64,000 nucleotides of DNA from Alkalispirochaeta sp. (GTDB lineage Bacteria; Spirochaetota; Spirochaetia; DSM-27196; Alkalispirochaetaceae), in contig OZ271854.1 of NCBI GenBank assembly GCA_965601925.1, positions 448,001 to 512,000 on the forward strand. The letters are read 5' to 3'. Below, in pieces: positions 1-64,000 of this stretch (its first letter is position 1; the number at the start of each line of letters is the position of its first letter). The translations under genes were made by a program, and so were the position numbers. Under the pieces are notes generated by a model. The model ran no database searches, had not been told where the DNA came from, and saw nothing but the letters and a program-made list of their open reading frames with translations.

Positions 1-798
1 AGTCCGCTGGTCATCCCCGATGTAACCAAGGATCCGCGCTTCGATCCCTCGATGGATGCGATGACCAATTTCGTAACCAAGAGCATCATCGGTGTGCCGT
101 TAGCCTCCCGCGGCCAGGTGTTCGGCGTGATCGAGCTGGTAAACAAGCTCAACGGCGAACCGTTTACCGCGCTCGATCTCAAGATACTCTCCACGATCGC
201 CGATTTTGCGGCGACGGCGATAGAAAAGGCGTATTACTTGCGCGCCCTACGATCGATGGCGTTGGAGGACGATCTCACGGGCCTCGCCAATCGACGCGCC
301 CTTTCACGCGCGATTGAACGTGAAACCGCCCGGGCGCGCAGAAGCGGCGTGACGGTGGCGCTGTTGATGGTGGATATCGACGACTTCAAGACGATCAATG
401 ACACGCGCGGGCACGGTGCGGGAGACGAGGTACTCAAGCATCTCGCGACCATCCTTAAGCGCAATGTTCGCGAGATCGACGTCGTGTGTCGGTACGGCGG
501 CGACGAGTTTGCGATTCTCATGCCCGATACGACGACCGAGGCGGCGTCGGAAATTCGAGGTCGGATACTCAAAATGCTTGCCGGGGGAACACCGAAACCG
601 CCGGTGCCGTATCACATAAGCATCGGCGTTCACGCCGCGGGCCCGGACTCGATCGACTCTCTCTTTGAGCGCGCCGATCTCCACCTCTACCGCGAGAAGG
701 ACCGCAAGCGCGAGGCCGACATCGAAAACGTAGGAACTCATATCGTCGAGTTTTTGGACGTCGGGAAGCGGTTCGGACGCGACGGCGGGCAGCGGTAG
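1..798 (+). CDS. GAF-GGDEF diguanylate cyclase (5' end outside window)
   Basis: Frame is open from base 1 (SPLVIPDVTKDPRFD, a GAF tail); DDLTGLANRR, DIDDFKTINDTRGHGAGD, RYGGDEF with RxxD I-site (REID). Confidence 0.93.
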   Translation, partial: SPLVIPDVTKDPRFDPSMDAMTNFVTKSIIGVPLASRGQVFGVIELVNKLNGEPFTALDLKILSTIADFAATAIEKAYYLRALRSMALEDDLTGLANRRALSRAIERETARARRSGVTVALLMVDIDDFKTINDTRGHGAGDEVLKHLATILKRNVREIDVVCRYGGDEFAILMPDTTTEAASEIRGRILKMLAGGTPKPPVPYHISIGVHAAGPDSIDSLFERADLHLYREKDRKREADIENVGTHIVEFLDVGKRFGRDGGQR

Positions 799-927
799 TC
801 GGTATCATATAGGTCCCGCCGTCGGAGAGACGGCGCCTACCCTTTCGTGCCGGAAGCGACTCGTCGGATCGGTGGGACCCCGCGCCGCCGCTTGGCCCTC
901 GCAGGTGGTCCGGCGTACATTACACGC

Positions 928-1635
928 ATGCAAGGGACACTCGGAAAAGGGCAGACTCTTTCGGTCTACGACATCGGGACGGTTCCGTATCGCGAGGCTC
1001 TCGAGCTGCAACATACGCTGGTCGAGCGTCGCCAACGGGACGAGGTCGGTGACACCCTCCTCCTTTTGGAACACCCGCCGGTCATCACGATGGGACGGAG
1101 CGCGGTGGCCGATCACGTACTGGTACCCGAATCCGAAATTACGCGGGCCGGCGGTACCATCGAGTACATAGAGCGCGGCGGAGAGACGACCTATCATGGG
1201 CCGGGCCAACTCGTCGGCTACGCGATTCTCGACTTACGCGCCCATCTTCGGAGTCTCAAAAAGTTCGTCTACCTTCTGGAGGAGCTCTTCATTCGATATC
1301 TCCACCAGGAGTACGATATCACCGCCGGACGCGATCCCGACCATCGCGGAGTGTGGGTTGCCGACGAAAAGATCACCGCCCTCGGGATCGCGGTGCAACG
1401 ACGCGTGACCTTTCACGGCTTTGCCTTTAATGTAAATACGGACCTAAGCCACTTCGACTGGATCGTGCCGTGCGGCATCACCGATCGAAGCCAAACATCA
1501 CTCCGAGAGGTTACCGGTCGACGGCAGGAGATGGCTTCGGTCAAAGAGGGTGTTGCACGCGCCTTCGCAGATGTCTTCGGCTATCGGCCGGAACGTCCCG
1601 TCTCGGCGAGTCCGGGACGACTTCGCGTTGGATAG
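928..1635 (+). CDS. lipB: Lipoyl(octanoyl) transferase
   Basis: LLLEHPPVITMGR, RGGETTYHGPGQLVGY, KITALG, HGFAFNVNTDL, IVPCG motifs; ATG 928 chosen over the longer ORF start. Confidence 0.95.
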   Translation: MQGTLGKGQTLSVYDIGTVPYREALELQHTLVERRQRDEVGDTLLLLEHPPVITMGRSAVADHVLVPESEITRAGGTIEYIERGGETTYHGPGQLVGYAILDLRAHLRSLKKFVYLLEELFIRYLHQEYDITAGRDPDHRGVWVADEKITALGIAVQRRVTFHGFAFNVNTDLSHFDWIVPCGITDRSQTSLREVTGRRQEMASVKEGVARAFADVFGYRPERPVSASPGRLRVG

Positions 1636-1643
1636 GAAGTCGC

Positions 1644-2054
1644 TCACTCGTCTACTACCGTTCGTACGACGGGAAGATCGGCACGGCGACTTCCCCGTGC
1701 CACCACGATTCCGATAGCGCAGCAGGCCGCCGCGACGGCCGCAATGATTCGCGCCGCCTCGTCGCCGCCCGCCGCAAATCTTCCAACCCCACCGAAGACG
1801 CCGACGCCGGCGACGAACGGTGTGACGAGCAATCGAACGAGCGCCCGCACGATCGAGCTCGGCGAGCTCTCGATCCGGACGCGGCATCCGGTCTCGATAC
1901 GCTTCGCGATTTCCGGAGCGACTCGCGCCGAGAGCGTTCGGAGTGAACGCGCGCAGTGGCCGCCGCGGCACGACTTGCACGACGGCGGAACCAGAGAGAC
2001 ACGTACGAGATCACGTTCGGCGTTGAGGTCGACAACGGTAACGATCTCAGCCAT
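1644..2054 (-). CDS. RseC/MucC-family (SoxR reducing system) membrane protein
   Basis: SCKSCRGGHC cysteine cluster followed by two hydrophobic helices; ATG overlaps the stop of the upstream YmdB-like gene. Confidence 0.65.
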   Translation of the reverse strand: MAEIVTVVDLNAERDLVRVSLVPPSCKSCRGGHCARSLRTLSARVAPEIAKRIETGCRVRIESSPSSIVRALVRLLVTPFVAGVGVFGGVGRFAAGGDEAARIIAAVAAACCAIGIVVARGSRRADLPVVRTVVDE

Positions 2055-3189
2055 CGACTTTGGACGCGTCCCGCCCCGTCCGGTGCGGGTCCTTCGACGC
2101 GTCGGTCTCCCCGGATCGTCCGTCCGGGCGCTCGTTATTACGCTTGTGGTTGCGTCGGTCGTGCTTTGCGGAGTCGCGACGGGAATCCTTCCGACCGCCG
2201 TTCCTTCCGCCGGAGCGTTCGTGAGCGCGTTGGCGCTCCTCGGGCGGCGGTGGAGGACACTCCTTCCGCAGCGCCTCAAATCCGACGACGTAGCCGCTCG
2301 CGAGATCGACGTCGAGAATCGCTCCCTGGAGCTCCAACGCATCCCAGCTCTCCTCCGACTTGATCGGGATGCGCGTCAGGTATTTCCGAATTTCGGGAGA
2401 AGTCGTCATACCGCCGACACTCTGCTGGCTTCCCGTTCGCCCGGCGTCGCAGATCACTGCGGTACCCGAAGGAAAGACTTGGGCGTCGGCGGTCTGTACA
2501 CGCTGCCCGCTTCCGATGACGGCGGTAGCCTTTCCGTCGGCGTGATGAAACATCGTATACTTCTCCGCGGTAGTCAGAGCGTGAAAATCGACGATGACCG
2601 CCACGCTGTCCTTGCTTAACCGTTCCAGCACGTTGTCGAAATAGGTATACGGATTTCCGGCGTGGATTCGCGCAAACCCCGACTGTCCAAGCAGGCTGAG
2701 AACCGAGATTTTAACGCCGGGTCTCTTGGTGTCGCCGTCCTTCGACGACGTCTGGTTCCGGTCCGTCCGTGGGTCGGAATCGGCGGCGCCTTGCTGCCCG
2801 TCGTCGGGTTCGTCGGCCTCGGCCGCGTCGTCGACAGGCCGACTCTCGGACAGCGCAGCCCACTCCGACGGCTCAACGGTATAGTGGCGCCACCCCCGCC
2901 CCGGCATGTCGGCCGGAAGGTTGGCGGGACGCAGCATATAAAAGGCGCGCTCGATATGCTCGGCCATATCTTTTTTCAGGAACGTCTGGTCGCCGCCGGT
3001 AATCACGTCGACCCCGAGCTTACGGAGATAGATCGAGTGGTTCTTACCGATACCGAACCCTCCCGTGACTCCGTCGCCATTGGCGATCACAAAGTCGATC
3101 CCCTTCTCCTGGCGAACGTCCGATAGAAGCGTCTTAATACAATAGAGCCCGGGCTTGCCTACAATCTCGGCGATGTACAGTATGCGCAT
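2047..3189 (-). CDS. YmdB/TIGR00282-family metallophosphoesterase-like protein, degenerate active site
   Basis: MRILYIAEIVGKPG, LRPANLP..PGRG, VDFHA.T.EK, VQTAD, DAGRTG match the YmdB fold; contains an acidic insertion and a basic C-terminal tail. Confidence 0.85.
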   Translation of the reverse strand: MRILYIAEIVGKPGLYCIKTLLSDVRQEKGIDFVIANGDGVTGGFGIGKNHSIYLRKLGVDVITGGDQTFLKKDMAEHIERAFYMLRPANLPADMPGRGWRHYTVEPSEWAALSESRPVDDAAEADEPDDGQQGAADSDPRTDRNQTSSKDGDTKRPGVKISVLSLLGQSGFARIHAGNPYTYFDNVLERLSKDSVAVIVDFHALTTAEKYTMFHHADGKATAVIGSGQRVQTADAQVFPSGTAVICDAGRTGSQQSVGGMTTSPEIRKYLTRIPIKSEESWDALELQGAILDVDLASGYVVGFEALRKECPPPPPEERQRAHERSGGRNGGRKDSRRDSAKHDRRNHKRNNERPDGRSGETDASKDPHRTGRDASKVDG

Positions 3190-3343
3190 GTGCGGACATG
3201 GTACCTGCGACGACGGGCTAACACAATCCCGCCCTCGATGTGTTATATTATCGTCAGGTGCCACATGGACCAAGGCTGCCGATCGAAGGATGACAGCCGC
3301 GCGCTGCCGTACGGAGCGCACATACCGACACAGGAGGTGTAGT

Positions 3344-3838
3344 ATGCACAACCGAGACTCTCTGGATCTCGGGCGTCTGCTCGACCAAATTTTTCAAGCG
3401 ACGGAACGGTTTACCAACTCGTTCGGTGACTTCGGTTTCGAGTTTCAAAAACACGCCGATCACCGTAACTATTACTCGTTCTATCCCTTCCCCCCGGCCA
3501 ACATTTACATGTTGCCGGACAAGACGATGATCTTCGAGTTTGCCCTTGCCGGGTATCGGGACACCGACATCTCGTTGGAGTTTCAAGGTGAGTACATGGT
3601 GCTCTCCGCAAACGCCCCGGAGCAATCGATCGAGGGTGAAGAGGTGATCTTCTTTAACCGTCGACTCAAGTTCAAGACGATTCCCGACCAAAAGTACTTC
3701 GTACCTGAGGACAAGTTCGATCGCGAGTCCGCTACGGCCGTCTTCAAGAACGGTATCTTGAAGGTTACCATTCCTCCGCGGGACGAGGTCAAAAACGCAG
3801 CGGGCGTGAAGATCAAGATCGTCAACGAGGACGAGTAA
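3344..3838 (+). CDS. Hsp20/alpha-crystallin small heat-shock protein
   Basis: AGGAGG RBS; FPPANIY, FALAG, AVFKNGILKVTIP motif. Confidence 0.9.
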   Translation: MHNRDSLDLGRLLDQIFQATERFTNSFGDFGFEFQKHADHRNYYSFYPFPPANIYMLPDKTMIFEFALAGYRDTDISLEFQGEYMVLSANAPEQSIEGEEVIFFNRRLKFKTIPDQKYFVPEDKFDRESATAVFKNGILKVTIPPRDEVKNAAGVKIKIVNEDE

Positions 3839-3898
3839 CGGCGAAACGCGCGGCTCGTGGGCGGGTCGCGCCGGGAGAGAATAGAGAAGGAGCGCAAT

Positions 3899-4012
3899 AT
3901 GCTTTTATGGATCATAGTCGGTGTCGCAATCGGATACTTCTTCAAGCCCCAGATCGATCGAGTAGTGTATCGAGTCATTCGGGCGATCCGCGACAACCGT
4001 CGTAATAACTAA
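3899..4012 (+). CDS. 37-aa single-pass membrane microprotein (MLLWIIVGVAIGYFFKPQIDRVVYRVIRAIRDNRRNN)
   Basis: AAGGAG RBS just upstream of ATG; hydrophobic N-terminus then basic tail; lies between hsp20 and a terminator; too short for the ORF track. Confidence 0.7.
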   Translation: MLLWIIVGVAIGYFFKPQIDRVVYRVIRAIRDNRRNN

Positions 4013-4041
4013 CCGTAGTATCTACATGGTGGTGCCCACCG

Positions 4042-4072
4042 AGCCCGCAAGTATCGCTTGCGGGCTTTTTTT
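4042..4072 (+). terminator. Intrinsic terminator
   Basis: AGCCCGCAAG-tatcg-CTTGCGGGCT followed by a T-run. Confidence 0.85.
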
Positions 4073-4142
4073 GTACAGCGAGAGGGAGACGCGAACGATA
4101 GTAGCTACGGGCCGTTCGGTCCCGACGCGCTGAGTGCCGCGA

Positions 4143-5129
4143 CTACCACTGGACCGTGACGCGAAAGCCGCTGTGACGCCGCACGTTGACGACCGCGCCA
4201 CCGTCCAAAATAAGGTACTGTCCACGAATGCCGACCAAGGTACTCTCCACGACGGGACTCTTCTGAAGATTGACCGACTTCACCTTGGCGGGCGCGACCG
4301 GAAGTGGATACGCCAAAGCCAGCGGTTCGAGCTCGGCGGGCGCGAGAAGATACCGGGACAGCTCCTCGCCGTCGGGAAGGGTCGCAAAATGGTCGCGAAT
4401 CCGGGCACTCTCGCGGTCGAGATCGATATCGGCGGTGAGCTCTCCTTTTAACATGCGTTGCCAGGCGGTACGATCGGTGTAGAGCTCTTTGAGTGCCACC
4501 TCTATGCGCCCGGCGAGTTGGCGATAGGGAACGCCGGCGATCCGCACCGCCCAGGCGGCGCCTTGATCGATCCAGCGCGTGGGAACCTGCGTCATCCGCG
4601 TTACGCCGACCTTCAGTGCGCTCGTGGCCGCCAAGTAGACCGCGTGGGGCTGATTGTGATGCGCCTCCTCCCACTGCGGATCGCGGCCGCGCCCCAGGTG
4701 CGCTTCGCACAGCTCCGGCCTGACGATACACTCCGCCGCCTCGGGAGCCGAAGCAAAACAGGGATAGCAGAACCCCTCGCCGAAGAGCTTGGCGACACTA
4801 CGCCCGCACCGTATGCAGGTATACTCGCCGGTCCGCTCGATCCGAATCGCCTTCCCGACCAGACGGTCGAGATCGATCTCGGTGACGTCCGCCGGATCTT
4901 CTCCGGCGGCGGGTCGCGGCTCCTCCAGACGCAGGCGATAATGTACCGGCACGATCGAAATGGGGCGGTTCCCGACGGTCAACGCGCGAGCGAGATTCGT
5001 CGCAGCCGCCATGTCCTTGTCGGGCGTCTCGGTCGCCTCTCCGACGGCGGTCGGCATCTTTACCAGGATACCCTCTCTATTCACGCCCCCATCGTAGCCG
5101 GACCGACGGAGTCGTGTCACCACGGGCAA
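4143..5129 (-). CDS. DUF2797-domain protein (start uncertain)
   Basis: CIRCGR..GFCYPCF, ECIVRPELCEAHLG, PHAVYLA, KVGVTR, PTRWIDQGA, GIRGQYL pattern. Confidence 0.8.
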   Translation of the reverse strand: MPVVTRLRRSGYDGGVNREGILVKMPTAVGEATETPDKDMAAATNLARALTVGNRPISIVPVHYRLRLEEPRPAAGEDPADVTEIDLDRLVGKAIRIERTGEYTCIRCGRSVAKLFGEGFCYPCFASAPEAAECIVRPELCEAHLGRGRDPQWEEAHHNQPHAVYLAATSALKVGVTRMTQVPTRWIDQGAAWAVRIAGVPYRQLAGRIEVALKELYTDRTAWQRMLKGELTADIDLDRESARIRDHFATLPDGEELSRYLLAPAELEPLALAYPLPVAPAKVKSVNLQKSPVVESTLVGIRGQYLILDGGAVVNVRRHSGFRVTVQW

Positions 5130-5355
5130 GGTACGGAGGCGGAGGCGCCACCTTTGAGAGCGCGCCGACTCAGTTCAATCGACATACCCGGTGTACGATG
5201 TTCGGACATTTAGCCGACTCCGGACAGCGGACCGTAGGCAGACATAGACCTGTTGATTCTCTCGATAGGGGATGCGATCGTTTGCCACACGAACGTTTGG
5301 TGATAACGGGACCGGTAGGTCGCGCAATCGGACCGAAAAGCCGCTTGTCGTACAG

Positions 5356-5533
5356 GCGCGAACCCCAAGCGCACACGGAAAAACCGGCACGTTCGCGATG
5401 ACAATAAATATTTACTGTACAATATTTTATGGGTACGATGGTTTTGTAAGAGATCAAAAATTATCGCATAGAGTCGGCTATCGCATATCAAGCGAACTAA
5501 AGTGCTGTAAGGTATTAACTTATCAGTCGAACG
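5356..5533 (+). promoter_or_regulatory. CRISPR leader of array 1
   Basis: AT-rich segment before the first repeat; begins with a CGCGAAC...GTTCGCG inverted motif shared with the array 2 leader. Confidence 0.85.
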
Positions 5534-6692
5534 GTCGCTCCTCACGCGGGAGCGTGGATTGAAACTGCAGTTCAGCCCTTGCTTTGCCGAAACGCTGGGT
5601 CGCTCCTCACGCGGGAGCGTGGATTGAAACTACTCCGACGATGACTCCTACGAGCGCTATATCAGGTCGCTCCTCACGCGGGAGCGTGGATTGAAACACC
5701 GTGTATCACGGCTACTTCCTCCCAACCCGCAGGTCGCTCCTCACGCGGGAGCGTGGATTGAAACTGGTACGTGAGATAGAGGAGCTCCTGCCTGTTGTGT
5801 CGCTCCTCACGCGGGAGCGTGGATTGAAACTTGCCCTCGGAGATGCTGGGCACGTTCCATGCGGGTCGCTCCTCACGCGGGAGCGTGGATTGAAACTCGT
5901 TGGGGCGCGACGGAACGGACTGGAAGAGCGTGTCGCTCCTCACGCGGGAGCGTGGATTGAAACACGGGCGGGGGTCTGCAGGCCCTCGAAAACGCGGGTC
6001 GCTCCTCACGCGGGAGCGTGGATTGAAACGTACCATGCGAAGTTGTGGTGGTTGTGGACCTCATGTCGCTCCTCGCGCGGGAGCGTGGATTGAAACTTTG
6101 TCGCATCACGGTCGTGACAGACGTTGTGACAGACGTCGCTCCTCACGCGGGAGCGTGGATTGAAACTCGAGGGAACGCGCCGGCGCCTTGCCGCGATGGG
6201 TCGCTCCTCACGCGGGAGCGTGGATTGAAACACCCATATCACACGTCAAAATTTTGCTGTATGACGTCGCTCCTCGCGCGGGAGCGTGGATTGAAACTAC
6301 GCGACGCAAGGCATGCGCCAAGCACTCGGGGGTCGCTCCTCACGCGGGAGCGTGGATTGAAACAACGAAGTGTCTGAGGAAGACTGGAAACGCGCCGGTC
6401 GCTCCCCATGCGGGGGCGTGGATTGAAACCGGGTAGCCGGCAAAAAGCGTCTCTCTCGTCGCGTCGCTCCCCATGCGGGGGCGTGGATTGAAACCGGATC
6501 AGCTGTGACGCGCCGACACCGGTAATGAGTCGCTCCTCATGCGGGAGCGTGGATTGAAACAAAAACGACTCGGTCGCATCCAGGGTGCCGCCCCGTCGCT
6601 CCCCATGCGGGGGCGTGGATTGAGACCTGTCCCACTCCAACGCCTCGCTCACGATCACGAGTCGCTCCTCACACAAGAGCATAGGTCGAAAC
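5534..6692 (+). CRISPR. Type I-C CRISPR array 1: 17 repeats plus a degenerate terminal repeat, 17 spacers
   Basis: 32-bp repeat GTCGCTCCTCACGCGGGAGCGTGGATTGAAAC starting at 5534, 5599, 5666 ... 6595; spacers 33-38 bp; degenerate copy GTCGCTCCTCACACAAGAGCATAGGTCGAAAC at 6661. Confidence 0.99.
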
Positions 6693-6812
6693 GTGTAACA
6701 CGGCGACCCGGTTACACCGATGTGGTGGGATTTTCCATGAATACAGACGATAAGCACGCCCTTCGTTGACAACGATCGATAGTGGCAAAATACTCATGAC
6801 GTAGAGCGAACT

Positions 6813-9038
6813 ATGCAGTACTACGCCCATAGCCTTCCGGATACGCCTCCCTCGGAGTGGCAGCCGTTAGAGGATCATCTCTACGCCGTCGCCGACAAGG
6901 CGCGGGAGTTCGCCGAAGGCTTCGGGTTCGGCGATTGGGCGTATCTTGCCGGGTTGTGGCATGACCTCGGGAAGTACTCGCTGGACTTTCAGCAGAAAGT
7001 GTTGGGAAGCAATTCCGAAGGCTATCGCGACGGACACGTCGCCGAGAAACGGGGACGTGTCGACCATTCGAGTGCGGGAGCGCAGTGGGCCGACGCCCAA
7101 GAGACGTGGCATGTGGCAAGCCGCTTCATCAGCTACGCAATCGCAGGCCACCACGCGGGTCTTCCTGACTACGAGTCGGACAACAACGCCTGTCTTATTG
7201 AGAGACTCAAAAAACGGATACCGGCCACGGCGCCCCCAATAGAGATCGCCTCACCGCCGTACGCCGCCTCGCCCTCCTTACCGGCTTGGAATGAGACCGG
7301 TAAGGAGGGCTACTTTTCATTCTCCTTTGCGATCCGCATGATTTTCTCGTGCCTTGTTGACGCCGATTGTCTCGACACCGAGTCATTCTGCGACCGTGAA
7401 AAGCATTCGATACGAAATGGATTTCCTTCCGCCGTCGAGCTGAAAGACGCTCTGGAACGCAGGCTTGCCAAGTTTGATACGGCAGAGAAAACGACCGTGA
7501 ACAAAGTACGACAGGCCGTCTCGTCGGCGTGTCGTCTCGGTGCGAAGATGGAACCGGGCTTCTTCTCTCTAACCGTGCCGACCGGCGGCGGCAAGACCCT
7601 TGCGTCAATGCGATTCGCGCTCCACCACGCCCTCAAGTATGAGAAACGACGGGTGATATACGCAATTCCCTACACCAGCATCATCGAGCAGACCGTCGGC
7701 GTGTTCCGAGACGTATTCGGCGAAGAGGTCGTAGTCGAGCACCACAGTCGCGTCGAGGCCAATGATGCGCACGAGACGACGCGTACGCGTCTCGCAGTGG
7801 AGAACTGGGAGGCGCCGGTCGTCGTTACGACGAACGTGCAGTTTTTTGAATCGTTATTCGCCGATAGAACGTCGCGGTGCCGCAAGCTGCACAACATCGC
7901 CGGGAGCGTAATTATCCTGGACGAGGCGCAGATGCTGCCGATTAGCCTCTTGATCCCGACGCTCGCCGCGCTCAAAGAGCTCGTAGCACACTACGGCTGC
8001 AGTGTCGTCTTATGCACCGCGACGCAGCCGGCATTAGTCGCCGGTGATCATTTACCGCGCGGTTTGCAGAACGTCCGCGAGATCATACCGGAGCCCCGTG
8101 TCCACTTTAATGCACTCAAGCGGGTTCGGATACACGCGATCGGCCGGATCGATTGGGTTGAACTCACCGATCGCCTCGCCGGACATGACCACGTCCTCTG
8201 CATCGTCAACTCGCGACGGGACGCCCAAGAAATCTACGCTGCCCTTCTCCACAAGACTGAGCGCCGGGCCTGCTTTTATCTCACCACGTACCTGTGTCCC
8301 AAGCACCGAGACGCCGTGTTTGAAGAGATAAAACGTCGCCTCAGGGACGGGGAGCCGTGTCGTATTGTGAGCACGCAGCTCATCGAGGCGGGCGTCGACA
8401 TCGACCTCCCGGTAGTCTTTCGTGCCGTTGCCGGTATCGACAGCATCCTGCAGGCCGCGGGGCGCTGCAACCGCCACGGTACCCCGGGTCGCCTCGGCGA
8501 GGTGTTTGTCTTTGAGGGAGAGCGCCCGGCGCCCCAGGGACTTCTCAGACAAACGGCGCGCATCGGTGCAGAGTTCCTCGGCGAGGAGAACGACATTACC
8601 GAGTTCGACGCGATTACGCGGTACTTTGCGCGGCTCTATCAATACCAGGACGCTAACCTCGATGCGCGGGACCTTATGAAGCTTTTAGAACACGACGGCG
8701 CCCAGTCTCTCAGGTTTCAGTTTCGCGAGATCGCAGAACGTTACAAGCTGATCACGAGTGAAGATGTACCGATTGTGATTCGGTACGATAAAAAGGCGGA
8801 AGAACTCATACAGACACTACGGTACGCTCCGTCGCCGCGTGCGATTGTGCGACTGCTGCAGCCGTACATCGTTACGGTCCCGCAGAATGTAGCTCGGACG
8901 CTCGCACAACGGGGTGATGTATACTTGGTAGCCGATCTGATCTATGTGCTGGAGCGCAAAGACTTATACGAGAAGGACGGAGCCGGTTTTGTGATGCGCG
9001 AGTTCGCCGATATGGAACCGGCGGGGCTCACGTGGTAG
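6813..9038 (+). CDS. cas3: CRISPR-associated HD nuclease/helicase Cas3
   Basis: YYAHS, WHDLGK, IAGHHAGL, PTGGGKT, DEAQ, STQLIEAGVDID, QAAGRCNR. Confidence 0.98.
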   Translation: MQYYAHSLPDTPPSEWQPLEDHLYAVADKAREFAEGFGFGDWAYLAGLWHDLGKYSLDFQQKVLGSNSEGYRDGHVAEKRGRVDHSSAGAQWADAQETWHVASRFISYAIAGHHAGLPDYESDNNACLIERLKKRIPATAPPIEIASPPYAASPSLPAWNETGKEGYFSFSFAIRMIFSCLVDADCLDTESFCDREKHSIRNGFPSAVELKDALERRLAKFDTAEKTTVNKVRQAVSSACRLGAKMEPGFFSLTVPTGGGKTLASMRFALHHALKYEKRRVIYAIPYTSIIEQTVGVFRDVFGEEVVVEHHSRVEANDAHETTRTRLAVENWEAPVVVTTNVQFFESLFADRTSRCRKLHNIAGSVIILDEAQMLPISLLIPTLAALKELVAHYGCSVVLCTATQPALVAGDHLPRGLQNVREIIPEPRVHFNALKRVRIHAIGRIDWVELTDRLAGHDHVLCIVNSRRDAQEIYAALLHKTERRACFYLTTYLCPKHRDAVFEEIKRRLRDGEPCRIVSTQLIEAGVDIDLPVVFRAVAGIDSILQAAGRCNRHGTPGRLGEVFVFEGERPAPQGLLRQTARIGAEFLGEENDITEFDAITRYFARLYQYQDANLDARDLMKLLEHDGAQSLRFQFREIAERYKLITSEDVPIVIRYDKKAEELIQTLRYAPSPRAIVRLLQPYIVTVPQNVARTLAQRGDVYLVADLIYVLERKDLYEKDGAGFVMREFADMEPAGLTW

Positions 9039-9117
9039 CCGATAGGGCACCGGTATAGACGGAGTCACGGGAATCCCGCTCTTCTCGGAGCAGGCTCCTG
9101 TTCACTTGATCACTGTT

Positions 9118-9130
9118 TATACATTGTATA
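9118..9130. promoter_or_regulatory. Palindromic operator upstream of mazE (probable TA autorepression site)
   Basis: TATACA-T-TGTATA 10 bp before the mazE ATG. Confidence 0.6.
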
Positions 9131-9140
9131 TCCTCATCGT

Positions 9141-9377
9141 ATGGAAGCAAAAATACAGCGATGGGGAAATAGTTTGGGCATTCGAATCCCCGCGGCGATG
9201 GCGCGGGAACTCCATTTACAGAACGGATCCGTCGTCGATGTCGTAGAGGAGTCGAACAGCATCGTTATCCGCCCCGCGAAGAGGCACGATATACACTCCC
9301 TTTTGAACGCAATAACCGACGATAATCGGCACTCCGAGGTCGCCTGGGGCACTCAAGAAGGGAACGAGGCGTGGTGA
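9141..9377 (+). CDS. mazE: AbrB/MazE-family antitoxin
   Basis: KIQRWGNSLGIRIP N-terminus, LLNAITDDNRH.EVAWG...GNEAW C-terminus; overlaps the toxin start. Confidence 0.95.
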   Translation: MEAKIQRWGNSLGIRIPAAMARELHLQNGSVVDVVEESNSIVIRPAKRHDIHSLLNAITDDNRHSEVAWGTQEGNEAW

Positions 9378-9709
9378 CGAGCGCCTACGTGCCAGATCGC
9401 GGTGACATCGTCTGGTTAAGTTTTTCTCCGCAATCGGGCCATGAGCAAGCGGGTAGGCGTCCCGCGATCGTACTCTCACCGGCCGAGTACAACGGCAAAA
9501 CCGATCTTATGATCGCGTGTCCGATCACCAGCAGAATAAAGGGATATCCATTTGAGACTCGCATACGAGGAGCGCGAATCGACGGTGTCGTCCTCTCCGA
9601 CCAGGTAAAGAGTCTCGACTGGAAAACGCGTAATGCAACCTTTGCGGAGAAGGCGAAGGCGGAGGTTCTGCGGGAGGTACGAGGTAAACTGATGGTGCTC
9701 CTCGATTGA
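9371..9709 (+). CDS. mazF: MazF/PemK endoribonuclease toxin
   Basis: YVPDRGDIVW.SFSPQSGHEQAGRRPAIVLSP..YN, CPITS, DQVKSLDW..R. Confidence 0.96.
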   Translation: MVTSAYVPDRGDIVWLSFSPQSGHEQAGRRPAIVLSPAEYNGKTDLMIACPITSRIKGYPFETRIRGARIDGVVLSDQVKSLDWKTRNATFAEKAKAEVLREVRGKLMVLLD

Positions 9710-9825
9710 GGAATGGAGTGCCGCTTATGAATCAGTATCGTCGTGTGGTGCCCGTATTTGGTATGTGACGACGAGGGGCCGCTCTGACCTCGAGGCAACG
9801 AGCCTCCAATTTCTTGCTCTCTTGC

Positions 9826-9871
9826 TTGACAGGTGCACTTCTTGGATGTACCATGATACGAGAAGTACGAA
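9826..9871 (+). promoter_or_regulatory. Sigma70-type promoter overlapping a PAM-flanked target of the crRNA-like guide
   Basis: TTGACA (9826-9831), 17 bp, TACCAT (9849-9854); minus strand reads TTC-GTACTTCTCGTATCATG (9871 to 9852). Confidence 0.8.
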
Positions 9872-10094
9872 ATATAAAAAATCAATATCAACGCATTCGC
9901 TTTCAAATAATCGAGAGTACGGAAAGTCGCGCGATTGAATATGAGGAACAAACGTACAACCTGCCGAACAGGGCGCGAGGGAGTCAAAGTACCCGGTCAG
10001 CTTGGTCATTGTTCGCTGGATTACTTCACATCGCAAATTGGATTCGCAGCGCTTTTGGTGGATAAAGAAATCAGGACTGTGCATCGATCTTTTT

Positions 10095-10146
10095 GTCGGG
10101 CTTTTTACCCGCGGATTGAAACGTACTACTCGTTTCATGTGTGTTC
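10095..10146 (+). ncRNA. crRNA-like regulatory guide RNA (degenerate repeat plus about 24-nt spacer; CreA/CreR-like)
   Basis: GT-CGGG-cttttta-CCCG-CGGATTGAAAC mimics the repeat layout (GT, stem-loop, 11-nt handle TGGATTGAAAC); spacer GTACTACTCGTTTCATG matches 9868-9852 at 15/17. Confidence 0.8.
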
Positions 10147-10185
10147 GTGAGGAACCGGCCCTCGGGTCGGTTCCTCACCTTTCTT
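10147..10185 (+). terminator. Strong hairpin closing the guide RNA, terminator-like
   Basis: GTGAGGAACCGGCC-ctcg-GGTCGGTTCCTCAC (14 bp with one G:U) then CTTTCTT. Confidence 0.75.
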
Positions 10186-10276
10186 CAATTATCACCAGCA
10201 ATACCGATAAAAATTATTTTAGAATATACAAAAGTATGTGATAATATGACCACAACTAAATATTGTGGGGAGCGGT

Positions 10277-10927
10277 GTGTCCTTCGGAATAACACTCAAA
10301 GCCTGGGGTCCGTTCGCACTCTTTACGCGCCCGGAGATGAAGGCCGAACGTGTCAGCTACGACGTCATGACGCCCTCCGCGGCCCGGGGCATTCTCGATG
10401 CAATCTACTGGAAGCCGGGGATGCGGTGGGTCGTCGATCGGATTGAGGTGCGCAAGCCGATCCGCTTCACTTCCATTCGACGCAACGAGATTGCGGGAAA
10501 GATCCCGGTTGGAAAGGTGAAAAGCGCGATGAGAGGCGGCGAGATGCCCTTTACCGTGGTCGAGGATCACCGCCAACAACGTTCATCGTTGGTGCTCCGG
10601 GATGTCGAGTATCTCATCGATGCGCACTTCGAGCTGACCGGCTACGGCGATAACAATGAGGCGAAACATATCGATACGTTTCGTCGTCGAGCGCGGTCCG
10701 GGCGCTGTCACCACCAACCGTGCATGGGTACACGGGAGTTTCCGGCCTACTTTGAACTGATCGAGGATAATCGTCCCCCCAAACATTACCGCGAAAGCCG
10801 CGATCTCGGATGGATGTTGTACGACATGAACTTTGCCGCTGATCCCGAAAGTCCGTCGCCGAGCTTCTTCCGCGCCGAGATGGTGGAAGGGGTAATCGAC
10901 CTGCACGGGGCGGACATACGGGGATAG
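10277..10927 (+). CDS. cas5c: Type I-C Cas5c (Cas5d) crRNA-processing subunit
   Basis: WGPFALFTRPEMKAERVSYDVMTPSAARGIL.AIYWKP, RRNE, QPCMGTREF; GTG after GGGGAG. Confidence 0.97.
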   Translation: MSFGITLKAWGPFALFTRPEMKAERVSYDVMTPSAARGILDAIYWKPGMRWVVDRIEVRKPIRFTSIRRNEIAGKIPVGKVKSAMRGGEMPFTVVEDHRQQRSSLVLRDVEYLIDAHFELTGYGDNNEAKHIDTFRRRARSGRCHHQPCMGTREFPAYFELIEDNRPPKHYRESRDLGWMLYDMNFAADPESPSPSFFRAEMVEGVIDLHGADIRG

Positions 10928-10929
10928 CG

Positions 10930-12702
10930 ATGATTCTGCAAGAGCTTGTGCGCCATTACGACCGACTCACCGCCGAAGGTTCCAACGAGTTACCGCCCGA
11001 AGGATTTTCTCGTGAGAAAATTCACTTCGTCCTTCGCATCGACCGAGATGGAAATGCACTGAACGCTATCCCGCTGACCGGCGAGGATGCAAAGGGAAAA
11101 ACGCAGGCGTTTCAAGAGCGTATCGTCCCGAAATACAAGGATAGGGCAAACGACGTGTTTCCTTTTTTTTTGTGGGACAAGACGGCGTATGTAGTTGGGG
11201 TCGATCCGACCGCACGGTCCCAACGCCTCACCGAACAGTTCGTTGCCTTCAAGGGGTTACACCACGCGATTGGGGATCACATTGATGAGCCGGAGATGAG
11301 AGCGGTCCTTGGGTTCCTTGACGGTTGGTCTCCGGAGATGGTGGATGAGGTGCCGGGACTGAGAGAGCTCATCGGCGGTAATCTTGTGTTTGAGGTCGCG
11401 GGTTTTAACCGTCCGGTCTTCGAGAACCCGGTACTGCGTAACGCGTGGCTACGACACATGCACGCACAGCTTGGTGGCACAAGCTCCGTGTGTCTGGCAA
11501 CGGGAGAGACGACAAAGATAGCTCGCACTCATCCCAAAATACGTGGCGTATTCGGGAGTCAGACGAGTGGTGCGGCAATCGTCTCTTTTAACGACGACGC
11601 CTATACCTCATACGGCAAAACCCAGAGCTACAATGCACCCGTAGGTGCCGCGGCGGCGGAGAAGTATACCAAAATGCTCAACTATCTGTTGCGGCGCGGC
11701 AGCCGCAACGTCGTACGCATCGGCGATACGAGCGTCGTGTTCTGGTGTGAGACACAGACGCCCCTTGAGGGCGGAATCGGCATGCTCATGGGACGTCGGG
11801 ACGATGATACGATAGGTGACGATACGATCCGCGCCTTTCTCATGCGCCTCAAAAAAGGCCTGCCATACGATTTTGAACCCGATCGCCGCTTTTTCATCCT
11901 GGGGTTAGCGGCGCCCAGCAAGTCACGCCTCTCGGTGCGCTATTGGTATCAGGGCACAACAGGTGAACTTGCCGACCGCCTGCGGCTCCACCTCCAAGAT
12001 ACGGATATCATCTCGATGTGGGACGACGACCCTGTCCCGCCCAGTGTGTGGCACATGCTCATTTCGGCCGTCTTGGGTGGCGACGCGGGCAACATCGACC
12101 AGCGCATGCAGGAGACGCTCATGCGCGCAATTCTCTTCGGCACGCCGTATCCGCGGCGACTCTACAGCGCAATACTCGATCGCATCCGTGTAGGAGATCG
12201 GCGCATACGCGCCTTCGAAACGGTTCGCGCCGGCATCATCCGCGGCTACCTAAAACGCCGAAGACGCAGTCTACAAACTCAGGAATCGGCCAAGGAGGTT
12301 CCCATAATGCTACAACGGGATACAGAGAGCGCTCCGTATCAACTCGGTAGGCTCTTTGCGGTGTACGAAAAGATTCAAAAGGCTTCGTTTGGTACCAGAA
12401 CGCTCAACAGAACGATTAGAGATCGGTTCTATGCGTCCGCGTCGACGACTCCGCGACGGAGCTTTGCGACGATTACGAAACTCTCGATCGCCCATCAAAA
12501 AAAGCTGCCCGAGAATGCACGAACGTACTACGACAAGCTCCTGCAAGAGATCGCGGACCGTCTTCATCCCGACCGATATCCGAGCCGGCTCTCTCAGGAG
12601 GACCAGGGCCTCTTTGCCCTCGGCTACTACCACCAGCGCAAAGAACTCTTTACCCCAAAAGGCGACGCCACGGACGCGGAACAGACAAACACGGAGGAAT
12701 AG
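10930..12702 (+). CDS. cas8c: Type I-C large subunit Cas8c (Csd1)
   Basis: MILQEL..HY, FLWDKTAYV.G, CLATG..IARTHP.I.GV, IVSFN..AY.SYGK.Q, RLSVRYW, GRLFA..EKIQ, FALGYYHQ. Confidence 0.96.
   Translation: MILQELVRHYDRLTAEGSNELPPEGFSREKIHFVLRIDRDGNALNAIPLTGEDAKGKTQAFQERIVPKYKDRANDVFPFFLWDKTAYVVGVDPTARSQRLTEQFVAFKGLHHAIGDHIDEPEMRAVLGFLDGWSPEMVDEVPGLRELIGGNLVFEVAGFNRPVFENPVLRNAWLRHMHAQLGGTSSVCLATGETTKIARTHPKIRGVFGSQTSGAAIVSFNDDAYTSYGKTQSYNAPVGAAAAEKYTKMLNYLLRRGSRNVVRIGDTSVVFWCETQTPLEGGIGMLMGRRDDDTIGDDTIRAFLMRLKKGLPYDFEPDRRFFILGLAAPSKSRLSVRYWYQGTTGELADRLRLHLQDTDIISMWDDDPVPPSVWHMLISAVLGGDAGNIDQRMQETLMRAILFGTPYPRRLYSAILDRIRVGDRRIRAFETVRAGIIRGYLKRRRRSLQTQESAKEVPIMLQRDTESAPYQLGRLFAVYEKIQKASFGTRTLNRTIRDRFYASASTTPRRSFATITKLSIAHQKKLPENARTYYDKLLQEIADRLHPDRYPSRLSQEDQGLFALGYYHQRKELFTPKGDATDAEQTNTEE
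12307..12702 (+). CDS. cas11: Cas11c small subunit translated from an internal in-frame start in cas8c
   Basis: AAGGAGGT at 12292-12299 precedes in-frame ATG 12307 (MLQRDTESAPYQLGRLFA...), 131 aa; internal Cas11 translation is known in type I-C. Confidence 0.8.
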   Translation: MLQRDTESAPYQLGRLFAVYEKIQKASFGTRTLNRTIRDRFYASASTTPRRSFATITKLSIAHQKKLPENARTYYDKLLQEIADRLHPDRYPSRLSQEDQGLFALGYYHQRKELFTPKGDATDAEQTNTEE

Positions 12703-12703
12703 C

Positions 12704-13603
12704 ATGGGCGACACGATCACGAAACGGTATGAGTTTCTTCTGCTTTTTGACGTAGAAAGTGGCAATCCAAACGGTGACCCGGACGCCGACAACCATCCCC
12801 GCATGGATTTTGACATGAACATCGGCTGGGTATCGGACGTGGCGCTGAAACGCAAGATCAGAAACTACGTGCTACTGAAACATCGAAACGCGGATCCGCA
12901 TAGGATCTACGTCACTGAGCGGGGGATACTCAACCGGACCATTGACGACGCCCACCGAGAGACCGGTTCGTCGGTCGCGGGGGTGAAGGAAAAAAACAAA
13001 GACAAGCGCGGCTCCGACGAGGAGGCCGACAAGGCGAAGCAGTGGATGTGCGACCATTTCTTCGACGTACGGACCTTTGGCGCGGTCATGAGCACGGGGC
13101 ACAACGCGGGGCAGGTTCGCGGTCCGGTACAAATCGCATTTGCAAAAAGCGTTGAGCCGATCGAGGCGGTCGAACAGACGATTACGCGCATGGCCGTCAC
13201 CTCGGAAGAGGATGCCGAAAAACAGAAGGACAACCGCACGATGGGACGCAAGTGGATCGTACCTTACGGCCTATACCGCGCCGAGGGGTTTGTTTCGGCC
13301 TTCTTTGCCGAGGATACCGGGTTTTCCGGGGAAGACCTGGCCCTTCTGTGGGAAGCTCTCACCAATATGTTTGAACACGACCGCTCGGCGGCGCGCGGAA
13401 GGATGAGCACACGCAAGCTGTTCGTCTTTGAGCACGACAGCGCGCTGGGTAACGCGCCTGCCCACACGCTTTTTGACCTCGTGGCGATCAAGAGGGTCGG
13501 AGACGGGGACATTGAGCGACCCGCGCGATCCTTTTCAGATTACGCGATCACCATCAATCGGAAGGGCGTGCCCGCAGGGGTCAATCTTCACGAAATGGTG
13601 TGA
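12704..13603 (+). CDS. cas7c: Type I-C Cas7c (Csd2)
   Basis: GGAGG RBS; GNPNGDPDADN.PR, SDVALKRKIRNY, FDVRTFGAVM, GQVRGPVQ, TMGRK, FEHDRSAARG. Confidence 0.98.
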   Translation: MGDTITKRYEFLLLFDVESGNPNGDPDADNHPRMDFDMNIGWVSDVALKRKIRNYVLLKHRNADPHRIYVTERGILNRTIDDAHRETGSSVAGVKEKNKDKRGSDEEADKAKQWMCDHFFDVRTFGAVMSTGHNAGQVRGPVQIAFAKSVEPIEAVEQTITRMAVTSEEDAEKQKDNRTMGRKWIVPYGLYRAEGFVSAFFAEDTGFSGEDLALLWEALTNMFEHDRSAARGRMSTRKLFVFEHDSALGNAPAHTLFDLVAIKRVGDGDIERPARSFSDYAITINRKGVPAGVNLHEMV

Positions 13604-13609
13604 CACGCT

Positions 13610-14254
13610 ATGGCGTTTGCCGAAAACGAACTGGTCCCCATAAGCGCGCTCCAGCACGTATTGTACTGCGAGCGGCAGTGCGGACTGATTCATATCGAGC
13701 GTGTGTGGGCGGAGAATCGATTTACCGCCGAGGGCGACGTGCTCCACCGTAACGTCCACCGGGAGGAGACGCGCCGCCGAGGCGGACTAAGTTCGGAGTA
13801 TAGCGTTCCCCTTCGGTCGTTGGAGGTAGGAGTCGTCGGGATCGCCGACGTGATCGAGTACCCATCTGACGGCCCGCCGCGCCCCGTCGAGTTCAAGCGC
13901 GGTCGACCCAAGCAGACGCTCATCGACGTGGTACAATTGTGCGCCCAAGCGCTCTCGTTAGAGGAGATGACGGGACAAGCGGTGCCGTTCGGCTACCTGT
14001 TCTACGGAAAGACGCGGCGTCGAGAACGGGTAGACTTTGGGCCGACCATTCGCAGCGCGACGCACGACGCTGCTCGCCGGGTGCACGAGCTATTCCGGTC
14101 ACGGGTGACCCCGGTGATGGAGTACGAACCGGCGCGGTGCGACGCCTGTTCGCTCTTTGACATATGTGGCCCCAAGGTCGCCGGCCGAAGGCAAAGCGCC
14201 TCGGCGTTTCTCTCCCGACAGATCAAGAGTGTCCTTCGGGAGAGCGCGCCGTGA
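13610..14254 (+). CDS. cas4: Cas4 exonuclease
   Basis: ISALQH..YCERQC.LIH.E, PVEFKRG, QLCAQAL.LEEM, C..CSL..IC Fe-S cysteines. Confidence 0.97.
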   Translation: MAFAENELVPISALQHVLYCERQCGLIHIERVWAENRFTAEGDVLHRNVHREETRRRGGLSSEYSVPLRSLEVGVVGIADVIEYPSDGPPRPVEFKRGRPKQTLIDVVQLCAQALSLEEMTGQAVPFGYLFYGKTRRRERVDFGPTIRSATHDAARRVHELFRSRVTPVMEYEPARCDACSLFDICGPKVAGRRQSASAFLSRQIKSVLRESAP

Positions 14255-15282
14255 AACGTCATCTCAATACACTCTTCGTTACCCGTCAGTCGAGCTATCT
14301 CCGCAAAGAGGGCGAATCGATCGTGGTCAACCACGACGGCTCGGAGCTTTTTCGCGTGCCGATTCACAACCTCGGCGGCGTAGTGTGTTTCGGGAATGTC
14401 TTGTGTAGTCCTTTCCTGCTTGGGCATTGCGCGGAGAACAAGGTGAGTGTGAGCTTCCTCACCGAACATGGAAGATTCTTGGCACGAGTAACCGGGGAGA
14501 CCGACGGGAATGTCTTGGTTCGACGAGAGCAATATCGACGAGCCGACGACCCCGAACACTGCGCCTCGATCGCCCGCGGTATCGTCATCGGAAAAGTCAT
14601 GAATGCGCGCGCGGTGTTGCTCCGGACGCAGCGCGATCACGGGGGGAAAATCGACACTGAGCGCGTGGCAGACGCGATTCGCCGCCTCGACGCATCGTTG
14701 CGGCGTCTTGAAAAAGAGAACCTTCTCGACTCGATCCGCGGTATCGAGGGTGAGGCTGCGGCGAGCTACTTCGGCGTGTTCGACGAGCTTATCGTACACC
14801 AAAAAAAGGCGTTTCGTTTTACGAGCCGGTCACGGCGCCCACCGTTGGATCCGATCAATGCGTTGCTTTCCTTCGTCTACACACTGATACTGCACGATGT
14901 GCGTTCGGCGCTCGAAACGGTAGGTCTTGATCCGGAGGTCGGCTTTCTGCATCGCGACCGTCCGGGACGACCGGGCCTCGCTTTGGACCTGATGGAGGAG
15001 CTGCGCCCGTGGCTCGCCGATCGGCTCGTCCTCTCGTTGATCAATCGCAAACAGGTCGGCGCTTCGGGATTCGATATAACGGGAACTGGAGCCGTGCTCA
15101 TGGACGACGATACGCGCAAAGTTGTTCTTCTTGCATATCAGAAGCGTAAACAAGAGGAGCTACAACACGGATTCACCCAGGAGAAAGTCTCGATAGGACT
15201 CATACCGGTGGTGCAGGCGCTGCTATTCGGAAAGTACATTCGGGACGAGCTCGACGCGTATCCGCCGTTTTTGTGGAAGTAG
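14251..15282 (+). CDS. cas1: Cas1 (type I-C)
   Basis: LNTLFVT, RGIEGEAA..YF, RSRRPPLDPINALLSF.Y, GFLHRDRPGR..LALDLMEE.R, YPPFLWK; GTG overlaps the cas4 stop. Confidence 0.98.
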   Translation: MKRHLNTLFVTRQSSYLRKEGESIVVNHDGSELFRVPIHNLGGVVCFGNVLCSPFLLGHCAENKVSVSFLTEHGRFLARVTGETDGNVLVRREQYRRADDPEHCASIARGIVIGKVMNARAVLLRTQRDHGGKIDTERVADAIRRLDASLRRLEKENLLDSIRGIEGEAAASYFGVFDELIVHQKKAFRFTSRSRRPPLDPINALLSFVYTLILHDVRSALETVGLDPEVGFLHRDRPGRPGLALDLMEELRPWLADRLVLSLINRKQVGASGFDITGTGAVLMDDDTRKVVLLAYQKRKQEELQHGFTQEKVSIGLIPVVQALLFGKYIRDELDAYPPFLWK

Positions 15283-15308
15283 GGATGAAAGGATAGGGGG
15301 GGTGACGC

Positions 15309-15599
15309 ATGTTGGTGGTCGTGAGTTATGACGTGAAGACCGACGAGGCGGACGGCAAGAGACGCTTACGCCACGTTGCGAAGCACTGCCTCAATTTCGG
15401 CCAACGCGTTCAGTACTCGGTATTCGAATGTCTCGTTGATCCGGCGCAATGGACCAAACTCAGACAGAAGCTCGTTGAGACGATCGATGAGCGCTACGAT
15501 AGCTTGCGATTCTATTTCCTGGGAGCCAATTGGAAGCGGCGCGTCGAGCATATCGGGGCTAAAGAGCCGTACGATCCGGAGGGTGCGCTCATCGTATAG
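15309..15599 (+). CDS. cas2: Cas2
   Basis: MLVVVSYDV, GQRVQYSVFEC, DSLRFY.LG. Confidence 0.98.
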   Translation: MLVVVSYDVKTDEADGKRRLRHVAKHCLNFGQRVQYSVFECLVDPAQWTKLRQKLVETIDERYDSLRFYFLGANWKRRVEHIGAKEPYDPEGALIV

Positions 15600-15776
15600 C
15601 GCGAACCCTAAGCTCACGCGAAAATACCGGAATGTTCGCGATGAATATAATTCATTACGATATAGATATTTATTGTTTTCCATGTCTTTCGAAAGAGACA
15701 ACACCGCTACAAAACCCCTGCCTTCGCGCAGTAAACTTATTAACTATAGATGTCGTATCGACTTAAGAGTTGAGCA
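15599..15776 (+). promoter_or_regulatory. CRISPR leader of array 2
   Basis: AT-rich; same 46-bp motif at the same 178-bp distance from the first repeat as in leader 1. Confidence 0.85.
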
Positions 15777-17001
15777 GTCGCTCCCCATGCGGGAGCGTGG
15801 ATTGAAACGGTATCTCAGAGACATCGATATCGAGGTGAACGCGTCGCTCCCCATGCGGGAGCGTGGATTGAAACCGTTCCGCGTCCTGGTGTTGATATGG
15901 GCGGCGATGTCGCTCCCCATGCGGGAGCGTGGATTGAAACGACTTTTGGATAGCGGTGCTCGAAGACTCTACCACGTCGCTCCCCATGCGGGAGCGTGGA
16001 TTGAAACCGAACCACATCCTCGGTAAAACCGTACTCTCTTACGTCGCTCCCCATGCGGGAGCGTGGATTGAAACCCTAGATTGAGGGATTCCTCCCAACC
16101 CTGGGTCGTGTCGCTCCCCATGCGGGAGCGTGGATTGAAACTTTGGGAGATTGACTGACAGTGTATCCATTATCGGTCGCTCCCCATGCGGGAGCGTGGA
16201 TTGAAACATACGCATCATCGATACGTAGAAGTGCCGCCAGGGTCGCTCCCCATGCGGGAGCGTGGATTGAAACTTTGACCCCGAGCGGACCCGCGAGAGG
16301 ATGGAATCGTCGCTCCCCATGCGGGAGCGTGGATTGAAACATGGACAGTCTCGACGCTGATCTCCATGGGGTGTGTCGCTCCCCATGCGGGAGCGTGGAT
16401 TGAAACAATGCGGAACAGCACACGGGTGCGCCGCCTCGCGCGTCGCTCCCCATGCGGGAGCGTGGATTGAAACTCCCATAACACATCCGGGAAGAGCAGA
16501 TAGAGCAAGTCGCTCCCCATGCGGGAGCGTGGATTGAAACATCGTGATTGCGTATCTTGCGGGACTCCATCATAGTCGCTCCCCATGCGGGAGCGTGGAT
16601 TGAAACGGGAACGTGTCGACGAATTGAATGAACGTCTCCGGTCGCTCCCCATGCGGGAGCGTGGATTGAAACTCTTGGTATTGGTCGTGGTTTTTGCGAG
16701 AGAAAGTCGCTCCCCATGCGGGAGCGTGGATTGAAACACCGGTCCGAACCGTATCGTCTATGAAGTCACAGTCGCTCCCCATGCGGGAGCGTGGATTGAA
16801 ACGACGCGGAGCGCGCGGCGGACCGCAAGGAGTCCGGTCGCTCCCCACGCGGGAGCGTGGATTGAAACGCGAGATCCAACATCCGTATCCCGTTGTAAAT
16901 CGCGTCGCTCCCCACGCGGGAGCGTGGATTGAAACATGAGATCCGTAGTGGTCGGACCGTTGTCGATGAGTCGCTCCTCATACGGAAGCGCGAAAAAAGG
17001 G
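15777..17001 (+). CRISPR. Type I-C CRISPR array 2: 18 repeats plus a degenerate terminal repeat, 18 spacers
   Basis: 32-bp repeat GTCGCTCCCCATGCGGGAGCGTGGATTGAAAC from 15777 to 16935; degenerate GTCGCTCCTCATACGGAAGCGCG at 16970. Confidence 0.99.
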
Positions 17002-17084
17002 CTCGGTCGTCGCCGGATAGGTACCATGAGCCCGTGCCTCCAACCGCTTGCCGCACCGCCCGTCGGATTCGTACACTCACGCCC

Positions 17085-17903
17085 ATGTATCGTCTTCTTG
17101 CTACCGACATCGACGACACGATTCTCGCTCGCGACGGCACCTTTCCCGACGCCAATCGGCGCGCCCTTACGGCGTTGCACGACCGCGGGGTTGTGGTGGT
17201 ATTCAGCTCCGGACGCGCCACGGTGAGTATGCGCACCGTCATTCGCGACCTCATCGGGCTGGAAAAAGACGAGTACCTCATATCGTTCAACGGTGCACGC
17301 GTCGTATCGGCACTCTCCGACGAGGTCTTGTACGAACACTATATTCCCCGGGATGTAATAGCCGAGATCGAGGCGTACACCGTCGAACACGGACTCTTGC
17401 TTCAAGGCTATACCGACGAGGCGTTTGTCGCGGCGCCCGGCGATGCACGGAGGCGGTCCCTCGCCGAACGCTACGCGGTCAGCGCCTCGATGGCGTGGGA
17501 GGCGGTGGCGAGCGTCACGGATACGCTTCCCCGGGGAAGCGCGAAACTTCTTATTATCGATGAGCACGACGTGTTGGTTCGCCATCGCGAGGCGCTGAGC
17601 GCACTTTCCGGCGGCCGGTTTGAGACGGTATTCTCCAAACCACACTATCTGGAGATCGTCGCCTCGGGAGTAAATAAAGGCGACGCGCTAAGCACACTTG
17701 CGCGCCACCTGACGATTCCTATTGAACAGACGATCGCGATCGGTGATGGGTTAAACGACTGTGAGATGGTAAGCGTCGCCGGTACCGGCGTCGCGGTGGC
17801 CAATGCCCACGATGAACTGAAGGACGCATCCGACGTAGTATTGACGCGAAACGCCGATGAGGCCGCGCTTGAGGAGCTTGTCGCGCGCTTCTTTTCGCAC
17901 TAG
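17085..17903 (+). CDS. Cof-type HAD-IIB hydrolase
   Basis: LLATDIDDTIL, SSGR, FNGA, GVNKG, AIGDGLNDCEM, VANA. Confidence 0.93.
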   Translation: MYRLLATDIDDTILARDGTFPDANRRALTALHDRGVVVVFSSGRATVSMRTVIRDLIGLEKDEYLISFNGARVVSALSDEVLYEHYIPRDVIAEIEAYTVEHGLLLQGYTDEAFVAAPGDARRRSLAERYAVSASMAWEAVASVTDTLPRGSAKLLIIDEHDVLVRHREALSALSGGRFETVFSKPHYLEIVASGVNKGDALSTLARHLTIPIEQTIAIGDGLNDCEMVSVAGTGVAVANAHDELKDASDVVLTRNADEAALEELVARFFSH

Positions 17904-17915
17904 AGCAGACCGAAC

Positions 17916-19298
17916 ATGGAACGACTCCTTCTTACATTGTCGCATCGCGTGCGGCGCTATGTGCTGCTCATCCGTAGCGTATCCGCGGTTCTCCTCCGTC
18001 ATTCCTCGGGGAGTCTTGCCGACCGTCAGCGACGTTACTTCCGATCGCGCATGAGGGTCCTGCACCGCCGGGCATCGCGTTATGAGATGACCGATATTAC
18101 CAGACTCGACCGCGACGCTGGAGATACGGCGGCACGAACGTTCGATCGCGGCGCGGTATGGGAAATACGCCTCACCGGGCCGCGGGGCATTCGTCATTCG
18201 GTAGGTGACACGTTGCTTTTACGATGGTCGAACCCGCCGCACCTCGTCGACGAGATCATCGGCATTTTGCAATGCGCCGATACTCGACGCTATCCGATCA
18301 TCACCCACTCCAGCGTCTTTCAGCCGGGCCGACTACGGTACGCACGACTCAGACGCATCCTGGAAGAGGATATCGAGCTCCGGGTGGCCGGGCCTCAGCT
18401 GCTCGATCGTCTCGGATACGGTGCGTCACACCCGCTTGGCGGTAACGGACTCGACCGTCTCGCCCCGCAGCACGTAGGGGACGGTCGCGGTGTCTCCCTG
18501 ACCGCTACGCTGCGGAGTGCGACACCACCGATCGGCCCACGCGAGCTACTTCGCCTCCAACCGCGAACCACGGCACGAGCGTACTCCCTCAGTCGCGTGG
18601 AGCGCGGTGGACGCCTTTTCGGACGGGACCGAGTGGAGATTATCGTGAGCGCCGCAGAGACGAAAGTAAAGGAGCCCGACGGCGCCATCGTACCGGCCGA
18701 CGGTCGTGCAACGGCTTTTGTACGCCGTCTACACGAAAACGCTCAGCCGCGTATCGTCCACGCGTGGAGCCTGCGCCACCCGTGGCGCTTGGACACACAG
18801 CAGTCCGAGCGGTTGGTTATCATCGTTACCGGAACGGGGATCGCTGGCGCACTCGCATGGCTGCGGGAGCGTACAATGCACGGCACGGGAGCGACGCCTA
18901 CATCGGTGTGGCTTATCTTCGGCGTGCGCGCATGGAGCCGCTACGGCCTGTACCAGGAGGAACTCCTCGACTACCGCCGCCGCTCTATAATCGACGAGAT
19001 GGACATCGCACAGTCCCGCAGTGAGGTCGAGGAGCCGAGCGTAACGGATGCCGGGGCGCGGCTTCACCATTGCACTCGCGTTACCGACGTTGTGGCGCGC
19101 CGGCGGGAGACGTTCACCGAGTGGCTCGCAGCGGGCGCTGCGCTGTACGTATCGGGTACACGCGCCATGGGTTCGGCCGTGCGACGCGAAATAGTCTCCG
19201 CCGCCGTTCACGCCGGCTTGGCGCGCGAAGCCGACGATGCACAGCGGCATATTACCGCTTGGGAAGAGGACGGCCGGGCTCAGTTCTCGATATCCTGA
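17916..19298 (+). CDS. FNR-superfamily FAD/NAD(P)H-binding protein resembling the C-terminal part of CysJ/P450 reductase
   Basis: RAYSLS, GRATAFV, IVTGTGIAG, WLIFGVR, LYVSG..MG, EEDGR; no flavodoxin domain. Confidence 0.65.
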   Translation: MERLLLTLSHRVRRYVLLIRSVSAVLLRHSSGSLADRQRRYFRSRMRVLHRRASRYEMTDITRLDRDAGDTAARTFDRGAVWEIRLTGPRGIRHSVGDTLLLRWSNPPHLVDEIIGILQCADTRRYPIITHSSVFQPGRLRYARLRRILEEDIELRVAGPQLLDRLGYGASHPLGGNGLDRLAPQHVGDGRGVSLTATLRSATPPIGPRELLRLQPRTTARAYSLSRVERGGRLFGRDRVEIIVSAAETKVKEPDGAIVPADGRATAFVRRLHENAQPRIVHAWSLRHPWRLDTQQSERLVIIVTGTGIAGALAWLRERTMHGTGATPTSVWLIFGVRAWSRYGLYQEELLDYRRRSIIDEMDIAQSRSEVEEPSVTDAGARLHHCTRVTDVVARRRETFTEWLAAGAALYVSGTRAMGSAVRREIVSAAVHAGLAREADDAQRHITAWEEDGRAQFSIS

Positions 19299-19506
19299 TC
19301 CCTGGTTTTCACACCGGGATCAAATTGGAGGACGGGCTCGGTACGTCGCGCTATCGGCGATCGGCAGGCGGACTCAACACGACCAGCTCCGAAAATATAC
19401 CGAACGATATACAGCCACCTCGCGACGAAGGCGGTATCTTTATTATCGCAGAACAAAAACTTATTGATTTGGTCGGGTATTCGAAACGCTGATCGAGGTA
19501 GGAGAC

Positions 19507-22299
19507 GTGGTACGAAAGAACGTACTGCAGGCTGCGGTAGCGGCAAGCGTCGCTCTCTTTTTGTCGGCCGGTTGTATACAACCGTTCGGGTTCTCCCCCG
19601 AAGCGCTGCAAGCCACCGCTCAAGAAGAGCTCCCCCAGGTTGAAGCACCCCTCTTTGCTATCGCCCCGGGCGTATACAATCGCGATCTATCGTTGTCACT
19701 CTCCACACCGACCGCGGAGGCGACGATCCATGTAACGACGGACGGCACGACACCGACCGAGTCGTCGCCGGTATACACCGGTCCGATACCCATCACGGGA
19801 CACGAAACGACCGTCACGATACAAGCGATAGCCGCCAAAGAGGACATGCGCCCAAGCGATGTAGCGAGCGCGACCTATACGATCAACTACAACGCGGTAA
19901 ATCCCCCGACCTTTTCGGTGCTGCCGGGAACCTACAATACCGATCAGTTCGTCTCCATCGTGAGCGATGAGCCGGTGGCGACGATCTTCTACACCACCGA
20001 CGGCACCGATCCCGATCCCGCAGACCCGTCGCAGATCTACGGCGGTCCGATTCCGGTCGTCGGCCACGATACGATCGTCACCATCAACGCGATCGCCGTT
20101 GCGCCCCAAGCGCTCCCCAGCACCGTGGCGAGCGCGACCTACACCATCAACTACAACGCGGTAAATCCCCCGACCTTTTCGGTGCTGCCGGGAACCTACA
20201 ATACCGATCAGTCCGTCTCCATCGAGAGCGATGAGCCGGCGGCGACGATCTTCTACACCACCGACGGCACCGATCCCGATCCCGCAGACCCGTCGCAGAT
20301 CTACGGCGGTCCGATTCCGGTCGTCGGCCACGATACGATCGTCACCATCAACGCAATCGCCGTTGCGCCCCAAACGCTCCCCAGCACCGTGGCGAGCGCG
20401 ACCTACACCATTAACTACGACGCGGCAAATGCTCCCTCTTTTAGCCTCGCTCCCGGCACCTACGACACCGACCAAAGTGTAACGATCACCAACAACGATC
20501 CCGATGCGACGATCTACTACACCACCGACGGGTCCGATCCCGATACAAACGATCCGTCGCAGATCTACGGCGGGGAGACGATATCGGTCGCCGGTCATAA
20601 CACAACTGTTACGATTATCGCCACTGCGACCGCGCCGCAAAAGCAACCCGCCACGGTGACCGGCACCTACTCGATCGTTTGGAACACCGTCGCGACGCCG
20701 ATCTTCCAAACGAGCGCGGCGCCGACGTACGACAACGCAATCTCGGTCTCCATCTCCATGTCGACCGCGGGAGCGACCATCCACTACACCACCGACGGCT
20801 CACCGCCTACGGCGTCATCGACGCAGTACGGGGGGCCCATCGCGGTCGATGGGACGACTACCATTCGGGCGATCGGTGTTCGCTCGGGGTACGTCGACTC
20901 GGCCGGCGCGACTGCAACCTACAATTTCAAGACGGCGCCGGTGTCGATAAATACCTCCGGAGGAACATTCAACAACGCCGTCGCCGGTGTGGAGCTCTCG
21001 ACAAATACGAGCGGCGCCACGATCCACTACACGACCGACGGCTCCACGCCCACGCCGTCATCGACGCAATACGGCGGCCCACTCACGATAACCTCGACGC
21101 AAACACTCCGAGCAATCGCCGTCAAGACCGACTACGCCGACTCCAATGTGGCGAGCGAAACGTACACCTTGGTGGTAGCCGACGTGTTCTTCAGCATCAC
21201 CGGTGGAACCTTCGACAACGACATCAACACCATAACGCTGTGGACGGAGACGAACGACGCAACGATCTACTACACCACCGACGGCAGTTTTCCAAACCCG
21301 GCAACGTCCGACGTCTACAGCGCGCCGTTGTCGGTCACATCGAGTCAAACGATCAGCACCATCGCGGTCAAGAACGGGTATACCGATTCCAACGAAGTGT
21401 TCAACGAGTACACGATGGAGGTCGCCCCGGTCACTTTCACCCCGAACGGCGGCACCTACAATAACGATCTGGCCGCCGTAACGCTCTCTACCAACACAAC
21501 CGACGCAACGATCCACTACACTACGGACAACACTACGCCCACGACGGGATCGCCGATATACGGCGCCCCGTTGTCCGTCACATCGGATCAGACGATCCGC
21601 GCCATCGCCGTTAAGAACGGATATGCGGGTACGGGTGTGTTCACCGCATCATATGCGTTTCAAGTCGCGGAGGTCGATTTCAGCGTCGCACCGGGGAGTT
21701 ACACGCAATCGTTTAATGTAGCACTCACGACGACGACAACCGGAGCCGCCGTTCACTATACCCTCGACGGCTCCGAGCCGACGGCGAGCTCACCGACATA
21801 CTCCGGATCGATTCCCATCCAAGAGACGACGACATTGCGAGCGCGCGCATTCAGGAACGGATACACGGCCGGCCCGATAAGTACGGCCGCCTACACGCTC
21901 GATACGCCGTATCACAACACCACCTTCGCCGATGTGCAGCAGGCGCAGGATGCCGGACAGTTGAACACGACACCGACAGACAACAGCGGGGCCAACCGAC
22001 TGCCGTTAGGCACGGTCTTCTATATCAGCACCGATCAAGGCAGGCTGGTCAAGCTCGTGCTGCGAGAAGATAAGGGAGACGGGTACTGGTACGATCTCAT
22101 TGCGTATAACAACGACGGTTCGGTATTTCAGCACCGCGTGCGGAACTTCATCAACCCGAACAACTCCGTCGACGCCGACTTTGGATTCACCTACGAGGGG
22201 ACGGGAACGGGAGAGTTCGCTCTGACGGCGGCGGACGGTACACCACCAACGAGCTTCATACCGATAAACGGGGCGACAATGCTCGTTATCCGCCCGTGA
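19507..22299 (+). CDS. Surface lipoprotein with nine Fn3-associated/chitobiase C-terminal-like repeats
   Basis: Lipobox LSAGC; nine repeats of P.F...G.Y....ATI.YTTDG..P...Y..PI; unique C-terminal domain. Confidence 0.88.
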   Translation: MVRKNVLQAAVAASVALFLSAGCIQPFGFSPEALQATAQEELPQVEAPLFAIAPGVYNRDLSLSLSTPTAEATIHVTTDGTTPTESSPVYTGPIPITGHETTVTIQAIAAKEDMRPSDVASATYTINYNAVNPPTFSVLPGTYNTDQFVSIVSDEPVATIFYTTDGTDPDPADPSQIYGGPIPVVGHDTIVTINAIAVAPQALPSTVASATYTINYNAVNPPTFSVLPGTYNTDQSVSIESDEPAATIFYTTDGTDPDPADPSQIYGGPIPVVGHDTIVTINAIAVAPQTLPSTVASATYTINYDAANAPSFSLAPGTYDTDQSVTITNNDPDATIYYTTDGSDPDTNDPSQIYGGETISVAGHNTTVTIIATATAPQKQPATVTGTYSIVWNTVATPIFQTSAAPTYDNAISVSISMSTAGATIHYTTDGSPPTASSTQYGGPIAVDGTTTIRAIGVRSGYVDSAGATATYNFKTAPVSINTSGGTFNNAVAGVELSTNTSGATIHYTTDGSTPTPSSTQYGGPLTITSTQTLRAIAVKTDYADSNVASETYTLVVADVFFSITGGTFDNDINTITLWTETNDATIYYTTDGSFPNPATSDVYSAPLSVTSSQTISTIAVKNGYTDSNEVFNEYTMEVAPVTFTPNGGTYNNDLAAVTLSTNTTDATIHYTTDNTTPTTGSPIYGAPLSVTSDQTIRAIAVKNGYAGTGVFTASYAFQVAEVDFSVAPGSYTQSFNVALTTTTTGAAVHYTLDGSEPTASSPTYSGSIPIQETTTLRARAFRNGYTAGPISTAAYTLDTPYHNTTFADVQQAQDAGQLNTTPTDNSGANRLPLGTVFYISTDQGRLVKLVLREDKGDGYWYDLIAYNNDGSVFQHRVRNFINPNNSVDADFGFTYEGTGTGEFALTAADGTPPTSFIPINGATMLVIRP
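19882..20409 (+). repeat. Near-identical 264-bp tandem duplication within the lipoprotein gene
   Basis: ATCAACTACAACGCGGTAAATCCCCCGACC... starts at 19882 and again at 20146; only a few substitutions. Confidence 0.95.
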
Positions 22300-22422
22300 G
22301 CACGCGGCGGCCGTCGCTTCAGGTCGGTTCGTAGTGCGGCGTGTTGCCCGCCGGCTTTGAGCGATCACAAACCTCGCTCCACCCCCTATCCCAACCGGCC
22401 CGATCCCGGATAGCTTCCCTCC

Positions 22423-24255
22423 ATGCACAAAGATGCCGCCAACCAACGCTTGCGCAACATCGCGATCATCGCCCACGTCGACCACGGAAAGACGACCCTG
22501 GTAGACGCCCTCTTTCGCCAATCCGGCGTCTTTCGCCACGGGCAGGAGGCGGCGGAGCGCCTCATGGACAGTATGGACCTGGAGCGGGAGCGCGGCATTA
22601 CCATCGCCGCCAAAAACGGCGCCATCTCCTGGAAGGGTATCAAGATAAACATCCTGGATACGCCGGGACACGCCGACTTCGGCGGGGAAGTGGAACGGGC
22701 GCTCTCTATGGTGGACGGCGTGTTGTTACTCGTCGACGCCTCGGAGGGGCCGTTGCCCCAGACACGCTTCGTCCTGGACAAGGCGCTACGCGCATCGCTC
22801 CACGTGGTAATCGTGATCAACAAGATCGACCGTTCCGATGCGCGTCCCCTGGAAGTACTCGATGAAATCTACGATCTCCTCATCGACCTGGACGCGGGAG
22901 AAGAACAGCTGGACTGCCCCGTGCTCTTCGCCGACGGCAGAAGCGGCATCGCCAAAAAGAGTCTGGAGGAGGAGTCGGATAACCTGCATGCGCTCATGGA
23001 TACGATCGTGGAGGAGGTTCCGCCCCCGGTCTACAACTCGTCGGAGCCGTTTCAGATGTTGGTGTCCGACCTCTCCTACTCGGACTTTCTGGGACGTTTG
23101 GCGGTCGGCAAAGTGATCCACGGCTCGGCCAGGAGTCGCGAATCGTTGGTGTGCTTGGGCGAGCACGAACGACAGACCAATCTCAGCGTTACCCGTCTGC
23201 AGACCCACGAGGGTCCGTCATTGAGGGATGCGGAGGTCGCATCGCCCGGCGATATCGTGGTGCTTGCCGGCGTGGAGGACGTGCATATCGGCGATACCAT
23301 CTGCGCCAAGACCGCACCCAAGGCGCTTCCCCGCATCACGGTGGACGAACCCACGGTATCCATGCTCTTTGCTCCCAATACCTCGCCTCTGTTAGGACGC
23401 GAGGGGAAGATCGTCCAGTCGAGCAAAATCTACGAACGTCTCAAGAAAGAGACGATGCTCAACGTCTCCATCCAAGTCGAGGAGACCGCGAGCAAAGAGG
23501 GGTTCATCGTCAAGGGGCGCGGAGAGTTTCAGATGGTCATCCTCCTGGAGACGATGCGTCGCGAGGGCTTTGAGCTCAATGTCGGGCGCCCCAAGGTGAT
23601 CTTTCGCACCGAAAACGGCAAGACACTAGAGCCGATCGAGCATCTGTTCCTGGAGTGCGACGAGAGCTTCACCGGCGTGGTGACCGAGAAGCTCTCCAAG
23701 CGCAAGGGACGTATGCTCAGCTACGAGATTCACAAAGGCAACCGCGCGAGGTTGGAGTTCAGCGTGCCGTCCCGAAGCTTGTTGGGATATCGCGACGAGT
23801 TCCTCACCGACACGCGCGGTACCGGAATCATCAACTCGTCGCTTCTCGGGTATGAACCGCATCGCGGCGAGTTTCTGAATCGCTTTACCGGCTCTCTCGT
23901 GGCCGACAGATCGGGAGAGGCGGTACCGTATGCGCTCTTTAACTTGGAGCCCCGCGGTCAACTGTTCATCGCCCCGGGCGAGCCGGTCTACGAAGGGATG
24001 ATCGTCGGCGAACACAACAGAGAGAACGACCTCAACGTCAATCCGTGCAAGACCAAAAAACTCACCAATATGCGCGCCGCCGGCAAGGACGACGCGGTGG
24101 TCCTCACCCCGATTCTTCCCATGACTCTGGAGCGAGCCATCCAGTTCATTCGCGACGACGAGATGGTGGAGGTAACGCCGGAGTCCATCCGCCTACGCAA
24201 GGTGTACCTCGCCGCGCACCATCGTAAGGCTGACTTACGCAAACAGTCGGTGTAA
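22423..24255 (+). CDS. typA: Translational GTPase TypA/BipA
   Basis: RNIAIIAHVDHGKTTLVD, ERERGITI, DTPGHADFGGEVER, NKID, KKLTNMRA, EVTP.SIRLRK. Confidence 0.98.
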   Translation: MHKDAANQRLRNIAIIAHVDHGKTTLVDALFRQSGVFRHGQEAAERLMDSMDLERERGITIAAKNGAISWKGIKINILDTPGHADFGGEVERALSMVDGVLLLVDASEGPLPQTRFVLDKALRASLHVVIVINKIDRSDARPLEVLDEIYDLLIDLDAGEEQLDCPVLFADGRSGIAKKSLEEESDNLHALMDTIVEEVPPPVYNSSEPFQMLVSDLSYSDFLGRLAVGKVIHGSARSRESLVCLGEHERQTNLSVTRLQTHEGPSLRDAEVASPGDIVVLAGVEDVHIGDTICAKTAPKALPRITVDEPTVSMLFAPNTSPLLGREGKIVQSSKIYERLKKETMLNVSIQVEETASKEGFIVKGRGEFQMVILLETMRREGFELNVGRPKVIFRTENGKTLEPIEHLFLECDESFTGVVTEKLSKRKGRMLSYEIHKGNRARLEFSVPSRSLLGYRDEFLTDTRGTGIINSSLLGYEPHRGEFLNRFTGSLVADRSGEAVPYALFNLEPRGQLFIAPGEPVYEGMIVGEHNRENDLNVNPCKTKKLTNMRAAGKDDAVVLTPILPMTLERAIQFIRDDEMVEVTPESIRLRKVYLAAHHRKADLRKQSV

Positions 24256-24393
24256 AATACCGTAAGGAGATATTCATCTCCCCTATGTAAGACGATTTTC
24301 AGCGTCAAAAATATATCGAACGATATATAGCCGGTGTAAACGGCCGCGAATATGCTCACCCACACGGATCGCGGCCGGTCGGAGAAATACGCT

Positions 24394-26052
24394 ATGAAAA
24401 TCTGGCTGAAGGTAGTCTTTGTCGTCTTACCCATCCTCTTCACGACGCTCGTCATCGGCGGCATATCGTCCTTTTTCGTGGCCGTGAACGGGGTCAATCG
24501 CGTTACCACCGAGTTCCTCGACTTCAAGGTCTCGGAGCTGGAGCGTCACATGGCGAGCGAGTGGGACCTGTTGGCTCAGAACGGACTAACCGGTAATCCC
24601 GTGATGGTACAGGCGACACAGGCCGGTATCGAGGTATACGCACGCTCGCTCGTGCGCGGCGAGTCGGAGCTCATCCTCGCCGTCGACCCCGATCTTCGGG
24701 TGGTGATGGCGACCGACGATATCGCCCTGGAAGACGAAGAACGCGATCGACTCGCGGAGGTGATCGGCAACGCCGAGCGCGGCTTACAAAGCGTTACGAT
24801 CGCCGAGATCGAGCGCGTGGCGATGAGCTTCTCGTTCGAGCCGTTCGGATGGTTTGTCTTCGTCTCCGAGGGACGAGACGCCTTCTACACCTACCTCAAC
24901 CGGATAACCGTACAGACCATCATACTTATTCTGGGAGGATCGACATTCTCGATTCTGCTGATTCTCTTCTTTGTACGGTTTACCATGCAGCCTCTCTCCC
25001 GTATGGCAGCGGCAATGAAGACGATCATTTCGTCCAACGACCTGAGCGAGCGTGTCGAGGTGGAGCACGACGACGAGATAGGCCAGGTATCACACACCTT
25101 CAACATCATGATCGGAGAGCTGGACAAAGCGTACAACACGATCAAGCAGTACGCCTTTGAGGCGGTAGTCGCGCAGAAGAAAGAGATGAAGATCCGCAAC
25201 ATTTTCCAGAAGTACGTTCCCCAGGAGCTCATCGATCGCTTTTTCGTCAATCCGGACGCGATGTTGGTCGGCGAAAATCGCGAGATCGCCGTGCTCTTCT
25301 CCGATATTCGGTCGTTCACGACGATATCCGAGCGCATGAGCCCCGACGATCTGGTGAACTCGCTCAACCGCTACTTCTCGGTGATGGTCGATATCATCAT
25401 GAATCGCAACGGCGTGGTGGATAAGTACATCGGCGACGCCATTATGGCGATATTCGGCGCGCCTGTGCGCCACGACGACGACCCGTTGCAATCGGTGCGG
25501 GCCGGCATGGAGATGGTCGACGCGGTCAAAGTCTTCAATCAAGAGCAGCTCCGTACGGGCAAGCCGGAATTCCGTATCGGAGTCGGGATTGCATACGGTG
25601 AGGTTACCGTCGGGAACATCGGCACCGAGCGCAAGATGGACTACACCGTCATCGGCGACATGGTCAACCTCGCCTCGCGTCTGGAAGGTCTCACGAAGCT
25701 GTATCGCCAAGATTTGATCATCTCCGAGAGCTTGTACGAGGAGGTGAAGAACGAGATCCCGTGTCGCCTCATCGACGCGGTGGCGGTCAAAGGGAAACAT
25801 CAGAGCGTGCGGATTTATACGGCCCACGGAGCGCTCTCCGCCGAGGAGGAGCGCGCCCTCAAACTCCACAACGAGGGCATGGAGCTCTATTTCAACCGGG
25901 AGTTCAACGGGTGTGTGGAGAAGTTCGACGAGATAGAGGCTCTCGGCAAGAGCGAGCACGTCAATGAGCTCATGCTGCAACGGTGCCGGACCTATGAGAA
26001 CGATCCGCCCCCCAGCGACTGGGACGGCGTGGAGATCATAAAGAGCAAGTAG
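24394..26052 (+). CDS. Membrane class III adenylate cyclase (sensor-HAMP-cyclase)
   Basis: Two TM segments, HAMP (DDEIGQV), FSDIRSFT, DKYIGDAIMA, DYTVIGDMVNLASRLE; Lys/Asp specificity residues indicate ATP. Confidence 0.93.
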   Translation: MKIWLKVVFVVLPILFTTLVIGGISSFFVAVNGVNRVTTEFLDFKVSELERHMASEWDLLAQNGLTGNPVMVQATQAGIEVYARSLVRGESELILAVDPDLRVVMATDDIALEDEERDRLAEVIGNAERGLQSVTIAEIERVAMSFSFEPFGWFVFVSEGRDAFYTYLNRITVQTIILILGGSTFSILLILFFVRFTMQPLSRMAAAMKTIISSNDLSERVEVEHDDEIGQVSHTFNIMIGELDKAYNTIKQYAFEAVVAQKKEMKIRNIFQKYVPQELIDRFFVNPDAMLVGENREIAVLFSDIRSFTTISERMSPDDLVNSLNRYFSVMVDIIMNRNGVVDKYIGDAIMAIFGAPVRHDDDPLQSVRAGMEMVDAVKVFNQEQLRTGKPEFRIGVGIAYGEVTVGNIGTERKMDYTVIGDMVNLASRLEGLTKLYRQDLIISESLYEEVKNEIPCRLIDAVAVKGKHQSVRIYTAHGALSAEEERALKLHNEGMELYFNREFNGCVEKFDEIEALGKSEHVNELMLQRCRTYENDPPPSDWDGVEIIKSK

Positions 26053-26053
26053 C

Positions 26054-27247
26054 GTGGCGATGAAAGCGCACACGACGATGATGACCATGGCGTGCCTCAT
26101 GGCGTGGCCGCATGGGGCTGTATACGCGCAGGAGACGGCGAGTACGCGCCCTACGGCCGTCATCCACATTGACGATTTCTCGCCGGCCGCGGGAGAAGGT
26201 GCTACGAGGGAGATCGTGTTGTCGGCGCTCCGCGATCTGTTGCAGACCCTCGGGTTCGATTCGGTCGACCGCTCGATGGGAGCGGCCGACGATGCGGAGC
26301 TCTCCCGGACGGCGGCACTGGCCGACGCCGGGGCGATCGGAGCCGACGTAGCGGTTACGGGCTTTTTCCGTCAGACGGAACGGGAGGTGTTGATTAACCT
26401 GAAGGTCCACGATGTCGAACAGGGAGTCGTACTGGCGAGCCTCTTGGACCGGGGTCGCCCCGGGCTCGCATTCTACAACGCCCTCCCGTCGACGATAGAA
26501 GGTTTGCGACCCGCTCTGGAAGCGTTTTTGGACGACCGTTACGTGTACATCCCTTCCGAGACCGAGGTGCGGAAGATCACGCTCCGTTCGCGCGATGACG
26601 GCGCACGAGTATACTTTGCCGACCGTTTCGTGGGGTCGATATCGGGGGGCGAGTTGGTCGTGCCGTTTACTCCGTTCGAGATAGGCTCCGTCGTCACACT
26701 CCGTATGACACAGCCGGACTATCACGATCTGCACGCCGATATCCTCCTGGACTCGCGAGCCGTCGTCGTGACGTTACGTCCTATGACGCCGCAAACCTCG
26801 GTCGCGGCGACGTTCTCTTGGGAGTTGGACCGTGTTCTCGGTGTCGGCGCGGGAATACGCGCCTACCTTAGCCCGGACGAGACCTTCGGGGAGTTACAGC
26901 TCAACACGAGTGCCGACCCATTCGAGGGATACACGCGCACCGATGCGGCACTCGTCCTCGGACGGTACGCTTTTTTTGCCCCGACCTCGCCGATACGATT
27001 GTATCTGTCGGCGGGGGCCGGTTTTCTATGGTCGGTACCGATCGACGGATCGGGAGAGCGGTTCAGCGATTGGTATTTGTCGATCGCCAATCCGACGATC
27101 GAGTTCACGGTGCGCGGGCGGCGCCTCTTTGCCGGCGCGGAGTTGCGCTACAATCTCGGCGTACCGTCCGGTTATTGGAGTCGCACGTGGCTATTCATCG
27201 GCGACGCCGTTCCGCCGTTTATAGTGGGGACCGTGTTCACATGGTGA
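26054..27247 (+). CDS. Exported hypothetical protein with probable C-terminal beta-barrel
   Basis: Signal peptide (..AVYAQ), PEGA-like middle, amphipathic strands, ends GTVFTW; starts 2 bp after the cyclase stop. Confidence 0.65.
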   Translation: MAMKAHTTMMTMACLMAWPHGAVYAQETASTRPTAVIHIDDFSPAAGEGATREIVLSALRDLLQTLGFDSVDRSMGAADDAELSRTAALADAGAIGADVAVTGFFRQTEREVLINLKVHDVEQGVVLASLLDRGRPGLAFYNALPSTIEGLRPALEAFLDDRYVYIPSETEVRKITLRSRDDGARVYFADRFVGSISGGELVVPFTPFEIGSVVTLRMTQPDYHDLHADILLDSRAVVVTLRPMTPQTSVAATFSWELDRVLGVGAGIRAYLSPDETFGELQLNTSADPFEGYTRTDAALVLGRYAFFAPTSPIRLYLSAGAGFLWSVPIDGSGERFSDWYLSIANPTIEFTVRGRRLFAGAELRYNLGVPSGYWSRTWLFIGDAVPPFIVGTVFTW

Positions 27248-28491
27248 AACCGTTCTGCATACTGCTATCGGTCGCGACGGGCCTCCTCGGCGCATACGCA
27301 CAAATCGGCGCAGTACCGGAGGCGGCCGATACCGAACAACGTCGCTCCGTCATATTCTTCGCGGCCGGCGACGACGCCGATTTTACCACCGCCGAGCTTC
27401 GTATCGTGTACGAATCGCTCGTCTCGGCGATACGCCGCGCCGATCCCAACCTGGTCATTCTGGAGCACGACACCTTCGATACCCCGGAGGATCACGAGAG
27501 ACTCTACGCTGCGGCGCTGCGGGAGGGCGCTCACAGCTGGCTCTATGTCGAAGTGACAGGCTCCATGGAGGACGTAGGCGCGCGCGCCTCCTCGTACGAT
27601 ATTCTGCGGGATCGAGGACAAGCACACCTCGGTGACGGCGCCGAACGGGCGGTTCCCTTTCGACTCGTCGATCGACTCTATTGGCAGCCGCTCACCGAAT
27701 CGATGTACGTCTGGAACGATCCGGTAACGCGGCGAGTCGGCGTCACGGTCAACGCTCCGCCCGGTTCGACCATCCACGGCCTGACGGACGAAGCGGTACC
27801 GGTCGGCCCCGCGGGTGAAGTCGTGATACACGTCGAAAACCCGGCAACCTACACCGCCCGGGCCGAGCGCACCGAACACTTTCCCGCCGCCGAGACCTTT
27901 TATGTCGGATACGATTCGGTCGCTATCGATCTCGATCCCATCCCGGTGAGCACGTGGGGTGTCGATCTATCCCTCAACGGCCTGCAATTCCTGGGCGCGC
28001 GCGGGACGTACTACCCCGTGCCGGCGCGAGTATTCGTCCGTGCGGGCATCACCTCATACGCGGTGGGCGTATACTTAATATCGAGCCGGTCCGAGACGGA
28101 GACCCCGGAGCTGTTCGAGTTTAATCCGATGACGCTCCTCTCGGCTCAGGCGGGAGGATATCTCAACGCTCCGGAGCGCCGTATACGCCCCTACGGTGGA
28201 GCGGGAGCGTTCCTTCGCGTCCGTCACGACGGCGATAAGAACGGGCTGGATTCCGTCGCACCCTTCGGTCTGTCCGCGACGATCGGCGTTGAGTACGCTC
28301 CGTTTCTGAGAGTGCGCCTATTTCTGGAGTACGAACCGTTGGTTTATCTACCCGGGTCGGTGGACGATTTTATCGTCGTCTCGTTTCCGCAAGGGTACTA
28401 CGAGGGACGGTCGGTCCCGGGATACATCATCACCGATAATGCGGCGATCGACATGCGGAACACCGCCGTCGGCATCAGAATCTTCCTTTAG
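27241..28491 (+). CDS. Exported hypothetical protein with probable C-terminal beta-barrel
   Basis: Signal peptide (..GAYAQ), similar architecture to the upstream gene, ends VGIRIFL; start overlaps the previous stop. Confidence 0.65.
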   Translation: MVKPFCILLSVATGLLGAYAQIGAVPEAADTEQRRSVIFFAAGDDADFTTAELRIVYESLVSAIRRADPNLVILEHDTFDTPEDHERLYAAALREGAHSWLYVEVTGSMEDVGARASSYDILRDRGQAHLGDGAERAVPFRLVDRLYWQPLTESMYVWNDPVTRRVGVTVNAPPGSTIHGLTDEAVPVGPAGEVVIHVENPATYTARAERTEHFPAAETFYVGYDSVAIDLDPIPVSTWGVDLSLNGLQFLGARGTYYPVPARVFVRAGITSYAVGVYLISSRSETETPELFEFNPMTLLSAQAGGYLNAPERRIRPYGGAGAFLRVRHDGDKNGLDSVAPFGLSATIGVEYAPFLRVRLFLEYEPLVYLPGSVDDFIVVSFPQGYYEGRSVPGYIITDNAAIDMRNTAVGIRIFL

Positions 28492-28502
28492 TGTCGCCTC
28501 AT

Positions 28503-30656
28503 CTACCGCAGGGTGACCAGATCCCGCAGCGTCACCAACATCTCCCGTCGAATCCCATTGTCGGTGCCTTCCTCAATTCGTTCTCGAAGGTACTCCAATT
28601 GCTCCGCCGGCTCGCTGAAGAACGAGAGATCCTCCAGGATCTCGGTAATATCGAGCAGCGCGCTCCGATATCCGGCGTTCTCAAATGCGCGGTCGTATGA
28701 ACGAATGCGTGTCAAAAGCTCGGGAAACACGCCGCTCATCTCCGGAGAACCGACGAAGGTATCGAGCAGAAACTTCGACTCCACCAGCCCCGCTTCATCC
28801 TCCATCGTGACCCGACTGTGACGGTCCACGAACTCGCGATACCGCGTCTGCAGTCCGTCCAGGGTGGCCACCGTCTCCTGAAGTGCGTCGGCCTCCCGTC
28901 GGGACGCACGCAGACGATCGGCGTAGTCTGCGCGCTCTGCGCGGAGATCGCGGATTTCGCCGGAGGCGATGTCCAGGGCCGCGTTGAGTTCGACGATTCG
29001 CGCCTCCGCGGCGGCGGAGGCCTCGATCGCCGCCTGAGTCGAGCGCTCGGCGGCGGACTCCACGTCCGTTTGCAACCGGGCGATTCGCCCCAGATGCTGC
29101 TCGACCTCATTCGCGAGACGTTGCCGATCGTTCCGCAACGTCTCGGCGGCAGCCTCCGACTCCTCGAGGCGAGCGTCCACATCGGCGATCGCGGCGCGGA
29201 GCTCATCGATTTCAAGCCGACTTTCGGCAATCTCCCCCTCAAGAGTTGCCTCCCGATCCTCCAAGAGAGCGATCGTTTGTACGTACCGTTCGTTTTCCGC
29301 CTCCGAAGTCTCGAGCAGAGCCTCCAACGGCCCGATGATCGCCTGCGCCTCACGCCGGGTGCGCCCGACCTCTCTGTCGACGACGAAGGCGTGGGCCGCC
29401 TCGAGTCCCGACACTTCGGCAAGGGCCGCCCGATACGACGCAGCGGCGCGCTCCTCGTCGAGAGCCGCGAGGGACGTACCGGCCGAATCGAGGTGAGTGC
29501 CGATGTTCTGGAGCCGCTCCAGCCGCTCGGCGATCGAAGCGGCCTCATCACGTGCATCACCCTCGGCCGCGATCAATCGGTCTATCGCATCGACCATAAA
29601 CAGGTCGATCTCGCGGCGTGGATAGGCGATCGGCACGCCCTCGGTCGGATCGATGAAACTCCTGAACGCCGCAATCGACTCGCGCGCCTCGTCATACTCG
29701 TTTTGCCTGACCGCGGCACGGAGGCGCGCAAGGTGCCCCGATACCTGATTGTTCAAACTCTCTTCCGCCTCACGCTGTCGCGCCAGCTCGTCCAACCGCG
29801 CTTGCGCCGCCCTTACATCGGCCTCCGCGGCCTCCCGGCTCTCTCTAAGCGCTACCGTGCGCATCTCCAACCGGCGGCGGAGGTCCGCTTCCCGCTCCTG
29901 AAATGAGACGACAAGAGCGGCGCGCTCGGCGTTTAACTGCGACAACTGTGTATCGTACTCGACCTGGATACGTTGCATATCCTCTTCCAGCCGTCGTCGC
30001 TCCGTCTCCAACTGAGCGCGAAAGGCCTCTAAGTCGCGGTCGACCACAATAGCGCGGTCCTCCTCGTAGGAGCTCAATCGACTCTCCAAATCGCGGCCCG
30101 CTATACCCTGTTGCACCAGACGGCGCCGTTCGGCGTCCAACTCGGCATCCAACCGGCCGCGCAGCGTCTCTTCGCGCTCGCGGATCTGCTCTTCGATGGA
30201 CTGGAGGAGCTCATTGCGCTCCATTGCGACCGCGCGAAGCCGACCTTGAATTTCGGAGATCTCGCGCTCTTTTTGCTGCAGTTGGTCGCGCGATTCCGCC
30301 TGCAGTTGCCGAATCAGTTGATTCTCGACGGTCGCGAACACCGCTCTGCGTTCTCGGAACTGTTGATCGTCCTGTCGGAAGAACAGCCACAGCAAGACCA
30401 CCGACACGCCGATCACGACCAACGCGGCGACGTTGACGACAAGTGGAAAAAGCATCCCCTTTTTCGCCTTCACCACGAACAGATCGTCGCTCAGCTCGAT
30501 CTTATGCGCGTCTACTATCTCATCGAGATGATCGACGATTTCCTTTTTTTCTTCTTCCGAGATACCGGAGACGGTTTTAAGCGACGGTTCGTTTCCCACG
30601 TATGTAAATATAACATGTCCGGCCGCGAGCGAGCCTCTCCTCACGAGAGTTAGCAT
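28503..30656 (-). CDS. Membrane-anchored long coiled-coil protein (start uncertain)
   Basis: Single TM helix (FPLVVNVAALVVIGVSVVLLWLFF) followed by about 600 aa of E/R/L/A-rich heptads. Confidence 0.8.
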   Translation of the reverse strand: MLTLVRRGSLAAGHVIFTYVGNEPSLKTVSGISEEEKKEIVDHLDEIVDAHKIELSDDLFVVKAKKGMLFPLVVNVAALVVIGVSVVLLWLFFRQDDQQFRERRAVFATVENQLIRQLQAESRDQLQQKEREISEIQGRLRAVAMERNELLQSIEEQIREREETLRGRLDAELDAERRRLVQQGIAGRDLESRLSSYEEDRAIVVDRDLEAFRAQLETERRRLEEDMQRIQVEYDTQLSQLNAERAALVVSFQEREADLRRRLEMRTVALRESREAAEADVRAAQARLDELARQREAEESLNNQVSGHLARLRAAVRQNEYDEARESIAAFRSFIDPTEGVPIAYPRREIDLFMVDAIDRLIAAEGDARDEAASIAERLERLQNIGTHLDSAGTSLAALDEERAAASYRAALAEVSGLEAAHAFVVDREVGRTRREAQAIIGPLEALLETSEAENERYVQTIALLEDREATLEGEIAESRLEIDELRAAIADVDARLEESEAAAETLRNDRQRLANEVEQHLGRIARLQTDVESAAERSTQAAIEASAAAEARIVELNAALDIASGEIRDLRAERADYADRLRASRREADALQETVATLDGLQTRYREFVDRHSRVTMEDEAGLVESKFLLDTFVGSPEMSGVFPELLTRIRSYDRAFENAGYRSALLDITEILEDLSFFSEPAEQLEYLRERIEEGTDNGIRREMLVTLRDLVTLR

Positions 30657-30697
30657 GTACCTCTCCGAGCCCCATCGCCGGGAGACACGGGAAATCA

Positions 30698-30726
30698 TTG
30701 ACACGGGGAGGTCGATTCTATAGAGT
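30698..30726 (+). promoter_or_regulatory. Probable tRNA promoter
   Basis: TTGACA-17 bp-TAGAGT upstream of the tRNA. Confidence 0.55.
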
Positions 30727-30747
30727 CGGAATTCGCATTGACACGAT

Positions 30748-30831
30748 GCCCGAGTGGCGGAATTGGTAGACGCGCTAGGTTCAGGGTCTAGTGGGGGCAA
30801 CCCCGTGAAGGTTCAAGTCCTTTCTCGGGCA
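30748..30831 (+). tRNA. tRNA-Leu (CAG), CCA not encoded
   Basis: Acceptor GCCCGAG/CTCGGGC, D-loop GGAATTGGTAGAC, anticodon arm CTAGG-TTCAGGG-TCTAG, long variable arm, GGTTCAAGTCC. Confidence 0.97.
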
Positions 30832-30870
30832 AAGGAAAAAGGCGATCCGTGAGGGTCGCCTTTTTCCTTT
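30832..30870. terminator. Intrinsic terminator after the tRNA (potentially bidirectional)
   Basis: AAGGAAAAAGGCGATCC-gtga-GGGTCGCCTTTTTCCTT. Confidence 0.85.
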
Positions 30871-31222
30871 GGGGCCCCGAGATAGGGCTTGAAACGGAGG
30901 TGCGGCGCGAAACCCGGACGTACCGCAACGAAGTGAGGAACGTGCGGTTGGAGCGCCGAGGCACAGGATGTGCCGAGAGCACCGTAGGCGGCCTGAAGTC
31001 CCGAGCCACATAATAGCGGGAGCCAAGCCGCCTCCCGCCCCACCGACATAAAAATCATTGACAGAATACCGACCCGCATGTGACCATTACTATGATACAC
31101 GTATCAAACGGAGTCTTTTGGCTCGGCGGATACGTCCCCACCATCTATACAAAGTCCTCCATGTAATCTCAAACCGTTCACGAGCCCCAAAAAGTGACGA
31201 CATCACACGAGGAGGCATAGCC

Positions 31223-31648
31223 ATGTTACGAAAGATTGTCGTTGTTGTACTCTTTGGTACGGTTTCGACGGTTTCCGCTCAAATGCGGGTCAACTTCACC
31301 GAGGCGTTTTTCGCTCCGGAGGACTACTTGGACCAGGAGGTAGTTTTCTCCCGCGTGTTCGCCGGCGATATGTTCAACATGAATCTCGAGTCGGGCGGCG
31401 GCGACACGTTTCTTCTCAGGATTGAGGATGATGTGCGGAACTTCGTCGGCGGTCCCGGAGCCCCGTTCGTCCCCATCCTGCCCGAGAGACTCGCACGCCA
31501 ATGGGAGGCGCTGGAGCTCGGATCGGTGGAACTCCGCCGATCGAATGTACACGGGCGTCTGTACCGGGGCGAACATTGGATCATCCTGGAGATTAACAAA
31601 ATCGAAATGCTCAGTGCGACCGGCGCTGTGCTGGACGTCATAGATTAA
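31223..31648 (+). CDS. Small exported hypothetical protein
   Basis: GGAGG RBS, signal peptide MLRKIVVVVLFGTVSTVSA. Confidence 0.7.
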   Translation: MLRKIVVVVLFGTVSTVSAQMRVNFTEAFFAPEDYLDQEVVFSRVFAGDMFNMNLESGGGDTFLLRIEDDVRNFVGGPGAPFVPILPERLARQWEALELGSVELRRSNVHGRLYRGEHWIILEINKIEMLSATGAVLDVID

Positions 31649-31656
31649 CGAGTCGC

Positions 31657-32664
31657 CTACAACCTCCCGACGATCTCCGGCTCGGCGTTCTGGAGTCGTC
31701 GCGGCGGTACCCCGGCGATGATCGCCTCGAGATCGTCGGCCACCATGCGGCCGATGAGGAGGAGATCCTCGGTGACCGAGCCCGCTCTATGCGCTGAAAG
31801 TACCGTATTGGGTGCACGGCGGATCGGATGGTCCGCCGACAGCGGCTCCGCGGGAAAGACGTCGATCGCCGCTTTGATTCGCCGGTCGTGCAGTACGTCG
31901 GTCAACGCGTCGAAGTCGACGACGTGCGCGCGACTCAAAAGTGCGAAGACGGCGCCGCGTTTCATGCTCTCCAGAAGGGTCCGATCGATCATGTGACGGT
32001 TCTCTTTACTGACGACGGCCAAAACGAATACGACGTCAGACGTCCCCATGAGGGTCGGTAGGTCTACGGGAGCGACGTCGTTATCCTCAATGAAAGACGC
32101 GGGCAGCCACGGATCGTAGGCTTGCAGCGTGCACCGGAAGGGCGCCACGAGGCGCTGGAGATATCGCGCCAGGTTCCCATACCCGACGAACCCGATCGTT
32201 TTGCCGAACAGCGTAAACGTCGTGCGATTTCCTTCGGCCAGATAGCGCTCTCTCCCGGCCTTGAACGCCGCATCGCCGACGGCGATCTCCCGCGCCGCAT
32301 CCAGAGCCATAGCAAGGCCCATTTCTGCAACCTGCGGGGCGAACGCGGGTGCGCAGCTGAGAACGCGAATGTTTCGAGCAAAGGCGGAGCCGTAGTCGAA
32401 CTGTACGGCGGTGGGATGCCGCCCCGATACCTCCATCACCGCTCGCAGTCGCGGAATCTCGGCAGGCGACGGGTAGCGCCAAGAACCGGTTACAATGACG
32501 TCCAACTCATCTTTGTACCGCTCGAACTCCGACCGAGGCATCGGTTCGTCACGCACCCACACGACCTCGCCCAGGCTCGACAGGCGCGATAGATCGTCGT
32601 TCCCGAATATCTCGGCGGTGCGACGCGGGCTCGGGTCCAAAAGGATTGTGGGTCGCTCGGGCAT
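31657..32664 (-). CDS. D-isomer-specific 2-hydroxyacid dehydrogenase family
   Basis: GKTIGFVGYGNLA, YDPW, SRAHVVD, AAIDVFP.EP, LSAHRAG; AAGGAGG RBS. Confidence 0.9.
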   Translation of the reverse strand: MPERPTILLDPSPRRTAEIFGNDDLSRLSSLGEVVWVRDEPMPRSEFERYKDELDVIVTGSWRYPSPAEIPRLRAVMEVSGRHPTAVQFDYGSAFARNIRVLSCAPAFAPQVAEMGLAMALDAAREIAVGDAAFKAGRERYLAEGNRTTFTLFGKTIGFVGYGNLARYLQRLVAPFRCTLQAYDPWLPASFIEDNDVAPVDLPTLMGTSDVVFVLAVVSKENRHMIDRTLLESMKRGAVFALLSRAHVVDFDALTDVLHDRRIKAAIDVFPAEPLSADHPIRRAPNTVLSAHRAGSVTEDLLLIGRMVADDLEAIIAGVPPRRLQNAEPEIVGRL

Positions 32665-32810
32665 ATCGGGCCTCCTTATGTTCGCTCCCGTTCGCAAAGA
32701 TAGGGAAACACACCGCCTCAGTGTAATACGAGCGGGACGAAAACCGTGCACATCAAGTCAAACTACGGCCGGATCGGCGTCGGCCGAATACCGCCGGCGA
32801 AGCCGACTCG

Positions 32811-33893
32811 TTACGACAGGCGCCCGACCGTGTGAACCAACTCGCGAGCCGTGCCCTCGTCCTCAACGCCCCGGACCACCATCAACAGACCGCGGCTGTC
32901 AAGGTTCTTGACCAGCGTCTCTACCTCCCACGGCTCGCAGTAGATATAAAGCGCTTTACCGCCCTCCTGGATGCGCCGCATGACCTCCATCCAGTCGGAG
33001 ACCGCGCCGGCACCGGCTCCCTGGACCCATTGAATCGCGTTGATCTCCTCCACTGCCAAGAGCGTGTCCAGGTGCCGCACCATGTCGGGCCCGTCGAGAT
33101 GAAAGATAGATCGCGGAAAGGCCTCCGCTTGTTCCTTGACAAAGGGCAGGATGAACTCACGGAACATCTCGGGAGAGATGAGGCAGGAGAAGTCGGACTG
33201 TAGATCGGGGGCCGGAAGGGCGGACCAAAGTCCCATCCATGTGAAGTAGCCGCCGAAGGCATGAGCGATCTCGGTCGTTCCGCGCCACGCCGTGAACCAC
33301 GCCTCCTGCACCCTCCGTGCCGCCTCTTTTACCGCCTCCGGCGCCAACAAGAGGTCGAGACACATCTTTTCGGCGTTTCTAAGGCCCGCGAGCACCTCGG
33401 TGGGACCGTTGAGATCCGGGAGCCCCATGAAACACTCCAACTCGTAGCGTTCGATCGCCTCGGCGCACCGTTGCATGTTGCGCATCGTGATCCGCCACCA
33501 CTCGTTGTCGGGATTCCACGTCAGATCGGGCGCGTCGTCCCAGTCGGCAATGATCGGCTCCGACCATGTCGTGTTATCGTCTACGTAGACGTTGGGCGCC
33601 CCGAGGTACTTACACGTAATGGAGACGATTCTACCGGGTACGGGATACAAGACGGGAAAAGCCTCGCCGCCGAAATAGGTCGCGCCCATGGTATTCACAA
33701 TCCGCGGAATGATCACCTCCGGATCGGTCCAAAAAGAGTGAAGGTCGGTCGATGTAGCCGCGGGGACGCTGAACACCGGTACATCACGCGGCGCGGTGAC
33801 TTGGATCAACGCTCGATCGGCCTCGCGGTTGTCCCACCACGCTTCCACCCGCTCCTGTGCCTCGGAAATGTCGTCCTTGAAGCGCACCATCAT
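32811..33893 (-). CDS. Uroporphyrinogen decarboxylase/methyltransferase (UroD-MetE)-like protein
   Basis: DL.G..E.LAGLR....LDL, QSDFSCLISPEMF.EF.LP, IFHLDGP...HL, IQWV.GAG. Confidence 0.7.
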   Translation of the reverse strand: MMVRFKDDISEAQERVEAWWDNREADRALIQVTAPRDVPVFSVPAATSTDLHSFWTDPEVIIPRIVNTMGATYFGGEAFPVLYPVPGRIVSITCKYLGAPNVYVDDNTTWSEPIIADWDDAPDLTWNPDNEWWRITMRNMQRCAEAIERYELECFMGLPDLNGPTEVLAGLRNAEKMCLDLLLAPEAVKEAARRVQEAWFTAWRGTTEIAHAFGGYFTWMGLWSALPAPDLQSDFSCLISPEMFREFILPFVKEQAEAFPRSIFHLDGPDMVRHLDTLLAVEEINAIQWVQGAGAGAVSDWMEVMRRIQEGGKALYIYCEPWEVETLVKNLDSRGLLMVVRGVEDEGTARELVHTVGRLS

Positions 33894-33985
33894 TTACCTC
33901 CGATGTTTTCCTGATCGGCTATGGTAATGCATAAATGTGCTATATTCCTTGACGATAGGACCACATATCAGCACAAAATGACCTC

Positions 33986-34879
33986 GTGCGCCACTATTCT
34001 CTCGAGGGCAAGCTATCACCGACCGACGTTCCCCTCACCTATGGGCGCGCTCGCCTCGTCGACGGTGGATTTCCCGAGCATACTCACGACTACTGGGAGC
34101 TGGTGATCGTCCTCGCCGGCAGCGGTCTCCACACTGCAGAGGGGCACTCCTATCCGCTGCGCGCCGGCGACGTGTTCGTCATCAAGAAGGGGCAATGCCA
34201 CCGATTCAATGAATGCCGCGACTTGGAGATGGTCAACATCGGATTCGATCGAAGGATTGTGGGCGACCGCGGTATGGAAGAGATACCGGGTATGACCGCC
34301 CTGGTCGATACCGAGCCGGCGGTTCGCACGAGCGACGGATTCGCCGCCAAGCTGCACCTATCCCCGGTTCAGTTGGAGGAGATCGTCGACCTGCTGCGTA
34401 CGATCGAGCACGAGCGTTCGGAGCGTCGACCGGGATGCGGCGTCGTATTTCGCAGTGTGTTCGAACGGATGCTGGTGCTCTTGGCGCGGTGCTACTCCGC
34501 CGCGGACTTTCCCGCCGGACGCGAGCTTACGCGCCTTACCGCGTGCGCCTCACTGATAGAACGGAACTATTCGAGTCGCGTCGATATGGCCCGTCTGGCG
34601 ACGGAGCACGGGTATTCACATTCCCGGTTCAGACGGGAGTTTCGACGCGTGTTCGGTCTTACGCCGCTGCAATACCTCAGGCGACAACGTCTGGATAAGG
34701 CGACCGAGCTCCTACGCACCACGGAGCGTACCGTGTCGGAGATCGGCTATGCGTGCGGATTCGAGGATAGTAACTACTTTTCGCGGGTGTTCCGCAAGGA
34801 GATGGGGAGCGCCCCTCGCAACTACCGCAAGGGGCGTTCGGCGGTTGGGCCGAGGGTTATCGAGACGACGCGACCTTAG
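33986..34879 (+). CDS. AraC-family regulator (cupin plus HTH, RhaR/RhaS-like)
   Basis: HTHDYWELVIV..GSG.H; CGFEDSNYFSRVFRK..G..P..YR. Confidence 0.93.
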   Translation: MRHYSLEGKLSPTDVPLTYGRARLVDGGFPEHTHDYWELVIVLAGSGLHTAEGHSYPLRAGDVFVIKKGQCHRFNECRDLEMVNIGFDRRIVGDRGMEEIPGMTALVDTEPAVRTSDGFAAKLHLSPVQLEEIVDLLRTIEHERSERRPGCGVVFRSVFERMLVLLARCYSAADFPAGRELTRLTACASLIERNYSSRVDMARLATEHGYSHSRFRREFRRVFGLTPLQYLRRQRLDKATELLRTTERTVSEIGYACGFEDSNYFSRVFRKEMGSAPRNYRKGRSAVGPRVIETTRP

Positions 34880-35523
34880 TTCGCCAGAAGCGCTCGCGCG
34901 GTATCCGCCATGCTCTTGAGCATTAGATAACAACTCGTCGCGCCGGCGTCCAGAACACCCTTTGAGCGTTCGCCGAGCCTCGATGCACGGCCGATCTTGG
35001 CGACCATATCCTCGGTGGATCGCCACCCCGTCTGGGCCGCCGTCGTCATAGCCTCAAGGGCCTCGGAAAAGGACCGCCCTTCGTCCACGGCGCGGCGCAT
35101 CGCCGCGGCGGCGGGGTCTAAGGTATCGACCAGCGTCTTGTCGCCCGGCTTGGCATCTCCCAGTTCCCGAATGGCCTCGTACGCAGCCTCGAGCATCGTT
35201 GCAAAAACCTCGGCGGTAATCGCCTCCGCTCCTTTGCTCACCTTGGCCATCGCCTTAAAGAACTGACCGTATAGTGGCCCCATCGAGCCGCCGATATCCA
35301 TAAGCAACGTTCGCCCCAGCGTCCTGAGGGCGTCACTCATCGACATGCTTCCCTCCAGACGCTCAGAGGTCATCTGGAAACCCTTGTCCATATTGATGCC
35401 GTGGTCTCCGTCGCCGATCTTCCCGTCGATCTCGCTCAAATACGCTCGATTCTCGCCGATCGTACGAATCAATCCGTCGACGATGACGCGTCCCGCTCCA
35501 TTATCGAATGATTCAGCACCCAT
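34876..35523 (-). CDS. dhaL: Dihydroxyacetone kinase-family subunit L
   Basis: IGDGDHG.NM, GGSMGPLYG, GDKTLVD, GRASRLGERS.G..DAGA. Confidence 0.93.
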   Translation of the reverse strand: MGAESFDNGAGRVIVDGLIRTIGENRAYLSEIDGKIGDGDHGINMDKGFQMTSERLEGSMSMSDALRTLGRTLLMDIGGSMGPLYGQFFKAMAKVSKGAEAITAEVFATMLEAAYEAIRELGDAKPGDKTLVDTLDPAAAAMRRAVDEGRSFSEALEAMTTAAQTGWRSTEDMVAKIGRASRLGERSKGVLDAGATSCYLMLKSMADTARALLAN

Positions 35524-35534
35524 CGTCGCCGCTC

Positions 35535-36539
35535 CTACACACCCCATTGCCGGAGGCCCATGGAATAGGCGTCCAGATCGATGAGCTCCTTCAGCTCTTC
35601 ATCGAGCTTCATTACGGTGAGGGTGATGCCCATCATCTCCAAACTGGTGAAGTAGTTTCCCACGTACGGCCGATAGACGCCGATGTTCTTCTCTTCCAGA
35701 ACTTCCGCGATACGATTGTAGAAGATGTACTGCTCCATTACCGGCGTAGCGCCCAGTCCGCTCACCAACACGACGACCTCGTCGCCGGCGCCGAAGGGAA
35801 GATCGGGCAGGACGATATCGAGACACATCTCGGCCATTTTGTCCGCGGGTTGCAGATCCTGCACCGTAATCCCCGGTTCGCCGTGGTGGCCGATACCGAC
35901 CTCCATGGTGCCGGGCTCGATGGAGAAGTTGGGCTTACCCACCGCGGGGATGGTGCACGGGGTGAGTCCGATACCGACGCTCCGGGTGTTGTCGATCGCC
36001 TTTTGCGCCGCAGCGATGACCTCGTCCAAGGTACCGCCGAGGGCCGCTTTTGCGCCGCCGACCTTCCACATGAGCACCTCGCCGGCGACGCCGCGGCGTT
36101 TCTCCCGCTCGTCGCGCGGGGCGCTCGGCACGTCGTCGTTGGCCAACACCGTCTTTACCACGATGTCGTCCTCCTCCGCCTCCTCGACCGCCATTTTCAC
36201 GTTCATGACGTCGCCGGCGTAGTTCCCATAGAGCACCGCGACCCCCTTTCCGGCATCGGCGGCGCGTATGGCGTCGTAGAACGCCTTCGCAGTGGGCGAA
36301 CTGAACACTTCTCCCACCGCGACGGCGTCCACGAGGTTTTTTCCGACGTATCCGATGAACGCCGGTTTGTGTCCGCTCCCGCCGCCGGTAATGACGCCGA
36401 CCTTGCCTTCAATCGGGGCGTCTTTGAACTTGACGACCCGCGGGTTGTCGGTGGCCGAGACGATATCGCCGTGGGTCCTGAAGAACCCCTTCAGCATATC
36501 CTCCACGACGTTGTCGGGGTTATTGATAATTCGTTGCAT
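35535..36539 (-). CDS. dhaK: Dihydroxyacetone kinase-family subunit K
   Basis: GGGSGHKP, GEVFSSP, NYAGD.MN, RRGVAG, GIGHHGEPG, TSLEM.G. Confidence 0.95.
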   Translation of the reverse strand: MQRIINNPDNVVEDMLKGFFRTHGDIVSATDNPRVVKFKDAPIEGKVGVITGGGSGHKPAFIGYVGKNLVDAVAVGEVFSSPTAKAFYDAIRAADAGKGVAVLYGNYAGDVMNVKMAVEEAEEDDIVVKTVLANDDVPSAPRDEREKRRGVAGEVLMWKVGGAKAALGGTLDEVIAAAQKAIDNTRSVGIGLTPCTIPAVGKPNFSIEPGTMEVGIGHHGEPGITVQDLQPADKMAEMCLDIVLPDLPFGAGDEVVVLVSGLGATPVMEQYIFYNRIAEVLEEKNIGVYRPYVGNYFTSLEMMGITLTVMKLDEELKELIDLDAYSMGLRQWGV

Positions 36540-36617
36540 AGCGATCTCCCTGACGCAAACGTGATAATGCCGCGGAGCGATGAACGCCCCGCGGCCGAGA
36601 AGAATCCTATCGCCCCG

Positions 36618-37568
36618 TTAGTTGGAAGCGGTGTAGATGTCTTCAAAATCCTGCATGTAATCGACCGCCTCACTCCACGGCAGATGGTGCCCGGTGAGGA
36701 GGAAGCGATTCAAATACCCGTCCCGCCACTCCTCGGTTTGCGCGACCCGCGCGAACACTTCGGACCAGAACTCGACGGCCTCCTGAGGCATATCGCGCGG
36801 ACCGACGATGCCGCGATACACAGTGAGCTCGACATCGTAGCCGAGTTCTCTGAACGTCGGCGCCACGAACGGCTCACCGAACCGGTCGCGTGTCGCCGCG
36901 ATAAGCGGTCTCAACTCGCCTGCCGCCACCAGATCGAACGACGCCGCCGGCTTGGCGATCACGACATCGATGTTGCCGCCGAGGATCTGTATCAGTGCGT
37001 CGCCGGTCGAGTCGTTGATCAGATACTCCAAATCCCCGCCGACCTCGGCCTCGATGGTCTCGTACAAGTTGACGTCGTCTCCCTTGGAACCGCCCATAAT
37101 CACTCGTTGCCCACTGTCGAGCGCGTCGATGAAATCCTGAGCCGTCTGGAACGGCGAATCCGACCGTACGAGCAAGATTTGTCCGTCGGTCGCCATGACC
37201 GCCAACGGCGTGAAGTTATCGAGGTCGCCGTTTTCCAACTGCACGTGAGGCTGGAGGTCGCCGTTGTTGAAGGTGAGCAACGTGTGTCCGCGCGAGTTCG
37301 TACCGCTCACTTCGCGACGTCCGACCGCTCCACCGCCGTCGGTCTTGTAGTTGATGATGATATCCTCGTCGACCAGTCCTTCGGAGTTGATGATCTCAAT
37401 GATCGTCTGTGTGAAGATCGAGGATCCGCCGCCGGGACTCGATGTCACGAACCACTCCACCGATCGGTCGGGCCGCCACGGTCCGTCGGACTCTCCCTGG
37501 CCCTCGGCAAAGATCAACCCCGCACTCGTCAACAGAACGAGCATACTAATAAGAACCAAACGTCTCAT
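36618..37568 (-). CDS. tctC: Tripartite tricarboxylate transporter substrate-binding protein
   Basis: Signal peptide, WRPDRSVEW.V..PGGG, GGGAVG, PTFRELGYDV...YRGI.GP. Confidence 0.88.
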   Translation of the reverse strand: MRRLVLISMLVLLTSAGLIFAEGQGESDGPWRPDRSVEWFVTSSPGGGSSIFTQTIIEIINSEGLVDEDIIINYKTDGGGAVGRREVSGTNSRGHTLLTFNNGDLQPHVQLENGDLDNFTPLAVMATDGQILLVRSDSPFQTAQDFIDALDSGQRVIMGGSKGDDVNLYETIEAEVGGDLEYLINDSTGDALIQILGGNIDVVIAKPAASFDLVAAGELRPLIAATRDRFGEPFVAPTFRELGYDVELTVYRGIVGPRDMPQEAVEFWSEVFARVAQTEEWRDGYLNRFLLTGHHLPWSEAVDYMQDFEDIYTASN

Positions 37569-39082
37569 ACACTTTCCCCTTTCGTTTTGGTTTTGAGTTT
37601 TCCTATGACACTTCGAATGATTGGTGAAAGAATCGTGATACACAAAAAGACGATGAGCACCGCGGCGATCGGGCGCTGGAAGAATATCAATACGCTTCCA
37701 TCGGAGATCTGCAGGGCTTGGCGAAAACTGCGCTCCAGAGTCGGCGCAAGCACGAAGGCCAACAGGAGCGGAGCAATCGGATAGCCGTGTTTCTTAAGGA
37801 GAAACCCGACGATACCCGCAATGAGCATGATGATGATTCCATACAGCGAATTATTGGCGCTGTAGCTCCCCATAACGCAGATCGTAGTGATGACCGGTAT
37901 CATGACCCGAACCGGCACCTTCAAGATCTGGATCAGCCACGGAATGATCATGAGCGCGACGATGAGCGTCACGATGTTGGCGACGTACAGCGACGCGATC
38001 AGCCCCCAGGTAAACTCGGGCTGATTCTGAAAGAGTAGCGGACCCGGGTTGAGTCCGTACATGAGAAGTCCGCCGAGCAACACTGCGCCGGTTCCCGATC
38101 CGGGTATTCCGAGTGAGAGGAGCGGGGCGAATGCACCGGCGGCGGCGGAGTTGTTTCCCGCTTCGGCCGCGGCGACCCCCTCGATCCGCCCCGTACCTAA
38201 AAGGTGGCCCTGCTTGCCGAGGCGTTTCTCCTGCATGTAACTCAAAAACGCGCCGGTCGTCGCACCGGCGCCCGGCAGCACCCCGATGATCGTTCCGAGA
38301 AAGCTCGAACGGACGGCGGGCGGCAAAATCCTTCGTACTTCGTCCTTCGATAACAGACTTTCGCGGAGGGTGAGCTTTTTGGTATCGAAGTCGCGCGGTT
38401 TGTTACGCAGCTCCATCATCTCGAGCACTTGTGAGAATCCGAATATGCCGATCACCAGCGGTATGAACGGTATACCGCCCAAGAGGTAGATCGAGCCGAA
38501 ATCGTAGCGCGGCGTCCCCACTACCGCATCGAACCCGATCGTCGCCAGAATAATGCCCAGAAGGGTCGACACGATGCCCTTCGCCGGATTGTCTCCCAAC
38601 AGCCACCCGAGAGACGTCATGGCGACCATCAGGAGCGCGGCCATCTCGACGGGACCGAACCGCAGCCCGAAGCGCGCGAGACCGGGACCGATGGCGGTCA
38701 GGATGACGATGCCGATCGTTCCGCCGATAAAGGAGGCTATGTTGGACGTGAACAGGGCCGTTCCCGGCTTTCCCTTTTGGGCCAACGGATAGCCGTCGAG
38801 CCCCGTCATGACCGCCGGTGTATCCCCGGGAATATTGATGAGTATTGCGCTGTATGATCCGCCGTACATGTTGGCGTAGTAGATCGCCGAGAGCATGATC
38901 ATGCCCGTGATCGGATTGAACTGGAACGTCAACGGTAGCAGAAGCGCGACACCGGCAAGCGACCCGATGCCGGGCATCGCGCCGACGAGAATTCCCAATA
39001 TTGCACCGGCTGCGGCCGCAAAAAAGTTCTGAAACGAAAGAGCGACGGCGAATCCGCCGAAGAGCAGTTGTAACGTTTCCAT
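37565..39082 (-). CDS. tctA: Tripartite tricarboxylate transporter permease
   Basis: GAMPGIG, YGGSYSAILINIPG, DGYPLA, AAEAGNN, PLLSLGIPGS, PGPLLF. Confidence 0.96.
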   Translation of the reverse strand: METLQLLFGGFAVALSFQNFFAAAAGAILGILVGAMPGIGSLAGVALLLPLTFQFNPITGMIMLSAIYYANMYGGSYSAILINIPGDTPAVMTGLDGYPLAQKGKPGTALFTSNIASFIGGTIGIVILTAIGPGLARFGLRFGPVEMAALLMVAMTSLGWLLGDNPAKGIVSTLLGIILATIGFDAVVGTPRYDFGSIYLLGGIPFIPLVIGIFGFSQVLEMMELRNKPRDFDTKKLTLRESLLSKDEVRRILPPAVRSSFLGTIIGVLPGAGATTGAFLSYMQEKRLGKQGHLLGTGRIEGVAAAEAGNNSAAAGAFAPLLSLGIPGSGTGAVLLGGLLMYGLNPGPLLFQNQPEFTWGLIASLYVANIVTLIVALMIIPWLIQILKVPVRVMIPVITTICVMGSYSANNSLYGIIIMLIAGIVGFLLKKHGYPIAPLLLAFVLAPTLERSFRQALQISDGSVLIFFQRPIAAVLIVFLCITILSPIIRSVIGKLKTKTKGESV

Positions 39083-39084
39083 CG

Positions 39085-39534
39085 CTACCGACCTATGGCC
39101 TCGAGAATCGCACCTTGAGGGAACGGCACGCGTAGCCAGATGGAGAACACCGCGTACATCGACGCGATCGTAATGGCGGTTATGAGCGCGGCGAAACGCC
39201 CGGTATATTTCTCATACCACTTGAGCCAACTGAAGACGTACACCGTCAAGGCGGGGAAAAAGCCGACTAAGAGTACCAGCAGGACAATCGCTACGACCGC
39301 CGCAATCGGAAAGAAGTGAGATGGAAAGAATGCGGGAGACGTTCCTTTGAGCTCTCCCCACACCGTGATAACACTAACCAGTACGAGCACGCCCCCGACG
39401 AAGGAGGGGAAAAACCCGCTTCCCGGTCGACCGTCAGTCCACCATCCGTGGTAGGCGATACCGACTATGACCCACACGAGCCCGATACAAGCCGTAATCG
39501 CCGGTAGGAACACTTTGGAGTTAAGGTGCGTCAC
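39085..39534 (-). CDS. tctB: TctB-family small permease subunit
   Basis: PGSGFFP, several TM helices, LRVPFP.G; AAGGAGG RBS before GTG. Confidence 0.85.
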   Translation of the reverse strand: MTHLNSKVFLPAITACIGLVWVIVGIAYHGWWTDGRPGSGFFPSFVGGVLVLVSVITVWGELKGTSPAFFPSHFFPIAAVVAIVLLVLLVGFFPALTVYVFSWLKWYEKYTGRFAALITAITIASMYAVFSIWLRVPFPQGAILEAIGR

Positions 39535-39552
39535 TCGACCTCCTTTTCGTAT

Positions 39553-39564
39553 ATGGTATACCAT
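39553..39564. promoter_or_regulatory. Palindromic GntR/FadR-type operator in the tct promoter
   Basis: ATGGTATACCAT, overlapping the -10 of a minus-strand TTGACA promoter (39580-39575). Confidence 0.7.
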
Positions 39565-39779
39565 TACAAACACCTGTCAAGAGAAAAAGGGTACCAAACC
39601 GCTCTTAGAACCGATAACAACAATGCAATGCTTCGCACAAGGCGCCTCTTTGCCGAAAATAGTGCTATAAATACCATTACATACACCGAAAGTACCATTC
39701 ATGTGATGCGCATGGAAAAATTGACAGGTGTTACCGTCCGACTATAGTATATGATATACAATAATGAAAGGAGCACACT

Positions 39780-40160
39780 ATGCATATTATCCATGAAGAT
39801 GATGTTCACGGCGATCACATCGAGGCGCCCTTCAAGCGCGTTATTAAGCACCTTTCGTCGCCGTGGACGTTAGGGAGCAAGAATCTGTGGGTCGGCACCT
39901 CAACGGTGGAGCCCGGCAACAAGACCAATGCCCACTCCCACGACGTCAACGAGGAGGTATTCTACTGTGTCAGCGGAACGGGCATTATGATCGTGGACGA
40001 GGAGGAGCGGGAATACACCGCCGGATCGGTCGTCTACGTCCCGCCGGGCTGCGTGCATCAAGTAGTCAACACCGGTGACGTGCCCCTCAAGTCGGTCTGT
40101 GCGGTCTCGCCGCCCTTCGAGCAGCAACAGTTTCGCGATGACCACGACATGGAGAGCTGA
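39780..40160 (+). CDS. Cupin-domain protein
   Basis: AHSHD..EEVFY..SG.G and VYVPPG..HQV.N.G; AAGGAG RBS. Confidence 0.92.
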   Translation: MHIIHEDDVHGDHIEAPFKRVIKHLSSPWTLGSKNLWVGTSTVEPGNKTNAHSHDVNEEVFYCVSGTGIMIVDEEEREYTAGSVVYVPPGCVHQVVNTGDVPLKSVCAVSPPFEQQQFRDDHDMES

Positions 40161-40203
40161 TCGCGACGCTCGGTAACACCGGCCGGATCGACGGCCGCGA
40201 CGG

Positions 40204-40626
40204 TCACCGATGCTCGTCGCCGTATACCGCGCCATCTATCCGGCTGTCGGCCACACGTTGGGCCAACTGCAGCAGGTTGCCCTCGGGGTCGCGAAAAAAC
40301 GCCACCCTGCTCCCTTCGTAGACCGTAAAGATCTCCCGTTCCAGAACGACGCCGCGCTCCCGCAACCCACGTTCGGCCGCCTCGATATCGCGCACGGAAA
40401 AACAGACGTGGACGTGATCATTCGGCGCGGCCGCCGACTCTCCGGCGGGAACCAACTCCAGGAGCGCACCGCCGCCGAAACGCAGAAAAATGACCGCCGG
40501 TGTGTCCGTACCCCGCGACACCTCTACCGCTCCGAACGTTTCGCCGTACCACGCCGCAAGCGCTTCGGGATCTCGGGCGAGTACGCCGACGTGCTCTACT
40601 CCGTATACGCCGATCGGTGCGCTCAT
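40204..40626 (-). CDS. VOC/glyoxalase-family protein
   Basis: EHVGV, LLELV, HVCFSV.DI, FFRDPEGNLLQL. Confidence 0.9.
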   Translation of the reverse strand: MSAPIGVYGVEHVGVLARDPEALAAWYGETFGAVEVSRGTDTPAVIFLRFGGGALLELVPAGESAAAPNDHVHVCFSVRDIEAAERGLRERGVVLEREIFTVYEGSRVAFFRDPEGNLLQLAQRVADSRIDGAVYGDEHR

Positions 40627-41648
40627 GCGGCACCCCGTCGCACCATCTCCGAAACCACGGAGACGGCGTTTTTCAACGCCTGATGGTTCGCCTTCCCGGT
40701 ACCTTTTAGATCGAAGGCGGTCCCGTGGGCCGCAGTAGCGATCGGGACTGCCATCCCGGGGTGAAACGTGACGCCGCGCTCCAGTCCGATCAACTTGGTG
40801 GCGATCTGGAGTTGATCGTGATACATACCGACCACTCCGGTGTAGTCGCCCTTCAGTACCCGTGGGAAGAGGGTGTCTGCGGGCAGCGGGCCTTCGATGT
40901 GCCACCGGCGGTGCTTCTGAGCGACCCGCTCGATCGCCGGTGCGATCAGGCGCCCCTCCTCGTCGCCGAACATGCCGTGCTCGCCGGCGTGGGGGTTGAG
41001 GGCGGCAACGGCGAGGCGCGGCGTAATACCGGCGGTATCCTGCGCCTCACCCAGGAGGGTGATCGTCCGGGATATCCGCTCAACGCTGAGAGTTCGAGCG
41101 ATGTCGGCAACGGGTATATGGGAGGTCACCCGCGCGAGCCACATACCGTCCAGTACATTGAACTCTCCGGTGATGTCCGGTCGACCGAACTGCTCTTTGA
41201 AGAGCTCCAACTCCGAGTAGTGCTCGCAGCCGGCGAGATGCATCGACTCTTTGTTAAACGGGGCAAAGACAATCCCGTCAACCTTGCCGTCCTTGGCGAA
41301 ACCGATCGACTGCATCAGAGACGCCAGAACCTCGCGCCCCGCCGCCTCGCTCACCTCGCGCCGCGGGATGGACGGCGTATCCTCGGTTCGATAGTCCCAA
41401 AACAGAACCGATTCGTCGGACGCATCCACCTCGTCGAAAGACGAAACGGTGGGAAGCTCGACCGGCCTCTTCGTCGCCTCGCCCGCCTCCCGAAGAACGC
41501 GGCCGTCACCGGTGAGAACGACTTGCACACCGGAAGCGACATCCGCCAACTCGTGCGCCACTTTGACGCATAACTCGGGACCGACGCCGGCGGTATCGCC
41601 GAACAGTAGTTGTATTCTCGGTCTCAACGCTTTCTCCTTTTGACGCAC
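40623..41648 (-). CDS. PdxA-family dehydrogenase (PdxA2-like, 4-phospho sugar-acid)
   Basis: GD.AGVGPE, APFNK, VTSHIP, ALNPHAGE.G.FG.EE, GP.PADT.F, MYHDQ, AHGTAFD. Confidence 0.9.
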   Translation of the reverse strand: MRQKEKALRPRIQLLFGDTAGVGPELCVKVAHELADVASGVQVVLTGDGRVLREAGEATKRPVELPTVSSFDEVDASDESVLFWDYRTEDTPSIPRREVSEAAGREVLASLMQSIGFAKDGKVDGIVFAPFNKESMHLAGCEHYSELELFKEQFGRPDITGEFNVLDGMWLARVTSHIPVADIARTLSVERISRTITLLGEAQDTAGITPRLAVAALNPHAGEHGMFGDEEGRLIAPAIERVAQKHRRWHIEGPLPADTLFPRVLKGDYTGVVGMYHDQLQIATKLIGLERGVTFHPGMAVPIATAAHGTAFDLKGTGKANHQALKNAVSVVSEMVRRGAA

Positions 41649-41661
41649 GTAACCGACCGCG

Positions 41662-42333
41662 TCACGCCATAAGATCCCAGTTCGCCAGATCGTGGACGAT
41701 ATGTATACGAAGCAGCTCGTCTATGGCGCTGCACCGCTCGGTCCTCAACATCTCGACGATGTCGAAGTGCTGTCGCATGTAAATCTCGAGGCGCTCCACC
41801 GCAACGTCCTGGGCTATGCGGAGCAGCTGCACTTTGCCGTCGAACTGGCGGTATATCATCGCAAGCTGTCCGTTCCCGCACGCCTCGGCCACGCTCTGGT
41901 GAAAGAGCGAATCCGCCTCGAAGTACGCCGCCTTATCTTTACGCGCCAACGCGTCTCGCGCTTCCTCGGCGATCTTACCGAGGCGATCGACGGCGTCGTG
42001 ATCGTTGCGGGCGCATAGGAGTCGAAACGCAAACTGCTCGAGGTGGAGGCGTACCTGCGCGATCTCGTTCGCCTCCCGCGCGCCGATACGCACGACCTCG
42101 GCGTAGCTGCGCGGCTGCAAATAGACCAACCCGTAGATCTGCAGGCGTGTAAGGGCTTCCCGAATCGGGGTGCGACTCACCCCAAACCGCTGCGCAATCT
42201 TGTCCTCGACGATTTTATCGCCCTGTTTCAACTCACCGGAAAGAATCAACTCTTTGATGTAGTGATATACCTGATCGGCATAACTCTGTCGCACCATCCG
42301 GTTGCCGGACGTCGTACTAAATTGCGTAGCCAC
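41662..42333 (-). CDS. GntR-family regulator with FCD domain
   Basis: FGVSRTPIREAL wHTH; D..FH and H..I FCD residues. Confidence 0.93.
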   Translation of the reverse strand: MATQFSTTSGNRMVRQSYADQVYHYIKELILSGELKQGDKIVEDKIAQRFGVSRTPIREALTRLQIYGLVYLQPRSYAEVVRIGAREANEIAQVRLHLEQFAFRLLCARNDHDAVDRLGKIAEEARDALARKDKAAYFEADSLFHQSVAEACGNGQLAMIYRQFDGKVQLLRIAQDVAVERLEIYMRQHFDIVEMLRTERCSAIDELLRIHIVHDLANWDLMA

Positions 42334-42436
42334 TCTTCACCTCCATCTCTGTAACACCGTTAGATCTGCGATTGTACACAATTTTATGCACTTCGGCGTT
42401 GACAGAGAATTCGATCGGCCCTTACCATGGTAGTGA

Positions 42437-42448
42437 ATGGTATTCCAT
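42437..42448. promoter_or_regulatory. Second GntR-type operator
   Basis: ATGGTATTCCAT, 11/12 identical to the 39553 site, in the gntR/hps-like divergent region downstream of TTGACA (42399). Confidence 0.65.
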
Positions 42449-42480
42449 ATACAATTTACGGTCAAGCAGGAGTGTAGTGA

Positions 42481-43155
42481 ATGAAAAAACCTTGGATCCA
42501 AGTCTCCATCGACACGCAAGATATACCGACAGCATTCACGCACGTGGACCACGCCCTCGCGATTGACGCCGAATGGATCGAGGTCGGGACGCCGCTTTTG
42601 ACCTTTGCCGGAGTGCGCTCAATCGGCGAGGTGGTTTCCAAAGTCGGCGACAGAACGGTCCTCGTCGACTTCAAAGCGTTGGACGGCGTGGCCCAATACT
42701 TCCAAGTGGCCGGCAAACTTGGGGCGCGGGTCGCAACGGTTATGGCGGTGGCCAACGAGGCGAGTATCGTACGGGCGATCCAAGCGGGTCACGAGGCCGG
42801 CGTACAGGTGCAGGTAGACATGCTGGGCGTTCCCAGCCCCGATCTTGCCTCCCGTGCGTCGGAGATCGCGGCGATGGGCGCCGACTACTTCCTGCTCCAT
42901 CTCGCGATCGACGAGCTCACGCGCAACCCCGACGCCGACCCCCTTGCGGGAATCGATGAGCTGGTCGGTGCGAGCGATGTTCCCGTCGGGCCGGTGGTAT
43001 TCAGCGCCGAGCAGGGCATCGAGGCCGTACGACGGGGCGCATCGTATCTGGTCATCGGCCATCCGCTCATTACGATGCCCGACGCCCGGCGCCAGCTCAC
43101 CGCCTTTGCCGACGCTGTGCGGCAAAACGGCGCGGCGGCGGGCTCCGAACGTTGA
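42481..43155 (+). CDS. OMP decarboxylase/HUMPS superfamily (hexulose-6-P synthase or 3-keto-gulonate-6-P decarboxylase-like)
   Basis: IQVSID, WIEVGTPL, VLVDFK.LD, LLHLAID. Confidence 0.8.
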   Translation: MKKPWIQVSIDTQDIPTAFTHVDHALAIDAEWIEVGTPLLTFAGVRSIGEVVSKVGDRTVLVDFKALDGVAQYFQVAGKLGARVATVMAVANEASIVRAIQAGHEAGVQVQVDMLGVPSPDLASRASEIAAMGADYFLLHLAIDELTRNPDADPLAGIDELVGASDVPVGPVVFSAEQGIEAVRRGASYLVIGHPLITMPDARRQLTAFADAVRQNGAAAGSER

Positions 43156-43159
43156 AGCG

Positions 43160-44209
43160 ATGCAGTGCGTCTCCCTCGGACTCGACGGTCCCGACATCTC
43201 TCAGGTTGCACTCGGCACCTGGACCTTCGCGGGCGATGCGATCTGGGGCGCGACCGAGGAGAGTCTGTGCATTCGAGTAGTGCACGCCGCGGCGGACCGG
43301 GGCATTACCCTCTTTGACACGGCACCGAACTACGGAGACGGGCGCAGTGAGCACATCCTCGGGAAGGCGTTGTGGCGGCGCAGCGACGCGTACGTCGCGA
43401 CCAAACTTAAAATAGAGGGCAAGAGCCCTCAAGATATCAGGATCGCGACGATAGAGAGCCTGCGACGGCTCCACCGCGATACGATCGATCTTATGCAGAT
43501 CCACTGGCCCGCCTCCTCATCCGACGAGACGGCGGAGGCGCTGGAGACCCTCGCACGGATGCGTAGAGAGGGCCTCATTCGACACATCGGTGTATGCAAC
43601 TTCGGCGTCTACGATCTCGCCGAGTTGCAGGACGTGCCGGTCGTCAGTAATCAGCTCCCCTACAGCGCGCTATGGCGCGTCATAGAGGAGGACATCGCCG
43701 CAGAGAGCGTCGCGCGAGGGCTGACGACCGTCGCCTACAGCGTCCTTCAACAGGGGCTTTTGAGCGGCGCTTACGAGAATCTGGCTGCGTTTCCAGACGA
43801 GAGGAAGCGTACGCGGCACTTCGATCAAAAATGGCCAGCGGTGCGTCATAGCGAGCCGGGCATGGAGAACGAGACTGAAGGCGCCCTGGGAGCGCTCCGG
43901 ACGTTGAGTCGCGCACTCGATCGGCCGCTGTGGGAGATTGCCCTCGCCTTCGTTCGCTCGCGCCCCTTCATCGACGTCATGCTCATCGGCGCACGCACCG
44001 AGGAGCAACTCGTCCGTAGCGTCGAGGCGGCCGAGTCGGATCTATCGGAAGTCGATGTACGCGGTGTGGAGGGGGCGACCGCGGAACTCCTCGCCGCCGC
44101 CGGAGGCAACCCCGATATGTACCTCACCGAATCGCGCATACGATTTCGCGGTCCGGACGGCACAGCGACCCGACGGGTGGCGCGTACTCCGCCGGACGCA
44201 TCGTCCTAA
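43160..44209 (+). CDS. Aldo/keto reductase
   Basis: ALGTW, FDTAPNYGDG.SE, ATK, IDLMQIHWP, IGVCNF, NQLPYS. Confidence 0.93.
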   Translation: MQCVSLGLDGPDISQVALGTWTFAGDAIWGATEESLCIRVVHAAADRGITLFDTAPNYGDGRSEHILGKALWRRSDAYVATKLKIEGKSPQDIRIATIESLRRLHRDTIDLMQIHWPASSSDETAEALETLARMRREGLIRHIGVCNFGVYDLAELQDVPVVSNQLPYSALWRVIEEDIAAESVARGLTTVAYSVLQQGLLSGAYENLAAFPDERKRTRHFDQKWPAVRHSEPGMENETEGALGALRTLSRALDRPLWEIALAFVRSRPFIDVMLIGARTEEQLVRSVEAAESDLSEVDVRGVEGATAELLAAAGGNPDMYLTESRIRFRGPDGTATRRVARTPPDASS

Positions 44210-44237
44210 TCGCCCGTTCCGACGGCCGTCATTGCGC

Positions 44238-45281
44238 CTACCCCTTGCTTCGGGCGTGAGAGCGAAGCTTGCGGCGCGTGTTGCGACTGCGCGACTGGGC
44301 GCGCGCCGACCGTTCGGCCTCAGCGAGGCGCCGGCGCCTCCGTTCCCACCACGAGAAGGCCACCAGGAGACCCACGCCGACAAGAATCATGAGACCGCTC
44401 CAAAACTGGCTGGCGATGAAGTTCCACGGCGTAAGAAGGCGGTACGGCGGTATCGTAGGATCGGCGGCAAGGCGAATCCAGTAATCGCTTCCGAGGGGCA
44501 TGCGGAAGTAGTCGATGAGAAATCGCCACGCCCCGTACCACAAAACGTAAAACGCAATGATGAATCCGCGATAGGGAATGCGCTTTCTCAGGAGGAACCA
44601 AATCACGAGCCACGCGAGGATACCCTCCGTGAATCCCTCGTAGAGCTGCGTGGGATGGCGCGGGAGGTTGACCATCGCCTCCGCATCGGCGGGGATGGGC
44701 ATCCCGACGGCGTCCATCGTCTCCCGTACCCACGGCTCGGTTACCGAAAAGAGACGCGCGTGAGGGAACACTACGCCCCACGATGCGGTGGTAACCCGCC
44801 CGAAGAGTTCGCCGTTGATGAAGTTTCCGAGACGACCGAACGTATACCCCAACGGTACGGCCGCGACGATCATATCGCCCAACGCAAGCAGATCGAGGCG
44901 TTTGACGCGGGCGTATATCCCGAATCCGGCGACCGCGCCGAGGAGACCGCCGTAGAAGTTCATACCTTGAAGGCCGATGAAGGCACCGCTGTCGTCGAAG
45001 GGCAGGATGATGCGGTGGGGGTTGCGCCAATAGAACCACGTCTCGTCGAAGATGAGCGTCGCGAAGAGTCGAGCGCCCACAAGAAGACCGACAACTCCCC
45101 AAAAGAAGAAATCGATGAGCCGGTTATCTGAGATATCGAGACCCTGCTCGGCGATCTGGTAGCGCGTGAGAAACCACGTTGTGACGAATGCGATGAGATA
45201 CATGAGGCCGTACCACTGAAAGGGCAATCCGGGAATGATCTCCGGACTGATCCACTCAGGGAACGGTATGTAAAGAACCAT
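44238..45281 (-). CDS. lgt: Prolipoprotein diacylglyceryl transferase
   Basis: WYGLMY, GARL, GM.FYGGL.G, GRLGNFINGELFGR, RHPTQLYE, RFLIDYFR. Confidence 0.96.
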   Translation of the reverse strand: MVLYIPFPEWISPEIIPGLPFQWYGLMYLIAFVTTWFLTRYQIAEQGLDISDNRLIDFFFWGVVGLLVGARLFATLIFDETWFYWRNPHRIILPFDDSGAFIGLQGMNFYGGLLGAVAGFGIYARVKRLDLLALGDMIVAAVPLGYTFGRLGNFINGELFGRVTTASWGVVFPHARLFSVTEPWVRETMDAVGMPIPADAEAMVNLPRHPTQLYEGFTEGILAWLVIWFLLRKRIPYRGFIIAFYVLWYGAWRFLIDYFRMPLGSDYWIRLAADPTIPPYRLLTPWNFIASQFWSGLMILVGVGLLVAFSWWERRRRRLAEAERSARAQSRSRNTRRKLRSHARSKG

Positions 45282-46380
45282 ATGACTCCTCTCCGCGCGT
45301 GGGTGTGTACGGTGCCGCGCTGCCGCCGCTGCCGTGGTCGCGCTCCAACTCGGCTGCGGCGGACCGACGCGCGCGCTCGGTACCGAGCTCGGGAATATCC
45401 AGCGCCTCGGCAAGGCGCGTAAGTTGCTCGTGAGGGCGCTTCATCAACTCGCTATGCTCGATATGCGGTACATCGAAGGCCTCCGGATGGCGGTACCATC
45501 GTTCCACGAGCTGCGTAACGATCCTGCGCGGCGCGGCGGCTCCCCTCCTCCCCCCGAGGAGCGAGAACCACACGCCGAACCAGCGCAGGGTGGAGCGGAG
45601 CGTCGCCTCGGCGTCGCGCTCGGCCACGACGAAACGCGCGTCGGGAAACTCCTCCCGCAGGGTGTCCATCGCACCGGTGAAGGCGGGATTCTTGGAGAGA
45701 AAGATCGGACGGACGGACGCACCGGGGCGACGGCGCGCATGGGCGTAGAGGTGCTTCCGAACCAGGTCGCCGTAGAACCGAACGGCAAGACGACGCCGAC
45801 GCGGCGGCAGCTCGTCGAGCATTGCGACCGCCGGAACGTCGTTGCGACGGGGAAAGACGAACCAGGTGAAGAAGCCCGACCACACATACAGAAGCGCTCC
45901 GGCGTCCTCTTCCGGTGCAAAGAGGTCGATCGGGTGGTACGGAACCGAGCGAAGGCGTCGATTCATTCGATGTACGATGCTCCCGATCGGCGAACCGAGG
46001 GCGCGATCGAGATGCGCCGCCGCTCTCCAAAAGAGGCGTTGGCTCACCGTCGGCGCCAGATAGATCTCCCACGTCGCCGGAGAGCTCGCCGCCGGGACGC
46101 CTCGAGAAAGCATACGCAGCAAAAGCGTCGTGCCGCTGCGAAAGTTGCCCACGACAAAGAGCGGTCGCTCGACACGCTGGCTCCGCCAGGCGGGAAAGAG
46201 GAGCGCGTCGAGGAGCCAAAAGAGGCGGATACTCGTTTGCGCATAGACAAAGAGGAGCCCCACGACGAGAAGTACCGCCACGCGCCGAATCGTAACGGGA
46301 TGGTAGGCTCCGGTGCGGCGGAACACCGCGGCGCGCACATCCGAGGTCAGCTGCGTCCAATCGATCGTGGGCCACGCCAT
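45256..46380 (-). CDS. Sulfotransferase-family protein
   Basis: PLFVVGNFRSGTTLL (PAPS-binding loop), PEED, LSKNP, FPDARFV...RD. Confidence 0.85.
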   Translation of the reverse strand: MAWPTIDWTQLTSDVRAAVFRRTGAYHPVTIRRVAVLLVVGLLFVYAQTSIRLFWLLDALLFPAWRSQRVERPLFVVGNFRSGTTLLLRMLSRGVPAASSPATWEIYLAPTVSQRLFWRAAAHLDRALGSPIGSIVHRMNRRLRSVPYHPIDLFAPEEDAGALLYVWSGFFTWFVFPRRNDVPAVAMLDELPPRRRRLAVRFYGDLVRKHLYAHARRRPGASVRPIFLSKNPAFTGAMDTLREEFPDARFVVAERDAEATLRSTLRWFGVWFSLLGGRRGAAAPRRIVTQLVERWYRHPEAFDVPHIEHSELMKRPHEQLTRLAEALDIPELGTERARRSAAAELERDHGSGGSAAPYTPTRGEESYGSLHTVP

Positions 46381-46597
46381 ATGTGGACGGCAGTTTCACA
46401 GGATTGTGTTAGAACTCCATTCGCATCGCGGTGAATCGTAGGGGCGCAACGGACCGTGCGGTCGAAAGGCGCATATCGGCTATGGTTCCGCCTTCGATCC
46501 GCCGTGCGGATCGACCGGATGCGCAACGATTATCAAGCACATCGTGCAAGACGGTGCTCTCATTACCGTCATTGCTGGAAAAGGAGCACATACCACT

Positions 46598-48103
46598 ATG
46601 CATGGGAACACGAGTATCGTTGAAGCGCGGGAAGGGCTGGAAACGGGAGGCCTGTCGAGCAGGGCGCTCGTCGAGGCGTGTATCGCCGCGATCGAACGTT
46701 GGAACGGCGAGATAAACGCCGTTGTCACACGTCTGGACGACCGGGCGCGCAAAGAGGCCGACTCGGGGGATGCGCGTCGCGGAGAGAAGAGTACATCGCG
46801 ACCGCTCGAGGGGATACCGATCACGATAAAGGATCACCTCGCCGTCGGCGGCGTACGCAACACCAACGGCATGCCCCGGATGAGAGACTACGTGCCCGAC
46901 TTCGATGCGACCGTCGTCGAACGACTGCGGAACGCAGGCGCGATCGTTTTGGGCAAGAGCAACCTTCCGTTCATGGCCATGGATTTCCAGGCGCGGAGTC
47001 CCGTCTTCGGTGTCACCAACAACCCGTGGGACACCGCACGCACCAGCGGCGGAAGCACCGCCGGAGCGGCGGCGGTCGCCACGTGCATGTCATACATGGA
47101 AATCGGCAGCGATCTCGGCGGCTCGCTGCGTATCCCGGCCCACTTCTGCGGTGTTTACAGCATCCGCCCGACCGACTCGGCCGTCTCACGATACGGGCTT
47201 CATCCGGGAGGGCCCGCGTCGCGGTATCGCTCTACGCGGCATATGGCGGTACCGGGGCCGATTGCGCGCTCACTGGAGGACCTCACCCTGGCACTTGAAG
47301 TCGTCGCCGGACCGGACGGCCACGAGCCCGATCTCGGCTACCTTGCGCCGCCTCGCAACGAGCTCGGGAAAATCAGGTTCGCGTGGAGCGACTCGTGGCC
47401 GGGCCTGGAGATCACCGACTCGTATCGCGCGCGTATTCACGAGTTCGTCGCTCGGTGCGAGGCGAAGGGAATCGAGCTGACGCGGATCGAAGGGCCGCCG
47501 ATCGATGCCGTCGAGGCGTATCGTACGTTCGGAGCGCTGTTGAGTACCGAGATCATGCACCTTCCCTTGCCCGCTCGGCTCCTCGGGACGCTCTCGGGTC
47601 GAAAAACGCCGCGGGACTTCCCCGTTTATAACCCTCAACTCCGCATCGACCGCCGGCACCACGATCGGTGGGTGGTGCGACGGGACCGTCTCATGCGAGA
47701 GATCGAGGCGTTTCTCGCCCCCTTCGACGGGTATATCTGTCCGGTTACGACATCCCCGGCGCCGCTGCACCTCGTACCTCCCAAGGGCCGAACCATGGGT
47801 GTACACGATCTGTATGCTGAGGTGACGATACACGATAGACGCGAGCTCTACGGAAAGGCTTTCGCCGGATACACGGTCCCCTTCAGCGTTACCGGGAGTC
47901 CCGTCGTGAGTCTGCCGATCGGCCTCACCGACCGGGGACTACCGGTCGGAGTTCAAGTCGTCGGTCGACGCTTTCGCGACTTGGATCTCCTTGCCGCGTG
48001 CAGGGCGGTCGAGGAACGTATAGAATCGTCAGTGCCGGTAGCGGAGAAGTATGTCGGAGAGTTCGAAGAGCACCTACTACGACCGAGTCGACCGCGCCCT
48101 TGA
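46598..48103 (+). CDS. Amidase signature-family enzyme
   Basis: PLEGIPITIKD, GAIVLGKSN, NPWD..RTSGGS, GSDLGGSLRIPAHFCG, GLPVGVQVVG; AAGGAG RBS. Confidence 0.93.
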   Translation: MHGNTSIVEAREGLETGGLSSRALVEACIAAIERWNGEINAVVTRLDDRARKEADSGDARRGEKSTSRPLEGIPITIKDHLAVGGVRNTNGMPRMRDYVPDFDATVVERLRNAGAIVLGKSNLPFMAMDFQARSPVFGVTNNPWDTARTSGGSTAGAAAVATCMSYMEIGSDLGGSLRIPAHFCGVYSIRPTDSAVSRYGLHPGGPASRYRSTRHMAVPGPIARSLEDLTLALEVVAGPDGHEPDLGYLAPPRNELGKIRFAWSDSWPGLEITDSYRARIHEFVARCEAKGIELTRIEGPPIDAVEAYRTFGALLSTEIMHLPLPARLLGTLSGRKTPRDFPVYNPQLRIDRRHHDRWVVRRDRLMREIEAFLAPFDGYICPVTTSPAPLHLVPPKGRTMGVHDLYAEVTIHDRRELYGKAFAGYTVPFSVTGSPVVSLPIGLTDRGLPVGVQVVGRRFRDLDLLAACRAVEERIESSVPVAEKYVGEFEEHLLRPSRPRP

Positions 48104-48971
48104 GTATATCGAGCGCGACCTCTTTGAGGAGCTATCGATCGCTACGGTCGCCGCCGTCGCTCACATGTCGCCGTTCCACTTTCATCGCCTCTTTCAGGCG
48201 CTGGTCGGCGATCCGGTTGTGGAGTACATCACGCGTCGGCGGCTCTCCTCGATCGTGTCGCGACTGCGGGACGGTATGCCGGTGGTGGAGGCGGCGTTCC
48301 TGTGCGGGTACGCCAGCCACGAAGCGTTCACGCGGGCATTCAAGCGGTGCTACGGCGTACCGCCCGGGAGGATCGCACAATACGGTGCGGAGCTTCCCAC
48401 CTATCCTTCGATGGTAGGCATGCTCGATCGATCCGACACGCGGCGATCGACGCCGGCGGTTGAGGGGCCGGTGTTCGTTCGAGAGGCGGGATTTACGGTG
48501 GTCGGAATCACGCGCGAGGTCGAGATCGCCGGATATCGCACGGCGCGCGAAATCATGACGTTGTGGAAGGAGCTCCGACGGAGCGCGGGGAGACTCCCCT
48601 CCTCGCGTCTGTTCGGTGTCTCCGGCGGTTTCCCGGAACGCGGAGGGGCGTTGCGGGAGGGAGATCGATTCTCCTACACGGCCGGTATCGAATCGGGCTC
48701 CCTGGAGACCTACCCCGTGTACTGGAACCACCGATACATCCCGGCCTACCGGTACGCCGTCTTCATCTATCTCGGCCCGCAGCGGCGCATACGAGACCTC
48801 TACGATTGGATATACCGGCGCTGGCTCTTGGAATCGGGCGCGGCACTCGAGGGCGACTTCTCCCTGGAGTGCTACACCGACACGCGTCGCATCGCCCGCA
48901 TCCGTTCGCGCGCCGAGGTATGGGTGCCGTTGCAACCGCTGGAGGCGACCTCGAACGCACCGGATCGTTAG
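48051..48971 (+). CDS. AraC-family regulator with GyrI-like effector domain
   Basis: SPFHFHRLF, GYASHEAFTRAFK..YG.PP; C-terminal YAVF.Y.G..IYRRWL. Confidence 0.9.
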   Translation: MSESSKSTYYDRVDRALEYIERDLFEELSIATVAAVAHMSPFHFHRLFQALVGDPVVEYITRRRLSSIVSRLRDGMPVVEAAFLCGYASHEAFTRAFKRCYGVPPGRIAQYGAELPTYPSMVGMLDRSDTRRSTPAVEGPVFVREAGFTVVGITREVEIAGYRTAREIMTLWKELRRSAGRLPSSRLFGVSGGFPERGGALREGDRFSYTAGIESGSLETYPVYWNHRYIPAYRYAVFIYLGPQRRIRDLYDWIYRRWLLESGAALEGDFSLECYTDTRRIARIRSRAEVWVPLQPLEATSNAPDR

Positions 48972-49005
48972 AGGGCGCTCTCCCTGAGCGGCGATATCGA
49001 CTCGC

Positions 49006-50868
49006 TTACGTATCGTCGTCGGTCTTGAACACCGAGAGTTGTGCCTCGACCTCCTTGACGTTCTGATTGTTCTTGTCACCCGATGCGGATATCTCCTCGA
49101 CCGAGGAGAAAATCTCCGAAATCCCCGTGACCATCTCGGTGATACCGACCTTCGTCTCCGCAGAGACGCCTTCCAACTGCTCCATGGAATCGCTAATGTT
49201 CGAAATCTTCGAGTCCATCTCGGACGATGCTTCTTTCACGTCGTCGGTCGTGCTTATGAGAGTGTCCAGAGCCGTGACGATCTGTCGACTCCCTTCCGAG
49301 AGCTCCGAGGTCGCGTACTGAATCTCTTCCATCCCCGAGGCGACCTTGGTGATCGAGGAGACCATATCGGCGAAGACGCCGCCGGTCTTCTCGGTGGTCT
49401 GTTTCGAAGTATCGATGAATCCGCGAATCTCCTCGAGCGAGCCGGTAATCTGCTGCGCCGAGCGCGCCGAACTCTCGGCCAGTTTGCGAATCTCACCGGC
49501 GACGACGGCAAACCCTTTTCCCGCGTCACCGGCGTGGGCCGCCTCGATGGCGGCGTTCATCGCCAGAAGATTCGTCTGGGAGGCGATACCCTGTATGACG
49601 GATATCATCTCCATAATCACATTCGCCGAGTCGGCCACCCTGTTAATGACGCTGACCGTCTCCTTCATCTCAGTCTCTCCGTGGGATGCGGTCTCCTGGA
49701 GTTGCCGCGTGATGACCAGCTTATCCTCGGCCGACCGCGCCATCGTGTGGATGGACGCCGAAATCTCCTCGATCGCCGCCGAAGACTGTGTGATAGAGGC
49801 CGCCTGCGAGGCGATGAGGCCTCTCACATGGGAGATGAACTGCCTGATATCCTTCGCCGACTTGCTGGACGTAATGATCTCGCCGTCCAAGCGTTCGATG
49901 CGGGACATCATCGACTCCGAGGTCGCCTTCATCTCTTCGAGCGAGGAGGCGGTCCGTTCCGCGGTCGCTGCAAGCTCGGTGCCGATGATGCGCGCGTCGA
50001 CCGCCGTCACCTTGATCCTACGAATCATGCCGTTTATAGAGGAGAGGAACTCATTGTAAAAGCCGGACAACGTCCCGATTTCGTCCTTGGTATCGATATC
50101 GGAATAGGCCGTTAGATCCCCCGAGGAGGCCAGCTCGAAGTTTCCGACGTACGCTGAAAGGGGATTGAGAATTCTCGATACGACCAGTAGAAGCAGGAGG
50201 CTCAACGCGGCGGAAACGGCGGCGGTAACGAGGACGATATTGCGCGCCGCCTGCGCTTGCGTTGCGCGCGCTTGATCGAGCGAGCTGATGACCTGGAACG
50301 CGCCGTGCATCTCGCCGGCCTGCCACCCCTCTCTGATACCGCCCACCGGATCGACGGATCCGGCGGGAAATCCGTGACAGAGAAGACAGTCGGGGGTGAG
50401 CACGATGGGCCGGAAGTATCGGATCTGATTGTCCTCGAAGATAATTCGTTCTTCCAAGTTGTTATCCCGCATATCCCGAAGTACCGTGAGCTCCAGCTCC
50501 GTCGGCTCGTTTTCCGGATTTCGAGGACTCTCTTTAGGTACGCGAAAGGTGTAGCCCAACTCTTCGGCGTTTTGCTCCGCGACGGCGATTGCGGTAAGAA
50601 CCGGGATGCCCTCCAGTAACAGCGCAGGGTCCCGCTCGGCCAGCTCATCGAGATCCGTAACGACTCCGATCTCCAGCTTGTGGCCCATCTCATTGCGGAC
50701 CGATTCCGCCGCCTGCACGACGGCACGACTGCGTTCCAGAATCGCTATCTCCGCCTGCTCGCCGATATCGTTTATGTACATCGAGGTAATGACGGCGGCC
50801 AACACCAACAGGCCGAACACCGACACGCCCAACACTCTGAATTTCATACTGATATCTCGGAACCTCAC
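49006..50868 (-). CDS. Methyl-accepting chemotaxis protein with heme-c (DUF3365/Tll0287-like) sensor
   Basis: [70 protein letters not shown]. Confidence 0.93.
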
Positions 50869-50970
50869 CGCGGAACCTCCCAATGTGCTGCTTACCAATA
50901 ATTGTAGAACACCGGGATTTCGATTGCCACAGAATGGGGGGCACACAATGTGCGAGACGCGGAGTCGGGC

Positions 50971-52272
50971 TTATAGGCTGCGCCGCCCCCCCACGTAAAC
51001 CGACACGCGCCCCGTCGATTCGGAGACGGCTATCGTAACCGTTTGGGTGACGCCGGTGATGGCGCGCGCGGTGGCGTGGCGGGCCCCTTCGCCGGGACGC
51101 AGGTCGAGATGCTCGGAGGTAACGGCTATGTAGGTGCCGGCCGACGCGACCGTTCCGTCGGGCCTGATGACGAACGCACCGTCAATTTTGGAGAACTCTT
51201 TGATCGTCTCCTCCAAGGACGGATCCAGGATGTTGCGCGCCTCCTCGGGGTATCCGAGAAACGGATTGACGATCAGCTGGTGGGTGTATTCGGTCAGTTC
51301 CTCCTCGGAGCCGATTACGAAGAGGCATCCGATGGGCTTTCCTTCGCGCCCCTCCGAGGCGATCTCCCGCGCCAGCTGGAGCACCTTCCGCGATACCACG
51401 TGGTGAACTCCCGCGGGCAGGCGGTGTGACTGCCGGTGGGCGACGGTGACGACGCGGATCGTGGACAGCCGGTTGGAGGCTCGCGACCCGTAGACTACCA
51501 CCAGCACCTGTCGGTCTTCGAACGCTCCGACGACTGACAACCGCTCGATTTCGCTCTCTACGGCGACCTCGTCGAGCTTCGGGAGGCGCAGACCGGCGAT
51601 CCACTTTGCCGGTACGGAGCGGTCCTCCTCCAAGGAGGCCGACAGAAGAAAGCCCTTGAAGTCTGCGAGCGCCTCTCGCAATCGACGACGATCCGAAAAG
51701 GTGTCCGCGACCACGGCCAGCTCGGCATACGGTAGGGCCGTACTCACGTCCCGCGCCGCCGCTAAGAGTGCCTCGTTCGCTACGTGGAGTCCGTCCGAGG
51801 CGGCCCGGTCGCCGGCATCGGCGTGGTGAGAGGCGACGATCCCGAGCACTTCGCCCTCACTTTCGGCGGCGTCGATCGCGTCGGTTACTCCCGGCGTCCG
51901 AAGGATCCGTGCGATGGAGCTCATGGCCGCAAGATGGCGCCGATCGCCACCGGCAAAGAGCACAATGAGCCGTACCGTCCGATCCGGAGGATCCCATACG
52001 AGGGGAGTACGACACACGCCGACGACGACGATACTGTCGCCGTTACCCGGCTCTACGGCGTGCGGAAAGGCGATGTCGTCGGACACGATCGAGGTCGCGA
52101 TCGCCTCGCGCTCTCGAGCGAGGCGCGCGATAGTGTCGCCGGAAAGATCGGTGCAGTGGGATGAGGCCGCCTCGGCAAGCGTATTGAGCGCCTCGTCCTT
52201 GTCCGTCGTACGCAGAAAGGCCGCGCTGACGCTCGTTGCGCCGTCGGTGTCGTGCTCAAGGGTTATCCGCAT
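50971..52272 (-). CDS. PTS EIIA-domain / DisA_N diadenylate cyclase fusion
   Basis: N-terminal ARE...T....IAFPHA (EIIA); C-terminal EGREGKPIG, NPF.G, IDGAF, GARH.TA.AIT, VSESTG.V. Confidence 0.88.
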   Translation of the reverse strand: MRITLEHDTDGATSVSAAFLRTTDKDEALNTLAEAASSHCTDLSGDTIARLAREREAIATSIVSDDIAFPHAVEPGNGDSIVVVGVCRTPLVWDPPDRTVRLIVLFAGGDRRHLAAMSSIARILRTPGVTDAIDAAESEGEVLGIVASHHADAGDRAASDGLHVANEALLAAARDVSTALPYAELAVVADTFSDRRRLREALADFKGFLLSASLEEDRSVPAKWIAGLRLPKLDEVAVESEIERLSVVGAFEDRQVLVVVYGSRASNRLSTIRVVTVAHRQSHRLPAGVHHVVSRKVLQLAREIASEGREGKPIGCLFVIGSEEELTEYTHQLIVNPFLGYPEEARNILDPSLEETIKEFSKIDGAFVIRPDGTVASAGTYIAVTSEHLDLRPGEGARHATARAITGVTQTVTIAVSESTGRVSVYVGGRRSL

Positions 52273-52345
52273 ACAAAAACCTCCCTGCCGCGGGAGACGC
52301 GCCTCCGCGTCCCCCACCTCTCGTACAACGTCCGGCCGCCTCGAG

Positions 52346-54223
52346 TCAGGCGTGGCGTCGACGCTCACCGAGTAACAGCACGCGCCGTAAGTCGTGAACG
52401 TTACGCGCACCGTCCCAGTCCGCCTGAAATGTATCGCTCTGCAAAAGCTGCGCAATTGCAACCAGGGAGCGCAGGTGCTGGTCGCGTTGATCCTTGGTGC
52501 CGATGAGCACGAACGCGCTGTACGCCGTCTCCCCCTCCGCGGTCCAGCGTATGCCGTGGCGATTACGTACCAACAGGAGTTCCAAGCGCCCCGTCCCTTC
52601 CAAAATGATATGCGGAATCGCGTGCGGGAGCGCGACGCCGGGATACAACAGCGTCGACGCTTGTCCCTCGCGCTCGTTGAGGCGTTCGATCACCTTGTCC
52701 GCGGGGACCTCCCATCGCGCTGCGACCTCCCTCCCGACGAGATCGAACAGATCGTCGCGCGACGTCTCCGCATCCATGTCCACAACGACCGCATCGCGCA
52801 CCATCGCGTCGAAGGTGTCTTCGATGACCTCGTTCCGCTCCAAGAGAATCTCCAACAGCTCGTCTTCGAGCCCTTGATCGACATCCTCCAACTCCGGCCC
52901 GGCGAGCGTCTTCACGACCCGGACGAACGCCGATTTTCGATTGCTGCGCGGACGAGCGTAGGCAACGTACCACAGGATCGACAGCAATGCCATTGCGGCG
53001 ATAACGATGAGCGGCAGCGTTCCGATGGTGGCAAGCAACGCGCCGTACACGACGATGCCGATGATCTGTAAGTACGGGAACAGGGGGGCGCGAAAGGTCG
53101 GCCGGTAGGTGTGGATCGAGGCAAGGCGTACGACCAGGAGTGCGAGATTGGTAGAGAAAAACAAAAAGAGCATGAACGCACTCGCTACCTGCGCCAACTC
53201 TGCGACATCGAGAAATGCGACCACGCTCGCCATGACGGCCGAGGTGAGAATAATCGCGGCGACCGGCGTACCGAAGCGTGGGCTCACACGGCCGAACCAC
53301 GACGGAAGAAGTACATCGCGGCTCATGGACATCGGCACGCGCGAGGCGGTCATGATACCGGCGTTGCCGGTTGTGACGAAGGCGAGGATCGCCGCCACGG
53401 TGACGGCGACGAACATGCCGTTGGGGAGAATCGTAAACCGAGAGGCCGCGTCGCTCAGCGGGGCCACCGACAAAGCGAACTCGCCGGGGGGGAACATGGC
53501 GGTCAGGAGAAGAACGACCACGACGTAAAGCAGCTGGACGACCAAAAAGGCGGCCGTCATACCGCGCACGAGGGACTTGCGCGGATCGCGCACCTCTTCG
53601 GCGATGTTCGCGATCTTGGTGATCCCCCCGTAGGATATGAACACCATGCCGGTAACCGGCAATAGGGCGCCGACGTTCTCGGTTTCCAGACGCGAGGCGA
53701 CGCCTTCAAACGAAGTATCTACGAATCCGACGACGATGAAGGCGACGAGAATGGCGAGCAGCACCGCGACCATGACGTTTTGCACGCCGCTTGAGCTCTC
53801 GACGCTGAGAATGTTTAAGACGCCGAAGAGGACGCACAGTCCGACGCCGACGATACGCACGTGGGTATCGGTGATCGCCGGCGACAGCAGTGATACGAAT
53901 AGGCCGATTCCCAACAGAGCGAATGCGGACTTGAGGGCAATCGTCAGCCAACTCGCGACGCCCGCGAGAATTCCCATCGGTGTCCCCATGATCCGTTCCA
54001 GAAAGAAATAGGTTCCGCCCGATTTCGGAATGGCTGTGGCGAGCTCCAATTGGGTGAAGACTGCGGGGACCATCAAAAGGCCCGCCACGAAGTACGCCGC
54101 GATCACCCACGCTCCGGCCTCGGCGTAGGCGACCGACGGCAGGACGAACAGGCCGGAGCTGATCATCGACCCGGCGCCGATGCTGAACACGCCGACCGCC
54201 GATAGTTTCCGTTCCATCTTCAC
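52346..54223 (-). CDS. APC-family permease with C-terminal PTS EIIA domain
   Basis: GSMISSGLFVLP, ELATAIPKSGG.Y, AEEVRDP, SRVPMSMSRD; C-terminal LNERE..ST....VALPH. Confidence 0.9.
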   Translation of the reverse strand: MKMERKLSAVGVFSIGAGSMISSGLFVLPSVAYAEAGAWVIAAYFVAGLLMVPAVFTQLELATAIPKSGGTYFFLERIMGTPMGILAGVASWLTIALKSAFALLGIGLFVSLLSPAITDTHVRIVGVGLCVLFGVLNILSVESSSGVQNVMVAVLLAILVAFIVVGFVDTSFEGVASRLETENVGALLPVTGMVFISYGGITKIANIAEEVRDPRKSLVRGMTAAFLVVQLLYVVVVLLLTAMFPPGEFALSVAPLSDAASRFTILPNGMFVAVTVAAILAFVTTGNAGIMTASRVPMSMSRDVLLPSWFGRVSPRFGTPVAAIILTSAVMASVVAFLDVAELAQVASAFMLFLFFSTNLALLVVRLASIHTYRPTFRAPLFPYLQIIGIVVYGALLATIGTLPLIVIAAMALLSILWYVAYARPRSNRKSAFVRVVKTLAGPELEDVDQGLEDELLEILLERNEVIEDTFDAMVRDAVVVDMDAETSRDDLFDLVGREVAARWEVPADKVIERLNEREGQASTLLYPGVALPHAIPHIILEGTGRLELLLVRNRHGIRWTAEGETAYSAFVLIGTKDQRDQHLRSLVAIAQLLQSDTFQADWDGARNVHDLRRVLLLGERRRHA

Positions 54224-54322
54224 GAGCTACTCCTCTTGTAACCGATGCCCCAGCAACGGGTCGGCACGCACGGGGGCGACGGCTCCGAGTCTCCTCATCC
54301 CGCGGCCGCAATGGACGCGTCG

Positions 54323-57300
54323 TTACGCCGTTGTACGTTCGGAAACGTTGTCGCGCGTGGAGGTTCCGACACGCCGTTTTCTTTTCTCGTTCATAATAAC
54401 CATTTGGAGACGATTCTCTATATTGCCCAGGCTCGTATCGGGATCGAAATCGAGGCTGATAATGTTCAACCCGGGGCGCTCCTGCTTGATCCGCTTCTCG
54501 AATCCCCGCCCGGTGACGTGGTTGGGCAGACACCCGAAGGGTTGCACGATGACGAACGATTCAATCCCATGGTCGGCCATTGCGATAATCTCACCGGGGA
54601 TCTTCCATCCCTCGGCACCGCGGTAGGTAAGATCGATCATCCCACGGGCGGCGTCGGCGATCTCCTCGATCATCGTCACTTTCTCATCGAACCGGAACGC
54701 GCGTCCGACCTCGCGCACTCGGGAACGCACCGTGTCGTATACCCGTTCGGAAAACGACGCAACCGACCGATCGAGGAGCGGGTGACTACTCCATCCGCGC
54801 GAGGCGACCTCATTGTCGATGAAGGGGTTCTTCCGAAAGAAGAGGTGCATATCCGGAATCACGATCTCCATACCGTGACGTTCCAGATAGCCGCCGACAT
54901 CGAAGTTGGCCGTGGGATGGTAGTTGAGAAGAATCTCGCCCACGATTCCGACTCGCGGCTTTCGGTCTACCCCGTCGTCCAACGCGACGGCGTTGAAGGC
55001 GGCGATCGCCCGTGCCAGAGCGTCCAGCGCACGGCGATAGTTGACTGCCAGGGCGTTGCAAACCGCCTCGACACCGCGCTCCAGGCACGAACGCACCGTT
55101 CCGGCTACCGCCTCGTAGGGCCGCAAACGACGCGCAATACGCTCCAACTCGTCGAGTATCGTTACGCCCCACAACAACCCCAGCTTGTCGGCCAGGCTAA
55201 AACGAAATCCGGGATGCCACACTTTCGTGTCGGTACCCGTAGTAACGATCGGCACCTGAAGGAGGCCGGCGGCGTCCAAGGCGCGGCGTGCGACGGCGGG
55301 ATATTGGCTGGCGCGACACGACTCACAGTTCTTCGCAAGGCCCAACGCCGACGTTGCCGGGTCGATCGTTCCTCGCTCCACGCACGCGAGAAACTCCCCG
55401 ATGTTGACCTGCGCCGGAAAGCATATGTCATTGTGAACGTACCGTTTACCGAGTTCGAATGCTCGAGAATCGGCCAATGGGAGTGTTTGCAGGCGCACGC
55501 CTCGACGACCCAACACCGCCGTCATACAGCGCGAAAAGGCGGGGCTGAGGTTCGGAACGTAGATCGTCTTTGCCGATCGATCGCGGCGTCGGTAACGCGG
55601 AGGGGTCGTGGGGGCGGTAGGTCGCGCGGCGCCCCGCCGTCGCTCCCGTACCGTCTCGATAAACGAGTCGATGCGCAGCCGCAACGGTCCCGCGGCGCTC
55701 CCGTCGTCGACCTTGAGCATGAGAGGGACCTTGCCGGCCCGCGTCTTCAGTATCCAGGCGGCCTCGTCGGCGATCACGGCGTCGTGCCCGCACCCGAAGC
55801 TGACGATCTGAACCATCTCGAGCGCCGCGTTGCGCGCCACCAACTCCGCGGTCGCCAGAACGCGGCTATGAAACGTGATCTCGTTTTCCATCGTGGTGTG
55901 CGACAGGTCGACGCGCGATAATCCGTCCAACGCCTCGGGGATCAGTACCGAGACGCCGTGCCGGGCAAACAACTCGGGAATGTCGTGGTTGATGAATCGA
56001 TCCGCGTGATACGGTCGCCCCACCATTACGACGGCAAAGTCGTCGTTGGCCATAGGGCGCGCCAACACGTCGTTTCCCGCATCGACCAAAAGGCGACGGT
56101 GCCGTGCCAAGGCCGCATCGGCGTGCCGGATCGCGGTGTGGGCAACGTGCGGCGCGATGCCGAACTCCCGCTCCAGAAACGATACGATCTGTTGAGTTCT
56201 ACCGCGCCGAGTGTACCAATGAAAGATGGGATGCAGGAGCGGTTTCCCGTGCCGCGTGAGGGGCTCGTGCATGTTCCCGAGGACCATCGGATACCCCTGC
56301 ACGACGGCGCAATAATGGGCCCCCGACGCGGAACTCGACTCCTTCTCGCCGTAGAGCATCTGGGGTAGAAAAATCGCGTCTACCGAGCGGTCCAATAAAT
56401 CCTCGACGTGTCCGTGAGCGATTTTGGCGGGCAGGCAGATCGTATCCGAGCTCACGTAGGTGACGCCGCGGTCGTACTGAACCGGCGTCGTGGGTCGCGA
56501 GTAGACGACCCGAAAACCGACCGTGCGAAACAACGCGTTCCAGAACGGGGCGGTCTCCCACATGTCGAGAACGCGCGGGATACCGATAGTGAAGTTTTGC
56601 GCCTCCCGTAGCGACGGAACCTCCTGTTGTTCAAAGAGCGCCCGTCGTCTGAGGGCGACGAGGTTGACGCCGGTGGTCGGTTCCGTATGTATCGCTTTCG
56701 TGCCGTCGGATAACGCACCGCCGCGATAACACCGATTACCACCGACGTGGGTCGCGCCGTTGGAAAACCGCACGACGGTACGGGCGCACGCGTTGGCGCA
56801 CAACGAGCACGGTTCGATCTCCTCTCGCCGCCACGACAATGCAAGAAACTCCTCGATGGAGCGCGCCCGCCCGCGTGCACCGTGCGACCACGACACGCTC
56901 CCCGCCGCTTCCATGCCCAACAGCGCCGCGCCGATCGCCCCCATATGTTTGGGATACGAGGGACGCACGAGGTCGCGGGACAGATACCGCTCGGCGGCGC
57001 GAAGGACCGCGTCGTTGGCGAACGTCCCCCCCTCGACGACGATAGTGTCGCCTAACTTCGCGAGATTGTGGGGCCGCACCACCTTTTCGAAGACGTTTTG
57101 CACGACCGAAACGCACAAACCGGCGAGCACATCCTCGGTCGACTTGCCGCGCCGTTGCTCGGTGATGATGGATGAGTTCATAAACACCGTGCACCGCGAA
57201 CCGAGCTTAGCGGGCGAGCGACTCCTCAAGGCGTGGGACGCGACCTCTCCGATCGGTACCGATAGCGTATCGGCGTATGACTCGAGAAAACTCCCGCAGC

Positions 57301-58696
57301 CGGCACTACACGCCTCGTTCACGATGATATCGGTGACCACTCCGTCGTCCAAAAAGATGACCTTCATGTCCTGTCCGCCGATATCGATGACCGCGGTGAC
57401 CCCCGGTGCCACCGCGCGAGCGGCCTTGGCGTGCGCCACCGTCTCCACGCTGCGATGATCGGCTGCGAGCGCGGCGTGAAAGAGCGGCGCGCCGTATCCG
57501 GTTACGCCGACGCCGACGATCGATATATCGACGCCCGCCTCTGATACGGTGCGCTCCAGCTGTTGCATTCCGCGTCTGAACGTCTGCAGCGGATCGCCGT
57601 GGTTGTGATCGTAGAAGAGATGGCGAACCGTCCCCGTGTCGTCCAGGAGGGCGAACTTGCAGGTCGTCGAGCCCGCATCGACGCCCATCCACAACGCCTC
57701 TCCCGCGGCATCGGTGATATCGGGCTCGGAGGCGCGACGACCGTGACGATCGGAAAATGCCGTCCCCGTATCCCGGTCGCCGAAGAGCGCCGTCTCCGCC
57801 TCGTCACCGCGCTGGTCGACCGTGTCGACCGATTCGACCAGGCGCGAGAGTTTTTCGCTCTCGTATCCGCACGGCTCCTCGTCGAACATCGTACCGGCGG
57901 CGATTGCGGCCCCCAGTGCGACGAAGAGTTCGGGATGTTCGGGACGAACGATCTGGGCGTCGGTTAGCGAGAGAGACTCTTGAAAGACCTCTACCAGGCG
58001 ATGTTGGAACGTCAGCGGTCCGCCGGCAAACAGCACGTCGGGCCTCATCTCCAGGCCGTGGGCCAAGCCGCCCAACGTCTGGCGCACGATGGCGTGGAAA
58101 CATGAGAGGGCGAGGTCCGACTTGGCCGCACCGCCGTTGAGAAGCGGTTGAATATCGGTCTTGGCAAATACACCGCAGCGCCCCGACACGTCGTATACGC
58201 GCGTTGCGCGCCCCGCCTCGTCGTCGAACGCTTCGATGGGAATATCGAGAAGGGCCGCCATCTGATCGATGAAGGCACCGGTCCCGCCGGCGCACACGCC
58301 GTTCATACGCATCGCCGAGGGCTCGGCGACTCCGTCGACGGCGGGTGTAAACGTCACGACCTTGGCGTCCTGACCGCCCAACTCGATCGCGGTACGGACC
58401 TCGGGGTACGATCGTCCCACCGCCGCGGCGAGGGCGGTTACCTCTTGGACGAAAAACGCCCCCAGGCACTCGGCGACCGGCTCCGCACCGCTCCCGCAAA
58501 CGGCGACGCGAAAGGCGTTGCGAGGGAGCGCGGCGTGAGCCGCCGCGAGGAGTTCGGCGGCGGTAGCCCGCTGGCGGGTGTGGTGGCGCGCATAGCGCGA
58601 GAACAGCACGCGATCGCCGGTCGAATCGGTTACAACTATCTTCGCCGTGGTGGACCCGATGTCCAATCCCACATGACTCGTCTCTTTGAAGGCCAT
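54323..58696 (-). CDS. Acyl-CoA dehydratase activase-like protein (two BadF/BadG/BcrA/BcrD ATPase domains plus DUF2229 and HgdD-like region)
   Basis: GLDIGSTTAK / GVDAGSTTCK, ELGGQDAK / DIGGQDMK, CAGGTG / CSAGCG, SFGCGHDA, QPFGCLPNH. Confidence 0.92.
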   Translation of the reverse strand: MAFKETSHVGLDIGSTTAKIVVTDSTGDRVLFSRYARHHTRQRATAAELLAAAHAALPRNAFRVAVCGSGAEPVAECLGAFFVQEVTALAAAVGRSYPEVRTAIELGGQDAKVVTFTPAVDGVAEPSAMRMNGVCAGGTGAFIDQMAALLDIPIEAFDDEAGRATRVYDVSGRCGVFAKTDIQPLLNGGAAKSDLALSCFHAIVRQTLGGLAHGLEMRPDVLFAGGPLTFQHRLVEVFQESLSLTDAQIVRPEHPELFVALGAAIAAGTMFDEEPCGYESEKLSRLVESVDTVDQRGDEAETALFGDRDTGTAFSDRHGRRASEPDITDAAGEALWMGVDAGSTTCKFALLDDTGTVRHLFYDHNHGDPLQTFRRGMQQLERTVSEAGVDISIVGVGVTGYGAPLFHAALAADHRSVETVAHAKAARAVAPGVTAVIDIGGQDMKVIFLDDGVVTDIIVNEACSAGCGSFLESYADTLSVPIGEVASHALRSRSPAKLGSRCTVFMNSSIITEQRRGKSTEDVLAGLCVSVVQNVFEKVVRPHNLAKLGDTIVVEGGTFANDAVLRAAERYLSRDLVRPSYPKHMGAIGAALLGMEAAGSVSWSHGARGRARSIEEFLALSWRREEIEPCSLCANACARTVVRFSNGATHVGGNRCYRGGALSDGTKAIHTEPTTGVNLVALRRRALFEQQEVPSLREAQNFTIGIPRVLDMWETAPFWNALFRTVGFRVVYSRPTTPVQYDRGVTYVSSDTICLPAKIAHGHVEDLLDRSVDAIFLPQMLYGEKESSSASGAHYCAVVQGYPMVLGNMHEPLTRHGKPLLHPIFHWYTRRGRTQQIVSFLEREFGIAPHVAHTAIRHADAALARHRRLLVDAGNDVLARPMANDDFAVVMVGRPYHADRFINHDIPELFARHGVSVLIPEALDGLSRVDLSHTTMENEITFHSRVLATAELVARNAALEMVQIVSFGCGHDAVIADEAAWILKTRAGKVPLMLKVDDGSAAGPLRLRIDSFIETVRERRRGAARPTAPTTPPRYRRRDRSAKTIYVPNLSPAFSRCMTAVLGRRGVRLQTLPLADSRAFELGKRYVHNDICFPAQVNIGEFLACVERGTIDPATSALGLAKNCESCRASQYPAVARRALDAAGLLQVPIVTTGTDTKVWHPGFRFSLADKLGLLWGVTILDELERIARRLRPYEAVAGTVRSCLERGVEAVCNALAVNYRRALDALARAIAAFNAVALDDGVDRKPRVGIVGEILLNYHPTANFDVGGYLERHGMEIVIPDMHLFFRKNPFIDNEVASRGWSSHPLLDRSVASFSERVYDTVRSRVREVGRAFRFDEKVTMIEEIADAARGMIDLTYRGAEGWKIPGEIIAMADHGIESFVIVQPFGCLPNHVTGRGFEKRIKQERPGLNIISLDFDPDTSLGNIENRLQMVIMNEKRKRRVGTSTRDNVSERTTA

Positions 58697-58716
58697 ACTT
58701 AAGCTCCTAGAAGAAC

Positions 58717-58750
58717 TTATGATACTATCAGGGTACCGAAAGTATCATAA
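58717..58750. promoter_or_regulatory. Inverted repeat, probable TetR operator
   Basis: TTATGATACT-14 bp-AGTATCATAA directly upstream of the activase gene. Confidence 0.6.
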
Positions 58751-58823
58751 TTTCACAATAGAAACAGTCAAAAGGCGTAATCGTACCGATTAGTGAGGAC
58801 GTTCGGATGGCTCGGAACGTCCG

Positions 58824-59414
58824 TTATCCCTGACGAACGATACCGAACACGGCGATACTCACGATCATCTCGACGATCTCGCCGTACGTATACGTAGTCA
58901 CCTCGTCCACCGGCGCCGTCGAGAGGCGCTCCACCGCGGCCAAAATGAGGGTCGTTACCACCGAACGGGGGATGTCGTCGCGAAACTCTCCCGTTTGCTG
59001 CCCACGCTCGACGATTGCACCAACATAATCGTCGACGAGGCGGCGCCGAAACGCAACGGCTGATCGATACTTATCGTATCGGTACCGCTCAAGATCGCCC
59101 CAGAAATCGTCGCCGAGACGCGACAGCTCCGAGGCCAGCCGAACGACCAGCATTTTTATCTTCTCTACATTTGACTCGCGGCTCTCTACGACCGAGGCGA
59201 CCCTCGAGGAGACGCGTTCGAAGAACTGATCCATTACCGCGTCGAACAGCGCATTCTTGGAACCGAAGTGTCTGTAGACGGTCGCCTTACCGGTTCCGGC
59301 GCGGACGGCGACCTCCTCCATACCGACACGAGAAAACCCGTTACGGAGAAACAACTCCTCGGCGTGGTCGAGAACTCGATTTCGCGTTCTGGCAACTCGG
59401 TCTGATTGTGTCAC
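58824..59414 (-). CDS. TetR/AcrR-family regulator
   Basis: ELFLRNGF....EEVA.RAG.GKATVYRHF.SK..LF. Confidence 0.93.
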   Translation of the reverse strand: MTQSDRVARTRNRVLDHAEELFLRNGFSRVGMEEVAVRAGTGKATVYRHFGSKNALFDAVMDQFFERVSSRVASVVESRESNVEKIKMLVVRLASELSRLGDDFWGDLERYRYDKYRSAVAFRRRLVDDYVGAIVERGQQTGEFRDDIPRSVVTTLILAAVERLSTAPVDEVTTYTYGEIVEMIVSIAVFGIVRQG

Positions 59415-59554
59415 GGTATGGAAATCTTACATGGAAACCAATCGGAAATCGAGACAACCATACCAAAGGAGCACGAAGACGACAACCGCGCCGCAGCCCG
59501 ACGCCATCGACTATTGCGTTCCCGGCGGCCGTATCACACGTTCCCTGTGCTCCA

Positions 59555-59583
59555 TTGACACCGTCGCGTCGCACGCGTATGCT
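59555..59583 (+). promoter_or_regulatory. Sigma70 promoter of the helicase gene
   Basis: TTGACA-17 bp-TATGCT. Confidence 0.65.
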
Positions 59584-59774
59584 TCGATCTCGTTGATACA
59601 CAACGGTGTTCCCACGTTCGTCGGCCGGCAGGATTGGCTGACACGCCGACGAGAGGAAGACCGTCTGCCTACGGAAATGGTTGCCTGAGGTTCCTGTCCT
59701 GCCCTGATTCCTCCCATAGATCGCCCGTTCCGAACTGCAGCTTCAACAAGTTTTAACACTCAAAGAGGAATCAC

Positions 59775-61043
59775 ATGGATAATCATTTTCTCACGTTGAT
59801 GGAGCCCTTACAGCGGGCGCTCAAAGATAGTGGATTTACCGAACCCACTCCTATTCAAGCTGAGGCTATCCCGACGGCGCTGGCGGGGCACGATATACTG
59901 GGCTGCGCGCAGACGGGGAGCGGCAAGACCGCCGCCTTCAGCCTACCGATCCTCCACCGACTCGCCGAAGAGCGACGCCGCGCGCGCCCCGGCTCACCGC
60001 GCGCGCTCGTCTTGGCGCCGACTCGCGAGCTGGCACACCAAATCGGAGAAGTGTTCGGCGAGTTGGGACGGCACCTTCGTCTACGACGCTTGGTGGTCTT
60101 CGGCGGCGTCGGTAAGCACCCACAGATCAAAAGCCTCGGCCGAGGAGTGGATATTCTCATTGCAACGCCCGGCCGGCTCCTCGATCTCATGAACACCGGG
60201 GACGTGACCTTGCGGGATATCGAGATCGTCGTGCTTGACGAGGCGGACCGCATGTTGGACATGGGCTTTCTTCCCGACGTCAAGCGTATTATCGCCGCCC
60301 TGCCGCAACGCCGACAATCGCTCTTCTTCTCCGCGACGCTCCCGACGGAAGTCGCGGGGCTGGCTGCGAATATGCTCGTCGACCCCACGCGCATCGAAAT
60401 CGAACGGACGATCGAAACGACGCCCCGTATCGATCAGACTCTGTTGTTCGTCGATCGGAGCAACAAGCGCGAGCTGTTGATGAACCTGCTTGCAGAGGGG
60501 AACTGGTCGCGAACGATCGTCTTTACGCGCACCAAGTACGGCGCGCGCAATCTTGAAAAGAGGCTCGCACGCAACGGCCTCTCGGTCGACTCTCTCCACG
60601 GCGACAAATCGCAAACCGCCCGACGCAAGGCACTGGACGGATTCAGCTCCGGGAGGATCGACGTCCTGGTCGCCACCGACATCGCCTCCCGAGGGCTCGA
60701 TGTCGACGATGTGACACACGTCATTAACTACGAGCTGCCTCACGAACCGGAAGTGTACGTGCACCGCATCGGCCGCACGGCGCGAGCAGGTAAAGAGGGA
60801 AGCGCGGTCTCATTTTGCGACACCACCGAGATCAAGCAACTGGTGGACATTGAGAAGCTTCTTAAGGCGCGCGTACCCGTAGATATCGACCACCCATTTC
60901 ATTGCCAGGACGCCCAGCAGGCTCGAAATGTCGTCGACTCGCGCGCCGGAGGGCGTAATCGACGCGGCGGTGGTGGAGCGCCGCGGCCGCGGGGCCGGAA
61001 CACGCGCCGCGGTCGCAACTCGCGTACCGCACCTCGCGCATAG
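59775..61043 (+). CDS. DEAD-box RNA helicase (RhlE-like)
   Basis: Q motif PTPIQ, AQTGSGKT, PTRELA, TPGRL, DEAD, SAT, HRIGRTAR; RG-rich tail. Confidence 0.96.
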   Translation: MDNHFLTLMEPLQRALKDSGFTEPTPIQAEAIPTALAGHDILGCAQTGSGKTAAFSLPILHRLAEERRRARPGSPRALVLAPTRELAHQIGEVFGELGRHLRLRRLVVFGGVGKHPQIKSLGRGVDILIATPGRLLDLMNTGDVTLRDIEIVVLDEADRMLDMGFLPDVKRIIAALPQRRQSLFFSATLPTEVAGLAANMLVDPTRIEIERTIETTPRIDQTLLFVDRSNKRELLMNLLAEGNWSRTIVFTRTKYGARNLEKRLARNGLSVDSLHGDKSQTARRKALDGFSSGRIDVLVATDIASRGLDVDDVTHVINYELPHEPEVYVHRIGRTARAGKEGSAVSFCDTTEIKQLVDIEKLLKARVPVDIDHPFHCQDAQQARNVVDSRAGGRNRRGGGGAPRPRGRNTRRGRNSRTAPRA

Positions 61044-61149
61044 CTTCCGATCGGATCATACGCACCACGCCGGTGCGAAAGGGTGGTCCGATTCCAGATG
61101 CGATCTGTGGGGCGTCGCGCCGTCGTGCGCGGGGTGACGTCGAGCACCG

Positions 61150-61515
61150 TTACTGTTCTCCCCGTCGAAACAGAGAAACGATATCGCGAGCGCTCACCGG
61201 TTTTTTAAGGAATCCTAACGGCGCGAGTGACAGTGCGCGTCTCTCCGTTACGCGATCGGGATAGCCGGTGACAAAGACGATGCGGCAGGACGACACGTCA
61301 CGCATCGCCTCGGCGGCCTGAATACCGTCCATTGCGCCGCCGAGTCGTACATCCATGACGACGACATCGGGGTCGTGTCGGGCGCAGAGCTCGACGGCGC
61401 CCGCTCCGTCGGAGACCGTCGCGAGAACCCGACACCCCAGACGCTTGAGCTCAACCTCAAGGCTCATGGCGATGAATGTCTCGTCCTCAACGATGAGAAC
61501 GCGTTCCTGCGCCAC
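61150..61515 (-). CDS. Single-domain response regulator
   Basis: VLIVEDE, VVMDVRL..MDG, FVTG, FLKKP. Confidence 0.92.
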   Translation of the reverse strand: MAQERVLIVEDETFIAMSLEVELKRLGCRVLATVSDGAGAVELCARHDPDVVVMDVRLGGAMDGIQAAEAMRDVSSCRIVFVTGYPDRVTERRALSLAPLGFLKKPVSARDIVSLFRRGEQ

Positions 61516-61517
61516 GA

Positions 61518-63296
61518 TCAGACCCTCGGCTCGTAGAGACGATCGGGAAAGCGGAGTGAAAACGTGAAGCCGGGCCGCGAGACGATCGAAAGCTCGCCTT
61601 GAAGCTGCTGCTCCGCGAGCGCCCGGATGAGCTGAAAGCCGAGCGTCCGCCGGGTATTGATATCGAACGGCTCTTCCAGCCCGACTCCGTCGTCGGAACA
61701 CGTAAACTGAAAGTGTGCGTCTTCGGAGTACGTCAACACGACGCGTATCGTTCCGGTCCGCGATGGAAAGGCGTGGAGGAACGCATTGGTGACCAGCTCA
61801 TTCAACAAGAGACCGAAGGGAACGGCGGTATCGATCAGAAAGCGACCATCGTCGATTTCGGTGACGATTCGCACTCTCCGAGCCACCTCGGGATGGAAAT
61901 CGCGAATGCGATCCAAGCACGATTCGACGTACCCTCGGCACGGAATACGACTCAAGTCTTTGGCGCTGTAGAGCAACTCTTGTACCGCCGCCATACCCAT
62001 GATGCGTTGCTCGGTGCGTCGCACGATGTCACGGACCGCGTCGCTGTCCGGCGCGGCGCCGGCCTGTAGTACGAGCATCGCCCGAATCATCTGAAGGATA
62101 TTGTTCGTACGGTGGTAGAGCTCTCTGATCAGCACCTCTTTCTCCGATAGGGATTGCTTGAGGCTATTGTCGGCCTCGATACGCTCGGTAACGTCTCGCT
62201 GAATGATCGAGAGTCCGCCCTCAAAGGGATATGCAAACACGTCGTAGAATCGCGTCGCGTCGCCCTCGACACGTCGAAGGAGGTGGTGACGGGGCGCCGC
62301 CAGGCGTATCGTTTCTTGGAGAAACAGGTCGAACGGAGAGCCTCGATCCTCGGGGAGAACGTCAAAGAGCGGACGCGTGACGGCGGAGGCCGCCGACACC
62401 CCGTTCCCCTCGGACGCTGCATTCCAGTAGGTAATGTCGAACCGGTCGTCGATTGAGAAAAAAATGTCCTGAATACTCTCGGCCAAGTGGCGGTATCGCT
62501 CATCGGAACGGCGCGCCGTCTCTTTGTGACGATCTACCTCGCGAATCAATTGCCTGTGCGGCAGAACGAATAGATCGATGAAGACGAACGCCTCGGCGGC
62601 GTATCGGCGAAATCGGGCTCGAAACACCATTAAGAATGCGAACAGAGGAATGCTGAACGAGGCGGCCAGGACGACTTTTCCCGGCAAGCCGCCGAAGACC
62701 GTCTCTACGATCTCGCGACGAAACCCAAAGGCGATCAACGGGAAGGCGACCCCGTCGAAGCATATCAAGACGACGTATATTGCGATAAAACACAACGCCA
62801 ACACGGTTAGGTTTTGAATCCGCGCCTTGAGAAGATCGAAGAGATAGAGCACGGCCAAAAGCTCTACGATGATGAGCAGCTCTCCCAAGAGCATGAGCCC
62901 CAGAGAGACGGAAAAGACCTCCCCGGATACTCCGAAGGGGTTGATTATCGCATCATTGCCGAGGACGCCGACCAACAAACTGAATAGGAAGAAGACGAAA
63001 ACATTGACGGTGATGACCAAGCGGACGACATAGCGGATATTCACCACGCGGTTGTCGACGATCACCAGCACGATAGCGGTCATCATAAAGGCGGCGTACG
63101 CGATATTGCCGCCCGACACGTTGCCCCCTACGGCAAGGGGAAAGGAGTAGATCGCGCCGAGAAATCCACCGAAGGAGAGGACGATACCCAGATATACGTA
63201 AAACGGCAACGTACCGAAGCGTTTGTATAAACCGACGAAGTAAAAAGGAAACGCCGAGTACAACACGATGTTAGCGACGAACAGCGCCAATGTCAT
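61518..63296 (-). CDS. Membrane PAS sensor histidine kinase (HisKA_2 type)
   Basis: About 7 TM helices, PAS, ELYHRTNNILQ, NELVTNA..HAF, DDGVG, TLG..LI. Confidence 0.9.
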   Translation of the reverse strand: MTLALFVANIVLYSAFPFYFVGLYKRFGTLPFYVYLGIVLSFGGFLGAIYSFPLAVGGNVSGGNIAYAAFMMTAIVLVIVDNRVVNIRYVVRLVITVNVFVFFLFSLLVGVLGNDAIINPFGVSGEVFSVSLGLMLLGELLIIVELLAVLYLFDLLKARIQNLTVLALCFIAIYVVLICFDGVAFPLIAFGFRREIVETVFGGLPGKVVLAASFSIPLFAFLMVFRARFRRYAAEAFVFIDLFVLPHRQLIREVDRHKETARRSDERYRHLAESIQDIFFSIDDRFDITYWNAASEGNGVSAASAVTRPLFDVLPEDRGSPFDLFLQETIRLAAPRHHLLRRVEGDATRFYDVFAYPFEGGLSIIQRDVTERIEADNSLKQSLSEKEVLIRELYHRTNNILQMIRAMLVLQAGAAPDSDAVRDIVRRTEQRIMGMAAVQELLYSAKDLSRIPCRGYVESCLDRIRDFHPEVARRVRIVTEIDDGRFLIDTAVPFGLLLNELVTNAFLHAFPSRTGTIRVVLTYSEDAHFQFTCSDDGVGLEEPFDINTRRTLGFQLIRALAEQQLQGELSIVSRPGFTFSLRFPDRLYEPRV

Positions 63297-63435
63297 ACGG
63301 GCTAACTTCCTTCGTCTCCGTTGTTCTCAAGTGTATCGTCTGGGGATCGAAACTTCAAAAGGGTCGGCAAAAAAGATGCGGACCGGTGCGCTCGCGCCCG
63401 CACATCGAGGCGACCGTCAGTTCGGGAAAAAAGAG

Positions 63436-64000
63436 CTACAGGCTCGTCGAACGCCGCACGGCGAGGCGCATCTCGATCTCGATCTCGGTAGGGGGCGAGT
63501 GAGGGTGGGCAAGCCGACGCCGCGCGAGCTCGTACAACTTCTCGGCCATCTCACGATTGGAGTATGAGACGGTCGTCAACGGCACCACCATCTTCTCCGG
63601 GCTGATTGAATCGTCGAAGCACGCCAAGGCCACGTCCTCCGGAATACTCAAGCCGCCGTGGTGGAGCGCATTCACCGCGCCCATTGCCATCTCTTCGTTA
63701 TAAAACAGGATGCTCCGCGGTACCGTGCCGCGCTCGATCATCGATTGCGTCGCGTCGTAGCCGCCCTTATACGTCGGATCGGCCTGAAAGACGTTGTCAA
63801 AATCGATCGTGCAGTGTCCGTCGATGTGCACGTCGCAATAACCGCGGAAGCGTCCCGTCTTTTCGACCGACTCGTCGGACCCGGAGACGAAGCCCACCGG
63901 CGGGCCTAAGGTATCCAAAAGATGGGCGGTCACGATGCGCGATCCGGCGCGCATGTCGGGATGAACGTTGTCGATCCCGATGCCCGAGGCGTGGCTTCCG
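63436..64000 (-). CDS. LacI-family regulator, substrate-binding domain (5' end outside window)
   Basis: Frame open to the window edge; NEEMAMGA, IPEDVAL..FDD, PLTTV, L.VRRST. Confidence 0.88.
   Translation of the reverse strand, partial: GSHASGIGIDNVHPDMRAGSRIVTAHLLDTLGPPVGFVSGSDESVEKTGRFRGYCDVHIDGHCTIDFDNVFQADPTYKGGYDATQSMIERGTVPRSILFYNEEMAMGAVNALHHGGLSIPEDVALACFDDSISPEKMVVPLTTVSYSNREMAEKLYELARRRLAHPHSPPTEIEIEMRLAVRRSTSL

What the first reader, a model, noticed from the sequence alone, without database searches (positions are those of the whole stretch)
9861..10094. Unknown cargo of the guide-repressed transcript: RNA/peptide toxin or cas operon leader?
Seen: about 230 nt lie between the targeted promoter and the pseudo-repeat. 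The only sizeable ATG-initiated ORF (9941-10150, starting ATG AGG) lacks a clear RBS and runs through the guide. The hairpin at 10147-10178 separates this unit from cas5, and an AT-rich stretch with a TGTGATAAT -10-like motif (about 10218-10245) could be a separate cas5 promoter. Inference: if the hairpin terminates efficiently, the repressed unit does not include cas genes and would resemble creT, a toxin that makes the cell dependent on Cascade. If it is leaky, the circuit is cas autoregulation. The sequence alone cannot decide.
Basis: inference. Interest (0 to 1): 0.75.

Follow-up and report, generated by a model that had tools for sequence, protein, structure and literature searches.

The report
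CRISPR-silenced small peptide gene
A CRISPR-like guide RNA in this type I-C locus is set up to switch off its own promoter, and the short stretch it silences most likely encodes an overlooked 63-residue membrane-binding peptide, a candidate toxin that would punish loss or inhibition of the CRISPR machinery, although its start codon is weak and toxicity is untested.

Summary
The circuit is real. A degenerate I-C repeat (10095-10122), a 24-nt guide and a 3' hairpin form a crRNA-like RNA (crlRNA). Its best TTC-PAM target in the genome (15/17, mismatches at 6 and 12) covers the -10/start site of its own promoter. This is the published I-C crlRNA layout, and the hairpin belongs to the guide RNA.

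One homolog exists (71% identical, Met at the same position), with moderately protein-like substitutions. Among 11 comparable units in other genomes, 6 carry an SD-led ORF of 30-58 aa (1.3 expected) and 4 a strongly hydrophobic one (0.03 expected).

No creT-type SD plus mini-ORF is present. The hairpin has a U-rich tail and cas5 appears to have its own untargeted promoter, which argues against pure cas autoregulation.

Best reading (0.5): a Cascade-repressed small-peptide guard gene of the CrePA/CRISIS kind, weakly translated here. Rivals: decayed gene (0.2), cas autoregulation (0.2), RNA toxin (0.1). Transcription, translation and toxicity are not shown.

The parts
9141..9709 (+). mazE-mazF toxin-antitoxin pair inserted after cas3 (context; not targeted by the guide)
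   Evidence: MazF is above the NCBIfam cut-off, MazE-like below it; no guide target in its promoter
9826..9854 (+). sigma70-type promoter TTGACA-17-TACCAT; start site predicted at about 9861
   Evidence: 10 of 12 consensus matches; start site inferred
9852..9871 (-). guide target (9868->9852; 15 of 17 paired, mismatches at 6 and 12) with TTC PAM at 9871-9869; covers the end of the -10 box and the start site
   Evidence: best site of the genome; the next TTC-flanked site runs only to position 12
9874..10065 (+). candidate cargo gene: 63 aa from ATA 9874 (70 aa from ATG 9853, which lies inside the -10 box), stop TAA 10063-10065; C-terminal amphipathic helix (residues 41-61)
   Evidence: homolog P0001, 71% over 63 aa, Met at the ATA position; substitution test; AlphaFold helix with pLDDT 72-87, rest low; maximum 19-residue hydropathy 0.96, helical moment 0.41
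   Evidence: no SD, overlaps the guide, no NCBIfam hit
9981..10004 (+). unexplained 22/24-nt match to the N-terminal codons of a guide-repressed peptide in L213, read in a different frame from the 63-aa ORF
   Evidence: the motif is not kept by P0001
10095..10122 (+). degenerate repeat; predicted 11-nt 5' handle 10112-10122
   Evidence: the last 10 nt equal the array repeat end; weak hairpin, -5.4 against -10.8 and -13.0 kcal/mol
10123..10146 (+). 24-nt guide (array spacers are 33-38 nt)
10147..10186 (+). 3' hairpin of the crRNA-like RNA (10147-10178) plus U-rich tail; probable partial terminator
   Evidence: recalled terminator formula gives +20
10200..10260 (+). AT-rich candidate cas5c promoter, extended -10 TGATAATAT at 10239-10247; not targeted by the guide
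10277..10927 (+). cas5c (GTG start with SD GGGGAG), first gene of cas5c-cas8c-cas7c-cas4-cas1-cas2

Best explanation
The 9826 promoter makes one short transcript: a small gene followed by a crRNA-like guide. Cas5c cuts the degenerate repeat, Cascade loads a guide of about 49 nt and binds the TTC-flanked site over the -10/start site. The match of about 17 nt represses transcription without cutting. The silenced gene is 9874-10065, a 63-aa peptide ending in an amphipathic membrane-binding helix. When Cascade is lost or blocked by an anti-CRISPR, the promoter opens and the peptide is made, most likely harming the membrane and arresting the cell (CrePA/CRISIS logic with a peptide resembling type I toxins). 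In this genome the ATA start would keep output low. cas5c is mainly driven from its own promoter behind the hairpin. Shown here: anatomy, uniqueness of the target, one homolog, and recurrence of small-peptide cargo in other I-C units. Inferred from published I-C systems: processing and repression. Inferred only: translation, membrane action, toxicity.
For: Best target in the genome, with tolerated mismatches. The layout and the 49-nt distance to the loop match characterised I-C crlRNAs. Homolog P0001 has the same length, Met at the ATA position and the stop in register. Against neutral simulation, for the 17 substitutions: mean BLOSUM62 +0.24 vs -0.43 to -0.58 (P 0.02-0.04); 0 of 18 large hydrophobic residues lost (P 0.02-0.045); 2 changes in the last 21 residues (P 0.02-0.03). 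Survey of 214 distinct cas5c loci: 16 have a repeat handle within 350 nt upstream, 13 have a PAM-flanked self target scoring 10 or more of 15, against 6 of 800 shuffled guides (the 13 include this locus). Of 11 comparable units, 6 carry an SD-led ORF of 30 aa or more (1.29 expected) and 4 a strongly hydrophobic one (0.03 expected). One such peptide family is conserved as protein across several genomes. Insulation from cas5: 5 T in the first 8 tail bases here against 0-3 in the 10 other hairpins found, plus a rare AT-rich stretch with an extended -10.
Against: The start codon is ATA with a weak SD (-3.0 kcal/mol). Near-cognate starts gave 1-2% of AUG, and 0.02-3% in other constructs, in E. coli (10.1101/063800). 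Only one homolog was found in three large searches, none in 98 other genomes of the order, and none convincing in 400 of the class (2 hits at chance level). P0001's DNA and neighbourhood could not be seen, so dN/dS and synteny are untested. Its open frame is partly built in by gene calling, and the three statistics were chosen after seeing the alignment and are not independent. The helix is amphipathic, not transmembrane (0.96, against 1.9-2.4 for the hydrophobic cargo peptides). No profile similarity to the L068/L208 family (hhalign probability 0.2%). No Pfam hit. Survey loci are not independent (L068, L208 and L213 are one family; L111, L127 and L131 have similar repeat handles and guides), and 4 of the 11 units (L039, L052, L056, L131) show no such SD-led ORF, with a fifth (L213) frameshifted.
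Confidence: 0.5

Rival explanations
1. Decayed cargo. The 63-aa gene was the repressed cargo but has lost its canonical start in this lineage and is no longer made. The guide loop persists and now regulates only itself.
For: ATA where the homolog has Met; weak SD. Cargo peptides are frameshifted or displaced by an apparent insertion sequence in related units L213 and L219/L257. A mazEF pair sits beside it. A 22/24-nt match to another cargo peptide in a different frame hints at a rearranged past.
Against: The frame is still fully open with its stop in register and its helix nearly invariant. The guide-target match is intact at all 15 pairing positions. A low-output start suits a toxic gene (inference).
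Confidence: 0.2
2. CreR-type cas autoregulation. The 234 nt are a leader, read-through past the hairpin supplies cas5c-cas8c-cas7c, and the guide sets Cascade levels by negative feedback.
For: I-C creA-like elements with targets next to cas promoters are reported (10.1101/2023.03.10.532045, passage). In several surveyed units cas5c follows the guide by only 56-95 nt with no U-tail, so co-transcription is likely there. L039 and L131 have no evident cargo. The tail CTTTCTTC is imperfect, so some read-through is expected. This reading can coexist with the best explanation.
Against: This hairpin alone has a U-rich tail, and an untargeted promoter-like stretch lies downstream. A leader does not explain the conserved reading frame.
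Confidence: 0.2
3. creT-type RNA toxin. The transcript itself is toxic, through tRNA or ribosome sequestration or by an unknown route.
For: creT RNAs are poorly conserved and one I-F CreT acts by an unexplained mechanism (10.1101/2024.01.05.574328, part 1). AGG is among the six rarest codons here (3.5 per 1000). A creT-like SD + ATG AGG GTG TAG + hairpin occurs in another I-C unit, L052.
Against: No SD-led mini-ORF: the two SD-like motifs (9943, 9977) have no ATG/GTG/TTG at a usable distance. ATG AGG lacks an SD and a nearby stop. No tandem rare or proline codons follow a start. The whole RNA folds no better than shuffles (z -1.6). No Rfam family beyond weak CRISPR repeat hits.
Confidence: 0.1

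Closest known systems
Type I-C crlRNA-supervised systems (CRISIS: Nezha, Gabija, Longwang and others; bioRxiv 10.1101/2024.12.27.630466, parts 1-3 of 6 and passages read)
   Same: Order cas3 - target/promoter - cargo - solitary repeat unit - cas5c; TTC PAM; mismatches at 6 and 12; 11-nt handle; 3' hairpin whose loop marks a 48-50-nt RNA end.
   Different: Their cargo are defence enzymes or membrane proteins of named systems; here it is a single 63-aa orphan peptide with a near-cognate start. Their target lies 37-46 bp upstream of the start site; here it covers the -10/start site. Here the hairpin has a U-rich tail and cas5c seems to have its own promoter.
CrePA (I-F, Acinetobacter baylyi; 10.1101/2024.01.05.574328, part 1 of 8 read)
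   Same: A small protein gene silenced by a crRNA-like antitoxin between cas3 and the Cascade genes.
   Different: CreP is a 103-aa phage KilAC domain that blocks division, in type I-F; the peptide here has no domain hit and ends in an amphipathic helix.
CreTA RNA toxins (haloarchaeal I-B, as described in the papers read; P. aeruginosa proline-codon CreT, 10.64898/2026.06.02.729485, parts 1-2 of 6 read)
   Same: Guide-mediated silencing of a short transcript inside the cas locus.
   Different: CreT needs SD + mini-ORF + hairpin; the first two are absent here.
CreR autoregulation (10.1101/2023.03.10.532045, part 1 of 6 and passages read)
   Same: A degenerate repeat guide with a partial promoter match; I-C examples are mentioned.
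   Different: CreR targets the promoter of the effector genes; here the nearest cas5c promoter candidate is not targeted.
Type I toxin-antitoxin membrane peptides (class description in PMC12737573, passage; individual families recalled, not tested)
   Same: Short hydrophobic or amphipathic peptide held off by an RNA.
   Different: Control is by Cascade at the promoter, not by antisense pairing; no Pfam match.

Membership tests
Type I-C regulatory crlRNA unit | Solitary degenerate repeat with 11-nt 5' handle directly upstream of cas5c | tested here: met
Type I-C regulatory crlRNA unit | Partial PAM-proximal match to a promoter with TTC/TTA PAM, mismatches at 6 and 12 | tested here: met
   15 of 17, TTC, best site of the genome; promoter
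Type I-C regulatory crlRNA unit | 3' hairpin whose loop lies about 48-50 nt from the cut | tested here: met
   loop starts 49 nt from the handle start
Type I-C regulatory crlRNA unit | Mature RNA made and promoter repressed in a Cascade-dependent way | not testable with these tools
   needs sRNA-seq and a reporter
CrePA / CRISIS (protein cargo) | Protein-coding gene between target and repeat | tested here: inconclusive
   63-aa frame with one homolog and protein-like substitutions, but ATA start
CrePA / CRISIS (protein cargo) | Cargo is KilAC or one of the named CRISIS proteins | tested here: not met
   no Pfam hit, no NCBIfam hit for the 83-aa frame, no usable Atlas hit; the size fits none of the proteins whose length is given in the text read; PADLOC and PHROGs were not searched
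CrePA / CRISIS (protein cargo) | Toxicity or abortive infection on Cascade inhibition | not testable with these tools
   bench test
CreT RNA toxin | Strong SD followed by a start codon and a mini-ORF with tandem rare or proline codons | tested here: not met
CreT RNA toxin | Stabilising hairpin after the mini-ORF | tested here: inconclusive
   the cargo folds moderately; the strong hairpin belongs to the guide
CreR (cas autoregulation) | Target at the promoter that drives the effector genes | tested here: inconclusive
   depends on read-through; a U-rich tail and a separate untargeted promoter candidate argue against
L068/L208/L217/L256 guide-repressed peptide family (seen here) | Profile similarity over the peptide | tested here: not met
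   hhalign probability 0.2%; HMM 4.9 bits in another frame only, matched or exceeded by 20 of 3000 random windows

The most novel reading that the evidence does not exclude
Type I-C systems across several phyla use their crRNA-like guides to silence unannotated 30-64-residue membrane peptides placed between cas3 and cas5c. These form a class of minimal protein toxins, recruited several times independently, that guard Cascade against loss and anti-CRISPRs. This locus is a member that also damps its toxin with a near-cognate start codon and insulates it from the cas operon with a terminator.
Probability: 0.35. Interest if true: 0.78.

Novelty: new variant of a known kind. Interest (0 to 1): 0.6.

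Why it matters
Known guide-silenced cargo are RNA toxins, a phage-derived 103-aa protein, or multi-domain defence systems. If the short gaps between cas3 and cas5c that look empty hold membrane peptides, many elements now filed as toxin-free CreR would be toxin-antitoxin guards, and gene callers have mostly missed them. It gives a concrete, cheap test (frame-specific toxicity after Cascade inhibition) and candidate parts for CRISPR-addiction switches.

Tried and rejected
(1) No RNA holder listed for this locus. The four runs laid are contigs of one sample and only confirm the sequence. (2) The three cas5c matches in the same genus have no such gap: two abut the upstream gene and one locus was on the other strand when printed. 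Of 29 other phylum loci, 27 have under 90 nt before cas5c, so no close synteny was available. (3) Pattern scan of viral contigs for handle plus seed: 0 hits. Viral scans with the peptide alignments: 0 confirmed of 16 and of 34 candidate stretches. Plasmid tblastn: one chance-level hit. (4) P0002 (E 5e-4) is a 313-aa repeat protein matching 30 columns; dropped as spurious. L258 and L259 are at the level expected from 400 genomes; one has stops; dropped without further inspection. (5) The idea that the 9954 GTA frame is the real gene (its codons resemble L213) was weakened: P0001 cannot encode that family's invariant Tyr or the following Val in that frame. A DNA profile ranks the site second in the genome at E 5.2, and unrelated 17-nt exact matches reach E 0.06 in the same database. 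Left unexplained. (6) mazEF as the regulated cargo: no target there. (7) A second guide elsewhere in the genome: none of 8 other handle-like sites has a target scoring above 9. No full-length self-targeting array spacer among 33. (8) The AlphaFold model (mean pLDDT 62.7, pTM 0.25) was too weak for a fold search; none was run, and no complex prediction was run. (9) The frames at 9941 and 9945 were not searched in the large protein collections; the exact look-up found neither the 9941 nor the 9853 product. (10) Paper search returned only unrelated papers. The scan's earlier findings returned nothing. (11) The survey pattern is narrow: L210, L212 and L218 look like further units by eye and are not in the counts. 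L127 (Fic cargo) and this locus were left out of the 11-unit test. Loci were the best 30 of 44, 24 of 24 and 30 of 37 genomes with a match; one genome (G573) was not scored.

Full report
Setting. The window holds a complete type I-C locus: array (5534-6626), cas3 (6813-9038), a mazEF pair (9141-9709), a 560-nt gap, cas5c-cas8c-cas7c-cas4-cas1-cas2 and a second array. The finding lies in the gap. Short-read contigs of one sample, possibly the source of this DNA, agree base for base over 9000-10600.

The guide circuit is real. A degenerate repeat at 10095-10122 keeps the last 10 bases of the array repeat and a weak hairpin. It is followed by a 24-nt guide and a 14-bp hairpin (10147-10178, -26 kcal/mol). 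Of 7,886 genomic sites that match the 5-nt seed, only one besides the guide pairs beyond position 14: 9868->9852 on the minus strand, 15 of 17, mismatched at 6 and 12, with a TTC PAM. It overlaps the -10 box and predicted start site of a TTGACA-17-TACCAT promoter. This is the layout shown experimentally for I-C crlRNAs in bioRxiv 10.1101/2024.12.27.630466 (parts 1-3 of 6 and passages read): target, cargo, solitary repeat unit, cas5c, with mature RNAs of 48-50 nt ending in the loop of a 3' hairpin. Here that loop starts 49 nt from the predicted cut. The hairpin is therefore first of all part of the guide RNA.

Is cas5c inside the repressed unit? Probably only in part. Of 13 surveyed units, 11 gave a 3' hairpin; this one has 5 T in the first 8 tail bases, the other 10 have 0-3. 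A recalled terminator formula scores it positive (+20). Behind it lies a 21% GC stretch, as low as only 0.02% of windows in the genome, with an extended -10 (TG-A-TAATAT, 10239-10247) about 30 nt before the cas5c GTG and its SD. The guide has no target there. The tail is imperfect, so read-through is likely to be partial; none of this is measured.

What the cargo is. No SD-led mini-ORF exists, so the defining creT arrangement (SD, mini-ORF, hairpin; 10.64898/2026.06.02.729485, parts 1-2 of 6 read) is not met. But a third frame, open from 9769, stops at 10063-10065, 29 nt before the repeat. A search with its last 43 residues found one protein, P0001: 63 aa, 71% identical, beginning with Met exactly where the window has ATA (9874, 13 nt after the predicted start site) and ending in register. 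Two further large searches found no other true relative, nor did 98 other genomes of the order or 400 of the class. The 17 substitutions after position 1 look more protein-like than neutral change: mean BLOSUM62 +0.24 against -0.43 to -0.58 (P 0.02-0.04), no large hydrophobic residue lost of 18 (P 0.02-0.045), and 2 changes in the last 21 residues (P 0.02-0.03). These tests were chosen after seeing the alignment, are not independent, and use protein only, so the support is moderate. The C-terminal residues 41-61 model as a helix (pLDDT 72-87; the rest is unreliable) that is amphipathic and not transmembrane. No Pfam, NCBIfam or Atlas family was found. The weak point is the start: ATA with a -3.0 kcal/mol SD. 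Near-cognate starts gave 1-2% of AUG in E. coli (10.1101/063800, passages). The in-frame ATG at 9853 lies inside the -10 box and could be used only by transcripts from upstream.

Other I-C loci make a peptide cargo plausible. Among 214 distinct cas5c loci, 16 have a repeat handle within 350 nt upstream and 13 (this one included) have a PAM-flanked self target scoring 10 or more of 15, against 6 of 800 shuffled guides. Leaving out this locus and one with a 230-aa Fic gene, 6 of 11 carry an SD-led ORF of 30-58 aa between target and repeat (1.29 expected from shuffles) and 4 of 11 a strongly hydrophobic one (0.03 expected). One of these peptides is conserved as protein in 5 of 22 genomes of one genus and in L068; it is intact in some and broken or displaced in others. 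Against this: the loci are not independent, 4 of the 11 show no such ORF, and the window's peptide has no profile similarity to that family. A 22/24-nt DNA match between 9981-10004 and that family's N-terminal codons, in another frame, is stronger than any of 300 shuffles, but P0001 does not keep the motif. It may be a trace of rearrangement or chance, and I leave it unexplained.

Mechanism. Most likely (0.5), Cascade loaded with the 49-nt guide blocks the promoter that makes both the peptide mRNA and the guide. Loss or inhibition of Cascade releases the peptide, which binds the membrane and arrests the cell, as CreP and the CRISIS cargo do by other means. Anatomy and homology are shown; processing and repression are inferred from published I-C systems; translation and toxicity are inference only. 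Rivals are a decayed gene whose start was lost (0.2), CreR-type cas autoregulation by read-through (0.2; it can coexist), and an RNA toxin of unknown type (0.1).

Novelty. The regulatory unit is a new member of a known kind. The cargo type, a short orphan membrane peptide in type I-C, did not appear in the text I read or in the listings of paper searches (search 34 returned only unrelated papers). I read only parts or passages of the key preprints and none of their supplements, which may list such ORFs, and most subscription papers are not searchable here. Verdict: new variant of a known kind, interest 0.6. The class-level reading (guide-silenced membrane peptides recruited repeatedly by I-C systems) has probability 0.35 and would merit 0.78.

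Noticed in passing
L052:2800-2880: In a Burkholderiaceae I-C unit the guide-targeted transcript has a strong SD, a three-codon ORF with a rare arginine codon (ATG AGG GTG TAG) and a hairpin: a creT-like arrangement in type I-C. L210 and L212 show similar SD, mini-ORF and leader hairpin layouts by eye.
   Followed up: partly
L068:2742-2909, L208:2273-2446 (-), L217:1178-1369, L213:1208-1411, L256, L257: A mostly unannotated 54-64-aa peptide family (basic/polar N-terminus, a Tyr-x-x-x-Leu-Arg-Leu motif, hydrophobic C-terminus) sits just before the guide unit. It is frameshifted in L213 and separated from the guide by an apparent insertion sequence in L219/L257.
   Followed up: partly
L051, L054, L055, L057, L111 (gaps between cas3 and cas5c): Unrelated-looking SD-led peptides of 30-48 aa between target and repeat, three strongly hydrophobic (L057's target scored under the threshold); no Pfam hit for the four tested (L054, L055, L057, L111).
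   Followed up: partly
L127:709-1401: A Fic/DOC-domain gene (230 aa) is the guide-targeted cargo of an I-C unit.
   Followed up: partly
L020, L029, L130 (2.6-2.8 kb upstream of cas5c): Pelosinus-type loci carry the guide unit further upstream, with its target 65-93 nt downstream of the guide: a CreR-like arrangement with no cargo.
   Followed up: no
window 9107-9143: mazE appears leaderless: TTGATC-17-TATCCT places the start site on its ATG, and it has no SD. mazEF lies inside the cas locus but outside guide control.
   Followed up: partly
window 9859-9872 and 9911-9924: A near-duplicate of the target (5-nt seed match, TCC instead of TTC PAM, one base shorter) lies 52 nt downstream inside the cargo.
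   Followed up: no
window 5356-5430 and 15599-15673: The two arrays have related leaders (75% over 75 nt) and slightly different repeat variants; the 3' end of the first array mixes variants.
   Followed up: no
window 19507-22299: A 930-aa ORF with tandem 243-264-nt repeats encoding a recurring module, probably a surface or secreted protein (not examined).
   Followed up: no
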